Shown here: one piece after another, positions 1 to 10,175 of the stretch
Position numbering within the stretch: the stretch's first letter is position 1
How the letters are laid out: every line of letters starts with the position of its first letter
Origin: a virus
DNA: 10,175 nucleotides
Strand: one strand, 5' to 3'
Virus genome (UHGV): UHGV-0126067
The notes under the pieces: model-generated
Database searches by the model: none
The model's input: the letters and a program-made list of their open reading frames with translations, nothing else
Told to the model about the DNA's origin: nothing
Program-made: the position numbers and the translations under genes

Positions 1-27
1 GAGTTCAGACGTGTGCTCTTCCGATCT
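1..27. other. Illumina TruSeq-type adapter remnant at the contig start (not biological)
   Basis: GAGTTCAGACGTGTGCTCTTCCGATCT is the exact reverse complement of the start of the common Illumina adapter AGATCGGAAGAGCACACGTCTGAACTC. Phage sequence begins at position 28. Confidence 0.9.
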
Positions 28-1268
28 AGGCCGGTAAACTCTGGAACCAATACACTTGCGCCAGCCAGCGTGGTGAATCGCGTCCACGTCTTACCTGCTT
101 TGGCATCGAACTGGTAAGCCATGATGATGGTCGCCCCCTGCTCGGTAGTTGCCGTCATAACCTGCGGGCCCTGCCCGGTCGGGAATGCCAGCTTGCCGTA
201 CATCAGCTCTACAGAGCCCTCAGCAAAGAAGATGTTGGAAGCCGCAGCCTTCTTGTTGAGAATGGTGATCGCCGCGTTATTCGCCGGATTGGCGGTAACG
301 TTCTGGTAAGGAATAGACGGCGCATCAGCGTTGTTTGGTGGCAGAATTTTCGGGCTGATGGTAACGGTGGTGCCATTTACCGCCAGGACGCGGAATACCT
401 GCGACTGGCCTGTATCCACCTTCTTGATCATGTGGACACTATTAACGCCTGCGATAGTGAATGCATCACCAACAGCCAGCACGCCAGCAGTAGACACGGT
501 GATGTCGCCCTGACGGTTATCAGTAGGTGCGCCGTTGGAGTCCATTGCGGTAACTTTATGCGCTACTGCGCCACCAAGAGTTACGGCGGTGGCAGAACCT
601 GCCTTCATCGCGCCAGCATAATCAACACGGAAGCTGTCGAAGGATGCCACAGGTGGGATCTGAGCTTTCTCATACGCCGTCAGCGTTGCGCCAACTGCAT
701 ATGCGCGAGAGCCAAGCTCTTTAGCCAGGTCTTTGTAGTTGAACGGGTTGTAGAACGCTTTGCGCTGCCCACCCTGCGGCACACCAATAGAGAGCATCAT
801 TGCGTCAATGCCTGCAGATGCGTTCCAGAGGTCTTCGCCGAGAGTATTGCCGGTTGATGCCGAACCAATGGTGACCATGTTGGTAGCGCGGGCGGCCACC
901 TCATCGACGATCAGGTTATCAACCCACGCTGCCAGCTGACGACCCGCCGCTTTACCAGCTTGCTCCTTATGCCATGGATCGCGCATTTCTTTTGCGTCCA
1001 GCTCGTAGATAACGTTTTCTGGCTCGCGGAAACGCACAGGTACCTGACGCTGAACGAGTGAGTTTGCAGTTGCTGCGGTCAGATCTAGGCCGCTAACGGT
1101 TTTCAGATGGTAACCTTGAGGGCGATAAACTACGTCGCCTGCGCGTTGCATTTCAGTGTCGCCCGGGCGGAACTTGCTGCACTCACGGGATACTACGTTT
1201 GATGCCTCGAATCCATCAATGACGTTTTCAAATAGGATTTCAAGGTCTTTAGTTAACTGATTAGGCAT
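28..1268 (-). CDS. Major capsid (coat) protein, P22-like; 3' end truncated by the contig/adapter boundary
   Basis: ATG at 1268-1266 preceded by GGAG about 10 nt upstream. Hand translation gives MPNQLTKDLEILFENVIDGFEAS... and stays open for about 413 codons into the adapter. It lies immediately downstream of the scaffold gene, as in the P22 order 3-2-1-8-5, and has coat-like size. It is absent from the ORF track only because no stop codon lies in the window. Confidence 0.8.
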
Positions 1269-1288
1269 ACTTTTTTAGCTCCGATGGA

Positions 1289-2185
1289 TTATTTTTTAGC
1301 TTTATTCTTCGCCGCTCGGTATGCGGTGTAATCACCGGTGGCGCGCGCTTTTTCGAGAAGTTTGTCGAGATTATTAATTGCAGCGCCATTGCTCCCTTTA
1401 ACCTCAGGAGTGGTAGCGGCTGTTGTTTTTGCTTTAGGCATGATTCTGGCCTTTGATTCGATACGTTCCAGCAGACGACCAATTGCTACGGGGTTGGTAG
1501 CTTCTGCCAGTTGCTTGCGCAGTTCAGCGTTGCGACCAAGCGCCAGAACAACGATTTCCGGCTTCTCTGACTCAAACAGGATCGAGTTTTGTGTCTCGAT
1601 GGGGATTTCCTCGAGTACGGCCTGCTCAGCTTCCTGATAGCCAGGAACTTTGAGAGCCTTAACACGTTGCTGATATTTGGATAATCGCTGTTGATAGGCA
1701 GCCTGAAGCTCCTGCTCCTTCTGCTTGCGAGCCATCTCCTGTTGCTGGTACTTGCCGTTATCCTCTGCCCACTTAGCCATGCGTTGCTGGTAGATTTCTT
1801 CATCGAAACCGATGTCCTCATCGTCCAGTTTTGGCATTCGCGGTGGTTGAGTGATTACCGGCTGCTGCTCGACGGGTTTCTGAGACTGACGCATCAGCTC
1901 TTTCAGCTCGCGGTCTTTCTCTTTAATCGTCTTGCGCAGGTGTTTTACCAGTCCATGCTCTGCGCTATCTTCGCTGGTTGGCGAATCCAGCTTTTCGTCA
2001 CCAAAGTAGAATTCCTGTTCTGATTCGTCGTCATCAGTTTCAGTAGCTTCCTCTGCATCATTGCCAGAGGACTCACTGCCATCTTCTGTTTCGACTTCTT
2101 CAGCCAGTTCGACATCATCAGGAATCTGCTCTGACGCGTCGGTTTCGATTTCAACTTCTGGTGTGTTTTCTGCCATCTGTTCCAT
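1289..2185 (-). CDS. Scaffolding protein (P22 gp8-like)
   Basis: 298 aa with a strongly acidic N-terminal third (DDVELAEEVETEDGSESSGNDAEEATETDDDESEQE), a Q/K/E-rich helical middle and a basic C-terminal segment (...GDYTAYRAAKNKAKK) resembling the coat-binding helix-turn-helix of P22 scaffold. Sits between portal and coat. RBS AGGGG lies upstream of ATG 2185. Confidence 0.8.
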   Translation of the reverse strand: MEQMAENTPEVEIETDASEQIPDDVELAEEVETEDGSESSGNDAEEATETDDDESEQEFYFGDEKLDSPTSEDSAEHGLVKHLRKTIKEKDRELKELMRQSQKPVEQQPVITQPPRMPKLDDEDIGFDEEIYQQRMAKWAEDNGKYQQQEMARKQKEQELQAAYQQRLSKYQQRVKALKVPGYQEAEQAVLEEIPIETQNSILFESEKPEIVVLALGRNAELRKQLAEATNPVAIGRLLERIESKARIMPKAKTTAATTPEVKGSNGAAINNLDKLLEKARATGDYTAYRAAKNKAKK

Positions 2186-2275
2186 TTGTTACCCCTGTTT
2201 ACTCGATGTTCAGCCCATCGGAAGGCAATAGGGTGCCAGGCCTCATAAAGACAGCCATTGCACGTTATGGGTTAA

Positions 2276-4480
2276 TTACTGCTGTGGTTGTTGCTGAGTT
2301 GATTTTTGCAGGATGCTGCTGATGTCCATGCGCTGCGCATGGCCCTGTGCCTGACTTTTCAGGACAAGCTCTGCATCAGCACGGGCATTATCTCCTTGCT
2401 GTTGCTGGAACTGTCCGAGCAGTTTCAGCGCCTCACGGATATCAGATTTTTGCTGGCTATCGGCAGATGCGAGGATTTTCACAACATTTGCCGCAGCAAC
2501 CTGAGCATCCGTCTGTGCCTGGAATGCTTTAACCTGAATGGCTGCTTGTTCGTTCTGCGCTTTCTGCAATTCAGCCTGACCAGCAAGAAGCTGACCTTGC
2601 GCAGCAACCATAGCCGGATCTGGCTGACTGGCCTGTTGTTGTTTCGCCTGCTCAACCATCTGCTGTTCTTCTGGTGTTCTCGGCTTAATAACGCCAGACA
2701 GAAGCAACTGATTGCGGTTGTATTCTTTAAGGTCGTCCATCCCTTCGCCGTCCATATTGTCGAGAATCATCGACGATACAAGGTCATGCTTCGGCGTTCC
2801 TGGCGGGATAAGTGCCAGCATGGAAAGCAACGACTTAACCGTTGCATCACGGCGAGTAGCGAACGACTGACCGACATCGACAGTCACTTCATAGTTACCC
2901 TGCGAAAGGTCGTTAAGCGCGATAACCTTCCCTGTCTGACGGTCAACCACTTCACCAGTCATCAGCGCCACGTCATCGCTGCCATCCTCATTAACGATGC
3001 GCATTGGCGTATCGCTGCCATAGACTTCACGAGCCATAGAAAGCCACACGACGCCAGCACGGCGCATGGATTTAGCCATGTTGTCCATGTAGATATAGGA
3101 CTGCGTGTCCATCCGGTTAAAGATGCTATCAACGGTATCGGTAGCGACGTTGCTCGGCATGTTCTCAAGCTGCGACGCACCTGTAATTTGCTGAATAGCC
3201 GTTCCGGTGTACTGCAATAGCCCGGCAAGAGCAGGAGGCATTTGTGTCGGAGGTGTCCAGCCAGCAACCTGAGCCTCTGAAATGACCGTTCCGTTTTTGT
3301 CCTTCTTGCTGGTCATGGGAAGAACTGCAGGTCTTTTCTTATTCCTCTCTGCCCAGTGATTCATTAATGGACCGGGAATGAAATCAACATCCACGATAGG
3401 AATGCCATCACCGCCAGCCTGAGTAGCATTATCTGCAATCATGGAAACCATCAGGTTCTCAAGACGCTGTGCATCCATCGCTTTTGCTGCGTGGCCTTCG
3501 ATTCGCTCCTGATTATCAACAAATGAACGACGCCCATATACCGGGATGAGAGGAATATGTTCGCCCGGAATACGCTTCGGTTCTTCCAGCCATTCAGCGC
3601 CAGACAGAAGACCGCAATAAACTCGGCGTTTCTTCACCGTTCGCTCGCCAATCAGTTCGAATGCACCATCGGTCAGCTCGTCGACAATATCTTTGATTTG
3701 CTCTTCATCATAGATTGCCGTTTCTCCGCTGACAGGGTTACGCCATGCTGTGAGCTTCACCTTCTCTATGCGGACTTCGTAGTAGCGTCCAACATAGATG
3801 GCATCAGGCGTTGACCAGTCATATTGAGTACCAGTGTCATCACGAGAAAGACTTGCCGCGATGGAATCAGGGTATTCAGCCTCGAACGCTTTATGCGTCA
3901 TGGAGAACATTTCCATAGCCCACATAGCATCAGAGCGGTCATATTGCTTGCTGTCCTGATCGAAGAAAACGCATGTCGCTGGGTCGTAAACAGGAAGAAG
4001 GCTGATGCGTCGCTGCTCGTTACTCGGATCCATTTCATCTTCGTAATCGGCACACATGCGGAAACAACCGAATCCGCCCGTTACAGCATCATCAAATGCG
4101 TTATCACACGCTTCGCCACCGGATGTTTCCTGATAGTCAGCGCGGAATTTGCCGTTCATCTTTTCGGCTAACGCTTCCGATGCCTTATCGTCCTTAGGCC
4201 TGAATTTAACGCTGATGCGATTCTGTCGATACTCGCCAATGATGCGATCACATTCACGGGCAATCTTATTCAGTTCAAAGCGCGGGTAATGCTCAAACCT
4301 GCCTTCATCAAATGAGTAACCAGCGTTTGTGCTGCCTTCCCACTGTGCGCCGGACACCCGGACGAAACGTTGAGCCTCAATAATCTGCTCACGCATATCC
4401 TTCGTTGCTGACCAGGCATTATCAAAGTTGCACAGCACCTTGCGATGCCAGTCAGTCATCTTTCTATCATCAGCCATCAT
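2276..4480 (-). CDS. Portal protein (P22 gp1-like) with long helical C-terminal extension
   Basis: About 734 aa. Contains segments characteristic of P22-type portals as I recall them (GEHIPLIPVYG, KPRTPEEQQ, DPAMVAAQGQLLAGQAELQKAQNEQ) and a Q/A-rich C-terminus. The ORF track starts at a TTG (4492); I prefer ATG 4480, which overlaps the terminase TGA stop (ATGA). Confidence 0.93.
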   Translation of the reverse strand: MMADDRKMTDWHRKVLCNFDNAWSATKDMREQIIEAQRFVRVSGAQWEGSTNAGYSFDEGRFEHYPRFELNKIARECDRIIGEYRQNRISVKFRPKDDKASEALAEKMNGKFRADYQETSGGEACDNAFDDAVTGGFGCFRMCADYEDEMDPSNEQRRISLLPVYDPATCVFFDQDSKQYDRSDAMWAMEMFSMTHKAFEAEYPDSIAASLSRDDTGTQYDWSTPDAIYVGRYYEVRIEKVKLTAWRNPVSGETAIYDEEQIKDIVDELTDGAFELIGERTVKKRRVYCGLLSGAEWLEEPKRIPGEHIPLIPVYGRRSFVDNQERIEGHAAKAMDAQRLENLMVSMIADNATQAGGDGIPIVDVDFIPGPLMNHWAERNKKRPAVLPMTSKKDKNGTVISEAQVAGWTPPTQMPPALAGLLQYTGTAIQQITGASQLENMPSNVATDTVDSIFNRMDTQSYIYMDNMAKSMRRAGVVWLSMAREVYGSDTPMRIVNEDGSDDVALMTGEVVDRQTGKVIALNDLSQGNYEVTVDVGQSFATRRDATVKSLLSMLALIPPGTPKHDLVSSMILDNMDGEGMDDLKEYNRNQLLLSGVIKPRTPEEQQMVEQAKQQQASQPDPAMVAAQGQLLAGQAELQKAQNEQAAIQVKAFQAQTDAQVAAANVVKILASADSQQKSDIREALKLLGQFQQQQGDNARADAELVLKSQAQGHAQRMDISSILQKSTQQQPQQ

Positions 4481-5973
4481 CCAACTCCGCAAGGTATGTT
4501 GTAGCTTGAGTAATCAATCTCTTTAGGATCTTTGATGTCTCGCATCTGTATTGCAAAACGCCTCATCATGTAGCCATAGCGAACAGCAGAAAGGATGTCG
4601 TCATTTAGCTTGACGATCTTCCCGTTCTCATCGCGGTGATACAGACGAAACTCTTCAAAGAATGGCTCGCAGGTGTTAAATACCTTGAAACGACCGTCGA
4701 GCATCATGTCGCGTATCTCTGCTATCCCGGGTTCGACCGCATTACCTCCATCAGGCCATGTTGCATGATCTGGCAACATGTCGAACCCAGCTTCGGCGTA
4801 TTGTTCCTTGAGCTGAGCGCCGCCTCCCTTTTCGTGCTGATGCCCGTCATGAGGCCAAGCCGTAGGGGTGTTTTTGCTCCATGCTTTAACAGCACTCCAT
4901 GCCTCTGTCGCCTTCTTCTGTTTGGCCTTCCAGACGCGAGAAAGATAAATCACGTCCTCGTCTTTATCCCACCAAAGCTGGATATGTGCCTGTGGGTGAT
5001 CCCATCCGAAGTCCATTGCATTGATGACGTAGAAGTGATCAGGACACTCGAACGGCTGACACTTAATCGTCTCTTCCGGTATCTGGAAGATTCGACCGCT
5101 ACCCATCGTAGGAATACCGCGAGCACGCGCCTCTCTCTCGTGCTCGGGATAGGATGCGATGATTTGCTCTTTCTGCTCGTCGGTATAGTGCTCAGCATCA
5201 TAGATGGTCATGTTGACCACTTTCTGCGACTTGCTGGGATTCTTCAGGAACTTGGTAACAACGTCAGACATCCCCATCAGCGGGGTAAACGTCAGAATTG
5301 AGAATTGCCCGTATTTGTTGGTACGGGTAAGACCTTCGCCATAAATGCTGTATGGTGGCTCTTCGTCAAACCACACGCCGTGGATTGTGTCACCCTGCCA
5401 GCGAGCACGGCCTTGAGAGTATGGTTTGAAGTAGCAGATTGAAATGCCATCTTCAACGCCATCAGCCGTGTGATGCTTAACCAGAAGATGATCAACAAGG
5501 TTCGGAAAGAAAGGAGACTTCTTCCAGCTAATGATGTCCTCTTTCGGTATGGAACCGTAGCCAGGCTCGTCATTCTCTTCGATACGACCGCACAGGATGC
5601 GTTGAGTCGTTTTGGTTACAGTCTCGTTTGTCTCGCCACCAATCCAAAAGACAACAGGCTCATAGAAACGCTTACCTTTCCACTCACCGCCATATTTACC
5701 ATCAGCAGGATAGCCTTTTGTGCCCGGATAACGCCCTGTAAGGTGAAACGCGACTTCAGCAGCACCAGTAAATGACTTACCAAGCTGGTTACCAGCCATA
5801 AAACATCGCTCTGGATAGTCATGTCCGGCGTCGATGAACTCACGCTGTTTGCTGTATGGCGTAAATTCATATAGCAGGTGTGTGTTCCGGTAGTTCTCTT
5901 CTTCTTCGAGTAGCTCGAGCAATTCGATTTGCTCTTCGTCGCTCAGGTTATCAAGAATCGCGTCCAGTTCCAC
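4477..5973 (-). CDS. terL: Terminase large subunit (P22 gp2-like)
   Basis: 498 aa with a Walker A-like motif AGNQLGKS near the N-terminus. Sits between small terminase and portal. The start is GTG at 5973 (no in-frame ATG before the Walker A) with AAGGAG about 10 nt upstream. Overlaps the 3' end of terS by 23 nt. Confidence 0.93.
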
Positions 5974-6439
5974 GGTTGAATAGCTCCTTGATACGAGAGC
6001 GCCGCTTATCGCGATCTCCCTTATCAGGTGTCACGTCTTCAACTTGCGACTGCTCTTTGAGGCCCAAATCACGGGCGATGATGTTAGCGTTGAGAAGGTC
6101 AGCGGCTGCGCCAGAGAATTTCTGATCGTAGATGATGTCTTCCGCTCGTGATGTGACGTCAGAAAAACCTTCCATTGACCGGAAGGTTCCCCATGTTTGC
6201 CTGGTGATATCAAGGAAGGTACACAATCCTGAAATAGTCATGGCTCGCATCTTAGGGACATTAGCCTTAATTATTTCTCCCTGATATGAAAATACCTTGC
6301 CCTCCCATAGCGGGTTATCATCAGCCCACTCGAAGTATTCACAACAAGCAGCCCACAGCGCCTCAGGCGATTCGAATTTAGGGTTTCGCCCATGACTACT
6401 GCGGGCCTCCCAAAATCGGTTGCCCTTTGGTGCTGCCAT
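5951..6439 (-). CDS. terS: Terminase small subunit (P22 gp3-like)
   Basis: 162 aa from ATG 6439. The N-terminus [38 protein letters not shown] and C-terminus ...[13 protein letters not shown] match my recollection of P22 gp3. ATG 6439 is preferred over ATG 6445 because the GAG of the RBS abuts the upstream ATG. Confidence 0.88.
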
Positions 6440-6474
6440 ATCCATCTCACTTATTTGTTATTTCAGGTTGAGCA

Positions 6475-6717
6475 TCATGCTCCGGTGGTGAACAGGTCTA
6501 ACGCTTCCTTCGATTTACGTACCGCTTCGATAGTGCGGGTCGTGATATCTGAATTAGCGCCGCCTGACTGGAAGTGAATTTTGAATAGCTCAAGCTTCAA
6601 CTCGTCAGTACCAATGAACTGAAATGCTTCCTCTGCGGCTGCGTTCTGGTTCATGACCAGTTTGTAAATCTCTAACTGGAATTTCTGTTCTTCAGTCATG
6701 GGAATAATCTCTGCCAT
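6475..6717 (-). CDS. Small hypothetical protein (80 aa), possibly the P22 orf80 position
   Basis: 80-aa ORF immediately upstream of terS on the same strand, with GGAG 6 nt upstream of ATG 6717. No recognisable motif; function unknown. Confidence 0.6.
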   Translation of the reverse strand: MAEIIPMTEEQKFQLEIYKLVMNQNAAAEEAFQFIGTDELKLELFKIHFQSGGANSDITTRTIEAVRKSKEALDLFTTGA

Positions 6718-6820
6718 TGTTGGCTCCGTTTATCCGTTAAAAGGGATATCAGTTAAGTTATCCCGTGTAGGGTATAAGCCATTATCAAAGCCACTCTGTA
6801 GGGAATGGCTTTTGTAATAA

Positions 6821-7078
6821 CTACTTCGTTTTTGCTTCCGCTCTTTTACGGCGGCGCTCTTCTTTCTTCTCGGCGTTTGCCATGTCCATGAATGCCTGCA
6901 TGATCGAGTTCCTCATCATGTAACTGACAAAGTGATGATTGACGCAGCCGTTGAGACGGAGTTGCTCGCCAAACTGATCAACCGAGGCCAGCACTTGCAT
7001 CATGTCCTTCTCGCCTTTCATGAACTCTGAGAAGTCGCGCCCTGCTCTGGAGGCGCATTCGATTACGCGATTACTCAT
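6821..7078 (-). CDS. Hypothetical 85-aa protein with basic C-terminal tail, translationally coupled to the upstream KilA-N ORF
   Basis: ATG 7078-7076 overlaps the TGA stop of the KilA-N ORF (ATGA). C-terminus is EKKEERRRKRAEAKTK. No family recognised. Confidence 0.5.
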   Translation of the reverse strand: MSNRVIECASRAGRDFSEFMKGEKDMMQVLASVDQFGEQLRLNGCVNHHFVSYMMRNSIMQAFMDMANAEKKEERRRKRAEAKTK

Positions 7079-7572
7079 CCCGGCAGCCCTGGGATCGTAA
7101 TCTGCAGCTGGTTAGCAAGGGTGTTAATCTCAGCGACCAATACAGGCTTCGTATAACGCCATGCAGCAAGTCCTTGTCCGCAGAAGCTCGCCATGTCCTT
7201 CTTCTGGTCAAACTCATGGCACTTCATGTTGAGCTGCGCACTTAAGCTGTTGCGATGCTGAAGCTCTCCGGTGAAGTAGTCATCGAGGACCTTATAGGCT
7301 GCGTACTTGAACCCGGGGTTTAGCCATGCCGCATAATCGTATGCAACAAACTTCCCGCCATAGGTTCCGCCGTGTACGCCGCGGGCAGTGAAAACCACAG
7401 ATTCGTGGTTTTTCTCCAGCTCGGCCAGGAACTCTTTGGTCTGCTTGTTTCGCAGATAATGGTAAGGCGATTCAGCATCACTTTTGCCACTGGCTTTCCA
7501 CATATCGGTGAGGCAGATCATGCCGTCTTCCCCGACACGGATTGGTTGATTGAAGAGGGTTAATGATTTCAT
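7075..7572 (-). CDS. KilA-N domain protein (165 aa)
   Basis: From ATG 7572 the N-terminus MKSLTLFNQPIRVGEDGMICLTDMWKASGK... fits the KilA-N pattern found in phage antirepressor/Bro-type proteins. AAGG lies about 11 nt upstream. The ORF-track start at 7626 is a TTG with no better support. Confidence 0.7.
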   Translation of the reverse strand: MKSLTLFNQPIRVGEDGMICLTDMWKASGKSDAESPYHYLRNKQTKEFLAELEKNHESVVFTARGVHGGTYGGKFVAYDYAAWLNPGFKYAAYKVLDDYFTGELQHRNSLSAQLNMKCHEFDQKKDMASFCGQGLAAWRYTKPVLVAEINTLANQLQITIPGLPG

Positions 7573-7719
7573 TTCGCTGATACCTTTTGGTGGTTGAGCC
7601 TGTTCTCGTAGATACGGGCAGCCCAAGAGCGGTCAGCGTTACCACTGCCCTATCTCAAGCTCTACCCCGAAAGGCTCTTGGTTGATATGCGCACGAGAAT
7701 GCGCGGGTTTACTGCGGGC

Positions 7720-7745
7720 ATAAAAAAGCCCCGCTATTGCGAGGC
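7720..7745 (-). terminator. Rho-independent terminator-like hairpin overlapping the Rz1 stop codon
   Basis: Minus strand reads GCCTCGC-AATA-GCGGGGC (7-bp stem with one G.U) followed by TTTTTTAT. Confidence 0.5.
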
Positions 7746-8057
7746 TCGTGATGATTCGATTTTCCTGATTGCCGCCTTATCCAGATTGCACTGCCCTAGC
7801 GCCGTATAGAGCTGAGCGTTCAACTCCAGACTTGCCTGCCACGTGAACGGAACCGCCATTCCGGGGATCGGCGTGTCTGCTGTCAGGTCAGCGCTTATCG
7901 GCACCACTGGGGATGGAACGTAAACTGTCTGCGTATTCCCGCAAGCTGTCAGCAGCGGCAGAAGGAACAAGCTGGTTAGCACACGGATCGCCTTCAAGCG
8001 CCTGCCTGATGTAGACAATGCGCGTCTCGCCTTTTTTGGCCAGTTCGTTCTTTGCAT
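7734..8057 (-). CDS. Rz1: Rz1-like o-spanin lipoprotein, overlapping the 3' half of Rz in another frame and extending past its stop
   Basis: Lipobox LLTAC-G preceded by a hydrophobic stretch (VLTSLFLLPLL). The mature part is proline-rich (VYVPSPVVPISADLTADTPIPGMAVP) and has no Asp at +2. Start is uncertain: ATG 8057 gives a long n-region; an internal TTG at 7997, preceded by AGGCAGG, gives a textbook signal peptide MKAIRVLTSLFLLPLLTAC. Confidence 0.65.
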   Translation of the reverse strand: MQRTNWPKKARRALSTSGRRLKAIRVLTSLFLLPLLTACGNTQTVYVPSPVVPISADLTADTPIPGMAVPFTWQASLELNAQLYTALGQCNLDKAAIRKIESSRASQ

Positions 8058-8274
8058 TCTGGGTAGCCTGTGAGATGTCGCGGATGAGGTTCATCGTGGT
8101 GATCACGTTTCTGGTGATCGCCTCCGATGTGTCTGCCCTGACCGTCGCCTTATCGCGCTGGTCTTTGTAGGTGATGGCGTTGTCGCGGTAGTGGTTTACG
8201 AATAAAACCAGCACGCCGATTAACGCCAGCACCAGCAACTGTAGCCAGTAACGCTTAACCAGCGCGCCAATCAC
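7888..8274 (-). CDS. Rz: Rz-like i-spanin (128 aa) with N-terminal transmembrane segment
   Basis: N-terminal TMD (WLQLLVLALIGVLVLFV) followed by VNHYRDNAITYKDQRDK, which closely matches my recollection of lambda Rz (VNHYRDNAITYKAQRDK). GTG start at 8274 overlaps the endolysin TGA stop (GTGA). Confidence 0.8.
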   Translation of the reverse strand: MIGALVKRYWLQLLVLALIGVLVLFVNHYRDNAITYKDQRDKATVRADTSEAITRNVITTMNLIRDISQATQNAKNELAKKGETRIVYIRQALEGDPCANQLVPSAAADSLREYADSLRSIPSGADKR

Positions 8275-8711
8275 GACAGGAACAGAGCGCGCTCCGCCTC
8301 ACGCCGACGGGTCAGCCCATTCAGGACCTTGCCACCTGCTTTATTCCAGCGCAGGAACTCATCGGCTGCGCCAGCGTAATCACCGGCGTTGAGTTTTCGC
8401 AGGAGAGTCGATGTCGATAAAGATCGGGCTCCGAGGTTATAGGTGAACGACACCAGGGCGTCGAATTGCCCCTGAGTCAGACCAACTTTAACCAGGCGAG
8501 ACACGTCGCTTTCGTAGCTGACAAGTCCGGTCTTCAACAGGCGCTCTGCCGTTTCCTGATTAATTGTCATACCGGCACGGATCGGTTTACCGTCGACAGG
8601 CTGAGTCCAGCCATAGCCAATCGTCCACACTCCGACGCTGTCCTGGTACGCGGTAAGCTTGCAGCCTTCGAACTCTTTGATCAGGGCAATGCCTTTATCA
8701 CTGGTTTGCAT
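8271..8711 (-). CDS. Endolysin, T4-lysozyme-type muramidase (P22 gp19-like)
   Basis: 146 aa. Catalytic E/D/T spacing of T4-type lysozymes (EFEGCKLTAYQDSVGVWTIGYG). C-terminus RRREAERALFLS resembles the P22 gp19 C-terminus as I recall it. Follows the holin with a 14-nt overlap. Confidence 0.9.
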   Translation of the reverse strand: MQTSDKGIALIKEFEGCKLTAYQDSVGVWTIGYGWTQPVDGKPIRAGMTINQETAERLLKTGLVSYESDVSRLVKVGLTQGQFDALVSFTYNLGARSLSTSTLLRKLNAGDYAGAADEFLRWNKAGGKVLNGLTRRREAERALFLS

Positions 8712-9015
8712 TCTTCATCCCCGTCAGACGTTCCCAGAAATAGGTCAGAGCCACGGAGCCCATCGCCCCGCTAATGCCTGACGTAACCAGAATCATGTAA
8801 AGGCTCAGCCCACTTTCAACGCTGATCAGTCCACCAATGAGACCGGTAAAGCCGGACACTGCAATTTGTGCCAGCGCATTAATCCAGCTCCAGGTGGCTT
8901 TGTTCTGCTTAACGTCAATAAGGTATCGGACCAGGCCGCCCCAGCATGACAGAGCAAGGACAATCAGCCATGACACTCCGGCAATGCTTTCTTTATCTTG
9001 CATACGTTTAGCCAT
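8698..9015 (-). CDS. Holin, class I (three predicted TMDs), possible dual-start holin/antiholin
   Basis: 105 aa with three hydrophobic segments (SIAGVSWLIVLALSCWGGLV; WSWINALAQIAVSGFTGLIGGLI; LSLYMILVTSGISGAMGSVALTYF) and a charged C-terminal tail. N-terminus is M-A-K-R-M. Strong SD GGAGGTGA sits immediately upstream of ATG 9015. First gene of the lysis cassette. Confidence 0.8.
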   Translation of the reverse strand: MAKRMQDKESIAGVSWLIVLALSCWGGLVRYLIDVKQNKATWSWINALAQIAVSGFTGLIGGLISVESGLSLYMILVTSGISGAMGSVALTYFWERLTGMKNANQ

Positions 9016-9137
9016 ATCACCTCCGAAAGAACGGGGTGCTGTTTGTAGTAAGGGATCAGGCCCTCGGGACGATTTAACAAGAAGGCATGTCGATGATGGT
9101 TCCCGGGACCTTAATATTTACCTCAAAGAGGCATATT

Positions 9138-9734
9138 TTAATTTTGGCAGCGTGGTTGGCTCACTTTGAGAGACTCGATCTTCTTGATAAGCCCTCTGTG
9201 GAGCTGTGGATGCAACTGATCGCAGAGACTCTTATAGCCATGCGCAAGACTCATTTTTTCATTGAACCAAGCGAGATGGGCAAGGTATGGGTCTTCGAAC
9301 ATACCTAAATGCTTGTTCTTACCATTAACCTTTATATCGGCCTGAAATTTTGTTGAGCCTTTTTTTAGGCAAACGCCAATGGGATAATCACCCCTCCGAG
9401 CACCCCTTGAGGTAACAAAGCTATTGAGCGCCTGCGGGATAAAGATGCATGTTTTACTGGAATAAACTTTGTTACCGGGGAAAAGGAGATCCTTATCAAG
9501 CTCACACCCAGGAATGTATTTCGCGTCGTAAAACTTTTTAAATTCGCTAAAAAGATGCCACTCTTCATCAACAACACATCCTTCATAGCTAGGCCTGTAA
9601 CAGACCCCCTCCCCATAACATCTCTTAAGCATCCCATGCCAAACTCTATATGCTCTTATTTTCTTCCCATCCACAAAAACAGGATGCACATCTAACTTTC
9701 CAACTCCGAAAATAAGACTTTCATTTGATTTCAT
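9138..9734 (-). CDS. Accessory (moron-type) protein, 198 aa, with AP2-like C-terminal signature; function unknown
   Basis: ATG at 9734 (MKSNESLIFGVGKLDVHPVF...) with AAAGG upstream; the ORF-track start at 9821 is a TTG inside an inverted repeat. GC is visibly lower than in flanking genes. C-terminal segment GVCLKKGSTKFQADIKVNGKNKHLGMFEDPYLAHLAWF fits an AP2-type pattern. N-terminal domain is Cys/Trp-rich (WHGMLKRCY...CVVDEEWHLFSEF) and unassigned. Confidence 0.65.
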   Translation of the reverse strand: MKSNESLIFGVGKLDVHPVFVDGKKIRAYRVWHGMLKRCYGEGVCYRPSYEGCVVDEEWHLFSEFKKFYDAKYIPGCELDKDLLFPGNKVYSSKTCIFIPQALNSFVTSRGARRGDYPIGVCLKKGSTKFQADIKVNGKNKHLGMFEDPYLAHLAWFNEKMSLAHGYKSLCDQLHPQLHRGLIKKIESLKVSQPRCQN

Positions 9735-9750
9735 GGTTGCGTTTACCTTT

Positions 9751-9837
9751 CTTTGAAATGAACCTTTGCCGCAATGGAAATCAGCCCGTCGAGGCTCGCC
9801 AGCACTAACTGACTTCCTCAAAGGCTCATTTCAAAGG
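9751..9837. repeat. 18-19 bp inverted repeat (arms 9751-9768 and 9819-9837) in the leader of the accessory ORF
   Basis: Plus-strand arm ctttgaaatgaacctttg against the reverse complement of caaaggctcatttcaaagg: one DNA mismatch, which is a G.U pair in the minus-strand RNA. A 50-nt spacer holds a small inner hairpin (AGCC-TCGACG-GGCT). Confidence 0.75.
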
Positions 9838-9877
9838 GTGTGGTTCGACGTGGTTAGAGGCGCATTGCGGTGCGCTG

Positions 9878-9904
9878 AAATAAAAAAGCCAGCGACAGGC
9901 TGGC
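9878..9904 (-). terminator. Rho-independent terminator
   Basis: Minus strand reads GCCAGC-CTGTC-GCTGGC (perfect 6-bp stem, 5-nt loop) followed by TTTTTTATTT. Confidence 0.7.
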
Positions 9905-10120
9905 AATGTGAGGGTAAGGCAATGTCGGCTCTCTGGCCGAAGGGTCCCAGGTAGTGGGTTTAGTTTGTGGTGGCCGGCGCTGCTATCCGGCATTCACGGC
10001 TATCGCTTTACGACGCCATCAGGACATTCACCACAACGAGGATCGCTTTGCCGTGCCAGGGAAATGTACCTGGTCTCACCGGGATGCCGTCACATACTCA
10101 AAGCGATTTCCGTTATGCAG

Positions 10121-10153
10121 AAATGAAAAAGCCACCGGCGTTAACCAGTGGCT
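10121..10153 (-). terminator. Rho-independent terminator, candidate late-operon tR'-like terminator
   Basis: Minus strand reads AGCCACTGG-TTAACG-CCGGTGGCT (9-bp stem with one G.U) followed by TTTTTCATTT. Confidence 0.65.
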
Positions 10154-10175
10154 CTAAATTATTGGTGATGGCTCA

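Follow-up and report, generated by a model that had tools for sequence, protein, structure and literature searches.

The first 27 nucleotides of the window, by which we mean the whole 10,175-nt stretch of viral DNA analysed here, are synthetic Illumina adapter and not phage DNA. The left end that they form is a library and assembly artefact of a known, documented kind, and it has no biological content. We are close to certain that it is explained by untrimmed adapter read-through that was kept as the end of a contig, and read-through carried into the contig is a better wording for it than an error of the assembler as such. The window itself represents late-region DNA from a P22-like phage or prophage of the E. 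coli type, similar to CUS-3/Sf101, and the artefact has cut short its major coat protein gene.

On the + strand, window 1-27 reads GAGTTCAGACGTGTGCTCTTCCGATCT, and it is identical at 27 of 27 bases to positions 8-34, the last 27 nt, of the 34-nt TruSeq read-2 primer GTGACTGGAGTTCAGACGTGTGCTCTTCCGATCT. Read on the - strand, the same bases give AGATCGGAAGAGCACACGTCTGAACTC, which agrees exactly with AGATCGGAAGAGCACACGTCTGAACTCCAGTCA over the first 27 nt of the latter. GTGACTGGAGTTCAGACGTGTGCTCTTCCGATCT is the TruSeq read-2 primer site and AGATCGGAAGAGCACACGTCTGAACTCCAGTCA the indexed adapter; AGATCGGAAGAGCACACGTCTGAACTC is what appears at the 3' end of read 1 if the insert is short and sequencing carries on into the indexed adapter. 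The adapter sequences are partly corroborated, because the forward-specific part of the adapter, CACACGTCTGAACTCCAGTCA, is quoted in a published survey of adapter contamination (PMC11536531; BMC Genomics 2024) and because GTGACTG precedes most of the copies of the 27-mer found in IMG/VR, which are described below. The orientation of the 27-mer in the window is that of an adapter joined to an insert: its insert-proximal end (…CCGATCT) faces inward, with coat sequence directly after it. Base 27 (T on the + strand, A on the - strand) corresponds to the A-tail/T-overhang, and is likewise non-genomic. The 27-mer is present once in the window; other Illumina and Nextera oligos of at least 14 nt were sought across the whole window and none was found, and a search for adapter at the right end showed that end to be clean.

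The point at which genuine sequence stops is given by closely related contigs. Six other contigs carry exactly the same scaffolding protein (298 aa, encoded at window 1289..2185 on the - strand, next to the coat gene), and this exact match was the handle by which the siblings were found. Four of them, L003, L004, L005 and L007, hold the complete form of the coat gene, with 419 codons followed by TAA. From the coat ATG to window base 28 these four contigs show 0 mismatches to the window over 1,241 nt, and all four diverge from it at base 27 and beyond. In BLAST comparisons of the whole window with its siblings, identity was 100% over 6,897 nt for L003, 99.98% for L004, 99.85% for L007 and 99.72% for L005, and wherever an alignment extends to the left end, it breaks off at window base 28. 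The adapter differs from the sibling sequence at 20 of its 27 bases, base 27 among them. More distant relatives give the same boundary, since all 18 of the E. coli prophage matches obtained by megablast, which lie in complete E. coli genomes and are about 88% identical in the coat gene, begin at query position 28. With an exact match over 27 of 27 bases and a break in homology at base 28, the initial annotation was right to read the first 27 nt as Illumina adapter.

Could genuine genomic sequence simply resemble the adapter by chance? This reading is refuted, and we give it practically no credence at all. The probability of an exact 27-mer at a fixed position is 4^-27, or 5.6e-17; dinucleotide-preserving shuffles of the window (n = 200) contained 0 matches to the 27-mer, even with 3 mismatches allowed; and the orthologous position in the four siblings and the 18 prophages is occupied by unrelated sequence that encodes the conserved C-terminus VLANQ*.

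In the siblings, the genuine 3' end of the coat gene reads ...ACC GGC CTG GTA CTG GCT AAC CAG TAA, and the genuine sequence at this site includes …GGCCTGGTACTGGCTAACCAGTAA. Beyond the coat stop codon, both the siblings and the E. coli prophage L001 continue with a terminator hairpin, GC-rich and with a T-run, a 74-aa ORF, P22 gp4, gp10 and the tail genes. As a separate observation outside the window, the 74-aa ORF of L007 contains a tandem hexamer, GCCAGA x4, at about 7350-7370 of that contig, just before the adapter remnant with which L007 ends.

What remains of the coat gene in the window is a 3'-truncated gene for a P22-type major coat protein at 28..1268 on the - strand, comprising 413 complete codons and the CT of Leu414. 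Its product matches PF11651 with an E value of 2.5e-70 (237.8 bits against a gathering cut-off of 24), and the match extends over residues 2-412 of the protein and positions 2-417 of the 423 in the profile. The reading frame, whose ATG is at 1268, has met no stop by base 1 and runs off the contig through the adapter. As the initial annotation had stated, the ORF is thus open where it reaches the adapter and has been cut short; the lack of a stop codon is truncation, and no fault of the coat gene. The extent of the loss is smaller than that annotation had supposed. The 419-aa coat protein belongs to a 240-member cluster and is 419 aa long in 15 of 15 among the members listed. Residues 1-414 are fixed by the window because CTN encodes Leu whatever its third base, and what is missing is the five residues V-L-A-N-Q and the stop, or 19 nt when the third base of codon 414 is counted. 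The proposal that roughly the last 10-20 codons had been lost is therefore too high: comparison of coat length with homologs, the check that it called for, gives an allele of 419 aa of which 414 are determined. The larger estimate was probably derived from P22 gp5, which has 430 aa.

In place of the genuine C-terminus, the window offers a spurious extension of the reading frame at 1..29 on the - strand. It consists of codon 414, which reads CTA with a third base taken from the adapter and still encodes Leu, followed by D-R-K-S-T-R-L-N and 2 spare bases, so that the false tail, DRKSTRLN, amounts to eight adapter-derived codons without a stop. The warning that adapter codons must not be read as protein was well placed, for the siblings encode VLANQ* there. 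The public gene call on the window's contig (L006 6918-8183, equivalent to window 3-1268, - strand) is 422 aa long with the adapter residues included, and the false tail has therefore entered the gene table. The exact 422-aa adapter-extended product was looked up in a protein collection and was absent from it.

Because its homologs continue into the downstream genes, the left end of the window does not mark the terminus of a genome or the junction of a prophage. Among the relatives compared, none ends or changes partner at this position; the four contigs and the 18 prophages read through it and continue colinearly. Nor does the position look like an attachment junction, which would have bacterial DNA or a tRNA on one flank: both flanks consist of phage genes, a tRNA scan of the whole window returned 0 tRNA genes, and Rfam at gathering thresholds gave no match anywhere in the window. 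The end is an adapter junction, and two further statements of the initial annotation hold on these grounds, namely that the end is an artefact, and that any inference of pac, att or terminal repeats drawn from it is invalid.

A biological reading of the same end would make the 27/28 junction a real DNA end, for example a headful-packaging end ligated directly to adapter. Adapters do ligate to natural DNA ends, and the window contains packaging genes of the P22 type, with a GP3_package small terminase and a Terminase_6 large subunit. Packaging in P22 proceeds from the expected pac region towards the coat gene, which is a few kb further downstream. P22 headful ends are diffuse, however, and a fixed end inside the coat gene is not expected. 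Moreover, base 28 is passed without a break in four assemblies of the same phage, and the siblings carry adapter remnants at four other unrelated positions, as expected for random ends at low coverage. The two ends of the window also have no terminal repeat in common; no direct or inverted repeat was found between the two 300-nt ends, where the longest common words are 8-9 nt. A single contig end, for its part, cannot separate a sheared from a natural end. We therefore regard a real DNA end at the 27/28 junction as highly improbable, and we hold out equally little hope for the specific proposal that base 28 is no random shear point but a natural end, over-represented in packaged P22-like DNA as one of a headful series and captured by direct ligation of the adapter. 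Were that proposal true, phage packaging termini could be sought by way of the adapter-tipped contig ends of untrimmed assemblies.

The sibling remnants themselves are instructive. L004 begins with TCCGATCT, an 8-nt adapter remnant at L004 1-8, after which genuine sequence takes over at a point within the small terminase gene that corresponds to window 6146; at its other end (8866-8875) it closes with a 10-nt adapter remnant, AGATCGGAAG. The end of L007 (7371-7388) is an 18-nt remnant, AGATCGGAAGAGCACACG. Both contigs come from the same ENA series as the contig of the window (accessions ERZ783827 and ERZ783417, against ERZ783353). Remnants at other sites and of other lengths point to a systematic trimming problem and to random fragment ends.

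Untrimmed read-through, the explanation that we prefer, would have produced the left end in the following way. The reads would have been assembled without full adapter trimming, and at least one read 1 would have been longer than the library fragment it came from, with the end of its insert at window base 28. Past the insert, this read would have continued over the A-tail and into TruSeq indexed adapter sequence (AGATCGGAAGAGCACACGTCTGAACTC...). The window is the whole of the contig NODE_116_length_10175_cov_7.62 (ENA ERZ783353), whose name records a k-mer coverage of about 7.6, and at such coverage there may have been no genuine read path past base 28, in which case the adapter tip would have been kept as the contig end. 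The 27 nt stand in place of the genuine G GTA CTG GCT AAC CAG TAA, and the coat ORF runs open off the contig with its eight false codons. The sequences show directly that the 27 nt are adapter and that the break falls at 27/28; they also show how the genuine gene continues, how much of it is lost and how the reading frame is falsely extended. Short-insert read-through and thin coverage are what we infer to be the cause of the stop.

A variant of this explanation supposes that adapter k-mers formed a hub in the assembly graph, which broke the contig despite the presence of genuine reads across 27/28. In its favour, several of the sibling contigs also end in adapter, and trimming adapter-bearing ends and re-joining contigs improves contiguity (PMC11536531), a gain that fits adapters breaking contigs. 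At the same time, the remnants are of varying length (8, 10, 18 and 27 nt) and do not correspond to one k-mer size, so that tips limited by the ends of reads fit better, and a coverage of about 7.6 makes real gaps plausible. On balance we consider a graph hub unlikely, while allowing it a far from negligible share of the probability. The idea that the length of 27 nt in the window is the k-mer size of the assembler is likewise disfavoured by the siblings, whose remnants measure 8, 10 and 18 nt.

The artefact extends well beyond this series of contigs. A scan of IMG/VR for the 27-mer found it in at least 120 unrelated viral contigs (L010-L129). Among the IMG/VR matches listed, 109 of 123 occurrences lie no more than 100 nt from a contig end and point inward, GTGACTG precedes the 27-mer in 89 of the 93 that have enough upstream sequence, and the 123 occurrences are followed by 122 distinct 10-mers. 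In two of these IMG/VR contigs, L051 and L057, the 27-mer stands at both ends, an arrangement that could mimic inverted terminal repeats. In phage databases, megablast of window 1-1400 against 50,697 phage records gave a single kind of match, adapter to adapter, and no relative of the coat body at 85% identity or more. The only phage-database match to window 1-31 is Mycobacterium phage Kashi_RDG1 (ON687736.1), in which about 86 nt (bases 1-86), made up of the indexed adapter and then its inverted partner, stand ahead of the first annotated gene.

In the remainder of the window, the portal gene (2276-4477), the large terminase gene (4477-5973) and the small terminase gene (5951-6439) lie upstream of the coat gene in transcription order, and further to the right come a lysis cassette and a gene for an HNH endonuclease. 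Several features of this region deserve mention in their own right. There is a mosaic joint inside the coat gene, at about 1102-1138. Rightward from about 1102 or 1138, matches of 93-97% occur in many phages and prophages, in a block that comprises the first 45-55 coat codons together with the scaffold, portal and terminase genes. Relatives of the coat body (28 to about 1100) reach only about 88%; they occur in 18 of the 5,426 complete E. coli genomes, and megablast gave none from the phage collection. In the lysis region, a gene for an Rz-like spanin (PHROG 214, E 1.5e-34) overlaps an Rz1/LysC-like ORF in another frame (PF23793, E 5.9e-14), the two occupying 7734-8057 and 7888-8274 on the - strand; such an overlap is usual for spanin pairs, and this one is unremarkable.

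Near the right end lies a free-standing HNH homing endonuclease gene at 9138-9734 on the - strand (longest ORF 9138-9821), which matches PHROG 953 with an E value of 1e-70 and has no Pfam match at E <= 0.01. It is flanked by terminator-like hairpins on one side and by the holin gene on the other, in a stretch whose GC content falls to 0.43. The segment that holds it, window 8900-10175, is rare in complete E. coli genomes, in which no place covers 80% or more of it, and the same Q-to-holin position in other lambdoid prophages is taken up by different cargo or by a different HNH_3 gene. Two terminator-like hairpins with T-runs on the coding strand are found near the right end, at 10128-10155 and 9888-9904 (both on the - strand), and the interval 9000-10175 has 5 such sites against 1.3 expected in shuffles. 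No Rfam family was matched by the right-end hairpins; their location suggests that they may be tR'-type terminators of the late operon, in which case the antiterminator Q gene preceding them would be situated outside the window, past its right end.

The significance of the adapter tip is one of data hygiene only. Bases 1-27 are to be trimmed from the contig, and the coat gene is properly annotated as 3'-partial, complement(28..1268), with 414 of 419 residues determined and DRKSTRLN dropped. The left end says nothing about packaging ends, attachment sites or terminal repeats.

Compared with known phages, the window has the same gene order, terS-terL-portal-scaffold-coat, as P22-type systems, and its coat protein has the full-length Pfam match (PF11651) that is shared by P22-type coats, including P22 gp5 and the CUS-3/Sf101-like E. 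coli allele. The allele in the window has 419 aa, unlike P22 gp5, and is present here without its last five residues and stop. As an artefact, too, the window has close counterparts. Kashi_RDG1 holds the same 27-mer with the full GTGACTG prefix, in a GenBank record designated a complete genome; there it forms part of a longer, inverted structure resembling an adapter dimer in a finished record, whereas the window has only 27 nt of adapter, at the tip of a draft contig. That phage genome and the at least 120 IMG/VR contigs with the same oligo agree with the survey cited above, in which adapter contamination at contig extremities was found to be widespread in public microbial assemblies, with reverse-complement adapters concentrated at contig beginnings (PMC11536531). 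The artefact described in that survey involves oligos of the same family, in which AGATCGGAAGAGC precedes the forward-specific CACACGTCTGAACTC…, with the same geometry and the same consequence, a truncated contig with spurious terminal sequence. There is no difference of substance between the two: the window is one instance of that artefact, on a metagenome contig with a phage late operon, in which, as it happens, the adapter cuts into the coat gene 19 nt short of its end and in doing so gives the coat protein a false C-terminal extension.

Follow-up and report, generated by a model that had tools for sequence, protein, structure and literature searches.

We analysed a 10,175-nt stretch of the virus genome UHGV-0126067 (hereafter the window), in which all genes at the locus described here lie on the minus strand. 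A gene for a 165-aa protein with a KilA-N and an ORF11CD3 domain (7075..7572, ATG at 7572), recognised through Pfam, phrog_129, tblastn and the HK620 annotation as an orthologue of hkbK, is followed by the orthologue of hkbL (6821..7078; phrog_875 and AF2), whose 85-aa product forms three helices and ends in a basic tail. Stop and start codon overlap by the 4 nt ATGA, which read tcat on the plus strand (7075..7078). This overlap had been reported in an earlier note on the window, was found exactly there, and is conserved in the related loci of the same type (type A, below). The same note had placed the two ORFs in a cargo slot between lysis and packaging genes. The slot is indeed variable, but a DUF2560 gene (6475-6717, minus strand) intervenes between the pair and terS. 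In the 190 nt upstream of the KilA-N gene, a terminator, a small hairpin (H1) and a pseudoknotted leader follow one another.

The proposed KilA-N assignment of the longer ORF was confirmed by Pfam. KilA-N (PF04383) matched residues 10-101 (profile positions 9-106 of 107) with 56.2 bits, compared to a gathering score of 23.8 bits, and ORF11CD3 (PF10549) matched residues 109-161 with 50.5 bits (gathering score 25 bits), covering the full profile (1-54 of 54). The protein also matches phrog_129, 'transcriptional regulator', and its ORF11CD3 domain is 35% identical to that of the Rha protein of CUS-3. Judged by these domains, it belongs to the Bro/KilA-N/Rha network, in which DNA-binding regulators and antirepressor-like proteins of phages have shuffled their domains. 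A longer ORF of 183 aa with a TTG start was rejected as an artefact, as its extra N-terminal stretch falls within the non-coding leader. Sequence searches of the PDB with the 165-aa and 85-aa proteins gave no match, and NCBIfam searches gave nothing useful for either.

The 85-aa protein ends in EKKEERRRKRAEAKTK, the basic tail noticed earlier, and matches phrog_875 end to end (positions 1-85 of 85, E = 8.5e-51). It carries the hallmarks of the hkbL-like family (PHROG 875), namely the motifs ECASRAGRDFSEF and GCVNHHF and a length of about 85 aa. This family comprises 132 clusters, nearly all of 83-92 aa and with a conserved Met start. AF2 predicted three helices (residues 3-20, 26-42 and 48-84) with a pLDDT of 92.8, and on the strength of this model we regard the small ORF as a real protein. 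No match to it was found in PADLOC, Pfam or NCBIfam. In the close family, C8, C45, H48 and H49 are nearly invariant. We considered a zinc site but rejected it, since C8 and the His pair are not jointly retained in distant homologues (I..GCVNSI in epsilon34 gp68, A..GCKEHH in P0131). A 69-aa ORF overlapping the Rha gene of Midgardsormr38 was also examined and is unrelated to the family (hhalign 0.3%).

The distant homologues place the small domain in another setting. In P0131 and P0133 the hkbL-like domain is fused N-terminally to a T5orf172/MUG113 module, and the P0131 gene adjoins a KilA-N+P63C gene. Epsilon34 gp68 (phrog_4284) shows homology to the 85-aa protein over its first 60 residues (94.9% in hhalign, E = 4.6e-8), and the gp68 gene occupies the same genomic slot behind the same leader (60.9 bits with the covariance model, CM). 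It differs from the pair in being one polypeptide, in which the hkbL-like domain is joined to the GIY-YIG-like T5orf172/MUG113 module, and no KilA-N gene is annotated within the stretch examined. Because gp68 carries the domain with no KilA-N gene annotated nearby, the hkbL-like domain may act alone, for example by binding nucleic acid.

The earlier note had staked the pairing on adjacency across homologous loci, and this adjacency was found throughout: among 92 loci encoding the small protein, the small gene lies directly 3' of a KilA-N gene in all 92. In 88 of them both ORFs are intact and separate, and in the other four the upstream ORF has decayed. Two types of KilA-N gene occur. Type A encodes KilA-N+ORF11CD3 (165 aa) and overlaps the small gene by 4 nt in 69 of 69 loci; type B encodes KilA-N+P63C (242-284 aa) and is separated from the small gene by 1 or 2 nt in 19 loci. 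Type-A and type-B KilA-N proteins are just 25% identical and have unlike C-terminal domains, whereas the small protein remains 88-92% identical between the two contexts (HK97 group), an identity that could partly reflect recombination in a conserved slot rather than function. Since the 4-nt overlap recurs in every type-A locus and a KilA-N gene stands upstream in every locus, we conclude that the arrangement is not due to chance.

A second, independent sample of cargos was gathered through the leader instead of the small gene. Here, 37 of 42 KilA-N cargos were accompanied by the small gene, and the 4-nt overlap was kept in 37 of the 42. The small gene was absent from all other cargos of this sample, i.e., 30 Rha-like, 14 HNH-like and 7 other KilA/Bro-like ones. 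Comparative data of this kind indicate that the small ORF is a companion specific to KilA-N genes. The partnership is not obligate from the KilA-N side, because a KilA-N+ORF11CD3 gene stands without the small gene in Erwinia phage phiEt88, and in Actinobacillus pPE4 no small gene is annotated beside it. The conserved stop/start geometry and the restriction of the small gene to positions after KilA-N genes support the co-translated pair, one of two alternatives put forward earlier. The pair has the geometry of translationally coupled genes, with the dependence itself being putative. A Shine-Dalgarno (SD)-like AGGG lies 8 nt 5' of the 85-aa ATG, and independent initiation of the small gene is therefore possible.

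The same gene pair is present in HK620, Stx-converting phages, HK97, HK022, mEp phages and Klebsiella phages. Closest is HK620 hkbK/hkbL (NP_112071/NP_112072), whose proteins are 94.5% and about 92% identical to those here; the two genes likewise overlap by ATGA and lie in the same slot, between Rz and hkbM (DUF2560)/terS. Stx-converting phages carry equivalents. We found no structural difference between these pairs and the one described here. They are annotated merely as 'KilA-N domain-containing protein' and 'hypothetical protein', and in a literature search we found no description of the function of the hkbK/hkbL pair or of its leader. HK97 (gp73 and HK97p61), HK022, mEp and Klebsiella phages likewise have the small gene after a KilA-N gene and the same terminator-leader; their small proteins are 88-92% (HK97 group) and about 66% (Klebsiella) identical to the one here. 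The gp73-type KilA-N protein differs, however, in carrying P63C in place of ORF11CD3, and the junction is a spacer of 1-2 nt instead of an overlap. Phages of Klebsiella and Salmonella carry the cassette in their tail-gene region.

The leader upstream of the KilA-N gene was characterized by covariation, folding and a CM. H1 (GCGCA-TTCTCG-TGCGC, 7689..7704, minus strand) was found by RNAalifold and in the minimum free energy (MFE) fold; in a naive MAFFT alignment, RNAalifold retained four of its pairs in all 23 sequences, among which a single compensatory change and a single G-U pair occur. It is followed by the pseudoknotted core (7583..7681, minus strand). Here P1a (7681-7675) pairs with P1b (7629-7623), P0a, the anti-SD strand (7674-7663), with P0b (7594-7583), P2a (7662-7656) with P2b (7602-7596), and P3a (7655-7645) with P3b (7621-7610); a P4 hairpin (7643-7631) and a loop J6 (7609-7603) complete the core. 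P0b contains the SD sequence AAAGG, 10 nt 5' of the KilA-N ATG, and across the leaders the SD sequence is always one strand of P0. The leader folds with an MFE of -42.5 kcal/mol (z = -3.1) and matches the CM with 48.3 bits (E = 4e-11). A cmscan of the whole window against Rfam 15 (E <= 1), whose families include known riboswitches, c4 antisense RNA and ribozymes, gave no match to the leader, just a chance snoRNA elsewhere. The CGCTCTT in P1b resembles lambda boxA, which we consider coincidental, given that this segment changes in step with P1a and has other sequences in leaders of other types.

Because the naive MAFFT alignment (A3) mis-registers P1 and P3, a structural alignment (A4) was built. 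In A4, which is N-padded and was built by hand to fit the structure, 95.5% of the cells are paired and 22 of 37 pairs show compensatory changes; for P0, pairing is kept in 94% of the cells, with compensatory changes in 5 of 7 pairs. The Infernal alignment (A5), itself fitted to the model, gave 95.4% paired cells and compensatory changes in 20 of 30 pairs; all leaders come from related enterobacterial phages, and shared ancestry inflates such counts. The covariation score of A4 was 0.52, compared to 0.18 for shuffled alignments (0 of 500) and at most 0.095 when the partners were slid. Thus, the predicted leader structure is borne out by sequence covariation. With compensatory changes and a ribosome-binding site (RBS) within the fold, the leader has the characteristics of a structured cis-regulatory 5' leader RNA.

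Leaders that sequester the SD sequence are known from selfish or regulatory genes of phages, as in the T4 I-TevI hairpin and the lambda N leader. Pseudoknots are found in two translational operators, those of T4 gene 32 and E. coli rpsO. As in these cases, a fold of the 5' UTR would occlude the RBS of a potentially harmful or dose-sensitive gene, and as in gene 32 and rpsO a pseudoknot would contribute to it. The leader described here shares no sequence or model similarity with them, is common to many unrelated cargos, and always has a terminator 5' of it.

The window contains a second terminator-H1-leader element (9732..9904, minus strand; CM 37.8 bits, E = 5.5e-8; fold z = -4.4), also recovered by the terminator scan. 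Its terminator (9904-9888, with U-tract), H1 (9875-9860) and core (9851-9746) precede an ATG at 9734, the start of a 198-aa ORF (9138..9734, minus strand). This cargo has no Pfam match; it corresponds to profile positions 194-390 of 420 of phrog_953 (E = 1e-70), which relates it to HNH endonucleases of phages, over their C-terminal portion. Elsewhere, the same leader class precedes phi80 rha as well as T5orf172 and HNH-like genes. Rha genes of the phi80 rha/P22 orf201 type (Phage_pRha with or without ORF11CD3) occupy the same slot after Rz/Rz1 behind the same terminator-H1-leader, and the leader of phi80 rha equals the HK620-type hkbK leader in sequence over the stretch read. They differ from the pair in their N-terminal domain, which is Rha and not KilA-N, and in having no coupled small gene (0 of 30).

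The presence of one leader before Rha, T5orf172 and HNH-like genes led us to reject autoregulation by the KilA-N or the 85-aa protein as a general mechanism. It also bears on the question of whether the leader is a constitutive damper or a sensor (for instance a riboswitch or RNA thermometer, or a site bound by a protein or sRNA acting in trans) that switches translation of the cargo on or off upon a signal. The fold is pseudoknotted, of aptamer size, and holds the SD in its closing helix. The asymmetric loop J6 and a GAG junction are conserved, and P0 contains a recurrent C-A mismatch and G-U pairs. Moreover, phi80 rha, which stands behind the HK620-type leader, is reported to be under the control of host IHF, as summarised in PMC4936722, where Rha is also described as inhibiting phage growth in IHF-deficient hosts. 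However, no ligand or factor can be deduced from the sequence, no alternative pairing of an ON state was identified, and the narrow diversity sampled makes the invariance of the loops weak evidence. We therefore regard a sensor as possible but somewhat doubtful.

It is less probable, and in our view unlikely, that the pair is a toxin/antidote-like or abortive-infection/defence module, in which the KilA-N protein is toxic (like P1 KilA) or defensive (like BstA) and the small protein neutralises it or confers immunity. The prophage defence protein BstA is a KilA-N protein (PMC8585504), the genes are two, small and tightly coupled, and heavy translational insulation would suit a toxic product. 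In PADLOC-DB 2.0 the sole match of the KilA-N protein was local and weak (residues 60-90 of the KilA-N region against candidate PDC-S22, E = 2e-8); no BstA model matched, and the small protein, as stated above, matched nothing in PADLOC, Pfam or NCBIfam. Moreover, the pair belongs to a Q-dependent late operon and no promoter of its own was found, which makes the prophage expression needed for defence unlikely. The occurrence of Rha, T5orf172 and HNH cargos without a partner in the same slot and behind the same leader, and of the KilA-N gene alone in phiEt88, also argues against such a module.

Both ends of the cassette are conserved. The 5' boundary is an intrinsic-terminator-like hairpin, GAGCCTCGC-AATA-GCGGGGCTT, with a U-tract (7720..7747, minus strand; 7747-7726 in the terminator scan), in agreement with the rho-independent terminator noted earlier just upstream of the pair. 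It overlaps the Rz1 stop. All related loci have a hairpin with a U-run at this position; their stems differ yet are compensated, e.g., AGCCTGAC..GTCGGGCT and AGCCCACG..CGTGGGCT. The terminator belongs to the cassette, as its first element, and does not close off the lysis genes. The 3' boundary is a stem-loop ending in GATAATG (about 6778..6822, minus strand; -20.6 kcal/mol, z = -4.9), directly after which the sequences of the loci diverge. Its outer stem is UUAUUA/UAAUGG here and CCAUUA/UAAUGG in most relatives; the inner stem is variable (AAAGCCA/UGGCUUU here) and compensated across loci (AAGCCCATC/GGTGGGCTT, AAGCTCTTC/GAGGGGCTT, AAGCGTCC/GGGCGCTT). The hairpin noted earlier downstream of the pair is thus present, as a stable stem-loop after the 85-aa stop, but because a U-tract is absent, it is not a typical intrinsic terminator. 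The boundaries are conserved at varied genome positions (after Rz, in the tail-gene region, upstream of holin). Among 5426 complete E. coli genomes, 1826 have DNA that matches the cassette.

Flanks of this kind could also be 'boundary sequences' at the DNA level, kept alike by homologous-recombination cassette exchange and devoid of RNA function. Such sequences are annotated in lambdoid genome records (e.g., 'bsq3' of CUS-3), cargos differ between identical flanks, as for phi80 rha and HK620 hkbK over the leader stretch read, and divergence outside the flanks is sharp. Yet P1 occurs in at least 10 different compensated versions, with many for P2, P3, P4 and P0, and sliding the partners by one column reduces pairing from 95% to about 50%. 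The G-U pairs fit the coding strand only, and the CM scores are far lower on the reverse strand (21 vs 65 bits), which fits an RNA of coding sense. Together with the constant position of the SD in P0, these data make a purely DNA-level role quite improbable.

Expression from an own promoter was considered as well. A consensus scan of the coding strand from 6300 to 8100 found no σ70 promoter (atypical promoters are beyond its reach), and inspection by eye of the leader and the sequence upstream of it gave no convincing σ70, LexA-box or IHF-consensus site. The proposal of an independently regulated module therefore holds insofar as the cassette has conserved 5' and 3' boundary elements; it fails in that no σ70 promoter was found and the terminator is the cassette's own. 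What regulation the sequence does show lies in the SD-sequestering leader, which the earlier note had not mentioned. A classical moron is very unlikely as well; such a unit, like lambda bor of the same region, is transcribed autonomously and serves lysogenic conversion. The variable slot between lysis and packaging and the hairpins on both flanks are reminiscent of one, but neither the own promoter upstream nor the terminator downstream that define morons was found: no promoter-like site lies on the coding strand between terminator and ATG, the terminator is upstream of the pair, and the 3' stem-loop has no U-tract. In addition, the domains of the cargo are those of phage regulators and not of host-fitness factors.

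Under the second alternative put forward earlier, one gene for KilA-N and a C-terminal domain would have been split, whether by a nonsense mutation, a frameshift or an error of sequencing. This is refuted: the ORFs do abut in different frames with a 4-nt overlap, and P0057 (123 aa, a single contig) merges part of ORF11CD3 with the small protein, but the ORF11CD3 profile is complete where the 165-aa protein stops, the same geometry recurs in the 69 independent type-A loci and in HK620 (genome published in 2001), and both families stand alone, with 132 small-protein clusters starting at a conserved Met and 55 KilA-N homologues lacking any genuine fusion (the lone 289-aa entry is frameshifted junk). 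Indeed, no genuine fusion of the two was found among these 132 and 55 homologous clusters in a search of 5.8 billion proteins, and longer entries could be explained by mis-called starts, C-terminal frameshifts or single-contig artefacts. By sequence comparison, then, the pair is two genes and not one broken gene.

Our main reading, to which we assign a probability of about 60%, is that the locus represents a cargo cassette, conserved in the late operons of temperate phages of enterobacteria (here a P22/HK620-like one), that combines an SD-sequestering leader with a coupled KilA-N/partner pair. Transcription of the cassette would be driven by the late promoter, with Q-modified RNA polymerase presumably reading through the cassette's own 5' terminator, which in the lysogen would insulate the cargo. 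The leader of about 125 nt folds into a long P0-P2-P3 stem, its apical loop pairs with the 5' flank to form the pseudoknot P1, and the closing helix P0 pairs the SD with the anti-SD strand. In this way, the leader may keep translation of the first gene low or conditional. As the start of the second gene sits inside the KilA-N stop codon (ATGA), ribosomes that terminate there probably go on to translate it, which would hold its product at a fixed ratio to the KilA-N protein. We infer that the 85-aa protein acts together with the KilA-N domain, be it as partner, adaptor or modulator, because its gene follows KilA-N genes exclusively, irrespective of the C-terminal domain that these encode, and because the same domain is elsewhere fused to a T5orf172 (GIY-YIG-like) module of the same network.

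More speculatively, and with less confidence than we place in the cassette itself, the terminator-H1-pseudoknot leader may be an undescribed, widespread class of phage cis-regulatory RNA that gates translation of selfish or regulatory late-operon cargos (KilA-N, Rha, P22_AR-like, T5orf172, HNH). The specific signal to which it responds could be temperature, a small molecule or a host protein (e.g., IHF or RNase III). In this reading, the hkbL-like domain would be a new, KilA-N-specific member of the Bro/KilA-N network.

Few unexplained genes of temperate phages and prophages are as common as those of the KilA-N, Rha and Bro types. One in three complete E. coli genomes has DNA matching this cassette, and Shiga-toxin phages also carry the pair. 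With a companion gene, a nuclease-like fusion and an RBS-hiding leader, a pair of anonymous ORFs becomes a testable regulatory unit. The leader connects this pair to phi80 rha, the sole gene of the guild with a host-factor (IHF) phenotype, and thus provides an experimental handle. If it is a true switch, the leader would constitute a new class of RNA presiding over many mobile phage genes.

The window corresponds to the late region of a temperate phage resembling P22 and HK620, and its genes are read on the minus strand. At its right-hand end lies a tR'-like terminator (10155-10128, minus strand), a strong hairpin of 12 pairs with a T-run, which is placed as expected for the late-operon tR' downstream of pR'. 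It is followed on the same strand by a 198-aa ORF (9138-9734) and the genes for holin (8698-9015), endolysin (8271-8711), Rz (7888-8274) and Rz1 (7734-8057). After Rz1 come the KilA-N gene (7075-7572), the 85-aa gene (6821-7078), an 80-aa DUF2560 gene (6475-6717; hkbM of HK620, orf80-type of P22-like phages) and terS (5951-6445), and then terL (4477-5973), portal (2276-4492) and scaffold (1289-2185). The DUF2560 gene stands before terS whichever cargo occupies the slot (HK620, epsilon34, CUS-3).

As the earlier note had proposed, the 165-aa protein (start at ATG 7572) contains a KilA-N domain (Pfam, 56.2 bits). A second Pfam match, ORF11CD3 (50.5 bits), extends over the whole of that profile. 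The 85-aa protein gave no match in the Pfam search; it matches PHROG 875 end-to-end (E = 8.5e-51), and an identical copy is encoded on an IMG/VR contig (L013). Positions 7075-7078 read tcat on the plus strand; the first gene's TGA stop and the second gene's ATG start therefore share the tetranucleotide ATGA, the arrangement described previously. The terminator-like hairpin with a T-run announced upstream of the pair (7747-7726, minus strand) and the stable stem-loop 3' of the second stop codon were likewise found.

The 190 nt from Rz1 to the KilA-N ATG were aligned across HK620, HK97, HK022, Klebsiella and Erwinia phages. Conservation of this region extends to phages whose downstream proteins diverge, and the region is non-coding, since indels break the frame. 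Its folding is unusually favourable (z = -3.7). In 5'-to-3' order, the region comprises the terminator hairpin with its U-tract, a small GC hairpin (H1) and a core of ~100 nt. The core consists of a long coaxial stem (P0-P2-P3), a one-sided loop of 6-7 nt (J6) and a small apical hairpin (P4), and a strand of the apical loop (P1b) forms a pseudoknot with P1a, which immediately precedes the stem on its 5' side. In the closing helix P0, the Shine-Dalgarno sequence AAAGG is paired with an anti-SD strand.

RNAalifold applied to a naive MAFFT alignment recovered H1, P0 and P2, and 17 of the 24 pairs showed compensatory changes. MAFFT misplaces P1 and P3, and therefore 23 distinct leaders were segmented by hand, verified against the source sequences and given to the aligner as N-padded rows. 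In this alignment, which was made to fit the structure and, like the next, contains only related enterobacterial phages, 95.5% of the cells pair and double changes occur in 22 of 37 pairs (6 of 7 within the pseudoknot); the covariation score was 0.52, compared to 0.18 after shuffling (0 of 500 reached the observed value) and at most 0.095 with slid partners. The Infernal alignment of covariance-model matches, itself fitted to the model, showed 95.4% pairing and 20 of 30 pairs compensated. Further P1 variants were found in new loci (e.g. CTCAGAA/TTCTGAG and CCACAGAG/CTCTGTGG), and reverse-strand scores of the covariance model were much lower. Neither a match in Rfam 15 nor a description in the literature searched was found. 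The shared pseudoknotted leader, present in two copies in the window, is a new point.

The leader is a feature of the cassette (terminator, H1, leader, cargo and 3' stem-loop), not of KilA-N. Using the covariance model and BLAST, we found it upstream of phi80 rha (where the stretch read is identical to the HK620-type leader), CUS-3 Rha+ORF11CD3, epsilon34 T5orf172, a Rha gene of Erwinia phage Midgardsormr38, a tail-region KilA-N+P63C gene of Salmonella phage SPN3UB and many HNH-endonuclease-like ORFs. The second copy in the window (9732-9904, minus strand) is a different variant, of a type also known from Stx-phage loci. On the minus strand, it has a terminator (9904-9888), H1 (9875-9860), a leader core (9851-9746; 37.8 bits, E = 5.5e-8) and a cargo ATG at 9734. 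For the 198-aa ORF behind it, the match to phage HNH endonucleases is confined to their C-terminal half (positions 194-390 of 420 in phrog_953), and there is no Pfam match. Located between tR' and the holin gene, this ORF may be a truncated or nuclease-less relative of homing endonucleases.

Tandem leader-plus-cargo cassettes, ~0.7-2.7 kb apart, were seen on IMG/VR contigs L108, L134, L155, L156, L160, L178 and L199; an HNH-like cargo is often succeeded there, with nothing in between, by the following cassette's terminator and H1. In a Scandinavium hiltneri prophage (L008), the KilA-N+P63C gene starts ~570 nt downstream of a full leader (2567-2669, 49.8 bits), and only the last ~35 nt of a leader are left directly before that gene; the arrangement suggests that the leader was interrupted by an insertion or underwent recombination. 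In SPN3UB (L099), Klebsiella ST11-VIM1phi8.1 (L006) and locus L097, the tail-region cassette has as neighbours a repressor pair of Arc/Arc-like type and a gene for an Ant/Bro-N antirepressor (immI-like region). The tail-gene region is therefore a place where antirepressor modules and KilA-N cassettes cluster.

The 3' stem-loop ending in GATAATG is also conserved, and its inner stems are compensated. It lies behind the small gene and, in the post-Rz slot, also behind certain Rha and KilA-like cargos; beyond GATAATG the sequences diverge immediately. Purely DNA-level boundary sequences as an explanation of the flanks conflict with at least one of the features tested.

The small gene is present in 56 phage records and 313 IMG/VR stretches. 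In all 92 loci examined, an ORF with a KilA-N N-terminus lies directly upstream: 69 are of the 165-aa KilA-N+ORF11CD3 type with a -4 overlap, 19 are of a 242-284-aa KilA-N+P63C type with a spacer of 1-2 nt (HK97 gp73, HK022, mEp phages, Klebsiella prophages), and in four the upstream ORF has decayed. Identity between the two types is only 25% for the KilA-N proteins and 88-92% for the small proteins. In a second sample, chosen via the leader and independent of either protein, the small gene followed at -4 in 37 of 42 KilA-N cargos, but after 0 of 30 Rha-like, 0 of 14 HNH-like and 0 of 7 other KilA/Bro-like cargos. This strict reliance of the small gene on KilA-N is a new observation. The link is not obligate from the KilA-N side, as in Erwinia phiEt88 the KilA-N+ORF11CD3 gene occurs without the small gene. 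In Midgardsormr38 (L098 1955-2748), the Rha-family gene behind the same leader is followed by a 4-nt-overlapping 69-aa ORF (phrog_4439), which is unrelated to the 85-aa family; small coupled partners may therefore have arisen repeatedly in cassettes of this kind.

In Klebsiella phages the pair is also found among tail genes, and it therefore moves as a unit. Of 5426 complete E. coli genomes, 1826 contain matches to cassette DNA, 346 of them with at least 80% query coverage. Two readings of such a pair, a defence-like or toxin/antidote module and a classical moron, each conflict with at least one of the features tested. The suggestion that it is one gene split by a frameshift or nonsense mutation was refuted: the KilA-N protein contains two complete domains, and the searches with the two proteins yielded no genuine fusion. 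Among 5.8 billion proteins, 132 clusters match the 85-aa sequence, nearly all of 83-92 aa and with the same N-terminus; the longer ones stem from starts mis-assigned to an upstream TTG, from frameshifts in the A/G-rich segment that encodes the tail or, in one case, from a fusion to an ORF11CD3 fragment, known from a single contig only. The KilA-N protein search gave 55 clusters with the KilA-N+ORF11CD3 architecture or fragments thereof; their sole 289-aa entry is frameshifted junk. HK620 hkbK/hkbL have the identical stop/start geometry. The pair is two separate genes with conserved coupling geometry, annotated since 2001 and in that sense ordinary, and it is very common. The A/G-rich stretch encoding the basic tail (6821-6870) is apparently prone to frameshifts or recombination; several database variants (among P0049, P0054, P0058, P0061, P0090 and P0091) change frame in this stretch and gain tails of unrelated sequence; in one of them the reading frame continues into an Rz fragment.

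AlphaFold2 gave a confident three-helix model of the 85-aa protein (pLDDT 92.8), in which the long third helix extends into the basic tail. The family is tiny: clustering at 50% identity leaves 21 representatives in a set of 1.84 billion proteins. In its most distant members (P0131 and P0133) the domain is fused N-terminally to a T5orf172/MUG113 (GIY-YIG-like) domain. Epsilon34 gp68, in the same slot of a P22-like phage, has the same architecture, and its first 60 residues match the family profile with 94.9% probability. The P0131 gene adjoins a KilA-N+P63C gene. The domain, which occurs as a free protein whose gene is coupled to a KilA-N gene or as part of a fusion with the nuclease-like module, therefore belongs to the Bro/KilA-N/Rha/T5orf172 domain-shuffling network. 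The relationship of the small protein to the N-terminal domain of T5orf172 proteins is likewise new. It might serve as a partner, an adaptor or a nucleic-acid-binding protein tied to KilA-N.

No sigma-70-like promoter was found on the coding strand. The cassette would be transcribed solely within the Q-antiterminated late operon, and its terminator would insulate the cargo in lysogens. The leader would keep down the translation of a regulator that is dose-sensitive or toxic, or make it conditional, re-initiating ribosomes would make the small protein, and the latter would act with the KilA-N domain. The leader may act as a constant damper or as a switch; in the latter case, the signal could be RNase III action on the ~27-bp stem, temperature, a ligand or a host factor. 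A summarising passage in PMC4936722 reports phi80 rha to be under IHF control. The phi80 record (locus L101 1800-1945) annotates this classical gene as 'DNA synthesis inhibition in IHF- hosts'. As phi80 rha and HK620 hkbK have identical leaders over the stretch read, the reported IHF dependence could involve this RNA or DNA element, and IHF control of phi80 rha is the one experimental lead.

Follow-up and report, generated by a model that had tools for sequence, protein, structure and literature searches.

A conserved pseudoknotted leader RNA between a lysis-cassette terminator and a phage KilA-N gene, with a probable role in translational control

Introduction

Of the phage genes with poorly understood function and regulation, KilA-N, Rha and ANT are some of the commonest. 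In the virus genome UHGV-0126067, of which 10,175 nt were analysed (the window), around 150 nt of non-coding, strongly structured sequence separate a terminator from the start codon of a KilA-N gene (7572, minus strand), raising the question of what this interval does for the gene behind it. A first-pass annotation, made from the letters alone, had described a terminator and nested complementary segments here, and had proposed read-through or separate regulation of the KilA-N module. The best explanation of our data is that the interval combines two elements, the terminator at the 3' end of the lysis cassette and, following it, a cis-acting leader RNA of the KilA-N gene.

Results

Terminator and transcription context

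The features of the interval are collected in Table 1. The terminator-like hairpin with a T-run proposed for the minus strand was confirmed as a 9-bp stem followed by T6, the stem of which covaries in relatives. The hairpin, GAGCCUCGC-AAUA-GCGGGGCUU (7747-7726), contains six G-C pairs and a 4-nt loop, and is directly followed by the T6 run (7727-7722), with the stop codon of Rz1/LysC (TAG, 7736-7734) at the boundary between the loop and the 3' arm. This is the layout of an intrinsic terminator, a GC-rich hairpin with an immediate U-run, 3' of a stop codon and on the transcribed strand. Across relatives, stem pair 15:28 appears as CG (21), GC (12) or UA (2), and pair 16:27 as GC (20), AU (10) or UA (3). 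A hairpin with a T-run was found just upstream of the leader in 36 of 36 distinct sequences pulled with an internal 14-mer of the leader, which does not select for a terminator. The location inside a late operon was also correct, as a block of late genes on the same strand (holin, lysozyme, Rz, Rz1, KilA-N, terS and terL) surrounds the hairpin.

No sigma-70-like promoter was detected between the terminator and the ATG in the window, nor was any such site found at a conserved position of the same region among 20 representative relatives (scan for sigma-70-like sites, at least 8 of 12 matches). A gene for a Q antiterminator (PF03589) lies upstream of the element in a related contig, L035, which is 100% identical to the window over the leader. 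Given the missing promoter and the upstream Q gene, the natural inference is that a Q-modified polymerase reads through the terminator into KilA-N.

Table 1. Features of the leader, its flanks and its second copy (positions in the window)
Feature	Position	Strand	Basis or remark
Intrinsic terminator after Rz1/LysC	7747-7722	minus	terminator scan, sequence, stem covariation
Spacer GCAGUAAAC	7715-7707	minus	5' edge of leader; kept in nearly every variant, independent of terminator sequence
P0, small GC hairpin GCGCA-UUCUCG-UGCGC	7704-7689	minus	
PK5' CCAAGAG, pseudoknot 5' strand	7681-7675	minus	pairs with 7629-7623; abuts anti-SD strand
Anti-Shine-Dalgarno (anti-SD) CCUUU, P1 5' strand	7674-7670	minus	pairs with AAAGG 7587-7583
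P1b 5' strand GGGGU	7668-7664	minus	MFE and consensus folds
P2 5' strand GAGCUUG	7662-7656	minus	MFE and consensus folds
P3 5' strand AGAUAGGGCAG	7655-7645	minus	includes complement of the CTGCCC segment of the first-pass annotation
P4 mini-stem GGU-AACGCUG-ACC, apical loop	7643-7631	minus	
PK3' CUCUUGG, pseudoknot 3' strand	7629-7623	minus	1 nt 5' of P3 3' strand
P3 3' strand CUGCCCGUAUCU	7621-7610	minus	folds and covariation
Purine-rich 3' bulge ACGAGAA	7609-7603	minus	P2/P3 junction
P2 3' strand CAGGCUC	7602-7596	minus	folds and covariation
P1b 3' strand	7594-7589	minus	folds and covariation
Shine-Dalgarno (SD) AAAGG	7587-7583	minus	basal-helix partner of CCUUU
KilA-N + ORF11CD3 protein, 165 aa	7572-7075	minus	ATG 7572-7570; gene behind leader
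Second terminator GCCAGC-CUGUC-GCUGGC, with T6 9887-9882	9904-9888	minus	sequence; upstream of copy B
Leader copy B, diverged	9875-9735	minus	covariance-model match 43.2 bits, E 5e-11
HNH-endonuclease-like protein, 198 aa	9734-9138	minus	PHROG 953 at 1e-70; behind copy B

Fold and conservation of the leader

The structured character of the interval goes beyond chance. The minus strand of 7750-7573 folds at -68.9 kcal/mol, against -54.0 ± 4.2 kcal/mol for 200 dinucleotide shuffles (z = -3.55, none of the 200 as good), and the plus strand gave a poorer value (z = -2.15). When 27 distinct variants were folded independently, all of them adopted one common architecture, in which the basal helix contains the SD, and all carried at the equivalent position the 6-7-nt bulge, with a family consensus of about RYGNGAA, a possible hinge or recognition site at the P2/P3 junction. 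A conserved and covarying fold is thus present in the relatives.

The RNAalifold consensus has 42 pairs, 11 of them compensatory. In a covariance-model alignment of 97 distinct sequences, 84.3% of the cells were paired, against 29-53% with the partners slid by 1-3 columns, none of 500 shuffles matched the observed values, and changes on both sides were detected in 25 of 35 pairs (7 of 7 in P2 and 3 of 3 in P1b); some of these percentages, as well as the apparent breadth of the family, are biased, because most loci were retrieved with the element's own sequence patterns and this alignment was fitted to the model. A MAFFT alignment, built independently of the structure, gave 80.7% of pairing against 33-53% for slid partners, again with 0 of 500 shuffles. 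G-U cells (131) outnumbered A-C cells (65), an excess that points to the sense-strand RNA, and the z-score of the minus strand is likewise the better one. Because many sequences are closely related, all such cell counts overstate the independent events.

The helices differ in what they contribute. The four core pairs of P0 were 99% paired among the 97 sequences and nearly invariant, so that their covariation says little, and the fifth pair covaries from A:U to C:G in some classes. P3 shows changes from U:A to C:G and from G:C to A:U. The weakest helix is P4, with 58% of pairing in the MAFFT alignment and with GGU/ACC, GGC/GCC or GGU/GCC depending on the class.

The two nested complementarities that had been noticed initially fared differently. 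The inner one, GGGCAG/CTGCCC, is real and forms the top of P3 (7650-7645 with 7621-7616), where it is kept by compensatory changes such as GGACGG/CUGUCC in HK97. The outer one, GAGCCT/AGGCTC (7677-7672 with 7601-7596), is indeed complementary but had been assigned to the wrong copy of GAGC. In the MFE and consensus folds the 3' strand of P2 pairs with the second copy, in GAGCUUG, and segment 7677-7672 is divided between the pseudoknot strand (GAG) and the anti-SD strand (CCU). The outer pair may represent an alternative conformer.

A pseudoknot linking the apical loop to the 5' flank

The strands of PK and P3 alternate along the RNA in the order a-b-a'-b' (PK5', P3 5', PK3', P3 3'; Table 1), and both helices are supported by covariation. 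At least 17 matched PK5'/PK3' allele pairs were found across the family, among them CCAAGAG/CUCUUGG, CACAGAA/UUCUGUG, CCCGAG/CUCGGG, CCAUAGA/UCUAUGG, CCACCGA/UCGGUGG and CGUCGA/UCGACG. Counts in fixed columns gave 72-74% of pairing for PK, an under-score caused by one-nucleotide shifts of register among the classes. The pseudoknot was therefore scored by searching for helices in any register, with non-cognate and shuffled strands as controls. Contiguous helices between cognate strands had a mean of 6.9 bp, with 81% of at least 7 bp, against a mean of 4.7 bp for non-cognate strands and of 4.0 bp for shuffled ones (1.7% of at least 7 bp).

Involvement of the Shine-Dalgarno sequence

The gene behind the leader carries the KilA-N (PF04383, 3.6e-15) and ORF11CD3 (PF10549, 2.4e-13) domains, and its PHROG annotation is "transcriptional regulator". 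Its SD lies in a conserved helix in which pairing is kept by covariation: CCUUU:AAAGG is paired in 99% of the cells of the covariance-model alignment, and one relative (L203) has the compensatory change CCUA/UAGG in P1. In a nested model, opening of the SD of the KilA-N leader is calculated to cost 5.6 kcal/mol, and opening of the segment from -18 to +13 7.4 kcal/mol; across the family the corresponding values are 0.8-5.8 kcal/mol (mean 3.2) and 3-14 kcal/mol. As opening of the SD alone is cheap in this model, repression may be modest unless the pseudoknot adds stability.

The leader family and its cassettes

The leader, of around 145 nt, is also present in HK97, HK022, phi80, epsilon34 and Stx phages, and in prophages of Klebsiella, Erwinia and Pantoea. 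Homology is lost at the ATG, the genes that follow being unrelated (KilA-N, Rha, ANT, T5orf172 and HNH), and megablast breaks the query into spanin, leader and KilA-N pieces, each matching different phages. In phage P13374, leader copies precede both ant and rha-like genes, and the P13374-type copy by itself has matches in 806 of 5426 complete E. coli genomes, at up to 8 places per genome.

A second, diverged copy (copy B) was found in the window itself. It contains P0 (9875-9860), PK5' CGUCGA (9850-9845), an anti-SD strand (about 9838-9832), PK3' UCGACG (9792-9787) and the SD AAAGG (9750-9746), with the ATG (9734-9732) of the HNH-like gene just beyond, and it adopts an equivalent fold with an MFE of -53.8 kcal/mol. 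Copy B and its gene (9877-9118) are an insertion relative to L035, which has the second terminator without the cassette; the insertion of leader plus gene begins 8-9 nt past a terminator.

Searches for known elements and other candidates

Rfam 15 gave no match with E ≤ 10 in 7573-7750, and none at E ≤ 1 on the element in the phi80, epsilon34, P13374, mEpX1 and phiEt88 loci; RefSeq has no annotation at the element. The reported absence of tRNA-like features agrees with ARAGORN, which found 0 tRNA/tmRNA genes in the window. In the searchable literature we found no published expression, structure-probing or reporter data on the element, and nothing relevant under rha/IHF/roa, KilA-N leaders, Stx-phage sRNAs or strings of the element. 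The leader thus apparently belongs to a conserved RNA family not previously described.

Several other candidates were considered and rejected. A leader peptide could start at an ATG after the T-run (7721-7719), which opens a frame of 19 codons only; in relatives this ATG is replaced (ACG/ACA) or a stop follows immediately, so that it is not conserved, and no conserved upstream ORF was found in the leader. Antitermination RNAs of the nut or HK022 put type were sought as a boxA, GCUCUU(U)A, with a boxB hairpin of GNRA-like pentaloop, downstream of an early promoter. GCUCUU is confined to the window and HK97 classes, in which it forms the pseudoknot strand (UUCUGUG, CUCGGG and others are found elsewhere), the P0 loops are not GNRA-like, and the element lies in a late operon. 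By inspection, a kink-turn at the bulge fits the tandem G-A consensus inconsistently across classes, a possible IHF site, TATCAACCAAGAG, is without the TTR of WATCAANNNNTTR, and CsrA GGA motifs are not conserved. Pairing of the bulge as an alternative anti-SD partner (UUUUCG:CGAGAA) appears only in the HK97 class, and is thus not general.

Discussion

The leader is predicted to fold over the ribosome-binding site of the accessory gene that follows, and probably throttles its translation. More specifically, we give a probability of roughly 0.6 to the leader being a cis-acting translational-control RNA for accessory cassettes on Q-antiterminated late transcripts. In the mechanism that we propose, the leader, without a sigma-70-like promoter of its own, would be carried by late-operon transcription. 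An unmodified polymerase would halt at the terminator, and therefore the KilA-N gene would be silent in the lysogen, and the Q-modified RNA polymerase would presumably ignore it. The transcribed leader would then fold into P0, the long hairpin (P1-P1b-P2, the 7-nt bulge, P3 and the apical loop) and the pseudoknot; as CCUUU pairs with the AAAGG of the SD, binding of the 30S subunit would compete with the fold, in such a way that translation of the accessory gene would be throttled or gated. Separate regulation of the KilA-N module, one of the two options of the first-pass annotation, is thus supported at the sequence level by a route that it had not foreseen, a post-transcriptional control element of its own.

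Masking an SD would take no more than a plain hairpin, and so elaborate a conserved design, with pseudoknot, bulge and P0, suggests an additional function. The 7-bp pseudoknot, which joins the 5' flank of the leader to its apical loop, could lock a compact closed fold, where the stack of P3 and PK would be about equal in length to that of P1 and P2, with the bulge as a hinge. Alternatively, it could form first during transcription and delay closure. The leader is reused before interchangeable accessory genes, often two to eight times per genome, and the PK sequence differs in each copy, which would prevent mispairing among copies on one polycistronic mRNA.

Other explanations of the same features were weighed. 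The leader could be a processing signal for RNase III or another nuclease, where cleavage parts the anti-SD from the SD and so activates translation or sets mRNA stability. Every class has a lower stack of about 19-21 bp, then an asymmetric bulge of 6-7 nt on the 3' side with a conserved sequence (about RYGNGAA), and an upper stem of 10-11 bp, an architecture that resembles RNase III sites such as the R sites of T7 and that of the lambda N leader. However, such sites need no pseudoknot, which is the best-supported tertiary feature of the leader; we consider this reading unlikely, and it would be compatible with translational control as its trigger and not as a replacement. Somewhat less likely still is a riboswitch-like switch, where occupancy of an aptamer or factor site by a ligand or protein would decide the closure of P1 over the SD. 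It agrees with a topology common in aptamers (a pseudoknot that folds back, beside which stands an invariant GGG, a bulge that is conserved, and the SD in P1) and with the three possible partners of CCAAGAGCCUUU, which are the loop, 7601-7596 and the SD. Yet conservation across classes extends to few unpaired nucleotides, with semi-conservation limited to the bulge, the GGG and the GGU/ACC of P4, whose loop differs in both length and sequence. The long hairpin by itself is highly stable (-33 to -42 kcal/mol over some 92 nt), unlike typical riboswitches with their marginal P1, and autoregulation by the product would not fit proteins as diverse as those encoded downstream.

Melting of the A-U-rich basal helix CCUUU:AAAGG beside a mismatch at host-body or stress temperature, freeing the SD as in an RNA thermometer, appears improbable to us. 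A U-rich anti-SD on the SD at a frayed helix end, with an opening of only 0.8-5.8 kcal/mol in the nested model, recalls the fourU elements and the alternative structures of lambda cIII. Thermometers are usually simple hairpins, however, and the pseudoknot, P0 and the conserved bulge stay unexplained. The P1b and P2 helices behind the SD are strong, and P1 sits on a pseudoknotted hairpin of -33 to -42 kcal/mol. There is an equally slim chance that the element has no RNA function as a leader, and is a boundary of modules at the DNA level (a recombination linker or insertion target), its apparent structure being a by-product, or encodes a small RNA that is independent or antisense. Homology does end precisely at the two edges of the leader, the unit of leader and gene inserts 8-9 nt after a terminator, and lambdoid phages typically have mosaic boundaries. 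Against this, at least 17 PK alleles and 25 compensatory pairs are unexpected for a linker, G-U exceeds A-C in the sense orientation, and the logic of anti-SD and SD ties the leader to the downstream gene; a free-standing sRNA is unlikely because there is neither a terminator at the 3' end nor a sigma-70-like promoter on the sense strand.

Control of translation by a leader as proposed here is of a known regulatory kind, in a new RNA family. In phage T4, the homing-endonuclease genes I-TevI/II/III, segB and mobE have stable RNA hairpins that hide the SD on read-through transcripts (PMC2988022). The likeness lies in accessory or mobile genes embedded in operons, copy B preceding an HNH-endonuclease-like insertion. 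By contrast, the T4 hairpins are simple, non-homologous and without a pseudoknot, and a T4 late promoter inside them yields short transcripts with a free ribosome-binding site, whereas no sigma-70-like promoter was found in any class of the leader; a hairpin of the T4 type was rejected since the scan of the window and the 20 representatives gave no sigma-70-like promoter in or after the 5' arm. In the fold-back inhibition of IS10/Tn10, an upstream segment pairs with the SD only on transcripts from outside, silencing expression of the transposase by read-through. The leader shares the upstream complementary segment, but in IS10 the inhibitory segment lies upstream of the element's own promoter, pIN, and there is neither a conserved multi-helix fold nor a pseudoknot. 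The lambda N-leader RNase III site and the cIII mRNA structures also limit initiation, modulated by RNase III or by temperature; they differ in belonging to early operons, in having other sequences and in the absence of a pseudoknot, and neither Rfam nor blast found homology. In Salmonella, the isrK-orf45-anrP locus of Gifsy-1 reportedly has a prophage gene of the antirepressor type behind a translationally controlled leader. IsrK acts in trans through a short sRNA isoform, from a locus upstream of the lysis genes, and its Rfam family is not matched at the leader or at related loci. In the 5' UTR of the MS2 maturation gene, a long-distance pairing with an upstream segment closes the SD, and translation takes place only before the RNA reaches equilibrium. 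Delayed folding of this kind is a possible role for the leader pseudoknot, although MS2 is an RNA phage with another fold, which is not known to involve a pseudoknot from loop to flank.

If correct, translational control by the leader would give many KilA-N, Rha and ANT genes of HK97, HK022, phi80, epsilon34 and Stx phages one dedicated RNA control element in common. The leader would be a reusable, apparently orthogonal RNA regulatory module, a candidate for a new Rfam family, and a concrete target for mutations and reporters to learn when and why the accessory genes are expressed. Such work could also address the older observation that rha of phi80 and P22 reportedly becomes harmful in IHF-deficient hosts. 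It is tempting, though doubtful, to see here an unrecognised class of pseudoknotted regulatory RNA, a true switch that times the translation of antirepressor-like regulators (KilA-N, Rha and ANT) and of selfish nuclease cassettes from the late transcript. This class would be limited to phages of Enterobacterales of the lambdoid, P22-like and HK97-like types, Shiga-toxin phages included; the trigger of the switch would be RNase III, a host protein, a metabolite, or how fast the RNA folds during transcription, and the PK sequences would have diversified, keeping several copies per mRNA orthogonal.

The leader also accounts for errors in the annotation of start codons. GenBank places GTG starts inside it for mEpX1 gp61 and HK75 gp56, which are probably over-extended, because conservation ends at the downstream SD and ATG common to all classes.

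Terminator and structured interval behind the lysis genes

The minus strand is the coding strand of every gene identified in the window with Pfam, and the positions of these genes and of the RNA elements are collected in the table. A first-pass annotation had proposed that the lysis cassette is followed by a terminator and a structured region devoid of tRNA features. The terminator hairpin is indeed found, directly after the LysC stop, and its stem is preserved in relatives through compensatory changes. The interval is also structured, with a minus-strand fold of -68.9 kcal/mol versus -54.0 ± 4.2 kcal/mol for shuffled sequences (z = -3.55; plus strand, z = -2.15), and an Rfam check of it returned nothing at E <= 10. 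ARAGORN detects no tRNA in the interval or elsewhere in the window. In the related contig L035, a stretch between Q and the holin gene (about 2300-2390, GGTTCGAGTCCGATCGCCCCACA) resembles the 3' part of a tRNA. No ORF is conserved in relatives in the ~150 nt after the terminator. The earlier interpretation was right in part: the terminator stands, and the interval is, from sequence comparison and folding, the terminator plus one copy (copy A) of an apparently undescribed, conserved and covariation-supported family of pseudoknotted leader RNAs. From the fold, this leader is predicted to mask the Shine-Dalgarno sequence (SD) of the accessory genes behind it, which are interchangeable.

The Rz-like and Rz1/LysC genes (7734-8274) show an overlapped, not embedded, arrangement, in such a way that the LysC frame runs ~150 nt beyond the Rz stop (7888) and ends within the terminator loop.

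Features of the window, all on the minus strand
Feature	Position	Basis or remark
Copy B terminator, hairpin plus T6, upstream	9904-9888 plus T6	sequence
Copy B P0, present		covariance-model match
Copy B pseudoknot, new allele CGUCGA/UCGACG	9850-9845 with 9792-9787	
Copy B SD, in basal helix	9750-9746	fold
Copy B-served ORF, 198 aa, ATG at 9734	9734-9138	PHROG 953 'HNH endonuclease', 1e-70
LydA-type holin	9015-8698	Pfam
Phage lysozyme	8711-8271	Pfam
Rz-like gene	8274-7888	Pfam
Rz1/LysC gene, overlapping	ends 7734	Pfam
Intrinsic-type terminator GAGCCUCGC-AAUA-GCGGGGCUU, then six T	7747-7726	sequence, terminator scan
P0, small GC hairpin upstream of the long hairpin	7704-7689	folds
PK5' CCAAGAG	7681-7675	directly 5' of anti-SD strand
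P1, basal helix, CCUUU:SD AAAGG	7674-7670 with 7587-7583	folds
P1b, following P1		folds
P2	7662-7656 with 7602-7596	folds
P3	7655-7645 with 7621-7610	folds
P4, 3-bp mini-stem within apical loop		folds
PK3' CUCUUGG	7629-7623	apical loop, one nucleotide before P3 3' strand
Purine-rich bulge, 6-7 nt, 3' side	7609-7603	folds
KilA-N + ORF11CD3 gene	7572-7075	Pfam
Two small ORFs	7078-6821, 6717-6475	Pfam
P22 gp3-type small terminase	6445-5951	Pfam
Large terminase	5973-4477	Pfam

Distribution of the leader and the genes behind it

A megablast search with 7900-7400 split the region into three pieces with different partners: spanin plus terminator matched Enterobacter phage CobraSix, the KilA-N gene matched Stx and other coliphages, and the non-coding piece alone (7747-7581) matched HK75, mEpX1 and Erwinia phage Midgardsormr38 at ~85% identity. 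With a more sensitive blast, this non-coding piece was found in 114 phage records, among them HK97, HK022, HK446, Salmonella SPN3UB and Oslo, Klebsiella RAH1 and KP12 and Erwinia phiEt88. Over its first 80 nt, further matches are phi80, epsilon34, Sf101 and P13374, an O104:H4 Stx phage. In the alignments, similarity spans from the terminator to the SD and ends at the ATG, past which the genes are unrelated.

Pattern scans, a biased form of retrieval, were run twice on IMG/VR (once with a pattern that does not depend on the hairpin sequence) and once on the GTDB species genomes. Together they yielded ~100 distinct versions, which fall into several diverged classes and come without exception from Enterobacterales (Escherichia, Salmonella, Shigella, Klebsiella, Enterobacter, Citrobacter, Buttiauxella, Dryocola, Erwinia, Pantoea and Hafnia). 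The P13374-type sequence, taken by itself, occurs in 806 of 5426 complete E. coli genomes; the median genome has 2 such places and the maximum is 8. Only 25 genomes were matched by the window and HK97 types. No leader class matches an Rfam 15 model, the RefSeq matches listed carry no leader annotation, only neighbouring genes (Rz1-like LysC, Rha-family regulator), and no description was found in a search of the open-access literature.

The genes behind the leader encode KilA-N + ORF11CD3, KilA-N + P63C, Phage_pRha, pRha + ORF11CD3, ANT/KilAC or T5orf172/MUG113 proteins. Differing KilA-N or Rha N-terminal DNA-binding domains are joined to a common C-terminal ORF11CD3 ending in ...Q(I/V)xIPGL (window 7075-7240 and related loci), a pattern read from the sequences as domain shuffling among leader-served genes. 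The GenBank GTG starts of mEpX1 gp61 (L003 2604-3407) and HK75 gp56 (L001 2604-2975) fall inside the conserved leader; judging by the alignment, translation probably begins at the ATG that follows the common SD (MSNIIPIDFEG...), the annotated N-termini being over-extended. A reduced variant in Candidatus Pantoea bathycoeliae (L232 166-258) keeps the terminator, GCAGTAAA and P0, with a single 7-bp hairpin (AGAACCU/AGGUUCU) and an apparently free SD, on a contig that also bears two full copies.

Nested helices and pseudoknot

All 27 distinct sequences, folded separately, gave one common architecture. RNAalifold predicted 42 pairs from 36 sequences, 11 of them with compensatory changes. In an unfitted MAFFT alignment of the 27 diverse sequences, 80.7% of the cells pair versus 33-53% with slid partners, a value reached in 0 of 500 shuffles. 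The covariance model derived from this alignment found 104 matches in 94 sources; in the 97 distinct aligned rows 84.3% of the cells pair (29-53% when slid), percentages that lean towards the model because the nested helices were used in fitting the alignment. Both sides change in 25 of 35 pairs, and no measure was equalled in 500 shuffles, although cell counts overstate independent events because many sequences are related. The excess of G-U over A-C cells (131 versus 65) is consistent with an RNA in the sense orientation of the gene, and the replacement of CCUUU:AAAGG by CCUA:UAGG in the variant L203 argues that the SD pairing itself is under selection.

The PK5' and PK3' strands are complementary, and their pairing is absent from the covariance model. 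Their order (PK5', P3 5', PK3', P3 3') makes this a true pseudoknot. Both strands vary jointly across classes, with at least 17 alleles (including CGAGAG/CUCUCG, CCCGAG/CUCGGG, CACAGAA/UUCUGUG, CACAGAG/CUCUGUG, CUCAGAA/UUCUGAG, CCAAAGA/UCUUUGG, CCAUAGA/UCUAUGG, CCACCGA/UCGGUGG, ACCGAA/UUCGGU, AGAGAG/CUCUCU and CGUCGA/UCGACG). In a register-free search of 48 distinct window pairs, cognate strands formed a mean contiguous helix of 6.9 bp (at least 7 bp in 81%), versus 4.7 bp (10%) for non-cognate and 4.0 bp (1.7%) for shuffled ones.

The outer pair of the first-pass annotation, GAGCCU (7677-7672) with AGGCUC (7601-7596), is complementary, but in the MFE/consensus helix P2 AGGCUC pairs instead with GAGCUU (7662-7657), plus the flanking C7602:G7656. 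GAGCCU overlaps the pseudoknot and anti-SD strands. Of the two alternatives, it is this first one along the strand that pairs better in the P13374 class (GAACCUU:AAGGUUC), where it co-varies with the 3' strand as well as with the pseudoknot, so that, from essentially one lineage-level change, the outer pairing may be a real alternative conformer to P2.

A second copy and its insertion

The terminator-plus-leader arrangement is repeated in diverged form at 9735-9904 (minus strand), where the covariance model matches 9875-9737 with 43.2 bits (E 5e-11, filters off). L035 is 100% identical over copy A and lacks this copy B with its HNH-like gene (9877-9118); there, the terminator shared with the copy B region leads straight into the holin region, which indicates that the unit was inserted at TTTCAG^(G)CTCCGGGAACC, 8-9 nt past the T-run. 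The unit adds ~760 bp with respect to L035 (2468-2471), the contigs being otherwise 94-99% identical. The sequences suggest that it behaves as a mobile cassette, or that terminators are preferred sites of insertion.

Other genomes bear two or three copies with differing pseudoknot alleles, which would prevent mispairing among copies on one polycistronic RNA. P13374 has one copy ahead of a rha-like gene and another (L126 168-314, Stx2a phage) ahead of ant, inserted between endolysin and Rz; leader-bearing accessory cassettes can thus split the lysis cassette.

Proposed mechanism

In the window and in 20 representatives, no sigma-70-like promoter was found on the stretch from terminator to ATG, so the gene would have to be transcribed from upstream. 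In lambdoid late operons transcription depends on Q-modified polymerase, and a terminator stops the unmodified enzyme; a Q gene (PF03589) lies upstream in L035. We propose that Q-modified polymerase would read through the terminator, where unmodified polymerase would stop, and that the leader on the read-through transcript would close over the SD. The nested model gives a cost of 0.8-5.8 kcal/mol for freeing the SD and of 3-14 kcal/mol for opening -18 to +13, which predicts damping and not a complete shut-off, unless the fold is further stabilised by the pseudoknot.

The pseudoknot could act as a lock, fixing two side-by-side stacks in the closed fold; such a fold could form because the P3+PK (about 18-19 bp) and P1+P1b+P2 (about 19-21 bp) stacks are similar in length, with a 7-nt bulge at their junction and pseudoknot-end linkers of 0-2 nt in most classes. 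As a timer, it could form first with P3 during transcription, holding the anti-SD strand stretched and leaving a brief window for initiation. RNase III, a protein, a ligand or temperature are candidate triggers. Autoregulation by the gene product was discarded, the downstream proteins being too diverse.

SD-sequestering leaders on read-through transcripts are a known functional kind, the leader being new as an RNA family; analogues are IS10 fold-back inhibition and the lambda N and cIII, Gifsy-1 isrK-anrP and MS2 maturation-gene leaders. The closest are the RBS hairpins of T4 homing-endonuclease genes, which depend on an internal late promoter (PMC2988022), whereas the search for sigma-70-like sites found no promoter within the leader. 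Neither these hairpins nor the other analogues are homologous to it.

A further hairpin with a T-run at 10120-10150 (minus strand, GCCACTGGTTAACGCCGGTGGCTTTTTCAT), kept in L035 (about 2135-2170) by compensatory changes (GCCCGAGGTTAACGCCTTGGGCTTTTT), may be tR', the terminator of the late leader that follows Q.

Follow-up and report, generated by a model that had tools for sequence, protein, structure and literature searches.

A predicted overlapped LysC-type spanin pair, with two main candidate o-spanin starts, in the lysis cassette of a P22-like phage

Introduction

Overlapped genes are reportedly one of the architecture classes of two-component spanins set out in Summer 2007, and overlapped spanins are said to have been catalogued since that year. 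In SpaninDB, the transposable phages Mu and D108 represent a 'Mu' family, whose overlapped pair consists of an i-spanin of 128 aa and an o-spanin of 112 aa (Kongari et al. 2018, PMC6139136). The two Mu genes, gp23 and gp23.1, stand in a +1-frame relation, and in phage P2, whose LysB/LysC pair is the prototype of the overlapped class, lysC likewise begins within lysB in the +1 frame and runs on past its end. In phage lambda, Rz and Rz1 follow the endolysin gene and are also related as +1 frames, but Rz1 is fully embedded in Rz.

Here we analyse a spanin locus in the virus genome UHGV-0126067. The window, that is, the whole stretch of DNA analysed (10,175 nucleotides, to which all positions refer unless stated otherwise), is by its predicted gene content the late region of a P22-like temperate phage, because terminase, P22-type portal and scaffold genes lie downstream of the lysis genes; in this the phage differs from the transposable Mu and D108. 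We are confident that the region under study comprises the last two genes of a holin-endolysin-spanin cassette and that these encode a predicted overlapped spanin of the LysC (P2/Mu) type, with ATG 8057 as the most likely start of the o-spanin. The architecture, both protein families and near-identical sequences (98%, P0001) are already known, and the analysis brings little biological news, its practical value lying in annotation. Two points are only mildly new: a Shine-Dalgarno (SD) and ATG combination, apparently selected across the family, that would give a lipoprotein signal of 39 aa, and a widespread truncation of LysC in public annotation.

Results

The four genes of the lysis cassette (Table 1) are contiguous on the minus strand in the order holin, lysozyme, i-spanin, o-spanin, and the spanin pair adjoins the 3' side of the endolysin gene, as in lambda. 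The i-spanin GTG overlaps the endolysin stop as GTGA, and an E. coli prophage relative (92.8% identical) has ATG where GTG 8274 stands. In that E. coli locus the RefSeq labels are holin, lysozyme, DUF2570 protein and LysC, DUF2570 being the name that PGAP gives to the i-spanin of relatives. The closest relatives of the locus are phages and prophages of Enterobacter, Klebsiella, Citrobacter and E. coli. On the 3' side of the cassette follow a gene with KilA-N and ORF11CD3 domains (7569-7075, minus strand) and a DUF2560 gene (6717-6475, minus strand), and then the genes for a gp3-type small terminase, the large terminase, a P22-type portal and the scaffold. The 5' region of the KilA-N gene, together with the terminator, is about 85% identical to HK97-family phages. 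Upstream of the holin gene, an ORF of 227 aa (9821-9138, minus strand) is without a Pfam match, and the E. coli relative carries an antiterminator Q fragment and a DUF2441 gene at this place. The holin N-terminus, MAKRMQDK, has two Met codons with Lys and Arg between them and resembles the dual-start motif of the lambda S107/S105 holin/antiholin, for which it is a candidate only.

Table 1. Predicted genes and sequence features of the lysis cassette in the window
Feature	Position	Strand	Details
Holin, 105 aa	9015-8698	minus	Pfam PF16083 (LydA holin, holin superfamily III), E 2e-21
Endolysin, soluble lysozyme, 146 aa	8711-8271	minus	Pfam PF00959 Phage_lysozyme, E 1.3e-50
i-spanin, 128 aa	GTG 8274 to TGA 7890-7888	minus	phrog_214, Rz-like spanin, E 1.5e-34
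Predicted transmembrane segment, i-spanin residues 9-27 (YWLQLLVLALIGVLVLFVN)	8250-8194	minus	best 19-aa Kyte-Doolittle window, mean 2.26
Lambda-Rz-like N-terminal module, i-spanin residues 14-42 (includes NHYRDNAITYK)	8235-8149	minus	69% identity to lambda Rz residues 11-39
Mu-gp23-like C-terminal module, i-spanin residues 89-126 (GDPCA..VP.AAAD.LR)	8010-7897	minus	45% identity to Mu gp23 residues 89-124, E 4e-7
o-spanin ORF, +1 frame, 107 aa	ATG 8057 to TAG 7736-7734	minus	Pfam PF23793 LysC
AGG, SD-like core	8069-8067	minus	9 nt upstream of ATG 8057
ATG, candidate o-spanin start	8057-8055	minus	38 codons before the lipobox Cys; family-conserved
TTG, third in-frame candidate start	8018-8016	minus	26-aa signal; anti-SD energy -4.6 kcal/mol; conservation limited to the close group
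AGGCAGG, SD-like sequence for TTG 7997	8007-8001	minus	contains an AGG that the i-spanin frame reads as a rare Arg codon
TTG, internal candidate start	7997-7995	minus	19-aa signal MKAIRVLTSLFLLPLLTAC
Lipobox L-T-A-C	7952-7941	minus	Cys = residue 39 (codon 7943-7941), followed by G-N
Predicted intrinsic terminator, hairpin and T-run	7747-7720	minus	consensus scan; fold energy -15.5 kcal/mol

The o-spanin ORF was recognised by two profile collections. Pfam PF23793 (LysC) matched residues 35-102 over profile positions 2-67 of 69 with 52.2 bits against a cut-off of 27 (E 5.9e-14), and the PHROG match was phrog_456, an Rz-like spanin (E 4.6e-24). The ORF starts inside the 3' half of the i-spanin gene and ends 154 nt (7887-7734) past the i-spanin stop, the overlap amounting to 170 nt when counted from ATG 8057 and to 110 nt from TTG 7997. 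The first-pass annotation had described the pair as overlapped rather than embedded, and this holds for every candidate start, since 8057, 8018 and 7997 all lie within the i-spanin gene (8274-7888) and the stop at 7734 lies beyond it. The lipobox Cys is invariant in 27 aligned homologs, P2 LysC included, and the residue at +2 is Gly, with no Asp at this position. Counted from Cys39, the mature o-spanin has 69 aa and is the identical product from either start, so that the uncertainty about the start leaves the mature protein unchanged. An earlier estimate of about 68 aa was thus close, and the description of the mature protein as proline-rich applies to its N-terminal half, where all six prolines (8.7% overall) fall within the first 35 residues. 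One Cys is conserved in each subunit, C98 in the i-spanin and C52 in the mature o-spanin. In position, in the anchor and helix of its i-spanin and in the lipobox and sorting signal of its o-spanin, the pair has the predicted make-up of a two-component spanin.

The terminator consists of a 9-bp hairpin (7747-7726) followed by six T, and the o-spanin TAG falls within the hairpin loop and 3' arm, which bears out the earlier remark that the hairpin overlaps the Rz1 stop. In phages HK75 and mEpX1, the homologous DNA bears a terminator annotation.

In the i-spanin, K7 and R8 directly precede the hydrophobic segment, and a single-sequence AF2 model (mean pLDDT 74) shows one helix over residues 2-94 and another over residues 105-119, with a break at GDPC in between. 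Judged by the hydrophobic segment and this model, the protein would be held by an N-terminal membrane anchor in N-in orientation and continue into a long helical periplasmic domain, with C98 as its one periplasmic Cys. The match to Pfam PF10828 (DUF2570) stayed below the gathering threshold (16.3 vs 26.6 bits, E 0.0099), and an NCBIfam search with both spanins gave no useful match. The N-terminus had been said to match lambda Rz closely, and this proved correct for residues 14-42, of which 20/29 are identical to lambda Rz residues 11-39 (E 3e-11); pairwise comparison of the remainder of the i-spanin with lambda Rz gave no other match. The predicted i-spanin is therefore a mosaic of a lambda-Rz-like anchor and juxtamembrane part and a Mu-gp23-like distal part. 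A joint of a similar kind was found in phage CobraSix, whose i-spanin gene begins with a 5' (anchor) segment of unrelated sequence and reaches about 95% identity from the DNA encoding NHYRDNAITYK onward (L002 1400-1500). Because the CobraSix joint lies there and the motif is common to lambda Rz, this motif (window 8274-8149 region) looks like a recombination site between spanin modules.

Over the last 17 codons of the i-spanin (7940-7891), diversity is 0.16 at first, 0.03 at second and 0.01 at third codon positions of the i-spanin frame. The tail (..SLRSIPSGADKR) varies mainly at its first positions, and these coincide with the wobble positions of the o-spanin frame. Since these codons vary at the synonymous sites of the o-spanin frame, the extreme tail is, by this measure, practically free of constraint as protein and the o-spanin frame prevails in this stretch, in agreement with the description of i-spanins as diverging in the overlap (PMC6139136).

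The Pfam and PHROG matches, the similarity to Mu and P2 and the gene layout together identify the pair as a predicted overlapped two-component spanin of the Mu/P2-LysC kind. The o-spanin belongs with the SpaninDB 'Mu' family, the Mu o-spanin frame being 51% identical to it (E 7e-21), and the membership of the i-spanin is partial and mosaic, only the C-terminal 38 aa matching (45%, E 4e-7). Besides the overlapped +1-frame architecture and an i-spanin of the same length as Mu gp23, the locus shares with Mu and D108 the CGN after the lipobox, the motif LGQCN(L/R)DK and a single periplasmic Cys in each protein. It differs from them at the N-terminus of the i-spanin, where anchor and juxtamembrane region are lambda-Rz-like and not Mu-like, and in the length of the mature o-spanin, 69 aa here vs 85 in Mu/D108. 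The SpaninDB supplement (PMC6139136) holds no near-identical entry, only the Mu/D108 relatives. P2 LysC belongs to the same Pfam family and shares the lipobox Cys and the second Cys with the o-spanin described here, with an identity of only 28%, and P2 lysC runs about 145 nt beyond lysB, compared with the 154 nt found here; pairwise comparison of the i-spanin with P2 LysB gave no significant similarity. Membership of the lambda Rz/Rz1 family was rejected: the match is restricted to the 29 N-terminal residues mentioned above, pairwise comparison of the o-spanin with lambda Rz1 gave no significant similarity (E 0.78), and the o-spanin gene is overlapped, not embedded. Lambda Rz also has two periplasmic Cys, where the present i-spanin has one. 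In the RefSeq record of phage Mu (NC_000929; L132 1292-1768, plus strand), the o-spanin gp23.1 is unannotated; its open frame offers several Met codons as possible starts, 27-35 codons ahead of the lipobox Cys.

Two rival readings were weighed. The first-pass annotation had regarded Rz as short and suspected a frameshift; a sequencing or assembly error of this type would imply that the true i-spanin is longer and that the lipoprotein gene is embedded, as in lambda. That suspicion was an impression drawn from the 153 aa of lambda Rz, set against 128 aa here, and from the lambda-like N-terminus. We gathered 127 related loci from genome and viral collections, in about 110 of which the i-spanin start could be assigned, and found i-spanin lengths of 115-149 aa with a mode of 128, the range being that of the diverged loci. 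The i-spanin stop is at the identical position throughout the close group (about 90 independent close relatives), Mu gp23, whose C-terminus is homologous, has 128 aa as well, and the DNA past the stop evolves as single-coding sequence in the o-spanin frame. As length and stop position are the norm in relatives and in Mu, a 128-aa Rz is not suspicious, and we discarded a frameshifted or truncated Rz, the likelihood of which we put close to nil. The other reading takes the cassette for a decaying prophage remnant with non-functional spanin genes, and it can point to relatives that are indeed degenerate, with holin::Rz1 and Rz::Rz1 fusions or without a lipobox. In the window, by contrast, none of the four lysis ORFs is interrupted and their starts and stops are coupled, the lipobox, the terminator and the neighbouring genes for terminase, portal and scaffold are intact, and the patterns of purifying selection are normal, all of which makes decay of this cassette very improbable.

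The start of the o-spanin had been called ambiguous between ATG 8057 and TTG 7997; the ambiguity is genuine, and a further in-frame TTG at 8018 had been missed. Within the window, the anti-SD duplex energy is best for TTG 7997 (-5.9 kcal/mol), with TTG 8018 in between, and weakest for ATG 8057 (-2.5 kcal/mol). The form starting at ATG 8057 would carry a 39-aa signal with an n-region of 25 aa and a net charge of +9, as unusually long as had been remarked. Lipoprotein signals were judged by a PROSITE PS51257-type rule, in which the Cys has to be located at or before position 35: the TTG 7997 and TTG 8018 models pass, and the ATG 8057 model fails only this limit on the Cys position. The rule is imperfect, because it misses P2 LysC. 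Rejection of the long form by a predictor would not be decisive either, because LipoP fails already on the 27-aa signal of the D108 o-spanin, according to the SpaninDB curators (PMC6139136); that signal of a Mu-family member is unusually long too, compared with the 39 aa of the candidate here. Another codon, GTG 7982, was discarded as a start since it would leave a 14-aa signal without a charged n-region. Tat signals carry the twin-arginine motif S/T-R-R-x-F-L-K; a signal of this type in the long n-region (SGRRLKAI) was considered and rejected, its context being unfit by eye and the RR being absent in diverged relatives.

For the comparison of starts, loci were anchored on the lipobox Cys (n=126 in the start counts), and conservation was assessed across 20 lineages of <85% DNA identity, with 42 i-spanin wobble sites from codon -60 to -19 as a control that takes shared ancestry into account. 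An ATG stands 38 codons before the Cys in 116/126 loci, and TTG 7997 is present in 111/126. The T of ATG 8057 (position 8056) is kept in 20/20 lineages vs a background T frequency of 0.39. No other of the 42 wobble sites of the i-spanin frame ahead of the TTG is invariant, and the codon to which this T belongs switches between Asn, His and Asp, yet ends in T every time and has G after it. Second best is the G that creates the AGG upstream of the ATG, conserved in 18/20 lineages and, as the wobble base of an E, Q or K codon, in all 17 lineages that have one of these residues there; every other wobble site reaches 7-17 of 20. Diverged relatives have GAGG or GGAGG at this place, with anti-SD energies of -5.8 to -9.3 kcal/mol vs -2.5 in the window, and are almost without SD for starts at distances of 18, 16 and 15 codons from the Cys. 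Three lineages (L031, L050, L021) have no canonical start codon from 31 to 14 codons before the Cys and could use the long form only, two of them with non-canonical lipoboxes (N or I at -1). The reverse case is L029, in which stops lie upstream and the only usable start, preceded by a strong SD, is an ATG located 16 codons ahead of the Cys; it follows that the long n-region is dispensable. Given that the T of ATG 8057 and the upstream AGG are conserved across the family, the long 39-aa signal probably reflects a real, family-wide start. That ATG 8057 is used in this particular phage we consider reasonably probable, and TTG 7997 may be an additional or alternative start.

Translation of the o-spanin of this same pair exclusively from TTG 7997, with ATG 8057 not serving as a start here, is possible, at somewhat less than an even chance. 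TTG 7997 has the best local SD, which is made by a rare AGG Arg codon of the i-spanin frame, and the first-pass annotation had rightly seen that it gives a textbook lipoprotein signal peptide. Its wobble T is kept in 13/14 informative lineages, and an 87-aa form corresponding to this start exists in public annotation (P0009, a cluster of 39 sequences), where homologous proteins are annotated with many starts, from 57 to 112 aa. The wobble sites of the i-spanin frame show a nucleotide diversity of 0.17 where only the i-spanin is encoded, 0.14 in 8057-7998 and 0.05 in 7997-7941: in the close group, the stretch before the TTG evolves like i-spanin-only sequence, without amino-acid constraint in the o-spanin frame, and this constraint begins at TTG 7997. 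N-regions are, however, weakly constrained anyway, and the retention of the TTG could reflect avoidance of a TAG stop or a bias towards Leu, in a frame translated in any case. The TTG is moreover missing in 7/20 lineages that still have the o-spanin, diverged relatives have almost no SD at it while their ATG is preceded by a strong one, and exclusive use of it leaves the invariant T of ATG 8057 and the AGG before it unexplained. We thus retain ATG 8057 as the preferred start: the textbook quality of the shorter signal stands, but the start signals conserved family-wide are those of the ATG.

Discussion

The comparative test shows start signals under selection in a dual-coding region, and the lipoprotein signal peptide to which they point is, in this family, so long that standard predictors and rules reject it. 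The pair presumably shares the mechanism of lambda Rz/Rz1, and the steps proposed here are modelled on that system as summarised in PMC6139136. The o-spanin would be exported by Sec, lipidated at Cys39 and cleaved by signal peptidase II (Lgt, LspA), and then sorted to the outer membrane by Lol, as the Gly, rather than Asp, at +2 suggests. In complex with the i-spanin, joined to it through the C-terminal regions of both subunits, it would bridge the periplasm, and after removal of the murein by the endolysin the complex would fuse the inner and outer membranes and so complete lysis.

A more speculative idea, which we regard as unlikely, is that LysC/Mu-type o-spanins deliberately keep two starts, a conserved ATG with SD at -38 codons and a TTG/ATG cluster 15-18 codons before the Cys. 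Both precursors would then share the mature lipoprotein and differ in their signals (39 aa with a charge of +9 vs 19 aa), and the long, basic n-region might act as a brake or gate on export and lipidation, tuning the timing or the amount of the spanin in the outer membrane. This arrangement would be the spanin counterpart of the dual-start lambda holin S107/S105, and, if both starts are used, a modest but testable way into the tuning of spanin supply.

For annotation, the comparison exposes a systematic truncation of LysC in RefSeq by which the signal peptide and the lipobox are removed. Under the name 'Rz1-like lysis system protein LysC', RefSeq/PGAP has many entries of only 57-68 aa that begin with MPISADL or MVPISADL, downstream of the lipobox Cys. 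These short entries (P0068, P0074, P0075, P0079, P0087 and P0090, corresponding to 7907-7734 on the minus strand of the window and to L001 2394-2567) are without signal peptide and lipidation site, and they look like the outcome of a systematic choice of start codon that avoids the overlap with the i-spanin gene.

Shortened or joined o-spanin frames of another sort occur in the degenerate relatives, which are presumably decaying prophages. One of them (P0015) has an in-frame holin::o-spanin fusion, two (P0016 and L017) have i-spanin::o-spanin fusions, and among L017, L018, L041, L048 and L049 are loci that keep the C-terminal part of the o-spanin without the lipobox.

Follow-up and report, generated by a model that had tools for sequence, protein, structure and literature searches.

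The window analysed here, the whole 10,175-nucleotide stretch of the virus genome UHGV-0126067, carries on its minus strand a lysis cassette in which a holin gene is followed directly by endolysin, Rz and Rz1 (Table 1). The product of the holin gene matches the Pfam family PF16083 (Phage_holin_3_3; LydA family, holin superfamily III) over profile positions 1-78 of 78 with an E-value of 2e-21 and 76.3 bits, which is above the gathering score (cut-off 28.4). This is further supported by a match to PHROG 785 'holin' (E 3.5e-39). A small size of 105 amino acids, hydrophobic helices, a charged C-terminus and an adjoining endolysin gene are in agreement with a membrane protein of the PF16083 type. 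Judged by its sequence, the gene encodes a P22-like prophage's holin, a member of the LydA/PS3-gp13 family. Its product is 100% identical to that of prophage genes in Citrobacter and Enterobacter and 87% identical to gp13 of the phages ST64T/L/PS3. The phage relatives came from a protein-mode search. A megablast search of the phage collection with the holin region gave no match. Within the cassette the endolysin start and the holin stop overlap by 14 nt, and the o-spanin reading frame overlaps the 3' part of Rz and extends beyond its end. Scanning the window with Rfam at gathering thresholds returned no family, and ARAGORN found no tRNA.

Table 1. Positions of the lysis genes and of the holin initiation region in the window
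Feature	Position	Strand	Basis or remark
Conserved holin leader, ~100 nt	9016..9117	minus	blastn of upstream region against related loci; upstream sequence classes
SD-masking hairpin, like lambda sdi, CACCCCG[UUCUUU]CGG-A-GGUG	9018..9038	minus	predicted
Shine-Dalgarno sequence (SD) GGAGGUGA	9017..9024	minus	with U9016, 9-nt complement of 16S 3' end
ATG1, upstream start codon	9013..9015	minus	sequence; in frame in all dual-start lineages
Extension codons GCT AAA CGT (A-K-R)	9004..9012	minus	sequence
ATG5, downstream start codon	9001..9003	minus	sequence; invariant across family
Holin gene, long form, 105 aa (MAKRMQDKES...)	8698..9015, stop codon included	minus	start ATG1; candidate antiholin
Holin gene, short form, 101 aa (MQDKES...)	8698..9003	minus	start ATG5; candidate active holin
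Endolysin (phage lysozyme)	8271..8711	minus	Pfam PF00959, E 1.3e-50; PHROG 7
Rz-like i-spanin	7888..8274	minus	PHROG 214, E 1.5e-34
Rz1/LysC-like o-spanin lipoprotein ORF	7734..8057	minus	Pfam PF23793 LysC, E 5.9e-14; PHROG 456

The holin contains hydrophobic segments at about residues 11-29, 43-65 and 70-94 and ends in ERLTGMKNANQ. The distribution of charges (-1 or +1 at the N-terminus for the two forms, +2 in loop 1, -1 in loop 2 and +1 at the C-terminus) fits three transmembrane domains (TMDs) with the N-terminus out and the C-terminus in, following the positive-inside rule. An AF2 model gives three helices as well, with low confidence (mean pLDDT 64.8). For other LydA-family holins two transmembrane helices have been predicted (PMC9025707; TMHMM in PMC9144972). 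For the window holin, hydropathy and the model favour a tentative N-out topology with three TMDs.

Two in-frame start codons at the holin N-terminus

The original prediction placed an M-A-K-R-M motif with two in-frame ATGs 12 nt apart at 9001-9015, leaving the strand unstated. This is borne out by the reverse complement: the motif lies on the minus strand, where positions 9015 to 9001 read ATG GCT AAA CGT ATG. The longer product indeed gains the two positive charges expected ahead of TMD1, Lys3 and Arg4, which shift the net charge of the N-terminus from -1 in the short form to +1 in the long form. Seen in one sequence, the pair of ATGs is not above chance, because an early second in-frame methionine is not rare. 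In the window it is also found in the reading frames at 5951..6445 (MDM), 1289..2185 (MEQM), 6475..6717 (MAEIIPM) and 2276..4492 (MRSWMM). It is the comparison with relatives, rather than the single sequence, that makes a convincing sequence-level case for a dual start above chance.

In an alignment of 12 lineages (A1) Met5 is the sole invariant residue of the N-terminal tail. Single-start relatives from Erwinia tracheiphila (L012) and Yersinia (L023) begin exactly at the Met5 column, with variable neighbouring residues, and distant members of the family mostly have a single start of the form 'MP-x-K/R-D-P', similar to MPEKHD of lambda S105. Every relative long enough to cover this position has retained the second methionine. 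One explanation would be that ATG1 alone is used, giving a single 105-aa holin in which Met5 takes no part in initiation and is either a conserved residue or the relic of an ancestral start; gene callers other than PGAP, which mostly pick ATG1, are in line with this. Were Met5 a relic, replacement by Leu, Ile or Val would be expected in some of the 120 cluster representatives, and none shows it. Nor is a relic easily reconciled with the invariance of Met5 in a tail that otherwise varies freely, or with its position at the very residue where single-start relatives begin.

Upstream of Met5 the extension comprises one, two or three codons and is in frame throughout (MRM, MKM, MKRM, MKNM, MTRM, MAKRM, MAKNM, MATRM), corresponding to ATG-to-ATG distances of 6, 9 or 12 nt. 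As parsed, the extension contains Lys or Arg in 85 of 91 cluster representatives. Four of the remaining six are gene calls that begin too far upstream (MGVE-MKRM, MGWN-MRM) and have Lys or Arg in their true extension, which brings the count to 89 of 91. The uncharged extensions AIH (MAIHM) and P (MPM) of a few rare relatives are real exceptions, and acidic residues are nearly absent. Relatives keep Ala, Lys and Arg through synonymous codon changes (GCT/GCA, AAA/AAG and CGT/CGA/AGA, with CGC in Xenorhabdus L021), which argues that the extension is translated.

These observations bear on the converse explanation, namely that ATG5 alone is used and that ATG1 and the next three codons form a 5' leader, ATG1 being too near the SD and the hairpin. 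In its favour, NCBI/PGAP annotates the second methionine as the start in many members; this is the annotated start in 26 of the 120 representatives. A leader is hard to square with an upstream ATG that is always in frame and with length differences of whole codons, and the synonymous changes preserving Lys and Arg mark translated sequence. The disagreement of annotation pipelines on the holin start (101 versus 105 aa) is itself attributable to the dual-start motif, and both coding sequences are probably worth annotating, as has been done for lambda S and S'.

A strong Shine-Dalgarno sequence within a predicted hairpin

A single strong SD had been proposed just before the first ATG, and GGAGGTGA was located at 9024-9017. 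The 9-nt run GGAGGTGAT abuts ATG1; the entire stretch that can pair with the 16S 3' end, GGAGGUGAU, has a computed duplex energy of -16.1 kcal/mol, within a range of -13.8 to -16.1 kcal/mol across computations. The spacing, described as short for ATG1 and long for ATG5, is so in the window: the GGAGG core lies 4 nt from ATG1 and 16 nt from ATG5, and the distances for the SD are about 3-4 and about 15-16 nt, respectively. A Salis-type spacing penalty amounts to 7.2 kcal/mol for ATG5 compared to 1.5 kcal/mol for ATG1. We judged a start-ratio prediction of the RBS-calculator type too unreliable; the values given are those for spacing and for the energy of the hairpin. A separate SD for ATG5 was sought in the 12 nt preceding it (AUGGCUAAACGU), which contain no SD-like run; at 5-10 nt before ATG5 nothing corresponds to the UAAG of lambda. 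Among relatives, the gap between SD and ATG1 is 1-4 nt in the lineage of the window and 5-8 nt, the best spacing for ATG1, in several other lineages; in Klebsiella RAH1, L110 and L114 the SD is well spaced for ATG1, and ATG5 is 17-20 nt away.

Initiation at ATG1 alone would agree with a very strong SD abutting this codon and with an ATG5 that lacks an SD of its own and lies 15-20 nt from the one present. Yet ATG1, too, is less than ideally spaced, at 3-4 nt, and the homologous region of lambda uses both starts. Together with the conservation of Met5 this makes exclusive use of ATG1 unlikely. Exclusive use of ATG5 would in turn be compatible with the gap of only 1-4 nt in the window lineage and with a hairpin ending 2 nt before ATG1, but the lineages in which the SD is best spaced for ATG1, along with the in-frame, codon-conserving extension, render it improbable. 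On the sequence comparison, both starts are probably used in vivo.

RNA folding had been suggested as a check for an sdi-like start-selection structure. A hairpin is predicted, is conserved and shows some compensatory change. Its 5' arm CACCCCG occupies 9038-9032, the loop UUCUUU 9031-9026 and the 3' arm CGG-A-GGUG 9025-9018, leaving 2 nt between the hairpin and ATG1 and 14 nt between the hairpin and ATG5. It is both the minimum free energy (MFE) and the centroid structure (ensemble frequency 0.84), and the hairpin alone has a predicted dG of -9.0 kcal/mol, compared to -8.7 kcal/mol for lambda sdi. The leader of about 100 nt is common to related prophages regardless of the sequence further upstream. 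Across at least 50 near-identical loci, drawn from a viral_contigs scan whose proteins are 98-100% identical to the query and hold no wider diversity, the arms of the hairpin are invariant while the loop varies.

Hairpins with the SD as their 3' arm are predicted in 16 of 16 dual-start lineages examined, with differing arms. In 16 sequences 93.8% of the cells are paired, compared to 31-56% when the partner is slid. Two hairpin pairs show compensatory changes, both from a single sequence, L113. Pairing of the SD is kept down to a protein identity of 46%, as CCUCC/GGAGG in Salmonella phage MS2 LVA. No comparable SD hairpin was found in the single-start relatives from Vibrio, Alteromonas and Yersinia, and for the single-start Erwinia tracheiphila L012 the result is ambiguous. 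Shuffling of the upstream flank alone, to see whether it evolved towards pairing with the SD, discriminates poorly: the SD is at least as paired in 0.09 of the shuffles for the window and in 0.01 to 0.98 across lineages. This test is weak because G-rich SDs pair readily, and shuffled C-rich flanks pair about 70% of the time.

The ease of such pairing could also mean that the inverted repeat at 9018-9038 has no translational role and is either a chance complement between anti-SD and SD sequences, as G-rich SDs pair with C-rich leaders in ~70% of shuffles, or an antisense terminator on the plus strand, where a consensus scan gives a terminator-like site at 9021-9036. The plus-strand T-tract is, however, poor (TGCTGTTTGT), and the SD is always within the hairpin although the arms differ completely between lineages. 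The hairpin occurs in every dual-start lineage examined and is absent from the single-start relatives of Vibrio, Alteromonas and Yersinia, and its position and stability match the experimentally defined upstream stem-loop of lambda. We thus regard a non-translational origin of the repeat as highly improbable.

Two further structures were considered. A conserved intragenic stem-loop, as in lambda, was sought in an RNAalifold consensus over 16 lineages, which gave -0.19 kcal/mol and no conserved helix. A second hairpin, AUAUG/CGUAU, in which five base pairs join AUG1 to codon 4, was rejected, as it is weak (-1.8 kcal/mol) and impossible in the MKRM and MRM lineages.

Proposed roles of the two products

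We consider it likely, with a probability of roughly two in three, that the 105-aa product serves as antiholin and the 101-aa product as holin, in a ratio set by the hairpin. Initiation at ATG5 would yield the 101-aa active holin. Initiation at ATG1 would yield the 105-aa form, in which Lys and Arg turn the N-terminal tail from net negative to net positive; as with lambda S107, the added charges could hinder TMD1 or the N-terminus from crossing the energised membrane. As an antiholin, the long form would delay triggering, and it would turn into an active holin after the membrane depolarises. That the long form inhibits the short form is suggested by this analogy.

The partition between the two starts may be set by the hairpin, which would bury the strong SD. 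In the open state the SD would lie 3-4 nt from ATG1 and could direct the ribosome to this codon. In the closed state the base of the hairpin, 2 nt from ATG1, would block ATG1, while ATG5, 14 nt away in an A-rich unstructured stretch, could still be reached.

The two products need not stand in a holin/antiholin relation. Both starts could be used with the long form being a slower or an equal isoform, or with the roles reversed. The few relatives with uncharged extensions (MAIHM, MPM) and the uncertain topology speak for this, and for TcdE the shorter form has been proposed as the inhibitory one (PMC3369941). On the other hand, basic residues in the extension are near-universal and acidic residues nearly absent, which matches the charge logic demonstrated by experiment for lambda S107 and for S21-71 of phage 21 (S21-71/S21-68), where the extra positive charge on the longer form makes it the antiholin (PMC9636201). 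Equal or reversed roles therefore appear quite unlikely.

A broader interpretation goes beyond the assignment of holin and antiholin. The SD-masking hairpin and the dual start might constitute a modular cassette that is kept, or recombined, at the 5' edge of holin genes with no detectable homology in their protein bodies, those of the lambda S and LydA/PS3-gp13 families, with the version in the window working as a two-state switch. If so, the open hairpin would give SD-directed initiation at ATG1 and hence antiholin, and the closed hairpin SD-independent initiation at ATG5 and hence holin, an arrangement that differs from the two SDs of lambda. We offer this as a tentative and rather doubtful possibility.

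Relation to known dual-start and LydA-family holins

Dual-start holins are a textbook means by which lambdoid phages tune lysis timing. The dual start and SD hairpin described here are a conserved variant of the known lambda S107/S105 arrangement, real but ordinary, and reveal no new kind of mechanism. With them the paradigm reaches a second family of proteins, one common in prophages of Salmonella, Enterobacter, Klebsiella, Serratia and Xenorhabdus, with the motif and the SD-masking hairpin conserved throughout enterobacterial holins of the PS3-gp13/LydA type. This family provides natural variants for studies of start partition and lysis time, with ATG spacings of 6, 9 and 12 nt, an added charge of +1 or +2, and an SD 1-6 nt from ATG1. 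Our literature search found no experimental study of the dual start for the LydA/PS3-gp13 holin subfamily.

Close known counterparts are the gp13 proteins of the Salmonella phages PS3, ST64T, L and ST160 (Lederbergvirus), which are 86-87% identical to the window holin and have the same MAKRM start. Their loci share the hairpin arms, the SD and the order of holin, endolysin and Rz with the window, and differ in the loop sequence and in a few residues of the protein (NDDHK for QDKES after Met5). Only one CDS is annotated in the corresponding records, with no mention of a dual start. In the holin of Serratia phage Eta (Eta_0046), a member of the same family with 70% identity, the SD hairpin is CCCC/GGGG and the motif is M-K-R-M without the Ala codon, in an initiation region that is still lambda-like. 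The GenBank record of Eta_0046 already notes a 'possible dual start motif'.

Two other dual-start holins belong elsewhere. P22 gp13, which begins MKKM, is a member of the lambda S protein family and not of the LydA family, and S21 is a two-TMD pinholin that acts with a SAR endolysin and is likewise not of the LydA family. LydA of phage P1 shares the Pfam family PF16083 with the window holin and behaves as a canonical holin (PMC9025707). Its antiholin is encoded by a separate gene, lydB, whereas the candidate source of an antiholin in the window is the dual start. A lydB-like gene was sought after the window holin and is absent; neither an ORF nor a Pfam hit lies between holin and endolysin.

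The proposed echo of lambda S107/S105 is strengthened by the invariance of Met5, the basic in-frame extension, the sdi-like hairpin and the nucleotide similarity of relatives to lambda. The initiation region of lambda S is identical to that of Serratia L106 at 36 of 43 nt (z 9.3), and comparison with Erwinia L013 and with Serratia phage Eta (L004) gives z-scores of 8.0 and 6.6, respectively. The window's own initiation region has no significant similarity to that of lambda (z -0.2), and it is tied to the lambda-like relatives through the protein family and through AAACGTATGCAAGAYAAAGARAGCAT, which it shares with Eta. Homology to the lambda S protein was not detected (BLASTP E 0.15; hhalign probability 0.2%).

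In lambda, Met1 has GGGGG as its SD, access to which is governed by an upstream stem-loop, and antiholin and holin are made in a ratio of 1:2 (bioRxiv 10.1101/2025.05.14.654169; PMC3369941). The two arrangements differ in the separation of the starts, which is 12 nt in the window (M-A-K-R-M, +2 charge) compared to 6 nt in lambda (M-K-M, +1). They differ further in that the window has one very strong SD abutting ATG1 while in lambda the second start has an SD of its own, of the UAAG type, and in the intragenic stem-loop of lambda, for which the family of the window holin has no conserved counterpart among the lineages folded. Like lambda S, the window holin is encoded by the first gene of a late lysis cassette, and its hydropathy and charge pattern would fit three TMDs with the N-terminus out. 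Both genes carry two in-frame AUGs separated by one or more basic residues, and in both the first AUG is served by an SD that forms part of the 3' arm of a hairpin immediately upstream, with an energy of about -9 kcal/mol.

The holin gene and its setting

The original prediction of two in-frame ATGs encoding M-A-K-R-M is borne out on the minus strand, where the reverse complement of 9015..9001 reads ATG GCT AAA CGT ATG and forms the N-terminus of a 105-aa ORF matching LydA-family holins. Directly 5' of the upstream start (ATG1) lies CGGAGGUGAU, in which GGAGGUGAU pairs perfectly over 9 nt with the 3' end of 16S rRNA at a computed duplex energy of -16.1 kcal/mol, in agreement with the strong Shine-Dalgarno sequence (SD) proposed just before ATG1. 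Counted from the GGAGG core, the gap is 4 nt to ATG1 and 16 nt to the downstream start (ATG5, encoding Met5), i.e. short for the one and long for the other as anticipated. The longer product also gains the two expected positive charges, K3 and R4, which change the net charge of the N-terminal tail from -1 in the 101-aa short form to +1 in the 105-aa long form.

Hydropathy analysis gives three hydrophobic segments (~11-29, 43-65 and 70-94), and an AF2 model of low confidence (33 sequences, pLDDT 64.8) has three helices (3-36, 43-67 and 72-98). With net charges of +2 in loop 1, -1 in loop 2 and +1 at the C-terminus, the sequence fits an N-out, C-in topology by the positive-inside rule, as for lambda S. 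The topology is not settled, because two TM helices are predicted in the literature for P1 LydA and Burkholderia phage JC1 gp72. Whichever topology holds, it is an extra N-terminal positive charge that produces the antiholin in the systems that have been studied, S107 and S21-71 (PMC9636201).

Genes encoding the identical holin (100%) occur in Citrobacter and Enterobacter genomes, and gp13 of the Salmonella phages ST64T, L, ST160 and PS3 shares 86-87% identity with it. Its stop overlaps the endolysin start by 14 nt (8698-8711), which suggests that the two genes may be translationally coupled. The spanin pair has an overlapped architecture, the Rz1/LysC-like ORF beginning within Rz and extending ~150 nt beyond the Rz stop. 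KilA-N/ORF11CD3, DUF2560 and small terminase gp3 follow on the same strand, as do two further ORFs that are presumably the large terminase and the portal, judged by position, size and a reading of their sequences. The genes belong to the late region of a P22-like prophage.

Relative to ~40 related prophage loci, in which 9875 adjoins 9111-9117, the window carries a ~757-bp insertion encoding an HNH (homing) endonuclease-like ORF, which probably starts at an internal ATG (9734). The insertion is flanked by the 9904-9888 hairpin and a conserved ~100-nt holin leader; it lies in the late leader, ~100 nt 5' of the holin start, and leaves the SD hairpin and the dual start undisturbed. The two strong terminator-like hairpins 5' of the lysis cassette are probably late-leader terminators read through by a Q-type antiterminator; the promoter and the Q gene are outside the window.

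Features of the holin initiation region and surrounding late region
Feature	Coordinates	Strand	Remarks
Holin ORF, long form	8698..9015	minus	PF16083 (Phage_holin_3_3, LydA family), E 2e-21; PHROG 785 'holin', E 3.5e-39
Holin, short form	8698..9003	minus	101 aa
ATG1	9015-9013	minus	
ATG5	9003-9001	minus	
SD GGAGGUGA	9024-9017	minus	sequence
Predicted SD hairpin	9038-9018	minus	
Weak terminator-like site	9021-9036	plus	complement of SD hairpin; tail TGCTGTTTGT
Holin stop	8700-8698	minus	
Endolysin start	8711-8709	minus	
Phage lysozyme	8271..8711	minus	start shares 14 nt with holin stop
Rz-like spanin	7888..8274	minus	PHROG 214
Rz1/LysC-like lipoprotein ORF	7734..8057	minus	overlapped with Rz; PF23793 LysC, E 5.9e-14
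Presumed large terminase	4477..5973		
Presumed portal	2276..4492		
Insertion	9118-9874		
HNH endonuclease-like ORF	9138..9821	minus	PHROG 953, E 3e-71
Terminator-like hairpins, T-tracts	10155-10128, 9904-9888	minus	strong, intrinsic type

Conservation of the two starts

Considered alone, the dual ATG of this single sequence is not above chance, because several other ORFs of the window also have an early second Met (MDM, MEQM, MAEIIPM, MRSWMM). The case for a dual start is carried by comparative sequence data. When 12 diverse loci are aligned, Met5 is the sole invariant residue of the N-terminal tail, and the two single-start relatives from Erwinia tracheiphila and Yersinia begin exactly at its column. 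Both observations, together with the lambda precedent, argue against use of ATG1 only. If only ATG5 were used, the codons between the two Mets would be untranslated leader; yet the ATG-to-ATG distance in the relatives' DNA is always 6, 9 or 12 nt, and the codons for A, K and R differ only synonymously (GCT/GCA, AAA/AAG, CGT/CGA/AGA, plus CGC). Such conservation of frame and residues is the hallmark of translated sequence and argues against use of ATG5 only.

Among 120 cluster representatives the extension takes the forms MAKRM, MKRM, MRM, MKM, MAKNM, MATRM, MANRM, MAKHM, MAKCM, MKNM and MDKRM. As parsed, 85 of the 91 extension-bearing representatives have K or R between the two Mets; in four of the remaining six the gene was called too long and K/R is present in the true extension too, leaving MAIHM and MPM as real exceptions. 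This near-universally basic character argues against the alternative that both starts are used with no antagonism between the products.

Start annotation of the family is inconsistent across databases (proteins P0038-P0120; 8698..9003 versus 8698..9015): the second Met is taken as the start (101 aa) in 26 of the 120 representatives, chiefly records from NCBI/PGAP, and the first (105 aa) in most others. In Xenorhabdus prophages L018 (2983-3003), L019 and L021 a third ATG, with no SD ahead of it, lies within the hairpin's SD arm (ATG GGG TGG AAT ATG CGT ATG); since it is in frame, some gene callers give MGWNMRM... products.

A predicted hairpin masking the SD

An sdi-like structure, of the kind considered for start selection in the original prediction, is predicted on folding 8995-9045 of the minus strand. 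The predicted hairpin, CACCCCG[UUCUUU]CGG-A-GGUG, is both MFE and centroid structure (ensemble frequency 0.84) and has the SD as its 3' arm; alone it has -9.0 kcal/mol, compared to -8.7 kcal/mol for the lambda sdi hairpin AUCCCC[UUAUU]GGGGGU. In more than 50 loci with near-identical protein, the loop (UUCUUU, UUUUU, UUAUU, UUCCUU, UUAAUU, UAUAA and others) and the 5' flank vary while both arms are invariant. Across a 16-sequence alignment, standard pairs occupy 93.8% of cells versus 31-56% with the 3' partners slid; compensatory double changes occur at two pairs (CCG/CGG to CGC/GCG), both from the single sequence L113. An upstream-flank-only shuffle control discriminates poorly, because the shuffled flanks leave the SD paired in ~70% of cases.

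The SD is paired by different arms in Klebsiella RAH1 (GCUUCC/GGAGGC), loci L109 (CUCCG/CGGAG) and L110 (CCAACG/CGUUGG), Xenorhabdus (CACCCCA/UGGGGUG), Serratia, Erwinia and Hafnia (CCCC/GGGG), and Salmonella phage MS2 LVA (CCUCC/GGAGG), whose protein is 46% identical and starts MTRM. In all 16 lineages with a dual start, the base of the hairpin lies 2-7 nt ahead of the first AUG and 10-19 nt ahead of the second. No such SD hairpin is present in single-start Vibrio, Alteromonas and Yersinia relatives, and it is ambiguous in single-start E. tracheiphila. The inverted repeat could in principle have arisen by chance or serve as a terminator of antisense transcription, against which stands its constant tie to the SD and to dual starts. 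The plus-strand terminator-like site is probably incidental.

Proposed start selection and comparison with known systems

We infer that both starts are in use, ATG5 giving the 101-aa holin and ATG1 a 105-aa inhibitory antiholin in which K3 and R4 would slow the N-terminus or TMD1 in the energised membrane, and that the hairpin may set their ratio. With an open hairpin, initiation would be steered to ATG1 by the strong SD located 3-4 nt away; a Salis-type spacing penalty amounts to 7.2 kcal/mol at ATG5, compared to 1.5 kcal/mol at ATG1. When closed, the hairpin base, 2 nt from ATG1, would be incompatible with ATG1 in the P site; lying 14 nt from ATG5, it might permit SD-less use of ATG5 in an A-rich, unstructured stretch.

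Lambda S is controlled by a GGGGG SD for Met1 with an access-controlling upstream stem-loop, by a UAAG SD for Met3 and by an intragenic stem-loop, at an antiholin:holin ratio of 1:2 (bioRxiv 10.1101/2025.05.14.654169; PMC3369941). The window has equivalents of the Met1 SD and the upstream stem-loop. A second SD dedicated to ATG5 is absent, and no helix within the gene is conserved according to RNAalifold (-0.19 kcal/mol).

For lambda S, the initiation region (hairpin, SD and AUG AAG AUG CCA GAA AAA) is significantly similar to that of a Serratia prophage holin of the LydA family (L106), with 36/43 nt identical (z 9.3 against shuffles), and also to those of Erwinia mediterraneensis (L013, z 8.0) and Serratia phage Eta (L004, z 6.6); the aligned regions are ~84-124 of lambda locus L116 (NC_001416 45080-45560), L106 565-640, L013 2962-3040 and L004 1462-1540. 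Between LydA-type holins and lambda S, no protein homology is detectable (BLASTP E 0.15; hhalign probability 0.2%). The window's initiation region is too diverged for a direct match to lambda (z -0.2) and, judged by the common AAA CGT ATG CAA GAY AAA GAR AGC AT, is plainly homologous to that of Eta. The nucleotide likeness suggests either that holin genes share, or have exchanged, a regulatory cassette at their 5' edge, or that a remnant has been deeply conserved. Family members at a greater distance (30-50% identity) are mostly single-start, followed by P-x-K/R-D-P (MPDKDP, MPSKDP, MPEKDL), resembling the S105 start MPEKHD, and the Serratia form MKMPDKDP mirrors S107 MKMPEKHD.

P1, namesake of the LydA family, has a separate antiholin, LydB, whereas lydB is absent here. 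Dual-start holins are classical, and the record of phage Eta already bears the note 'possible dual start motif'; those of the closest homologues, PS3 and ST64T gp13, give a single CDS, and we found no experimental work on this holin subfamily in the literature. Our additions are modest: an sdi-like hairpin is conserved across the family, and the initiation regions of lambda S and of LydA-type holins share an island of similar nucleotide sequence.

Follow-up and report, generated by a model that had tools for sequence, protein, structure and literature searches.

The open reading frame at positions 9138-9734 (minus strand) of the window, by which we mean the whole stretch of 10,175 nucleotides analysed, encodes a 198-aa protein belonging, by its sequence, to the published IPA-HNH family, and is probably a free-standing gene of the homing-endonuclease type, which would cut and be copied in by repair as a cassette together with its leader. 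This reading is built on the observed domain architecture, family membership, conservation, purifying selection, insertion/empty-site polymorphism and leader structure. The window covers the late region of a P22-like (CUS-3/Sf101-type) phage or prophage on the minus strand, with the gene order: two terminators, ORF 9138-9734, holin, lysozyme, Rz/Rz1, KilA-N, orf85, DUF2560, terS, terL, portal and scaffold.

The gene and its membership in the IPA-HNH family

ORF 9138-9734 was confirmed as a real gene of 198 aa starting from an ATG, and the same start methionine is used in its homologues. Compared with an 87%-identical homologue the dN/dS is 0.10, indicating that the gene is under purifying selection and that the coding conservation on which the earlier note had made its case depend does exist. 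The low GC content that the same note had estimated by hand was also recovered: 0.425 in the ORF against 0.514 in the remainder of the window, with GC3 values of 0.43 and 0.50-0.68 for the ORF and the neighbouring genes, respectively. A TTG start at 9821 (227 aa) was considered and rejected, given its overlap with the conserved hairpin of the leader and the fact that the homologues begin at the ATG.

The protein and its close relatives are labelled "hypothetical protein" at the NCBI (P0002). Its PHROGs match was phrog_953, 'HNH endonuclease' (E=1e-70). The Pfam scan returned zero families, the NCBIfam scan one chance-level match far under the curated cut-off, and the PDB sequence search nothing; PADLOC gave no defence-system match for the ORF, and no tRNA or group I intron adjoining it was detected by ARAGORN and Rfam.

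The IPA-HNH homing endonuclease genes (HEGs) were defined from ICP1 gp59, gp115/116 and gp209 (Barth, Dunham & Seed 2023, PMC10448857): HHsearch detects their N-terminal domains, which have diverged beyond the reach of Pfam HNH_3, their C-terminus is an AP2 domain, and they are enriched in ICP1, Barba phages and some Pseudomonas phages. In that work the family members sit close to replication and structural genes of lytic phages, and neither catalytic residues nor temperate phages are mentioned; no other paper using the family name was found. The tblastn match of the 198-aa protein in ICP1 falls within GP209, and BLASTP against gp209 (E=5e-19, residues 15-191) gave a full-length alignment with all motifs in common, so the ORF is, on sequence grounds, a member of this family. 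Besides homology to a founder, the protein has the C-terminal AP2 domain and an N-terminal domain without an HNH_3 match yet HNH-like by sensitive methods. With tblastn, relatives turned up in 1,528 phage records, mostly of Vibrio (ICP1), Pseudomonas and Rheinheimera phages, a single genome often holding several of them, and an exhaustive profile search gave 6,171 representative clusters at E<=1e-30. The homologues are stand-alone proteins of about 190-215 aa. Family members of 400-570 aa were also observed (P0102, P0104, P0105, P0110, P0218 and P0223 among them), matched by the profile in two stretches; they may have arisen by tandem duplication or fusion of IPA-HNH units.

Domain architecture and putative active site

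The C-terminus of the protein is an AP2 DNA-binding domain (residues ~118-165, positions 9240-9383, minus strand), followed by C-terminal helices. An AP2-like C-terminus had been proposed from a residue pattern, and it is now borne out by several comparisons: PF00847 was matched by 12 of the 31 homologues, the family profile matched the AP2 domain of WRI1 (E=2e-5), and HHalign placed residues 101-170 on the canonical HNH_3-AP2 endonucleases (98.4% probability, E=1e-14). The fold expected for AP2/ERF (PF00847), a three-stranded sheet packed on a helix, was found in the 198-aa protein together with the family-model match.

The N-terminal domain (residues 1-112, positions 9399-9734, minus strand) consists of a helical sub-domain with a W..M..RC motif followed by a beta-beta-alpha unit, whose putative beta-beta-alpha-metal core (residues 77-108, positions 9411-9506, minus strand) is supported by conservation and HHalign. 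The invariant block L-D-K-D-x5-N-K-x-Y-x4-C-x-F-x5-N adopts, in two independent models, the order strand, omega-loop, strand, helix (predicted strands 77-80 and 97-100 and helix 101-108, pLDDT 87-97; pLDDT of the AF2 model of the 198-aa protein, 93): D80-K81-D82 at the end of strand 1; N88, K89 and Y91 in the omega-loop; C96 in strand 2; and N104 in the helix. Residues D80, K81, D82 and N104 were present in 148/148 mutually diverse representatives, and Y91 and C96 in 147 each; histidine occupied position 81 in none of the 148, all of which have Lys81. The other conserved cysteines of the family are C39 (134/148) and C53 (133/148), with no obvious fourth ligand. Each of these two was replaced in about 10% of the representatives.

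The relationship of this domain to HNH nucleases is a distant one. HNH_3 was absent from the families matched by the 31 homologues, and HHalign of the N-domain alone against the HNH_3-AP2 profile detected no similarity; the protein lacks the D-H histidine of canonical HNH/HNH_3 (PF13392) and has no significant Pfam match. In the HHalign alignment, N104 was aligned with the metal-ligand asparagine of HNH_3, and a weak BLASTP match (E=0.026), suggestive only, set ELDKD on EIDHI and K81 on the catalytic histidine. The best structural match of the modelled N-terminal half was PacI, an HNH enzyme with tyrosine instead of histidine. A nuclease-like domain of the His-Me-finger (HNH) type, though a very divergent one, makes up the N-terminal half; lysine replaces its catalytic histidine, and the invariance of D-K-D, Y91 and N104 is the pattern of a maintained active site. 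The earlier note was thus right that no canonical HNH signature is present, and mistaken in finding no nameable motif in this half, which carries that of the divergent IPA-HNH finger.

These residues suggest a mode of action for what is presumably an active nuclease. The AP2 domain would recognise a DNA site and the His-Me-finger domain would cut nearby; Asp80 or Asp82 plus Asn104 would hold a single metal ion, and Tyr91 in the omega-loop, helped by Lys81, would activate or replace the attacking water, as the tyrosine does in PacI.

The cassette, its leader and its expression

The ORF is part of a cassette, about 765 bp long, which comprises a 140-nt leader, the ORF and a 3' tail and is inserted between the late terminator and the downstream neighbour of the ORF, the holin gene (8698-9015, minus strand). 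In several E. coli prophages both flanks were matched and about 765 bp were missing; the flanks are contiguous in six empty sites (L005, L004, L039, L048, L050 and L069), and the occupied sites are those of the window and L054. In E. coli G3/10 (L005) the two flanks abut, window 9960-9875 corresponding to L005 1501-1587 and 9114-8144 to L005 1583-2553. The empty site reads …TTTTTTATTTCAGG/CTCCGGGAACCATC… and the window …TTTTTTATTTCAG/CGCACC… (leader and ORF) …TATTAAGG/TCCCGGGAACCATC…, slashes marking the junctions. Comparison of these junctions bounds the insertion at about 9109/9114 to 9874, the tail that follows leader and ORF measuring 23-29 nt. By junction mapping, the cassette-specific tail (9109-9137, minus strand) extends from the stop codon to the point where homology with the empty-site prophages resumes, and the right flank (9034-9108) is common to the empty-site prophages and to prophages with a different HEG. 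The alignment of related genomes proposed in the earlier note thus identifies the ORF as an insertion, and its view that a horizontally acquired gene occupies the slot between late terminator and holin stands, given related prophages in which the site is empty.

The same slot has other occupants. A canonical 168-aa HNH_3-AP2 gene lies in L031 exactly between the leader and the right flank; homology with the window stops at 9739 and resumes at 9114, so that the two differ by an ORF-for-ORF swap behind a common leader, and the L031 cassette is flanked by a TTTCAGG repeat. The HNH_3-AP2 gene of L032 is arranged likewise. L032, a single viral contig, also holds two copies of the leader, at 2643-2786 (Q side, followed by the HNH_3-AP2 gene) and further downstream at 4832-5049, and such internal repeats could lead to rearrangement. 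In L054 the cassette of the window is found at 97.6% identity (9034-9875), with a holin gene and upstream DNA that cannot be aligned. The prophage of E. coli MLI104K1 (L006 1588-2765) has the same junctions with other cargo, namely a truncated second Q gene (a pseudogene) and an oppositely oriented DUF2441 gene. The Q-to-holin slot is a general cargo hotspot. The gene is present or absent at a fixed site of genomes that are otherwise homologous, a polymorphism characteristic of HEGs. Sites that are empty, sites held by another endonuclease gene and an island of identity within diverged surroundings are together what homing predicts.

The leader moving with the ORF (9735-9874, minus strand) is conserved and structured, as seen from identity across phages, covariation and fold z-score (z=-3.3). 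It comprises a small GC hairpin (about 9860-9875) and a long nested hairpin (9751-9836), followed by an AAGG Shine-Dalgarno sequence and the ATG. It is about 90% identical to the DNA preceding different genes in unrelated phages (copies at L001 3001-3140, L002 3001-3149, L003 3001-3134 and L007 1501-1631), and leader plus terminator tail recur in no fewer than about 120 viral contigs and 75 phage records. Among about 126 copies at 129 loci, the leaders downstream of spanin genes are followed by a Rha or KilA-N gene, and those downstream of Q by an HNH_3-AP2 or IPA-HNH gene and then the holin. In 62 non-redundant copies, in which the central 22 nt are invariable because the search pattern fixed them, the 34 predicted pairs, mainly forming one long nested hairpin, were 99.4% paired, against 34-50% with the partners slid. 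Compensatory cells numbered 19, compared to 3.2±1.4 after shuffling (none of 500 shuffles reached 19); pair 72/129 was seen as U-A, G-C and C-G, and many A-U to G·U changes keep pairing in the sense strand only. Rfam gave no match for the leader.

In Salmonella infected with P22, an 89-nt RNA named P22F builds up, with its end 6 nt ahead of the rha ATG (Naaz et al. 2026, PMC13397905); that paper assigns it no function and describes neither a conserved structure nor a connection with HEGs. Alignment with the P22 leader places its equivalent at 9741-9830 (minus strand), and the long hairpin of the leader is by this alignment a homologue of P22F. A role in processing, stabilisation or translational control of potentially toxic late genes would be a guess. 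Work on rha and IHF was reportedly done by Henthorn & Friedman in 1995.

A second element of similar layout precedes the KilA-N gene (7075-7572), at 7557-7747 on the minus strand: a terminator (7747-7726), a small GCGCA…UGCGC hairpin, a long nested hairpin, a Shine-Dalgarno sequence and the ATG, diverged in sequence (fold z=-2.8). It was the top independent match of the covariance model, but at 10 bits and E≈0.25 this is not significant, and only a shared architecture with the HEG leader is claimed. The KilA-N/ORF11CD3 protein encoded there matched, over a short stretch, the PADLOC candidate defence model PDC-S22 (E=2e-8).

Directly upstream of the leader lies an intrinsic-terminator-like hairpin with a T-run (9888-9904, minus strand), whose tail contains the left cassette junction (after TTTTTTATTTCAG), and a further late-region terminator-like site is located at 10128-10155 (minus strand). 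A consensus scan of the coding strand from 9735 to 10175, leader included, found no sigma-70-like promoter. Since the gene has no promoter-like site of its own and terminators precede it, it would be expressed solely from the Q-antiterminated late transcript, by which time several phage genomes would be present in the cell.

Other features of this region were recorded. A unit formed by the terminator T-run, ATTTCNG and a small hairpin follows each of the three coding-strand terminators (9860-9894 and 10103-10137, repeat D2; compare 7695-7747), the two upstream copies sharing 74% identity, and looks like a repeated punctuation of the late operon. The stretch between both upstream terminators (9875-10038), present in several E. 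coli prophages and 93% identical to DNA of Enterobacter phage CobraSix annotated 'hypothetical protein', may be a non-coding late leader; an inverted repeat (10027-10050/10099-10122) was reported with it.

Explanations, significance and likeness to known systems

Of the three options offered in the earlier note (a homing-endonuclease-like element, a DNA-binding regulator or something uncharacterised), the homing-endonuclease-like element is favoured. The nuclease would cut cognate genomes lacking the cassette, and recombinational repair would copy the cassette in, carrying flanking DNA along; homing of this kind would agree with the distribution of occupied and empty sites. More tentatively, and with rather less confidence, IPA-HNH could represent a large unrecognised His-less His-Me-finger variant of HEGs (Tyr91/Lys81, PacI-like) riding a portable, structured P22F-type leader in lambdoid phages; late genes whose products may be toxic (Rha, KilA-N, HNH-AP2 nucleases) would then share this leader as a post-transcriptional 'adaptor', and it might also supply the conserved homology, or even a target, for the replacement of one endonuclease gene by another at the same site.

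The cassette might instead move by ordinary homologous or microhomology recombination at lambdoid module boundaries, the gene product being uninvolved. This is a live rival, because the junctions lie in sequences common to many lambdoid phages: the left one in the widespread terminator tail and leader enumerated above, the right one in sequence common to many prophages. Unrelated cargo (DUF2441) at the same junctions and the TTTCAGG repeat around the L031 cassette also agree with it. We consider it rather unlikely, since it leaves unexplained why the Q-side leader slot is usually filled by endonuclease genes of two families instead of random genes, and why a gene without other evident role is under strong purifying selection. 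Host-benefit cargo carried for lysogenic conversion (a moron), analogous to stx, which occupies the same slot, would fit the low GC and the accessory position between Q and holin. This analogy, drawn in the earlier note, found no support: the consensus scan showed no promoter-like site upstream, two terminators precede the ORF, the protein is of a DNA-binding/nuclease type with no defence-model match, and the IPA-HNH family is abundant in strictly lytic phages (PMC10448857). A moron is therefore highly improbable, and with no promoter-like site found, upstream terminators and relatives mostly in lytic phages the ORF looks like selfish DNA rather than cargo benefiting the host.

Two further explanations, both unlikely in our estimation, concern the protein itself. 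Plant AP2 factors and the MH1/Smad factors are nuclease-derived. The 198-aa protein might likewise have a catalytically dead nuclease domain and act as an AP2-based DNA-binding repressor or activator derived from a homing endonuclease; its canonical general-base histidine is missing, and elsewhere the leader stands before genes for DNA-binding regulators, Rha and KilA-N. Members of other His-less His-Me groups are regarded as DNA binders without activity (PMC5714182). On the other side, PacI, the closest fold, is an active enzyme that lacks the histidine, and more than 140 highly divergent relatives all retain D-K-D, Y91 and N104, and with them the metal-ligand asparagine. Multiple copies in lytic genomes and presence/absence polymorphism are, moreover, the behaviour of a selfish element. 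The other explanation, of comparably low probability, is that an active nuclease is kept for competition with co-infecting or resident related phages or satellites, like Odn of ICP1, a domesticated HEG-derived nuclease acting in phage-satellite conflict (PMC10448857). Domestication of this type is documented in ICP1 (PMC10448857), late expression beside the lysis genes would expose the DNA of competitors, and the alternative HEGs in the same slot of related prophages are compatible with an arms race. Against this, PADLOC gave no match, the protein has the plain architecture of its family with no fused satellite-derived DNA-binding domain found, and the identity-island and empty-site patterns are just as homing predicts.

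Under the homing-endonuclease reading, the cassette gene is a real, well conserved and fairly ordinary kind of selfish phage DNA. What is modestly new is the universal Lys-for-His substitution with a PacI-like tyrosine, the leader-plus-HEG cassette with its allelic series, and, for the P22F-type leader, its structural conservation and the genes that it accompanies. The protein and its close relatives, annotated as "hypothetical protein", can be named IPA-HNH/AP2 homing-endonuclease-like genes. If the proteins are active, PacI-type tyrosine chemistry extends to a major class of mobile nucleases (>6,000 clusters with D-K-D…Y…N and no His), possibly including new AP2-guided cutters. The Q-to-holin slot of P22-like/lambdoid prophages behaves like a contested landing site: genes of two endonuclease families, as well as other cargo, alternate there at identical junctions. 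This agrees with a published proposal in which nuclease genes mark the limits of genetic exchange. Through the leader, the orphan small RNA P22F gains structural conservation and a genomic logic.

Among known systems, the closest is IPA-HNH itself, represented by ICP1 gp209: the two share the motifs W..M..RC, LDKD, GNK.Y, C.F.P...N.F and P.GV, a length of about 200 aa, an N-domain too divergent for Pfam HNH_3 and the C-terminal AP2, with a taxon distribution covering ICP1, the Rheinheimera 'Barba' phages and Pseudomonas phages. The copy in the window differs in belonging to a temperate P22-like/lambdoid prophage, between late terminator and holin and behind a structured leader. Free-standing HNH_3-AP2 homing endonucleases were reportedly noted as a class by Magnani et al. 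in 2004. Canonical examples (Klebsiella phage RothC XDI99237, E. coli phage CharmingMan XNS38316) share with our protein the two-domain logic, a homologous AP2 with its preceding helix, and the same slot behind the same leader; however, they match Pfam HNH_3 and have a D-H…N…N motif, whereas the 198-aa protein has D-K-D.

PacI (PDB 3m7k/3ldy, His-Me finger 'group 20') is a His-Me finger without the catalytic histidine, in which an omega-loop tyrosine is proposed as general base or nucleophile and the metal is held by one Asp and one Asn (PMC5714182, PMC4081073). The modelled 198-aa protein resembles it in its beta-beta-alpha core with an omega-loop, and the candidate counterparts of the PacI residues, Y91, D80, D82 and N104, are near-invariant. 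In sequence, however, no similarity between PacI and the protein was detectable. PacI, a homodimer, is a restriction enzyme that lacks an AP2 domain and carries two Cys4 zinc sites, while the IPA-HNH family has one near-invariant cysteine and two others at about 90%. Finally, the leader of the window differs from the P22F/rha leader in its setting, preceding an endonuclease gene in the Q-to-holin slot rather than rha after the spanin genes.

Follow-up and report, generated by a model that had tools for sequence, protein, structure and literature searches.

The viral DNA stretch analyzed here (the window, 10,175 nt) harbors on its minus strand a 198-aa accessory ORF (9138–9734), which matches PHROG 953, annotated as “HNH endonuclease” (1e-70), and has no Pfam match and no PDB sequence match. 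It is preceded by a leader of ~150 nt (9885–9730, minus strand) consisting, in the 5′→3′ order, of a terminator-like hairpin, a GC hairpin (P1), a C/A-rich linker, a long interrupted hairpin (P2 + P3), the Shine–Dalgarno sequence (SD), and the ATG at 9734. P2 comprises 18 bp and P3 ~11 bp, the two being divided by a 1-nt × 7-nt internal loop. A second, diverged copy of the leader lies further along the same strand. The elements of both copies are as follows:

9138–9734, minus strand: accessory ORF, 198 aa, PHROG 953
9882–9904, minus strand: terminator-like hairpin GCCAGC-CUGUC-GCUGGC (9904–9888) and U-tract (9887–9882), directly 5′ of the leader (terminator scan)
9860–9875, minus strand: P1 hairpin GCGCA-CCGCAA-UGCGC (MFE fold, covariation)
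9870–9865, minus strand: P1 loop, the 5′ strand of the putative pseudoknot
9837–9859, minus strand: C/A-rich single-stranded linker with a near-invariant CGAACC (invariant alignment columns, MFE)
9838–9837, minus strand: linker-terminal CC, able to pair with the GG of the SD (CC:GG check)
9819–9836, minus strand: P2 5′ arm, the right arm of the earlier note, RNA CUUUGAAAUGAGCCUUUG (repeat search, fold, covariation)
9807–9817, minus strand: P3 5′ arm GGAAGUCAGUU (fold, covariation)
9787–9806, minus strand: P3 apical region, strongly conserved in subtype A and variable or missing in other subtypes (alignment)
9776–9786, minus strand: P3 3′ arm GGCUGAUUUCC (fold, covariation)
9769–9774, minus strand: 3′-side internal loop UUGCGG, complementary to the P1 loop CCGCAA and the 3′ strand of the putative pseudoknot
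9751–9768, minus strand: P2 3′ arm, the left arm of the earlier note, RNA CAAAGGUUCAUUUCAAAG (repeat search, fold, covariation)
9732–9750, minus strand: SD AAAGGU (9750–9745) and start codon ATG (9734–9732), where homology to other phages stops
7721–7747, minus strand: terminator-like hairpin and U-tract, 3′ of Rz/Rz1 and 5′ of the second copy (terminator scan)
7568–7714, minus strand: second leader copy, before a KilA-N/ORF11CD3 gene (16 bits with covariance model R1; 76 bits, E 3e-15, with the independent subtype-B model R2; MFE)
7704–7689, minus strand: P1′ of the second copy, with the loop UUCUCG at 7699–7694 (MFE)
7675–7670, minus strand: GCCUUU of the second copy, pairing with its SD AAAGGU at 7587–7582 (MFE)
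7608–7603, minus strand: CGAGAA, the pseudoknot partner in the second copy
7572, minus strand: ATG of the second copy

The inverted repeat immediately upstream of the accessory ORF had been described in an earlier note on this DNA as an 18–19 bp stem with a single G.U, located about 17 nt upstream of the ATG at 9734. Its arms, 9751–9768 (CTTTGAAATGAACCTTTG) and 9819–9836 (CAAAGGCTCATTTCAAAG), are 18 nt long, 94% complementary, and spaced by 50 nt; 17 of the 18 positions match, the one exception being A.C on the plus strand and G.U in the minus-strand RNA. Thus, the 18 bp with one G.U were recovered, but the nineteenth pair was not, since the minus-strand RNA has A.C at 9750/9837; the stem stops 16 nt 5′ of the ATG, close to the distance initially given. 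The claim that the stem is longer than expected by chance was also borne out. It is the single 18-nt inverted repeat (up to one mismatch, spacing up to 100 nt) in the window, the same scan returned none in 100 dinucleotide-preserving shuffles of the window, and the nested fold of the minus-strand RNA 9745–9842 has an energy of −41.9 kcal/mol vs. −25.8 ± 3.5 kcal/mol in shuffled sequences (z = −4.6). All energy calculations refer to nested folds, the pseudoknot being left out.

The possibility that P2 itself is an intrinsic terminator or attenuator was ruled out, since there is no U-tract 3′ of P2, where the sequence continues as AAAGGUAAACG; at the leader, the terminator scan flags only the upstream hairpin 9904–9888 and a 5-bp apical mini-hairpin. 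An internal promoter is unsupported, because the sigma-70 scan of 7000–10175 gave two weak sites, none of them near the leader, and this count did not exceed that in the shuffles. ARAGORN predicted no tRNA or tmRNA genes in the window. The Rfam library includes IsrK, C4, Lambda_thermo, Pistol, and riboswitches; the search of Rfam 15 (cmscan, whole window, both strands, E ≤ 1) returned nothing at 9730–9885 or 7568–7714. The sole Rfam match in the window was a chance-level snoRNA hit at 8679–8722 (21 bits vs. the gathering score of 36).

Homologs of the leader are found, at ~85–93% nucleotide identity, upstream of unrelated ORFs in P22, ES18, HK620, Stx phages, and others, and the homology stops at the ATG. 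In P22, e.g., the segment 21,278–21,382 aligns to the window leader with 86.9% identity (blastn), is located immediately 5′ of a start codon on the same strand, and scores 158 bits with the model R1. The window segment 9732–9882 itself scores 162 bits with R1 and 46.6 bits with the independent R2. The model of each subtype recovers the other subtype along with both window copies, so subtypes A and B are best regarded as a single superfamily to which both window copies belong. Both copies possess P1, the long interrupted hairpin, the 3′ SD/ATG, the predicted pseudoknot, and the upstream terminator-like hairpin. The search for the same repeat elsewhere, proposed in the earlier note, revealed homologs in many phages and a second, diverged copy in the window. 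That note mentioned neither the inner stem and the upstream hairpin nor the pseudoknot, the second copy, and the family-wide distribution.

Judging by these comparisons of sequences, the leader family is large and is spread over lambdoid and P22-like phages of Enterobacterales; the two subtypes probed are each present in ~18% of complete E. coli genomes. Its taxonomic range is only roughly fixed, because the 15-base pattern of the contig scan (16 positions, one degenerate) is too short for 596 Gb and 107 of its 120 matches are due to chance. The 13 real matches belong to Enterobacterales except one in a “Nanosynbacter” MAG, which is probably a contamination. The proteins encoded downstream form 17 clusters, including Rha, KilA-N, P22_AR_N, ANT, HNH/AP2 (HNH_3), T5orf172, and TerB-like proteins. 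The arrangement is constant: an ATG follows the SD by 3–15 nt in all 227 detected instances, no orphan copy lacking a downstream ORF was found among them, and the orientation of the leader to the ORF is the same throughout. A terminator-like hairpin with a T-tract occurs within ~80 nt upstream of P1 in 165 of the 175 unique members (94%), vs. 18% of random segments. Since homology between the phages ends exactly at the start codon, the leader acts as a mosaic joint.

This distribution bears on the start codon of the accessory ORF as well. The ORF caller places the start at a TTG (9821), which falls within the 5′ arm of P2, and the distrust of this start expressed earlier turned out to be correct: the same leader precedes unrelated ORFs, and the extensions proposed by ORF callers through it differ in frame between the phages (the TTG frame of the window, shared by Meifeng, is not the GTG frame of P22 ORF201), so TTG 9821 is not the real start. 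The leader as a protein-coding sequence was ruled out, its homologs being in different frames and the variation of its stems being compensatory; hence it is evidently non-coding.

The folding and covariation analysis suggested in the earlier note likewise yielded a positive answer, with a stable minus-strand fold and compensatory changes across many phages. In subtype A (77 unique sequences), 96.9% of the cells are paired vs. less than 48% with slid partners, and six pairs display compensatory changes. Across the subtypes (46 sequences, in an alignment fitted to the model), the paired fraction is 91.2% vs. 76.6% after shuffling, compensatory changes occur at 22 of the 29 nested pairs, and 194 cells are doubly changed vs. 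61 ± 6 in the shuffles, none of 500 shuffles being as high. The covariation extends beyond P2, e.g., to P1 (CG 66, UA 9) and to the P3 pairs 77–110 (GU 50, AU 22, GC 5) and 78–109 (UA 48, CG 22, UG 7). In P2, about half of the subtype-A members have an A.C mismatch.

The pairing is also strand-asymmetric. Many substitutions affect one arm only and leave a pair solely in the sense RNA, as G.U (349 G.U vs. 51 A.C cells), the sense strand is 96.9% paired vs. 87.9% for the antisense strand, and the covariance model scores are 162 and 22 bits, respectively. The sequence variation thus strongly supports the assignment of the arms to a single helix within a conserved structured RNA of the minus (sense) strand. 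Altogether, the inverted repeat is the main stem (P2) of a conserved pseudoknotted leader RNA and not an isolated hairpin. The RNA part of the earlier suggestion of an element controlling translation or stability is thus upheld by covariation and by the constant adjacency to the SD and ATG, while control as such can only be inferred.

The same observations weigh against an element operating at the DNA level, i.e., a palindromic operator, a transposon or homing scar, or a recombination-joint “linker”. Such an element would fit the termination of homology at the start codon and the HNH-type ORFs located downstream in the window and in two other phages. However, substitutions maintain the RNA pairing via one-strand G.U or compensation, the orientation is constant, most copies precede non-nuclease genes, neither a second inverted copy nor a target duplication was seen, and a dyad operator would not typically have a 50-bp spacing. 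The DNA-level reading is accordingly very improbable. Of its variants put forward earlier, the two-half-site operator conflicts with the retention of G.U on the sense strand only and with the 162 vs. 22 bits. The insertion scar, terminal inverted repeat, or homing site conflicts with the constant orientation, with the predominance of Rha and KilA-N genes, which do not encode endonucleases, downstream of the leader, and with conservation reaching far past the arms into P1, the linker, P3, and the SD. The DNA palindrome, operator, terminal inverted repeat, and homing scar were rejected as candidates on account of the strand asymmetry and the constant orientation to the ORF, in place of the symmetry expected at the DNA level.

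Apart from the nested helices, the P1 loop is complementary to the 3′-side internal loop (CCGCAA/UUGCGG in the first window copy, UUCUCG/CGAGAA in the second), and the pairing of these segments is predicted to give a pseudoknot. Perfect complementarity of at least 5 nt between the two loops is found in 117 of 132 elements, vs. 9% of the swapped and 4% of the shuffled controls. At least 12 distinct sequence variants of the pseudoknot exist, including those of both window copies, and leader copies residing on the same contig carry differing variants in 7 of 8 cases. The pseudoknot is accompanied by conserved unpaired nucleotides, i.e., the CGAACC or AUCAA linker and the junction residues. Since a pseudoknot with conserved single strands exceeds the needs of simple SD masking, an effector (protein, ligand, or RNase) is hinted at.

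The relationship of the SD to this fold differs between the subtypes. In subtype B, the probability of the SD being unpaired is 0.22 vs. 0.49 with shuffled upstream sequence (nested folds); a CCUUU:AAAGG helix is present in this subtype and in the second window copy, and AU↔GC covariation adjoins the helix in subtype B. In subtype A, represented by the first window copy, the corresponding figures are 0.42 and 0.44 in nested folds devoid of the pseudoknot; there is only a CC:GG contact across a 3-nt bulge, with a third pair in just half of the members. SD sequestration as a universal feature is not upheld: it holds in subtype B and is not convincing in subtype A.

Collectively, we consider it somewhat more probable than an even chance that the non-coding ~150-nt 5′ leader to which P2 belongs operates as a cis-acting element of translational control or processing. 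The leader would be transcribed with the phage late operon (the minus strand of the window), and the upstream terminator would limit its transcription to Q-modified late transcription. The compact pseudoknotted fold would place the ribosome-binding region at the base of a very stable helix or within that base, the SD being contacted by CCUUU via AAAGG in subtype B and the second copy, and only by the invariant CC via GG in the first copy. Proteins that bind DNA or act as nucleases, and are thus potentially toxic, may in this way be made only at a low or conditional level. An endonucleolytic cut inside P2 would leave a stable ~90-nt fragment. Such a cut might free the SD and thereby activate expression, as in the lambda N leader, or else be a mark of mRNA decay.

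A fragment of this kind is documented in P22 as P22F, an sncRNA of 89 nt (21,301–21,389) that was picked up by ligation-based small-RNA-seq and by RT-PCR and is abundant in infected cells and vesicles. It was reported as a read-coverage fragment, drawn as a generic hairpin, and assigned “no known function” (Naaz et al., Noncoding RNA 2026;12:21; PMC13397905). Its published sequence matches the P22 row of our leader alignment and spans P2 (less the first 6 nt of the 5′ arm), P3, the internal loop, and the SD, stopping before the ATG of rha/ORF201. Hence its 5′ end is situated six nt into the 5′ arm of P2, and its 3′ end 9 nt past the stem base and, in the published sequence, 5 nt before the ATG (the paper states 6; PMC13397905). 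The equivalent fragment in the window would run from 9830 to ~9743. P1, the pseudoknot, the covariation, the family, the range of downstream genes, and the distribution do not appear in the P22F paper. The genomic settings differ as well: in the window, the copy before the HNH-type ORF is flanked by the late leader and the holin gene, whereas the P22 copy is located after Rz and before rha. The P22F ends could be decay or library artefacts, and its 3′ end would inactivate the mRNA, not activate it.

A rival possibility is processing or stability punctuation, in which the coaxial duplex of P2 and P3 is a site of RNase III or another endonuclease dividing the lysis/leader transcript from the accessory mRNA, the remnant shields the flanking RNA from exonucleases, and the main effect is on mRNA half-life and not on ribosome access. 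P2 (18 bp) and P3 (11 bp) provide the roughly two or more turns of dsRNA, often with an internal loop, characteristic of RNase III sites. Interrupted duplexes with an internal loop are known from the RNase III sites of T7 and lambda, and the leader, with its interrupted ~30-bp duplex and asymmetric internal loop, resembles them. P22F points in the same direction, being a defined 89-nt RNA with ends that can be ligated; it begins within the 5′ arm of P2 and stops at a distance past the stem base that is typical of 3′-exonuclease stalling. The SD of subtype A, which is not measurably occluded, likewise fits. However, a canonical RNase III double cut would generate a 3′ end ~14 nt upstream of that observed in P22F, and the constant SD + ATG ending, the conserved CCUUU:AAAGG pairing of subtype B, and the need for a pseudoknot would be left unexplained. 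We therefore regard punctuation as the main role as rather unlikely. In the lambda N leader, lambda cIII mRNA, and T7 R1.1-type sites, RNase III processing or binding alters translation. The leader shares with such phage leaders a long imperfect hairpin with an internal loop directly upstream of the SD in a polycistronic transcript, but they are not known to have a pseudoknot between a hairpin loop and an internal loop; Lambda_thermo of Rfam has no match in the window.

Another conceivable role of a processed or terminated, P22F-like fragment is action in trans, by pairing with other copies or with host or phage mRNAs, the loops serving as intermolecular address codes in place of an intramolecular pseudoknot. 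The abundance of P22F in infected cells and vesicles agrees with it, and so do the wholesale swapping of the complementary segments between variants, resembling that of specificity determinants, and the differing variants of the copies on the same contig. A precedent is IsrK of the Gifsy-1 prophage (Hershko-Shalev et al. 2016; PMC4825925), like the leader a terminator-associated prophage RNA upstream of an antirepressor operon, whose alternative structures mask the RBS and render the long transcript translationally inactive. Unlike the leader, IsrK has its own promoter, a terminator inside the regulatory RNA, and trans activation by the short isoform (PMC4825925); no pseudoknot has been described for it, and the Rfam scan disclosed no homology between the two. 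Moreover, each molecule always contains both complementary segments in a fixed arrangement, which kinetically favors intramolecular pairing; neither orphan copies nor a trans target were found. This makes trans action quite doubtful.

The self-cleaving Pistol ribozyme, often found in phage contexts, has a comparable architecture: the loop of a 5′ hairpin forms a 5–6 bp pseudoknot with the internal loop of a downstream hairpin. The leader differs in that the 3′ strand of its internal loop provides the pseudoknot partner and in its stems, whose length is three to four times greater; the capture of P22F by ligation implies a 5′-phosphate and a 3′-OH, whereas self-cleavage leaves a 5′-OH and a cyclic phosphate, and no Rfam match to Pistol was obtained in the window.

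Pseudoknots in 5′-UTRs next to the ribosome-binding site control translation initiation in T4 gene 32, E. coli rpsO/S15, and the alpha operon (S4). Unlike the leader, these operators are autoregulated by their own downstream protein; autoregulation of the leader is unlikely because the downstream proteins span many unrelated families. At the same time, a shared external signal is plausible, given that unrelated genes are provided with one and the same leader. The pseudoknotted core could then be a sensor which binds a metabolite, an ion, or a host or phage late protein to switch between SD-masked and open states. Henthorn and Friedman (1995, cited in PMC8951638) reportedly found that the Rha protein is harmful in IHF-deficient hosts, and IHF/HU-type proteins would accordingly be candidates for the host protein. 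The conserved unpaired linker (CGAACC or AUCAA) and junction residues beside the pseudoknot are compatible with a sensor, and the duplicated GAGCC/GAACC could pair alternatively with GGCUC/GGUUC. On the other hand, the candidate ligand or protein is hypothetical, no riboswitch match was found in Rfam, and in some subtypes the apical region varies or has been deleted; the alternative helix, 5–7 bp vs. the ~18 bp of P2, is not separable from chance or shared ancestry. Sensing of this kind is hence improbable. Somewhat less remote, yet still unlikely, is the broader proposal that the leader represents a new class of active regulatory RNA, either a sensor or a dual cis/trans regulator with copy-specific pseudoknot “address” sequences.

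Regardless of its exact role, the leader appears to have been previously unrecognized: it is not in Rfam, is unannotated in RefSeq, and the P22F paper of 2026, dealing with a fragment, was the only mention found in the literature for the described motif. P22, HK620, ES18, and the Shiga-toxin phages rank with the most thoroughly studied temperate phages, yet a ~150-nt pseudoknotted RNA was seemingly missed in them. A practical consequence is that the start calls of the window at TTG 9821 and TTG 7626, of P22 ORF201, and of the Meifeng Rha gene, all of which traverse the leader, need correction. The at least 12 natural pseudoknot variants, together with the covariation-supported structure, constitute a ready set of compensatory mutants. 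The leader further marks a recurrent mosaic joint for the exchange of accessory genes between phages. Since the Rha, KilA-N, Ant, and HNH-type products can be toxic or inactivate repressors, it represents a plausible control point in prophage induction. If the leader is indeed a new active RNA, lambdoid prophages, Stx phages and P22 among them, would use it to time or gate how antirepressor-like proteins and nucleases are produced, with a possible influence on prophage cross-induction or host takeover.

The inverted repeat placed by the earlier note just upstream of the accessory ORF (start ATG 9734) consists of two 18-nt arms, 9751-9768 and 9819-9836, complementary at 17 of the 18 positions; its lone non-Watson–Crick position is a G·U in the minus-strand RNA, as the note had it, while the possible 19th pair is not formed. 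The stem is indeed longer than expected by chance: it was the sole such repeat in a scan of the whole window for 18-nt inverted repeats (at most one mismatch, spacer of up to 100 nt), with none in 100 dinucleotide shuffles. On folding, the minus-strand RNA 9745-9842 reaches -41.9 kcal/mol (z = -4.6) and stacks above the 18-bp stem an 11-bp inner stem that the note had missed. The comparisons below show the repeat to be helix P2 in a conserved family of pseudoknotted leader RNAs on the sense strand.

The window comes from a P22-like (Lederbergvirus-type) phage or prophage; its genes lie on the minus strand and run, from right to left:

Non-coding late-leader sequence with two terminator-like hairpins
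9734-9138, minus strand, accessory ORF, 198 aa
Minus strand, holin (9015-8698), lysozyme and Rz/Rz1
Minus strand, KilA-N/ORF11CD3 gene
Minus strand, small and large terminase, portal and scaffold

A non-coding stretch of ~220 nt (9905-10127, minus strand) between the terminator-like hairpins 10155-10128 and 9904-9888 is modestly structured (z = -2.6) and may represent a late-leader RNA; positions 9868-10038 share 91-95% identity with intergenic DNA of Enterobacter phage CobraSix and several E. coli genomes. A direct repeat, 9860-9894/10103-10137 (35 nt, 74% identical), suggests that a “terminator + P1-like” unit was duplicated.

The helices were supported by RNAalifold and pair counting in 77 unique versions (149 nt) of subtype A, represented in the window by copy 1 (9730-9885) and collected by an exact-pattern scan of IMG/VR. 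Three helices emerged: P1, a small GC hairpin (pair states CG 66, UA 9); P2, with one position in the states UA 70, GC 5 and CG 1, several A-U to G·U changes and one invariant G·U pair; and P3 (one pair UA 48, CG 22, UG 7; another GU 50, AU 22, GC 5). Paired cells amounted to 96.9% vs. less than 48% with the partners slid by one to three columns. In the 46-sequence cross-subtype alignment, fitted to the model structure, 91.2% of cells pair (vs. 76.6% after shuffling of columns and 36-50% after sliding), compensatory changes occur at 22 of 29 pairs, and doubly changed cells number 194 vs. 61 ± 6, with 0 of 500 shuffles as high. The covariation that the earlier note had proposed to seek across homologous loci is present both within subtype A and across subtypes.

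One-sided changes in subtype A gave 349 G·U vs. 51 A·C cells in the sense RNA, and the covariance model scored 162 bits in sense vs. 22 bits in antisense, which marks the element as an RNA transcribed in the late-operon direction. The rival view of the repeat as a DNA-level element, such as a palindrome, is opposed by the same strand bias, including pairing of 96.9% on the sense vs. 87.9% on the antisense strand.

The pseudoknot joins the P1 loop with the complementary 3'-side internal loop, located between P3 and P2, and its two segments differ wholesale among the variants:

CCGCAA/UUGCGG, window copy 1
UUCUCG/CGAGAA, window copy 2 (see below)
UCGCAU/AUGCGA; UCUCAC/GUGAGA; UCGCAC/GUGCGA
CGCUC/GAGCG; CGCCC/GGGCG; UUCAC/GUGAA
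UCGUAC/GUACGA; UCCACC/GGUGGA; GCGCCC/GGGCGC; and others

In an alignment-free test, perfect complementarity of at least 5 nt was found in 117 of 132 unique elements, compared with 9% for internal loops of other variants and 4% for shuffled ones. Pairing of the five pseudoknot pairs reaches 95.8% within subtype A, and two compensatory C-G to U-A cases occur. In a small sample of two-copy contigs, the pseudoknot sequences differed between the copies in seven of eight.

R1, the covariance model of subtype A, also gave weaker matches before other accessory genes in the same contigs, including 7567-7711 of the window, before the KilA-N gene. A second pattern scan delivered 91 unique elements of subtype B; R2, built exclusively from 17 subtype-B sequences, matched 7568-7714 (minus strand; 76 bits, E 3e-15) as well as 9730-9885 (46.6 bits, E 5.5e-9). 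Since R2 matches both, the two copies and the two subtypes constitute one family, and the window is shown to harbor two leaders. The search for the same repeat elsewhere suggested in the earlier note thus yields no second such repeat in the window, yet a diverged leader copy. Copy 2 is situated after the Rz/Rz1 terminator and ahead of the KilA-N/ORF11CD3 gene; it has its own pseudoknot pair, and its Shine–Dalgarno sequence (SD) is fully paired.

Around the repeat, ~150 nt show 85-93% identity to sequences in unrelated phages, where the ORF after the leader encodes HNH_3+AP2 (CharmingMan, RothC) or Rha (Meifeng). A more sensitive search revealed the element in 75 phage records, e.g., in P22 (21,278-21,382, before ORF201/rha), ES18 (before gp79 rha), HK544 and Stx phages such as 1717 and 2851 (ahead of a KilA-N gene). 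Subtype B is carried by HK620 (before hkbK), HK639 and CUS-3, by many Stx2a phages and by Klebsiella phages. Among 5,426 complete E. coli genomes, 954 carry subtype A and 960 subtype B; in the phage records and E. coli genomes matched by the former, the element is never annotated as RNA. Most often the element directly follows Rz/Rz1; its position in the window, RothC and CharmingMan is between the Q/late-leader region and the gene for the holin. One MAG, labelled Candidatus Nanosynbacter sp. (Patescibacteria; L315), carries a true subtype-A leader on a contig of 4 kb; this is probably a binning contaminant, because all other genuine genome matches are Enterobacterales.

The similarity ends at the start codon, exactly at the post-leader ATG in all aligned loci (e.g., alignments A1 and A3), which makes the leader a recurrent mosaic joint for swapping accessory genes. 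Two or three copies with different genes downstream are found in many phage contigs (L001, L002, L025, L031, L039, L046, L047, L079, L097 and others); CharmingMan has one leader before the HNH gene and another before a TerB-like “tellurite resistance” gene. The downstream proteins form 17 clusters, including KilA-N+ORF11CD3, Rha+ORF11CD3, P22_AR_N+ORF11CD3, ANT/KilAC, HNH_3(+AP2), T5orf172/MUG113 and TerB-like families, and several without a Pfam match. The accessory ORF of the window (9138-9734) matches PHROG 953, annotated “HNH endonuclease” (1e-70), and lacks Pfam matches (HNH_3 and AP2 included) and PDB sequence relatives; only its C-terminal third can be aligned to the CharmingMan/RothC HNH_3+AP2 proteins, namely to their AP2-like region. 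Possibly, it is a relative of homing endonucleases that has degenerated or only binds DNA.

ORF callers stretch the downstream genes into the leader (TTG 9821 in the window, Meifeng Rha, P22 ORF201). The leader as coding sequence was rejected: its frames disagree among phages (window/Meifeng frame vs. the P22 GTG frame), bearing out the note's distrust of TTG 9821, and in the Meifeng protein the PHROG match starts only past the leader-encoded residues. The Rha proteins of Hafnia phage Meifeng (L003:1951-2583) and P22 (ORF201, AF217253; L005:2549-3154) are annotated ~23-27 codons too long, with extensions in different frames. The KilA-N gene (7075-7626, minus strand) likewise passes through the leader when begun at TTG 7626, as in the ORF track; the real start is almost certainly ATG 7572 (MKSL..., 165 aa), cf. 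homologs such as L008:8664-9158. Such start sites could be corrected with the leader model.

All detected elements lead into an AAGG-type SD with an ATG 3-15 nt beyond it. A terminator-like hairpin with a T-tract lies within ~80 nt of P1 in 94% of unique upstream flanks vs. 18% of random segments (in the window, 9904-9882 upstream of copy 1 and 7747-7721 upstream of copy 2). According to the folding, CCUUU at the base of the long hairpin pairs with the SD AAAGG in subtype B and window copy 2; in subtype B, the pairs beside this helix covary AU↔GC in 25-26 of 80 sequences, and P(unpaired) of the SD is 0.22 vs. 0.49 with shuffled upstream sequence. In subtype A, copy 1 included, a CAAAG segment replaces the SD in the helix, and the SD can offer only its GG to the invariant CC 5' of P2; nested-fold calculations reveal no extra occlusion there (0.42 vs. 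0.44). The modeled folds suggest SD masking that would be clear in subtype B but no more than partial in subtype A, to which copy 1 belongs.

In the openly searchable literature (subscription journals could differ), the leader sequence was found in a single report, a small-RNA-seq study of P22 infection from 2026 (PMC13397905) describing P22F (21,301-21,389, 89 nt, RT-PCR validated, “no known function”). The 5' end of P22F lies six nt into the 5' P2 arm (CUUUGG|AAUGGG) and its 3' end nine nt beyond the stem, just ahead of the rha ATG. The library was ligation-based (PMC13397905), so P22F should bear a 5'-phosphate and a 3'-OH, which does not suit self-cleavage; the ends fit endonuclease processing with exonuclease stalling, and a pure processing and stability element is one rival reading of the leader. 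Another is a trans-acting RNA. The same study loosely likens such RNAs to Gifsy-1 IsrK, which operates through trans activation and alternative structures that mask the RBS (PMC4825925). IsrK is a functional analog of the leader rather than a relative, the Rfam scan of the window having returned no match at either leader copy.

Structured 5' leaders are a familiar kind of element; beyond the P22F fragment, neither Rfam nor the openly searchable literature describes this family, its pseudoknot or its breadth. Likely, the leader would control translation and/or processing of the accessory-gene mRNA in cis, within Q-dependent late transcripts. The complex fold and conserved unpaired residues leave room for an effector to which the leader may respond, and a sensor RNA is the corresponding rival reading.

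Follow-up and report, generated by a model that had tools for sequence, protein, structure and literature searches.

The stretch of DNA analysed here (10,175 nt; hereafter the window) belongs to a P22-like (Lederbergvirus-type) lambdoid prophage whose late genes lie on the minus strand. Read in that direction, its first features are the end of a leader, an intrinsic terminator (T1), a spacer and a second intrinsic terminator (T2), followed by a gene for a 198-aa HNH endonuclease and a lysis cassette that begins with the holin gene (Table 1). Lysis and morphogenesis genes thus lie downstream on the same strand: beyond the cassette come a KilA-N/ORF11CD3 gene, a DUF2560 gene, the gene for the small terminase gp3 (PF16677) and P22-like head genes.

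Table 1. Features of the late-leader region and the first genes downstream, in the order of the minus strand.
Feature	Position	Strand	Details and basis
End of the predicted pR'-to-tR' leader RNA (last 20 nt), putative analogue of lambda 6S RNA	10156–10175	minus	cut by the window end
T1, intrinsic terminator, probable counterpart of tR'	10121–10155	minus	stem 10128–10155, T-run 10126–10130; scan and fold
Domain 1, long irregular hairpin	10027–10122	minus	5' arm 10099–10122, 3' arm 10027–10050, apical part 10051–10098; MFE fold
Domain 2, tRNA-derived module	9963–10037	minus	MFE fold (z = -2.57); T-arms of siblings
Conserved tail ACCCACTACCTGGGACCCTTCGGCCAGAGAGCCGACATTGCCTTACCCTCACATT, about 60 nt, two small hairpins	9905–9962	minus	conservation in IMG/VR copies
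T2, second intrinsic terminator, closing the non-coding cassette	9878–9904	minus	stem 9888–9904, T-run 9882–9887; scan
HNH endonuclease gene, optional cargo, 198 aa	9138–9734 (stop included; ORF 9141–9734)	minus	PHROG 953, E = 1e-70
Holin gene, first of the lysis cassette	8698–9015	minus	PF16083, E = 2e-21
Lysozyme gene	8271–8711	minus	PF00959; followed by Rz/Rz1

To extend the window upstream, we searched IMG/VR for exact copies of T1 and obtained 14 contigs. Eleven of these match window positions 9875/9878–10175 at 93.6–99.7% identity; one of the eleven, L025, matches 9034–10175 at 98.2%. The HNH gene, whose product has no Pfam match, is absent from 11 of the 14 contigs that carry the T1–spacer–T2 module, position ~9878 being joined in them to ~9046 or ~9114. 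The gene follows T2 in 9 of 105 loci among the matches listed, and the same 198-aa protein is encoded between the Q gene and the holin gene of many other prophages with different Q families. We conclude that the HNH gene is a mobile insertion between T2 and the holin gene and not part of the leader.

An earlier note on this DNA had described two minus-strand terminators bracketing a GC-rich spacer, the second of them acting, in one of its two models, as a barrier before a cargo gene. A pattern scan of the minus strand finds both. T1 consists of a 12-pair stem, a 4-nt loop and a T-run; in T2 a 6-pair stem with five G–C pairs is followed by TTTTTTATTT, so that the hairpin ends in a U-tract of six (U6). 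They are the first- and third-listed sites of a scan that yields 18 terminator-like sites across the window against 10.2 ± 3.3 in shuffled sequences, and the number of sites by itself is accordingly weak evidence. The T1 fold has a z-score of -4.14. Both stems are compensated in relatives. Across 82 distinct sequences among the matches listed, both sides of the T2 stem change in three of its six pairs with complementarity kept, and six main alleles are found, nearly all fully paired. At the position of T1, relatives carry at least seven different terminator alleles, some of which share the loop GGTTAACGCC on compensated stems. This covariation among relatives argues that T1 and T2 are both real terminators. 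The cargo behind the second barrier is the optional HNH gene.

The spacer between the terminators is indeed rich in G+C (55–57%, compared with 42–47% in the neighbouring gene) and, as the earlier note had it, holds no convincing open reading frame. Its ORFs measure only 55–72 aa, one of them runs across T2, and indels of 1 nt and of 23–56 nt in the spacers of relatives break the frames; we therefore rejected protein coding. The covariance-model scan that the earlier note had suggested gave no assignment: at the gathering score no Rfam family matches the window (isrJ, isrI, STnc100, AgvB, AsxR and Esr41 included), and at E ≤ 10 positions 9700–10175 return only look-alikes of terminator hairpins. 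A text search of a library of papers found no literal match to the tail and hairpin sequences. The folding of the 250-nt spacer as a whole is not significantly stronger than that of its shuffles (z = -1.48), and the case for structure must therefore rest on comparison between sequences.

The best-supported helix of the spacer joins the two arms of domain 1 and is not named in the earlier note. The arms form a 24-nt imperfect inverted repeat, and the hairpin starts right at the tR' T-run, in the window as in lambda. We compared 24 distinct arm pairs, among them those of the window, lambda and Cronobacter phage JK004, in a register that allows for a 1-nt bulge. Over 19 modelled pairs, 93.4% of the 456 cells are standard pairs and 11 of the 19 pairs are compensatory, being changed on both sides. 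When the partner is slid by 1–3 positions, pairing falls to 36–56%; when 3' arms are dealt to other sequences, mean pairing is 81.7% and the observed value is reached in none of 2,000 trials. Helix positions 10–11 are mismatched in about half of the variants, a sign that a small internal loop is conserved. In relatives the helix has the same base, CAYAAC(A)GG...CCGTTGTG; the middle of the stem is replaced by unrelated, always self-complementary sequence, and the apical part is swapped among at least six unrelated inserts. Taken alone, the hairpin folds with z = -1.85. The 73-nt tip of the window-type hairpin has no match at E ≤ 1e-3 in 5,426 complete E. coli genomes, on which ground an ERIC/MITE origin of the tip was rejected.

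Such a pattern of pairing is typical of a helix under selection as double-stranded RNA regardless of its sequence. With about 24 bp, domain 1 reaches the length of some 20 bp or more expected of RNase III hairpins and, like them, is conserved as pairing and not as sequence. The post-tR' hairpin is also the longest helix in the lambda leader, and we take lambda's RNase III sites to lie there. RNase III sites of the late transcript of lambda were reported in vivo by Daniels et al. 1988, as cited in PMC7547250. The covarying helix, the lambda sites and the length of the lambda helix together lead us to read domain 1 as a putative RNase III processing hairpin of the late leader, at which a cut would separate the leader from the lysis mRNA.

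Domain 2 is closed by a helix between GTTGTGGTG (10029–10037) and CACCACAA (9965–9972), which surrounds two hairpins, one of them formed by GCCGG (9987–9991) and CCGGC (9973–9977). The earlier note had singled out this closing stem and the hairpin within it; the stem is present in the MFE fold and is kept in lambda, by compensatory change, as GTTGTGCTG/CAGCACAAC. In other versions, ATTGTGA/TCACAAT or GTTGTGG/CCACAAC close a module that has a canonical T-arm and a D-arm-like hairpin. The canonical T-arms found at this position in siblings L036, L105 and L150 (GGTTCGAGTCC, GGGTTCGAATCCC and GCTGGTTCGACTCCAGC), together with the D-arm-like hairpin, indicate that domain 2 is tRNA-derived. The window itself has at the T-arm position a 5-bp hairpin with the non-canonical 9-nt loop AUAGCAGCG instead of TTCRANY. 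ARAGORN, run on the window and on the siblings' elements and including its relaxed, intron and tmRNA modes, finds no tRNA in the element. The Rfam tRNA and tmRNA models have no hit in the window at E ≤ 10; in L150 they yield only a 5-bit fragment of a tmRNA T-arm. Because neither program accepts it and its loop is non-canonical, domain 2 should not be filed as a tRNA.

The 5' strand of domain 2 overlaps the 3' arm of domain 1, and the two helices are therefore mutually exclusive. The closing helix of domain 2 would thus compete with domain 1 for this strand. One might speculate that the pair serves as a switch, for instance one triggered by cleavage.

We compared the spacer with the late leader of lambda (NC_001416, about 44,590–45,186), as had been proposed, and found the two to be homologous. 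In lambda the T-run of tR' leads directly into ATATCTGCACAACAGGTAAGAGCATTGAG...CAGTGCTCTTTCCGTTGTGCTGAAT; in the window the T-run of T1 leads into CATTTCTGCATAACGGAAATCGCTTTGAG...CAAAGCGATCCTCGTTGTGGTGAAT, and lambda ATATCTGCACAACAGGTAAGAGCATTG...CAGTGCTCTTTCCGTTGTGCTGAAT is collinear with window CATTTCTGCATAACGGAAATCGCTTTG...CAAAGCGATCCTCGTTGTGGTGAAT. The junction, a T-run followed by (A/C)WTTCTGCAYAAC, is the same after T1 and after lambda's experimentally defined tR'. Moreover, a hybrid contig (L064) has lambda's own tR' and a hairpin of lambda type joined to a domain 2, tail and T2 of window type. The shared junction and the hybrid identify T1 as the positional counterpart of lambda tR' and the spacer as the counterpart of lambda's post-tR' leader. 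The lambda arms equivalent to those of domain 1 lie at 979–1007 and 1045–1072 of L200, spanning lambda 44,778–44,871, and alignment supports homology between domain 1 and the lambda post-tR' hairpin in both position and base sequence. P22 is different: it has an annotated pR'–tR' and a short leader with no domain 1, from which it follows that the hairpin is not essential for late expression.

The tail is strongly conserved. An 18-mer from it matches at least 120 IMG/VR contigs, and in 82 distinct copies among the matches listed the columns outside this search word are mostly conserved at 95% or more. The tail–T2 part matches 34 of the 5,426 complete E. coli genomes; the module occurs more often among IMG/VR proviruses and the phages of Enterobacter and Klebsiella. 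A scan of a genome collection with GAGTATGTGACGNCATCC gave 23 matches, of which only one, in Enterobacter (L194), is real. The remaining 22 have no flanking element, come from unrelated phyla and look like chance; about 70 chance matches are estimated for this 17-base pattern in 596 Gb, both strands counted.

The region between T1 and the tail behaves as a slot. Among the matches listed, 105 loci have enough flank for a census. The slot is nearly empty in 36 of them (T1, about 30 nt, tail), holds a domain-2-type element in 35 and holds tRNA genes next to the tail in 32, these being Asn+Thr, Thr, Phe+Thr, Asn+Gly+Thr or a tRNA with a CAT anticodon. In the 32 tRNA-bearing loci the 3' end of the tRNA (Thr or CAT-anticodon) lies 9–10 nt before the search word, so that the tail follows the tRNA almost directly. 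Hence, the common denominator of these loci is a double terminator, T1 and then tail–T2, with a variable slot between. As judged by this arrangement, the tail in sibling phages appears to be the trailer of real tRNA genes and to end in the operon terminator. Small RNAs of the 3'ETS type, such as E. coli 3'ETS-leuZ, have this layout. Both elements of that layout, a terminator hairpin with a U-tract of at least six and the position of a tRNA-operon trailer, are found here, and the tail may be released as a small RNA with the terminator hairpin at its 3' end.

We regard the spacer as probably a transcribed non-coding cassette of three modules: a hairpin, a tRNA-derived domain and a conserved tail with T2. 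The slot census might also bring to mind functionless debris, namely a decayed tRNA array left between the leader terminator and a former tRNA-operon terminator. In siblings the slot does hold real tRNAs or tRNA-like modules whose T-arms are canonical; the window's version has no recognizable tRNA, 36 of the 105 loci among the matches listed have no slot content at all, and the folding z-score of the spacer is modest. Decay is nevertheless an unlikely explanation, since the domain 1 helix has been kept by compensatory change through at least six complete sequence replacements and is common to lambda and a Cronobacter phage, and the closing helix of domain 2 is also compensated in lambda. Moreover, across 11 contigs that differ in their Q gene (two kinds) and in their downstream junction (three kinds), the module is conserved at 93–99.7%.

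We find it harder still to credit the spacer as an independent sRNA gene, with its own promoter overlapping T1 and its terminator in T2, active in the lysogen as are Pas, STnc100 and IsrI. There is no promoter-like motif for such a gene, no Rfam family matches even at E ≤ 10, and the abutment of the sibling tail on tRNA 3' ends points to processing and not to a promoter of its own. These observations have to be set against the company that the spacer keeps. Late leaders of relatives contain terminator-bounded Rfam sRNAs (STnc100, isrI and isrJ), and in phage CobraSix isrJ falls in the first ~90 nt after Q, the place of the pR'–tR' leader; Rfam, run on the sibling loci, places isrJ, isrI, STnc100, int-alpA and tRNAs nearby and nothing over the element itself. 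Tail and T2 together resemble an Hfq-type 3' end. Pas sRNAs adjoin holin/lysozyme operons (bioRxiv 10.64898/2026.05.13.724894), but PasA, as given in the supplement to PMC8550237, has no sequence relationship to the window and is encoded on the strand opposite its neighbours, and identity with a Pas sRNA was rejected for this reason.

A role at the level of DNA is improbable to the same degree. In such a scheme the linkers TTTCTGCAYAAC and GTTGTGGTGAATG and the tail would be recombination joints at which cassettes are shuffled, perhaps with the aid of the HNH enzyme, and palindromy would be incidental. The boundaries of mosaicism do fall exactly at conserved blocks (window positions 9960, 9995/9999 and 10107), and the HNH insertion directly follows T2. 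The HNH gene is missing, however, from the majority of module carriers, and the replaced middle of the hairpin is always self-complementary, which DNA linkers would not need to be.

The remaining question concerned the late promoter, for which the earlier note had offered two models: one that makes T1 tR' and puts the promoter beyond the window, and another with the promoter in the spacer and T2 as tR'. Extension of the window upstream, as that note had proposed, recovers a Q gene, a promoter-like site and a leader of about 160 nt. In L025 and 13 other IMG/VR contigs, the sequence that begins with the last 20 nt of the window runs on upstream by about 140 nt, as far as a promoter-like site that closely follows a Q gene. 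The Q gene, directly upstream on the same strand, and the promoter-like site are both outside the window and are known from contigs 93–99.7% identical to it. The extended contigs have one of two unrelated antiterminator genes upstream of T1. In L025 the gene encodes a 254-aa Q protein of the phage-82 type (PF03589, E = 9e-45); in L017 it encodes a 207-aa protein that matches PHROG 753, 'anti-termination protein Q-like' (E = 4e-61), and has no similarity to lambda Q. Q genes are also found upstream in L001, L002 and L004–L012.

Each type of Q gene comes with its own promoter-like site, picked by hand, TTTACA-17-TAATCT in L025 and TTGATT-16-CATAAT in the L017 type, and the version present goes with the Q family. 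Beyond these sites the sequences converge on a common leader, which T1 ends about 160 nt downstream of the site and before the lysis genes. A consensus scan of L025 4150–4850 calls no promoter, the hand-picked site having 8 of 12 matches; because such a scan does not call these promoters, we infer their assignment from position. The location of T1 some 160 nt past a Q-linked promoter-like site in near-identical contigs leads us to read T1 as tR', with the predicted late promoter beyond the window. The first of the two models is thus favoured by the contigs that extend the window, and the order of Q gene, promoter-like site and T1 in them supports, at the level of sequence, the lambdoid late-leader layout that the earlier note had recognized.

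A promoter inside 9905–10120, with T2 as tR' and T1 merely ending the Q transcript, is by comparison very hard to sustain: of the two terminators T2 is conserved more widely, it forms the final barrier ahead of the lysis genes, and Sakai Stx phages have a primary start site between tR' and the downstream tRNAs (PMC7547250), but every extended contig has a Q-linked promoter-like site upstream of T1, in two versions co-varying with the Q family, the hairpin begins at the T1 T-run exactly as it does after lambda's tR', the whole interval is a conserved leader module starting at that T-run, tRNA-bearing siblings start their tRNA about 8 nt past the T-run, which leaves no room for a promoter, and a scan of the interval finds no promoter-like site on either strand, in agreement with the earlier failure to see a convincing -35/-10 pair there.

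Positions 9878–10175 are therefore best described as what is probably the downstream part of a lambdoid late-operon leader, with T1 as tR'. In this respect the earlier interpretation stood in its lambdoid late leader and its first model and fell in its second, and it had missed the modularity of the spacer, the homology to lambda and the role of the tRNA slot. In the proposed scheme, pR' would be the promoter-like site some 140 nt beyond the window end, directly after the Q gene. Without Q, transcripts would stop at T1, with a product of about 160 nt comparable to lambda 6S RNA; short pR'–tR' RNAs are general in lambdoid phages (PMC7547250). With Q, the modified RNA polymerase would pass T1, the spacer and T2 and read through into the HNH gene, the lysis cassette and the head genes. 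T2 would also back up tR' in the lysogen.

More speculatively, the T1–T2 interval may represent an uncatalogued family of late-leader RNAs, in which the strand shared by the two helices (GTTGTGG) would serve as a processing switch, the tail with T2 would be a trans-acting sRNA of the lytic phase, analogous to a tRNA 3'ETS sRNA and directed at transcripts of the host or the phage, and the hairpin tip and domain 2 would be exchangeable cargo. This larger proposal is on balance doubtful.

The finding is real and mostly ordinary, being the downstream half of a lambda-type late leader. What appears to go beyond the textbook, as far as comparison of sequences can tell, is a covarying post-tR' hairpin common to lambda, a tRNA slot and an uncatalogued conserved tail. 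For the transcription map of this prophage, it places the late promoter outside the window, makes T1 tR' and makes T2 a second barrier. It also means that the stretch after tR', that of lambda included, is not arbitrary spacer and has a compensated hairpin, a fillable slot and a conserved tail with a terminator. If the tail is a processed small RNA, a widespread phage RNA of the lytic phase would join the few known (6S, LPR2, StxS and IsrK). Finally, the modular layout marks a hotspot, immediately before the lysis cassette, where non-coding cargo and genes for homing endonucleases pass between lambdoid phages.

The closest known system is lambda itself. Lambda and the extended contigs have the same order of elements: Q, promoter (in the contigs a promoter-like site), a short terminated RNA (in the contigs predicted), an intrinsic terminator, a long hairpin and the holin gene downstream. 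The base of the hairpin, CTGCAYAAC...GTTGTG, is common to lambda and the window, and in both a second helix reuses GTTGTG(G/C)TG. The terminator and the middle and apical sequences of the hairpin are unrelated. The window differs further in its larger domain 2, its conserved tail and its strong second terminator T2, in place of which lambda has different sequence and the hairpin GGCAGGAGG...CCTCCTGCC with GTTTT after it. Unlike lambda Q, the Q proteins of the extended contigs are of the 82 type (PF03589) or belong to PHROG 753.

In sequence and predicted fold, domain 1 resembles the RNase III hairpins of phage transcripts (lambda late, T7 R1.1-type): its double-stranded part spans about two turns, a small internal loop breaks it, pairing is kept when sequence is not, and it lies in a leader, between the transcription signals and the first gene. 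The slot of domain 2 compares with the tRNA clusters of late leaders, for example those of Stx phages between tR' and stx, which occupy the same place between tR' and the lysis or cargo genes. In the sibling loci, where the slot holds tRNA-Asn/Thr, Arg or CAT-anticodon tRNAs, these clusters are followed by the same conserved tail and T2 as in the window. Sibling versions of domain 2 keep T-arm, D-arm-like and acceptor-like helices, whereas ARAGORN and Rfam recognize no tRNA in that of the window.

Several terminator-bounded small RNAs (IsrJ, IsrI, STnc100, StxS and PasA–D) come from the same Q-to-holin neighbourhood, none of them matching the window. A bioRxiv report (10.1101/2024.10.31.621285) describes the lambda late operon as giving rise to the Hfq-bound 6S RNA and to LPR2, an RNA of about 63 nt from the lytic phase, and in P22 a small RNA named P22E is reported to lie 48 bp upstream of gene 13, the holin gene (PMC13397905). 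Lambda 6S and LPR2 and P22E thus arise in the neighbourhood that the tail occupies here, with no sequence similarity to the tail and no claim of homology. With 3'ETS-leuZ, to which they likewise have no similarity in sequence, the sibling tails share an architecture: the 3' end of a tRNA followed by an operon terminator with a U-tract.

The interval from the antiterminator gene Q to the holin gene is a general depot for terminator-bounded non-coding cassettes. Rfam small RNAs lie in the late leaders of four sibling phage loci (L001, 3805-3878; L002, 1707-1912; L144, 6766-7350; L150, 638-840). In phage CobraSix, isrJ falls within the first ~90 nt 3' of the Q gene, the position of the pR'-tR' leader. 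Farther downstream, late leaders hold isrI, STnc100 (one or two copies) and tRNA-Arg.

The leader is also mosaic on its promoter side. Upstream of T1, the tR' terminator, the 14 IMG/VR contigs that match it exactly (L013-L026) combine one leader and T1 with two unrelated antiterminator genes, and the promoter-proximal segment differs with them, one version for each gene type. The joint lies ~30-50 nt inside the transcribed leader. The Q-like protein has no Pfam match.

Protein-coding cargo is exchanged in the gap between the second terminator, T2, and the holin gene, where an HNH gene is present or absent as an insertion; it is missing from 11 of the 14 contigs sharing the window's leader. An identical protein also occupies the Q-holin position in prophages whose Q genes belong to three separate families. 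Its product, which has no match in Pfam, looks like a free-standing homing-type endonuclease whose target is the Q-holin interval. Immediately 5' of its start codon, within the inserted segment, is an inverted repeat that may serve the cargo gene as an operator or form a hairpin in its 5' UTR.

Features of the late region and of related loci
Feature	Coordinates	Strand	Details
Antiterminators, two types	Examples L025 3445-4209, L017 5585-6208		PF03589 82-type Q; PHROG 753 Q-like protein
HNH endonuclease gene, 198 aa	Region 9138-9875, ORF 9141-9734	minus	PHROG 953
Inverted repeat, 18 nt	9751-9768 / 9819-9836		CTTTGAAATGAACCTTTG / CAAAGGCTCATTTCAAAG; 94% complementary
Terminator-like hairpin	7726-7747	minus	9 pairs (6 G-C), then TTTTTAT; strong
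Embedded out-of-frame ORF	7734-8057 within 7888-8274	minus	Inside or overlapping Rz-like gene
Window-type hairpin-tip copy	L003 2501-2587		Cronobacter phage JK004, 94-kb genome
Perfect 10-bp hairpin, lambda	L200 1232-1261 = lambda 45,031-45,060		GGCAGGAGGT...ACCTCCTGCC
Perfect 10-bp hairpin, P22	L201 ~2090-2125		GGCAAGAG...CTCTTGCC

Farther downstream, the terminator-like hairpin directly follows the Rz/Rz1 genes, ahead of a KilA-N/ORF11CD3 gene, and would be a third barrier within the late operon for Q-modified polymerase. The embedded ORF carries a lipoprotein-like signal (LLPLLTACG) and matches the usual arrangement of an Rz1 o-spanin.

The window's leader RNA contains a strand, GTTGTGG(T/C)G (10029-10037), with two alternative potential partners, one upstream at the base of the long hairpin (10112-10117) and one downstream in the closing helix of the tRNA-like domain (9965-9972). 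The lambda counterpart pairs L200 1053-1066 with 1134-1147. Both pairings are preserved in lambda and this phage, with compensatory changes, a pattern compatible with possible processing-dependent refolding. The stem of the JK004 hairpin-tip copy is fully compensated (TTAGAGCATTG / CAGTGCTCTAA). JK004 is a much larger phage, and its copy occupies a gap without annotation that is flanked by divergent hypothetical genes, away from the normal Q-holin context.

Lambda and P22 have in common a 10-bp hairpin that the window lacks; it lies ~120 nt 5' of the holin gene and is followed by GTTTT in lambda but not in P22. This hairpin may correspond to the small RNAs reported nearby, LPR2 in lambda (bioRxiv 10.1101/2024.10.31.621285) and P22E in P22 (PMC13397905).
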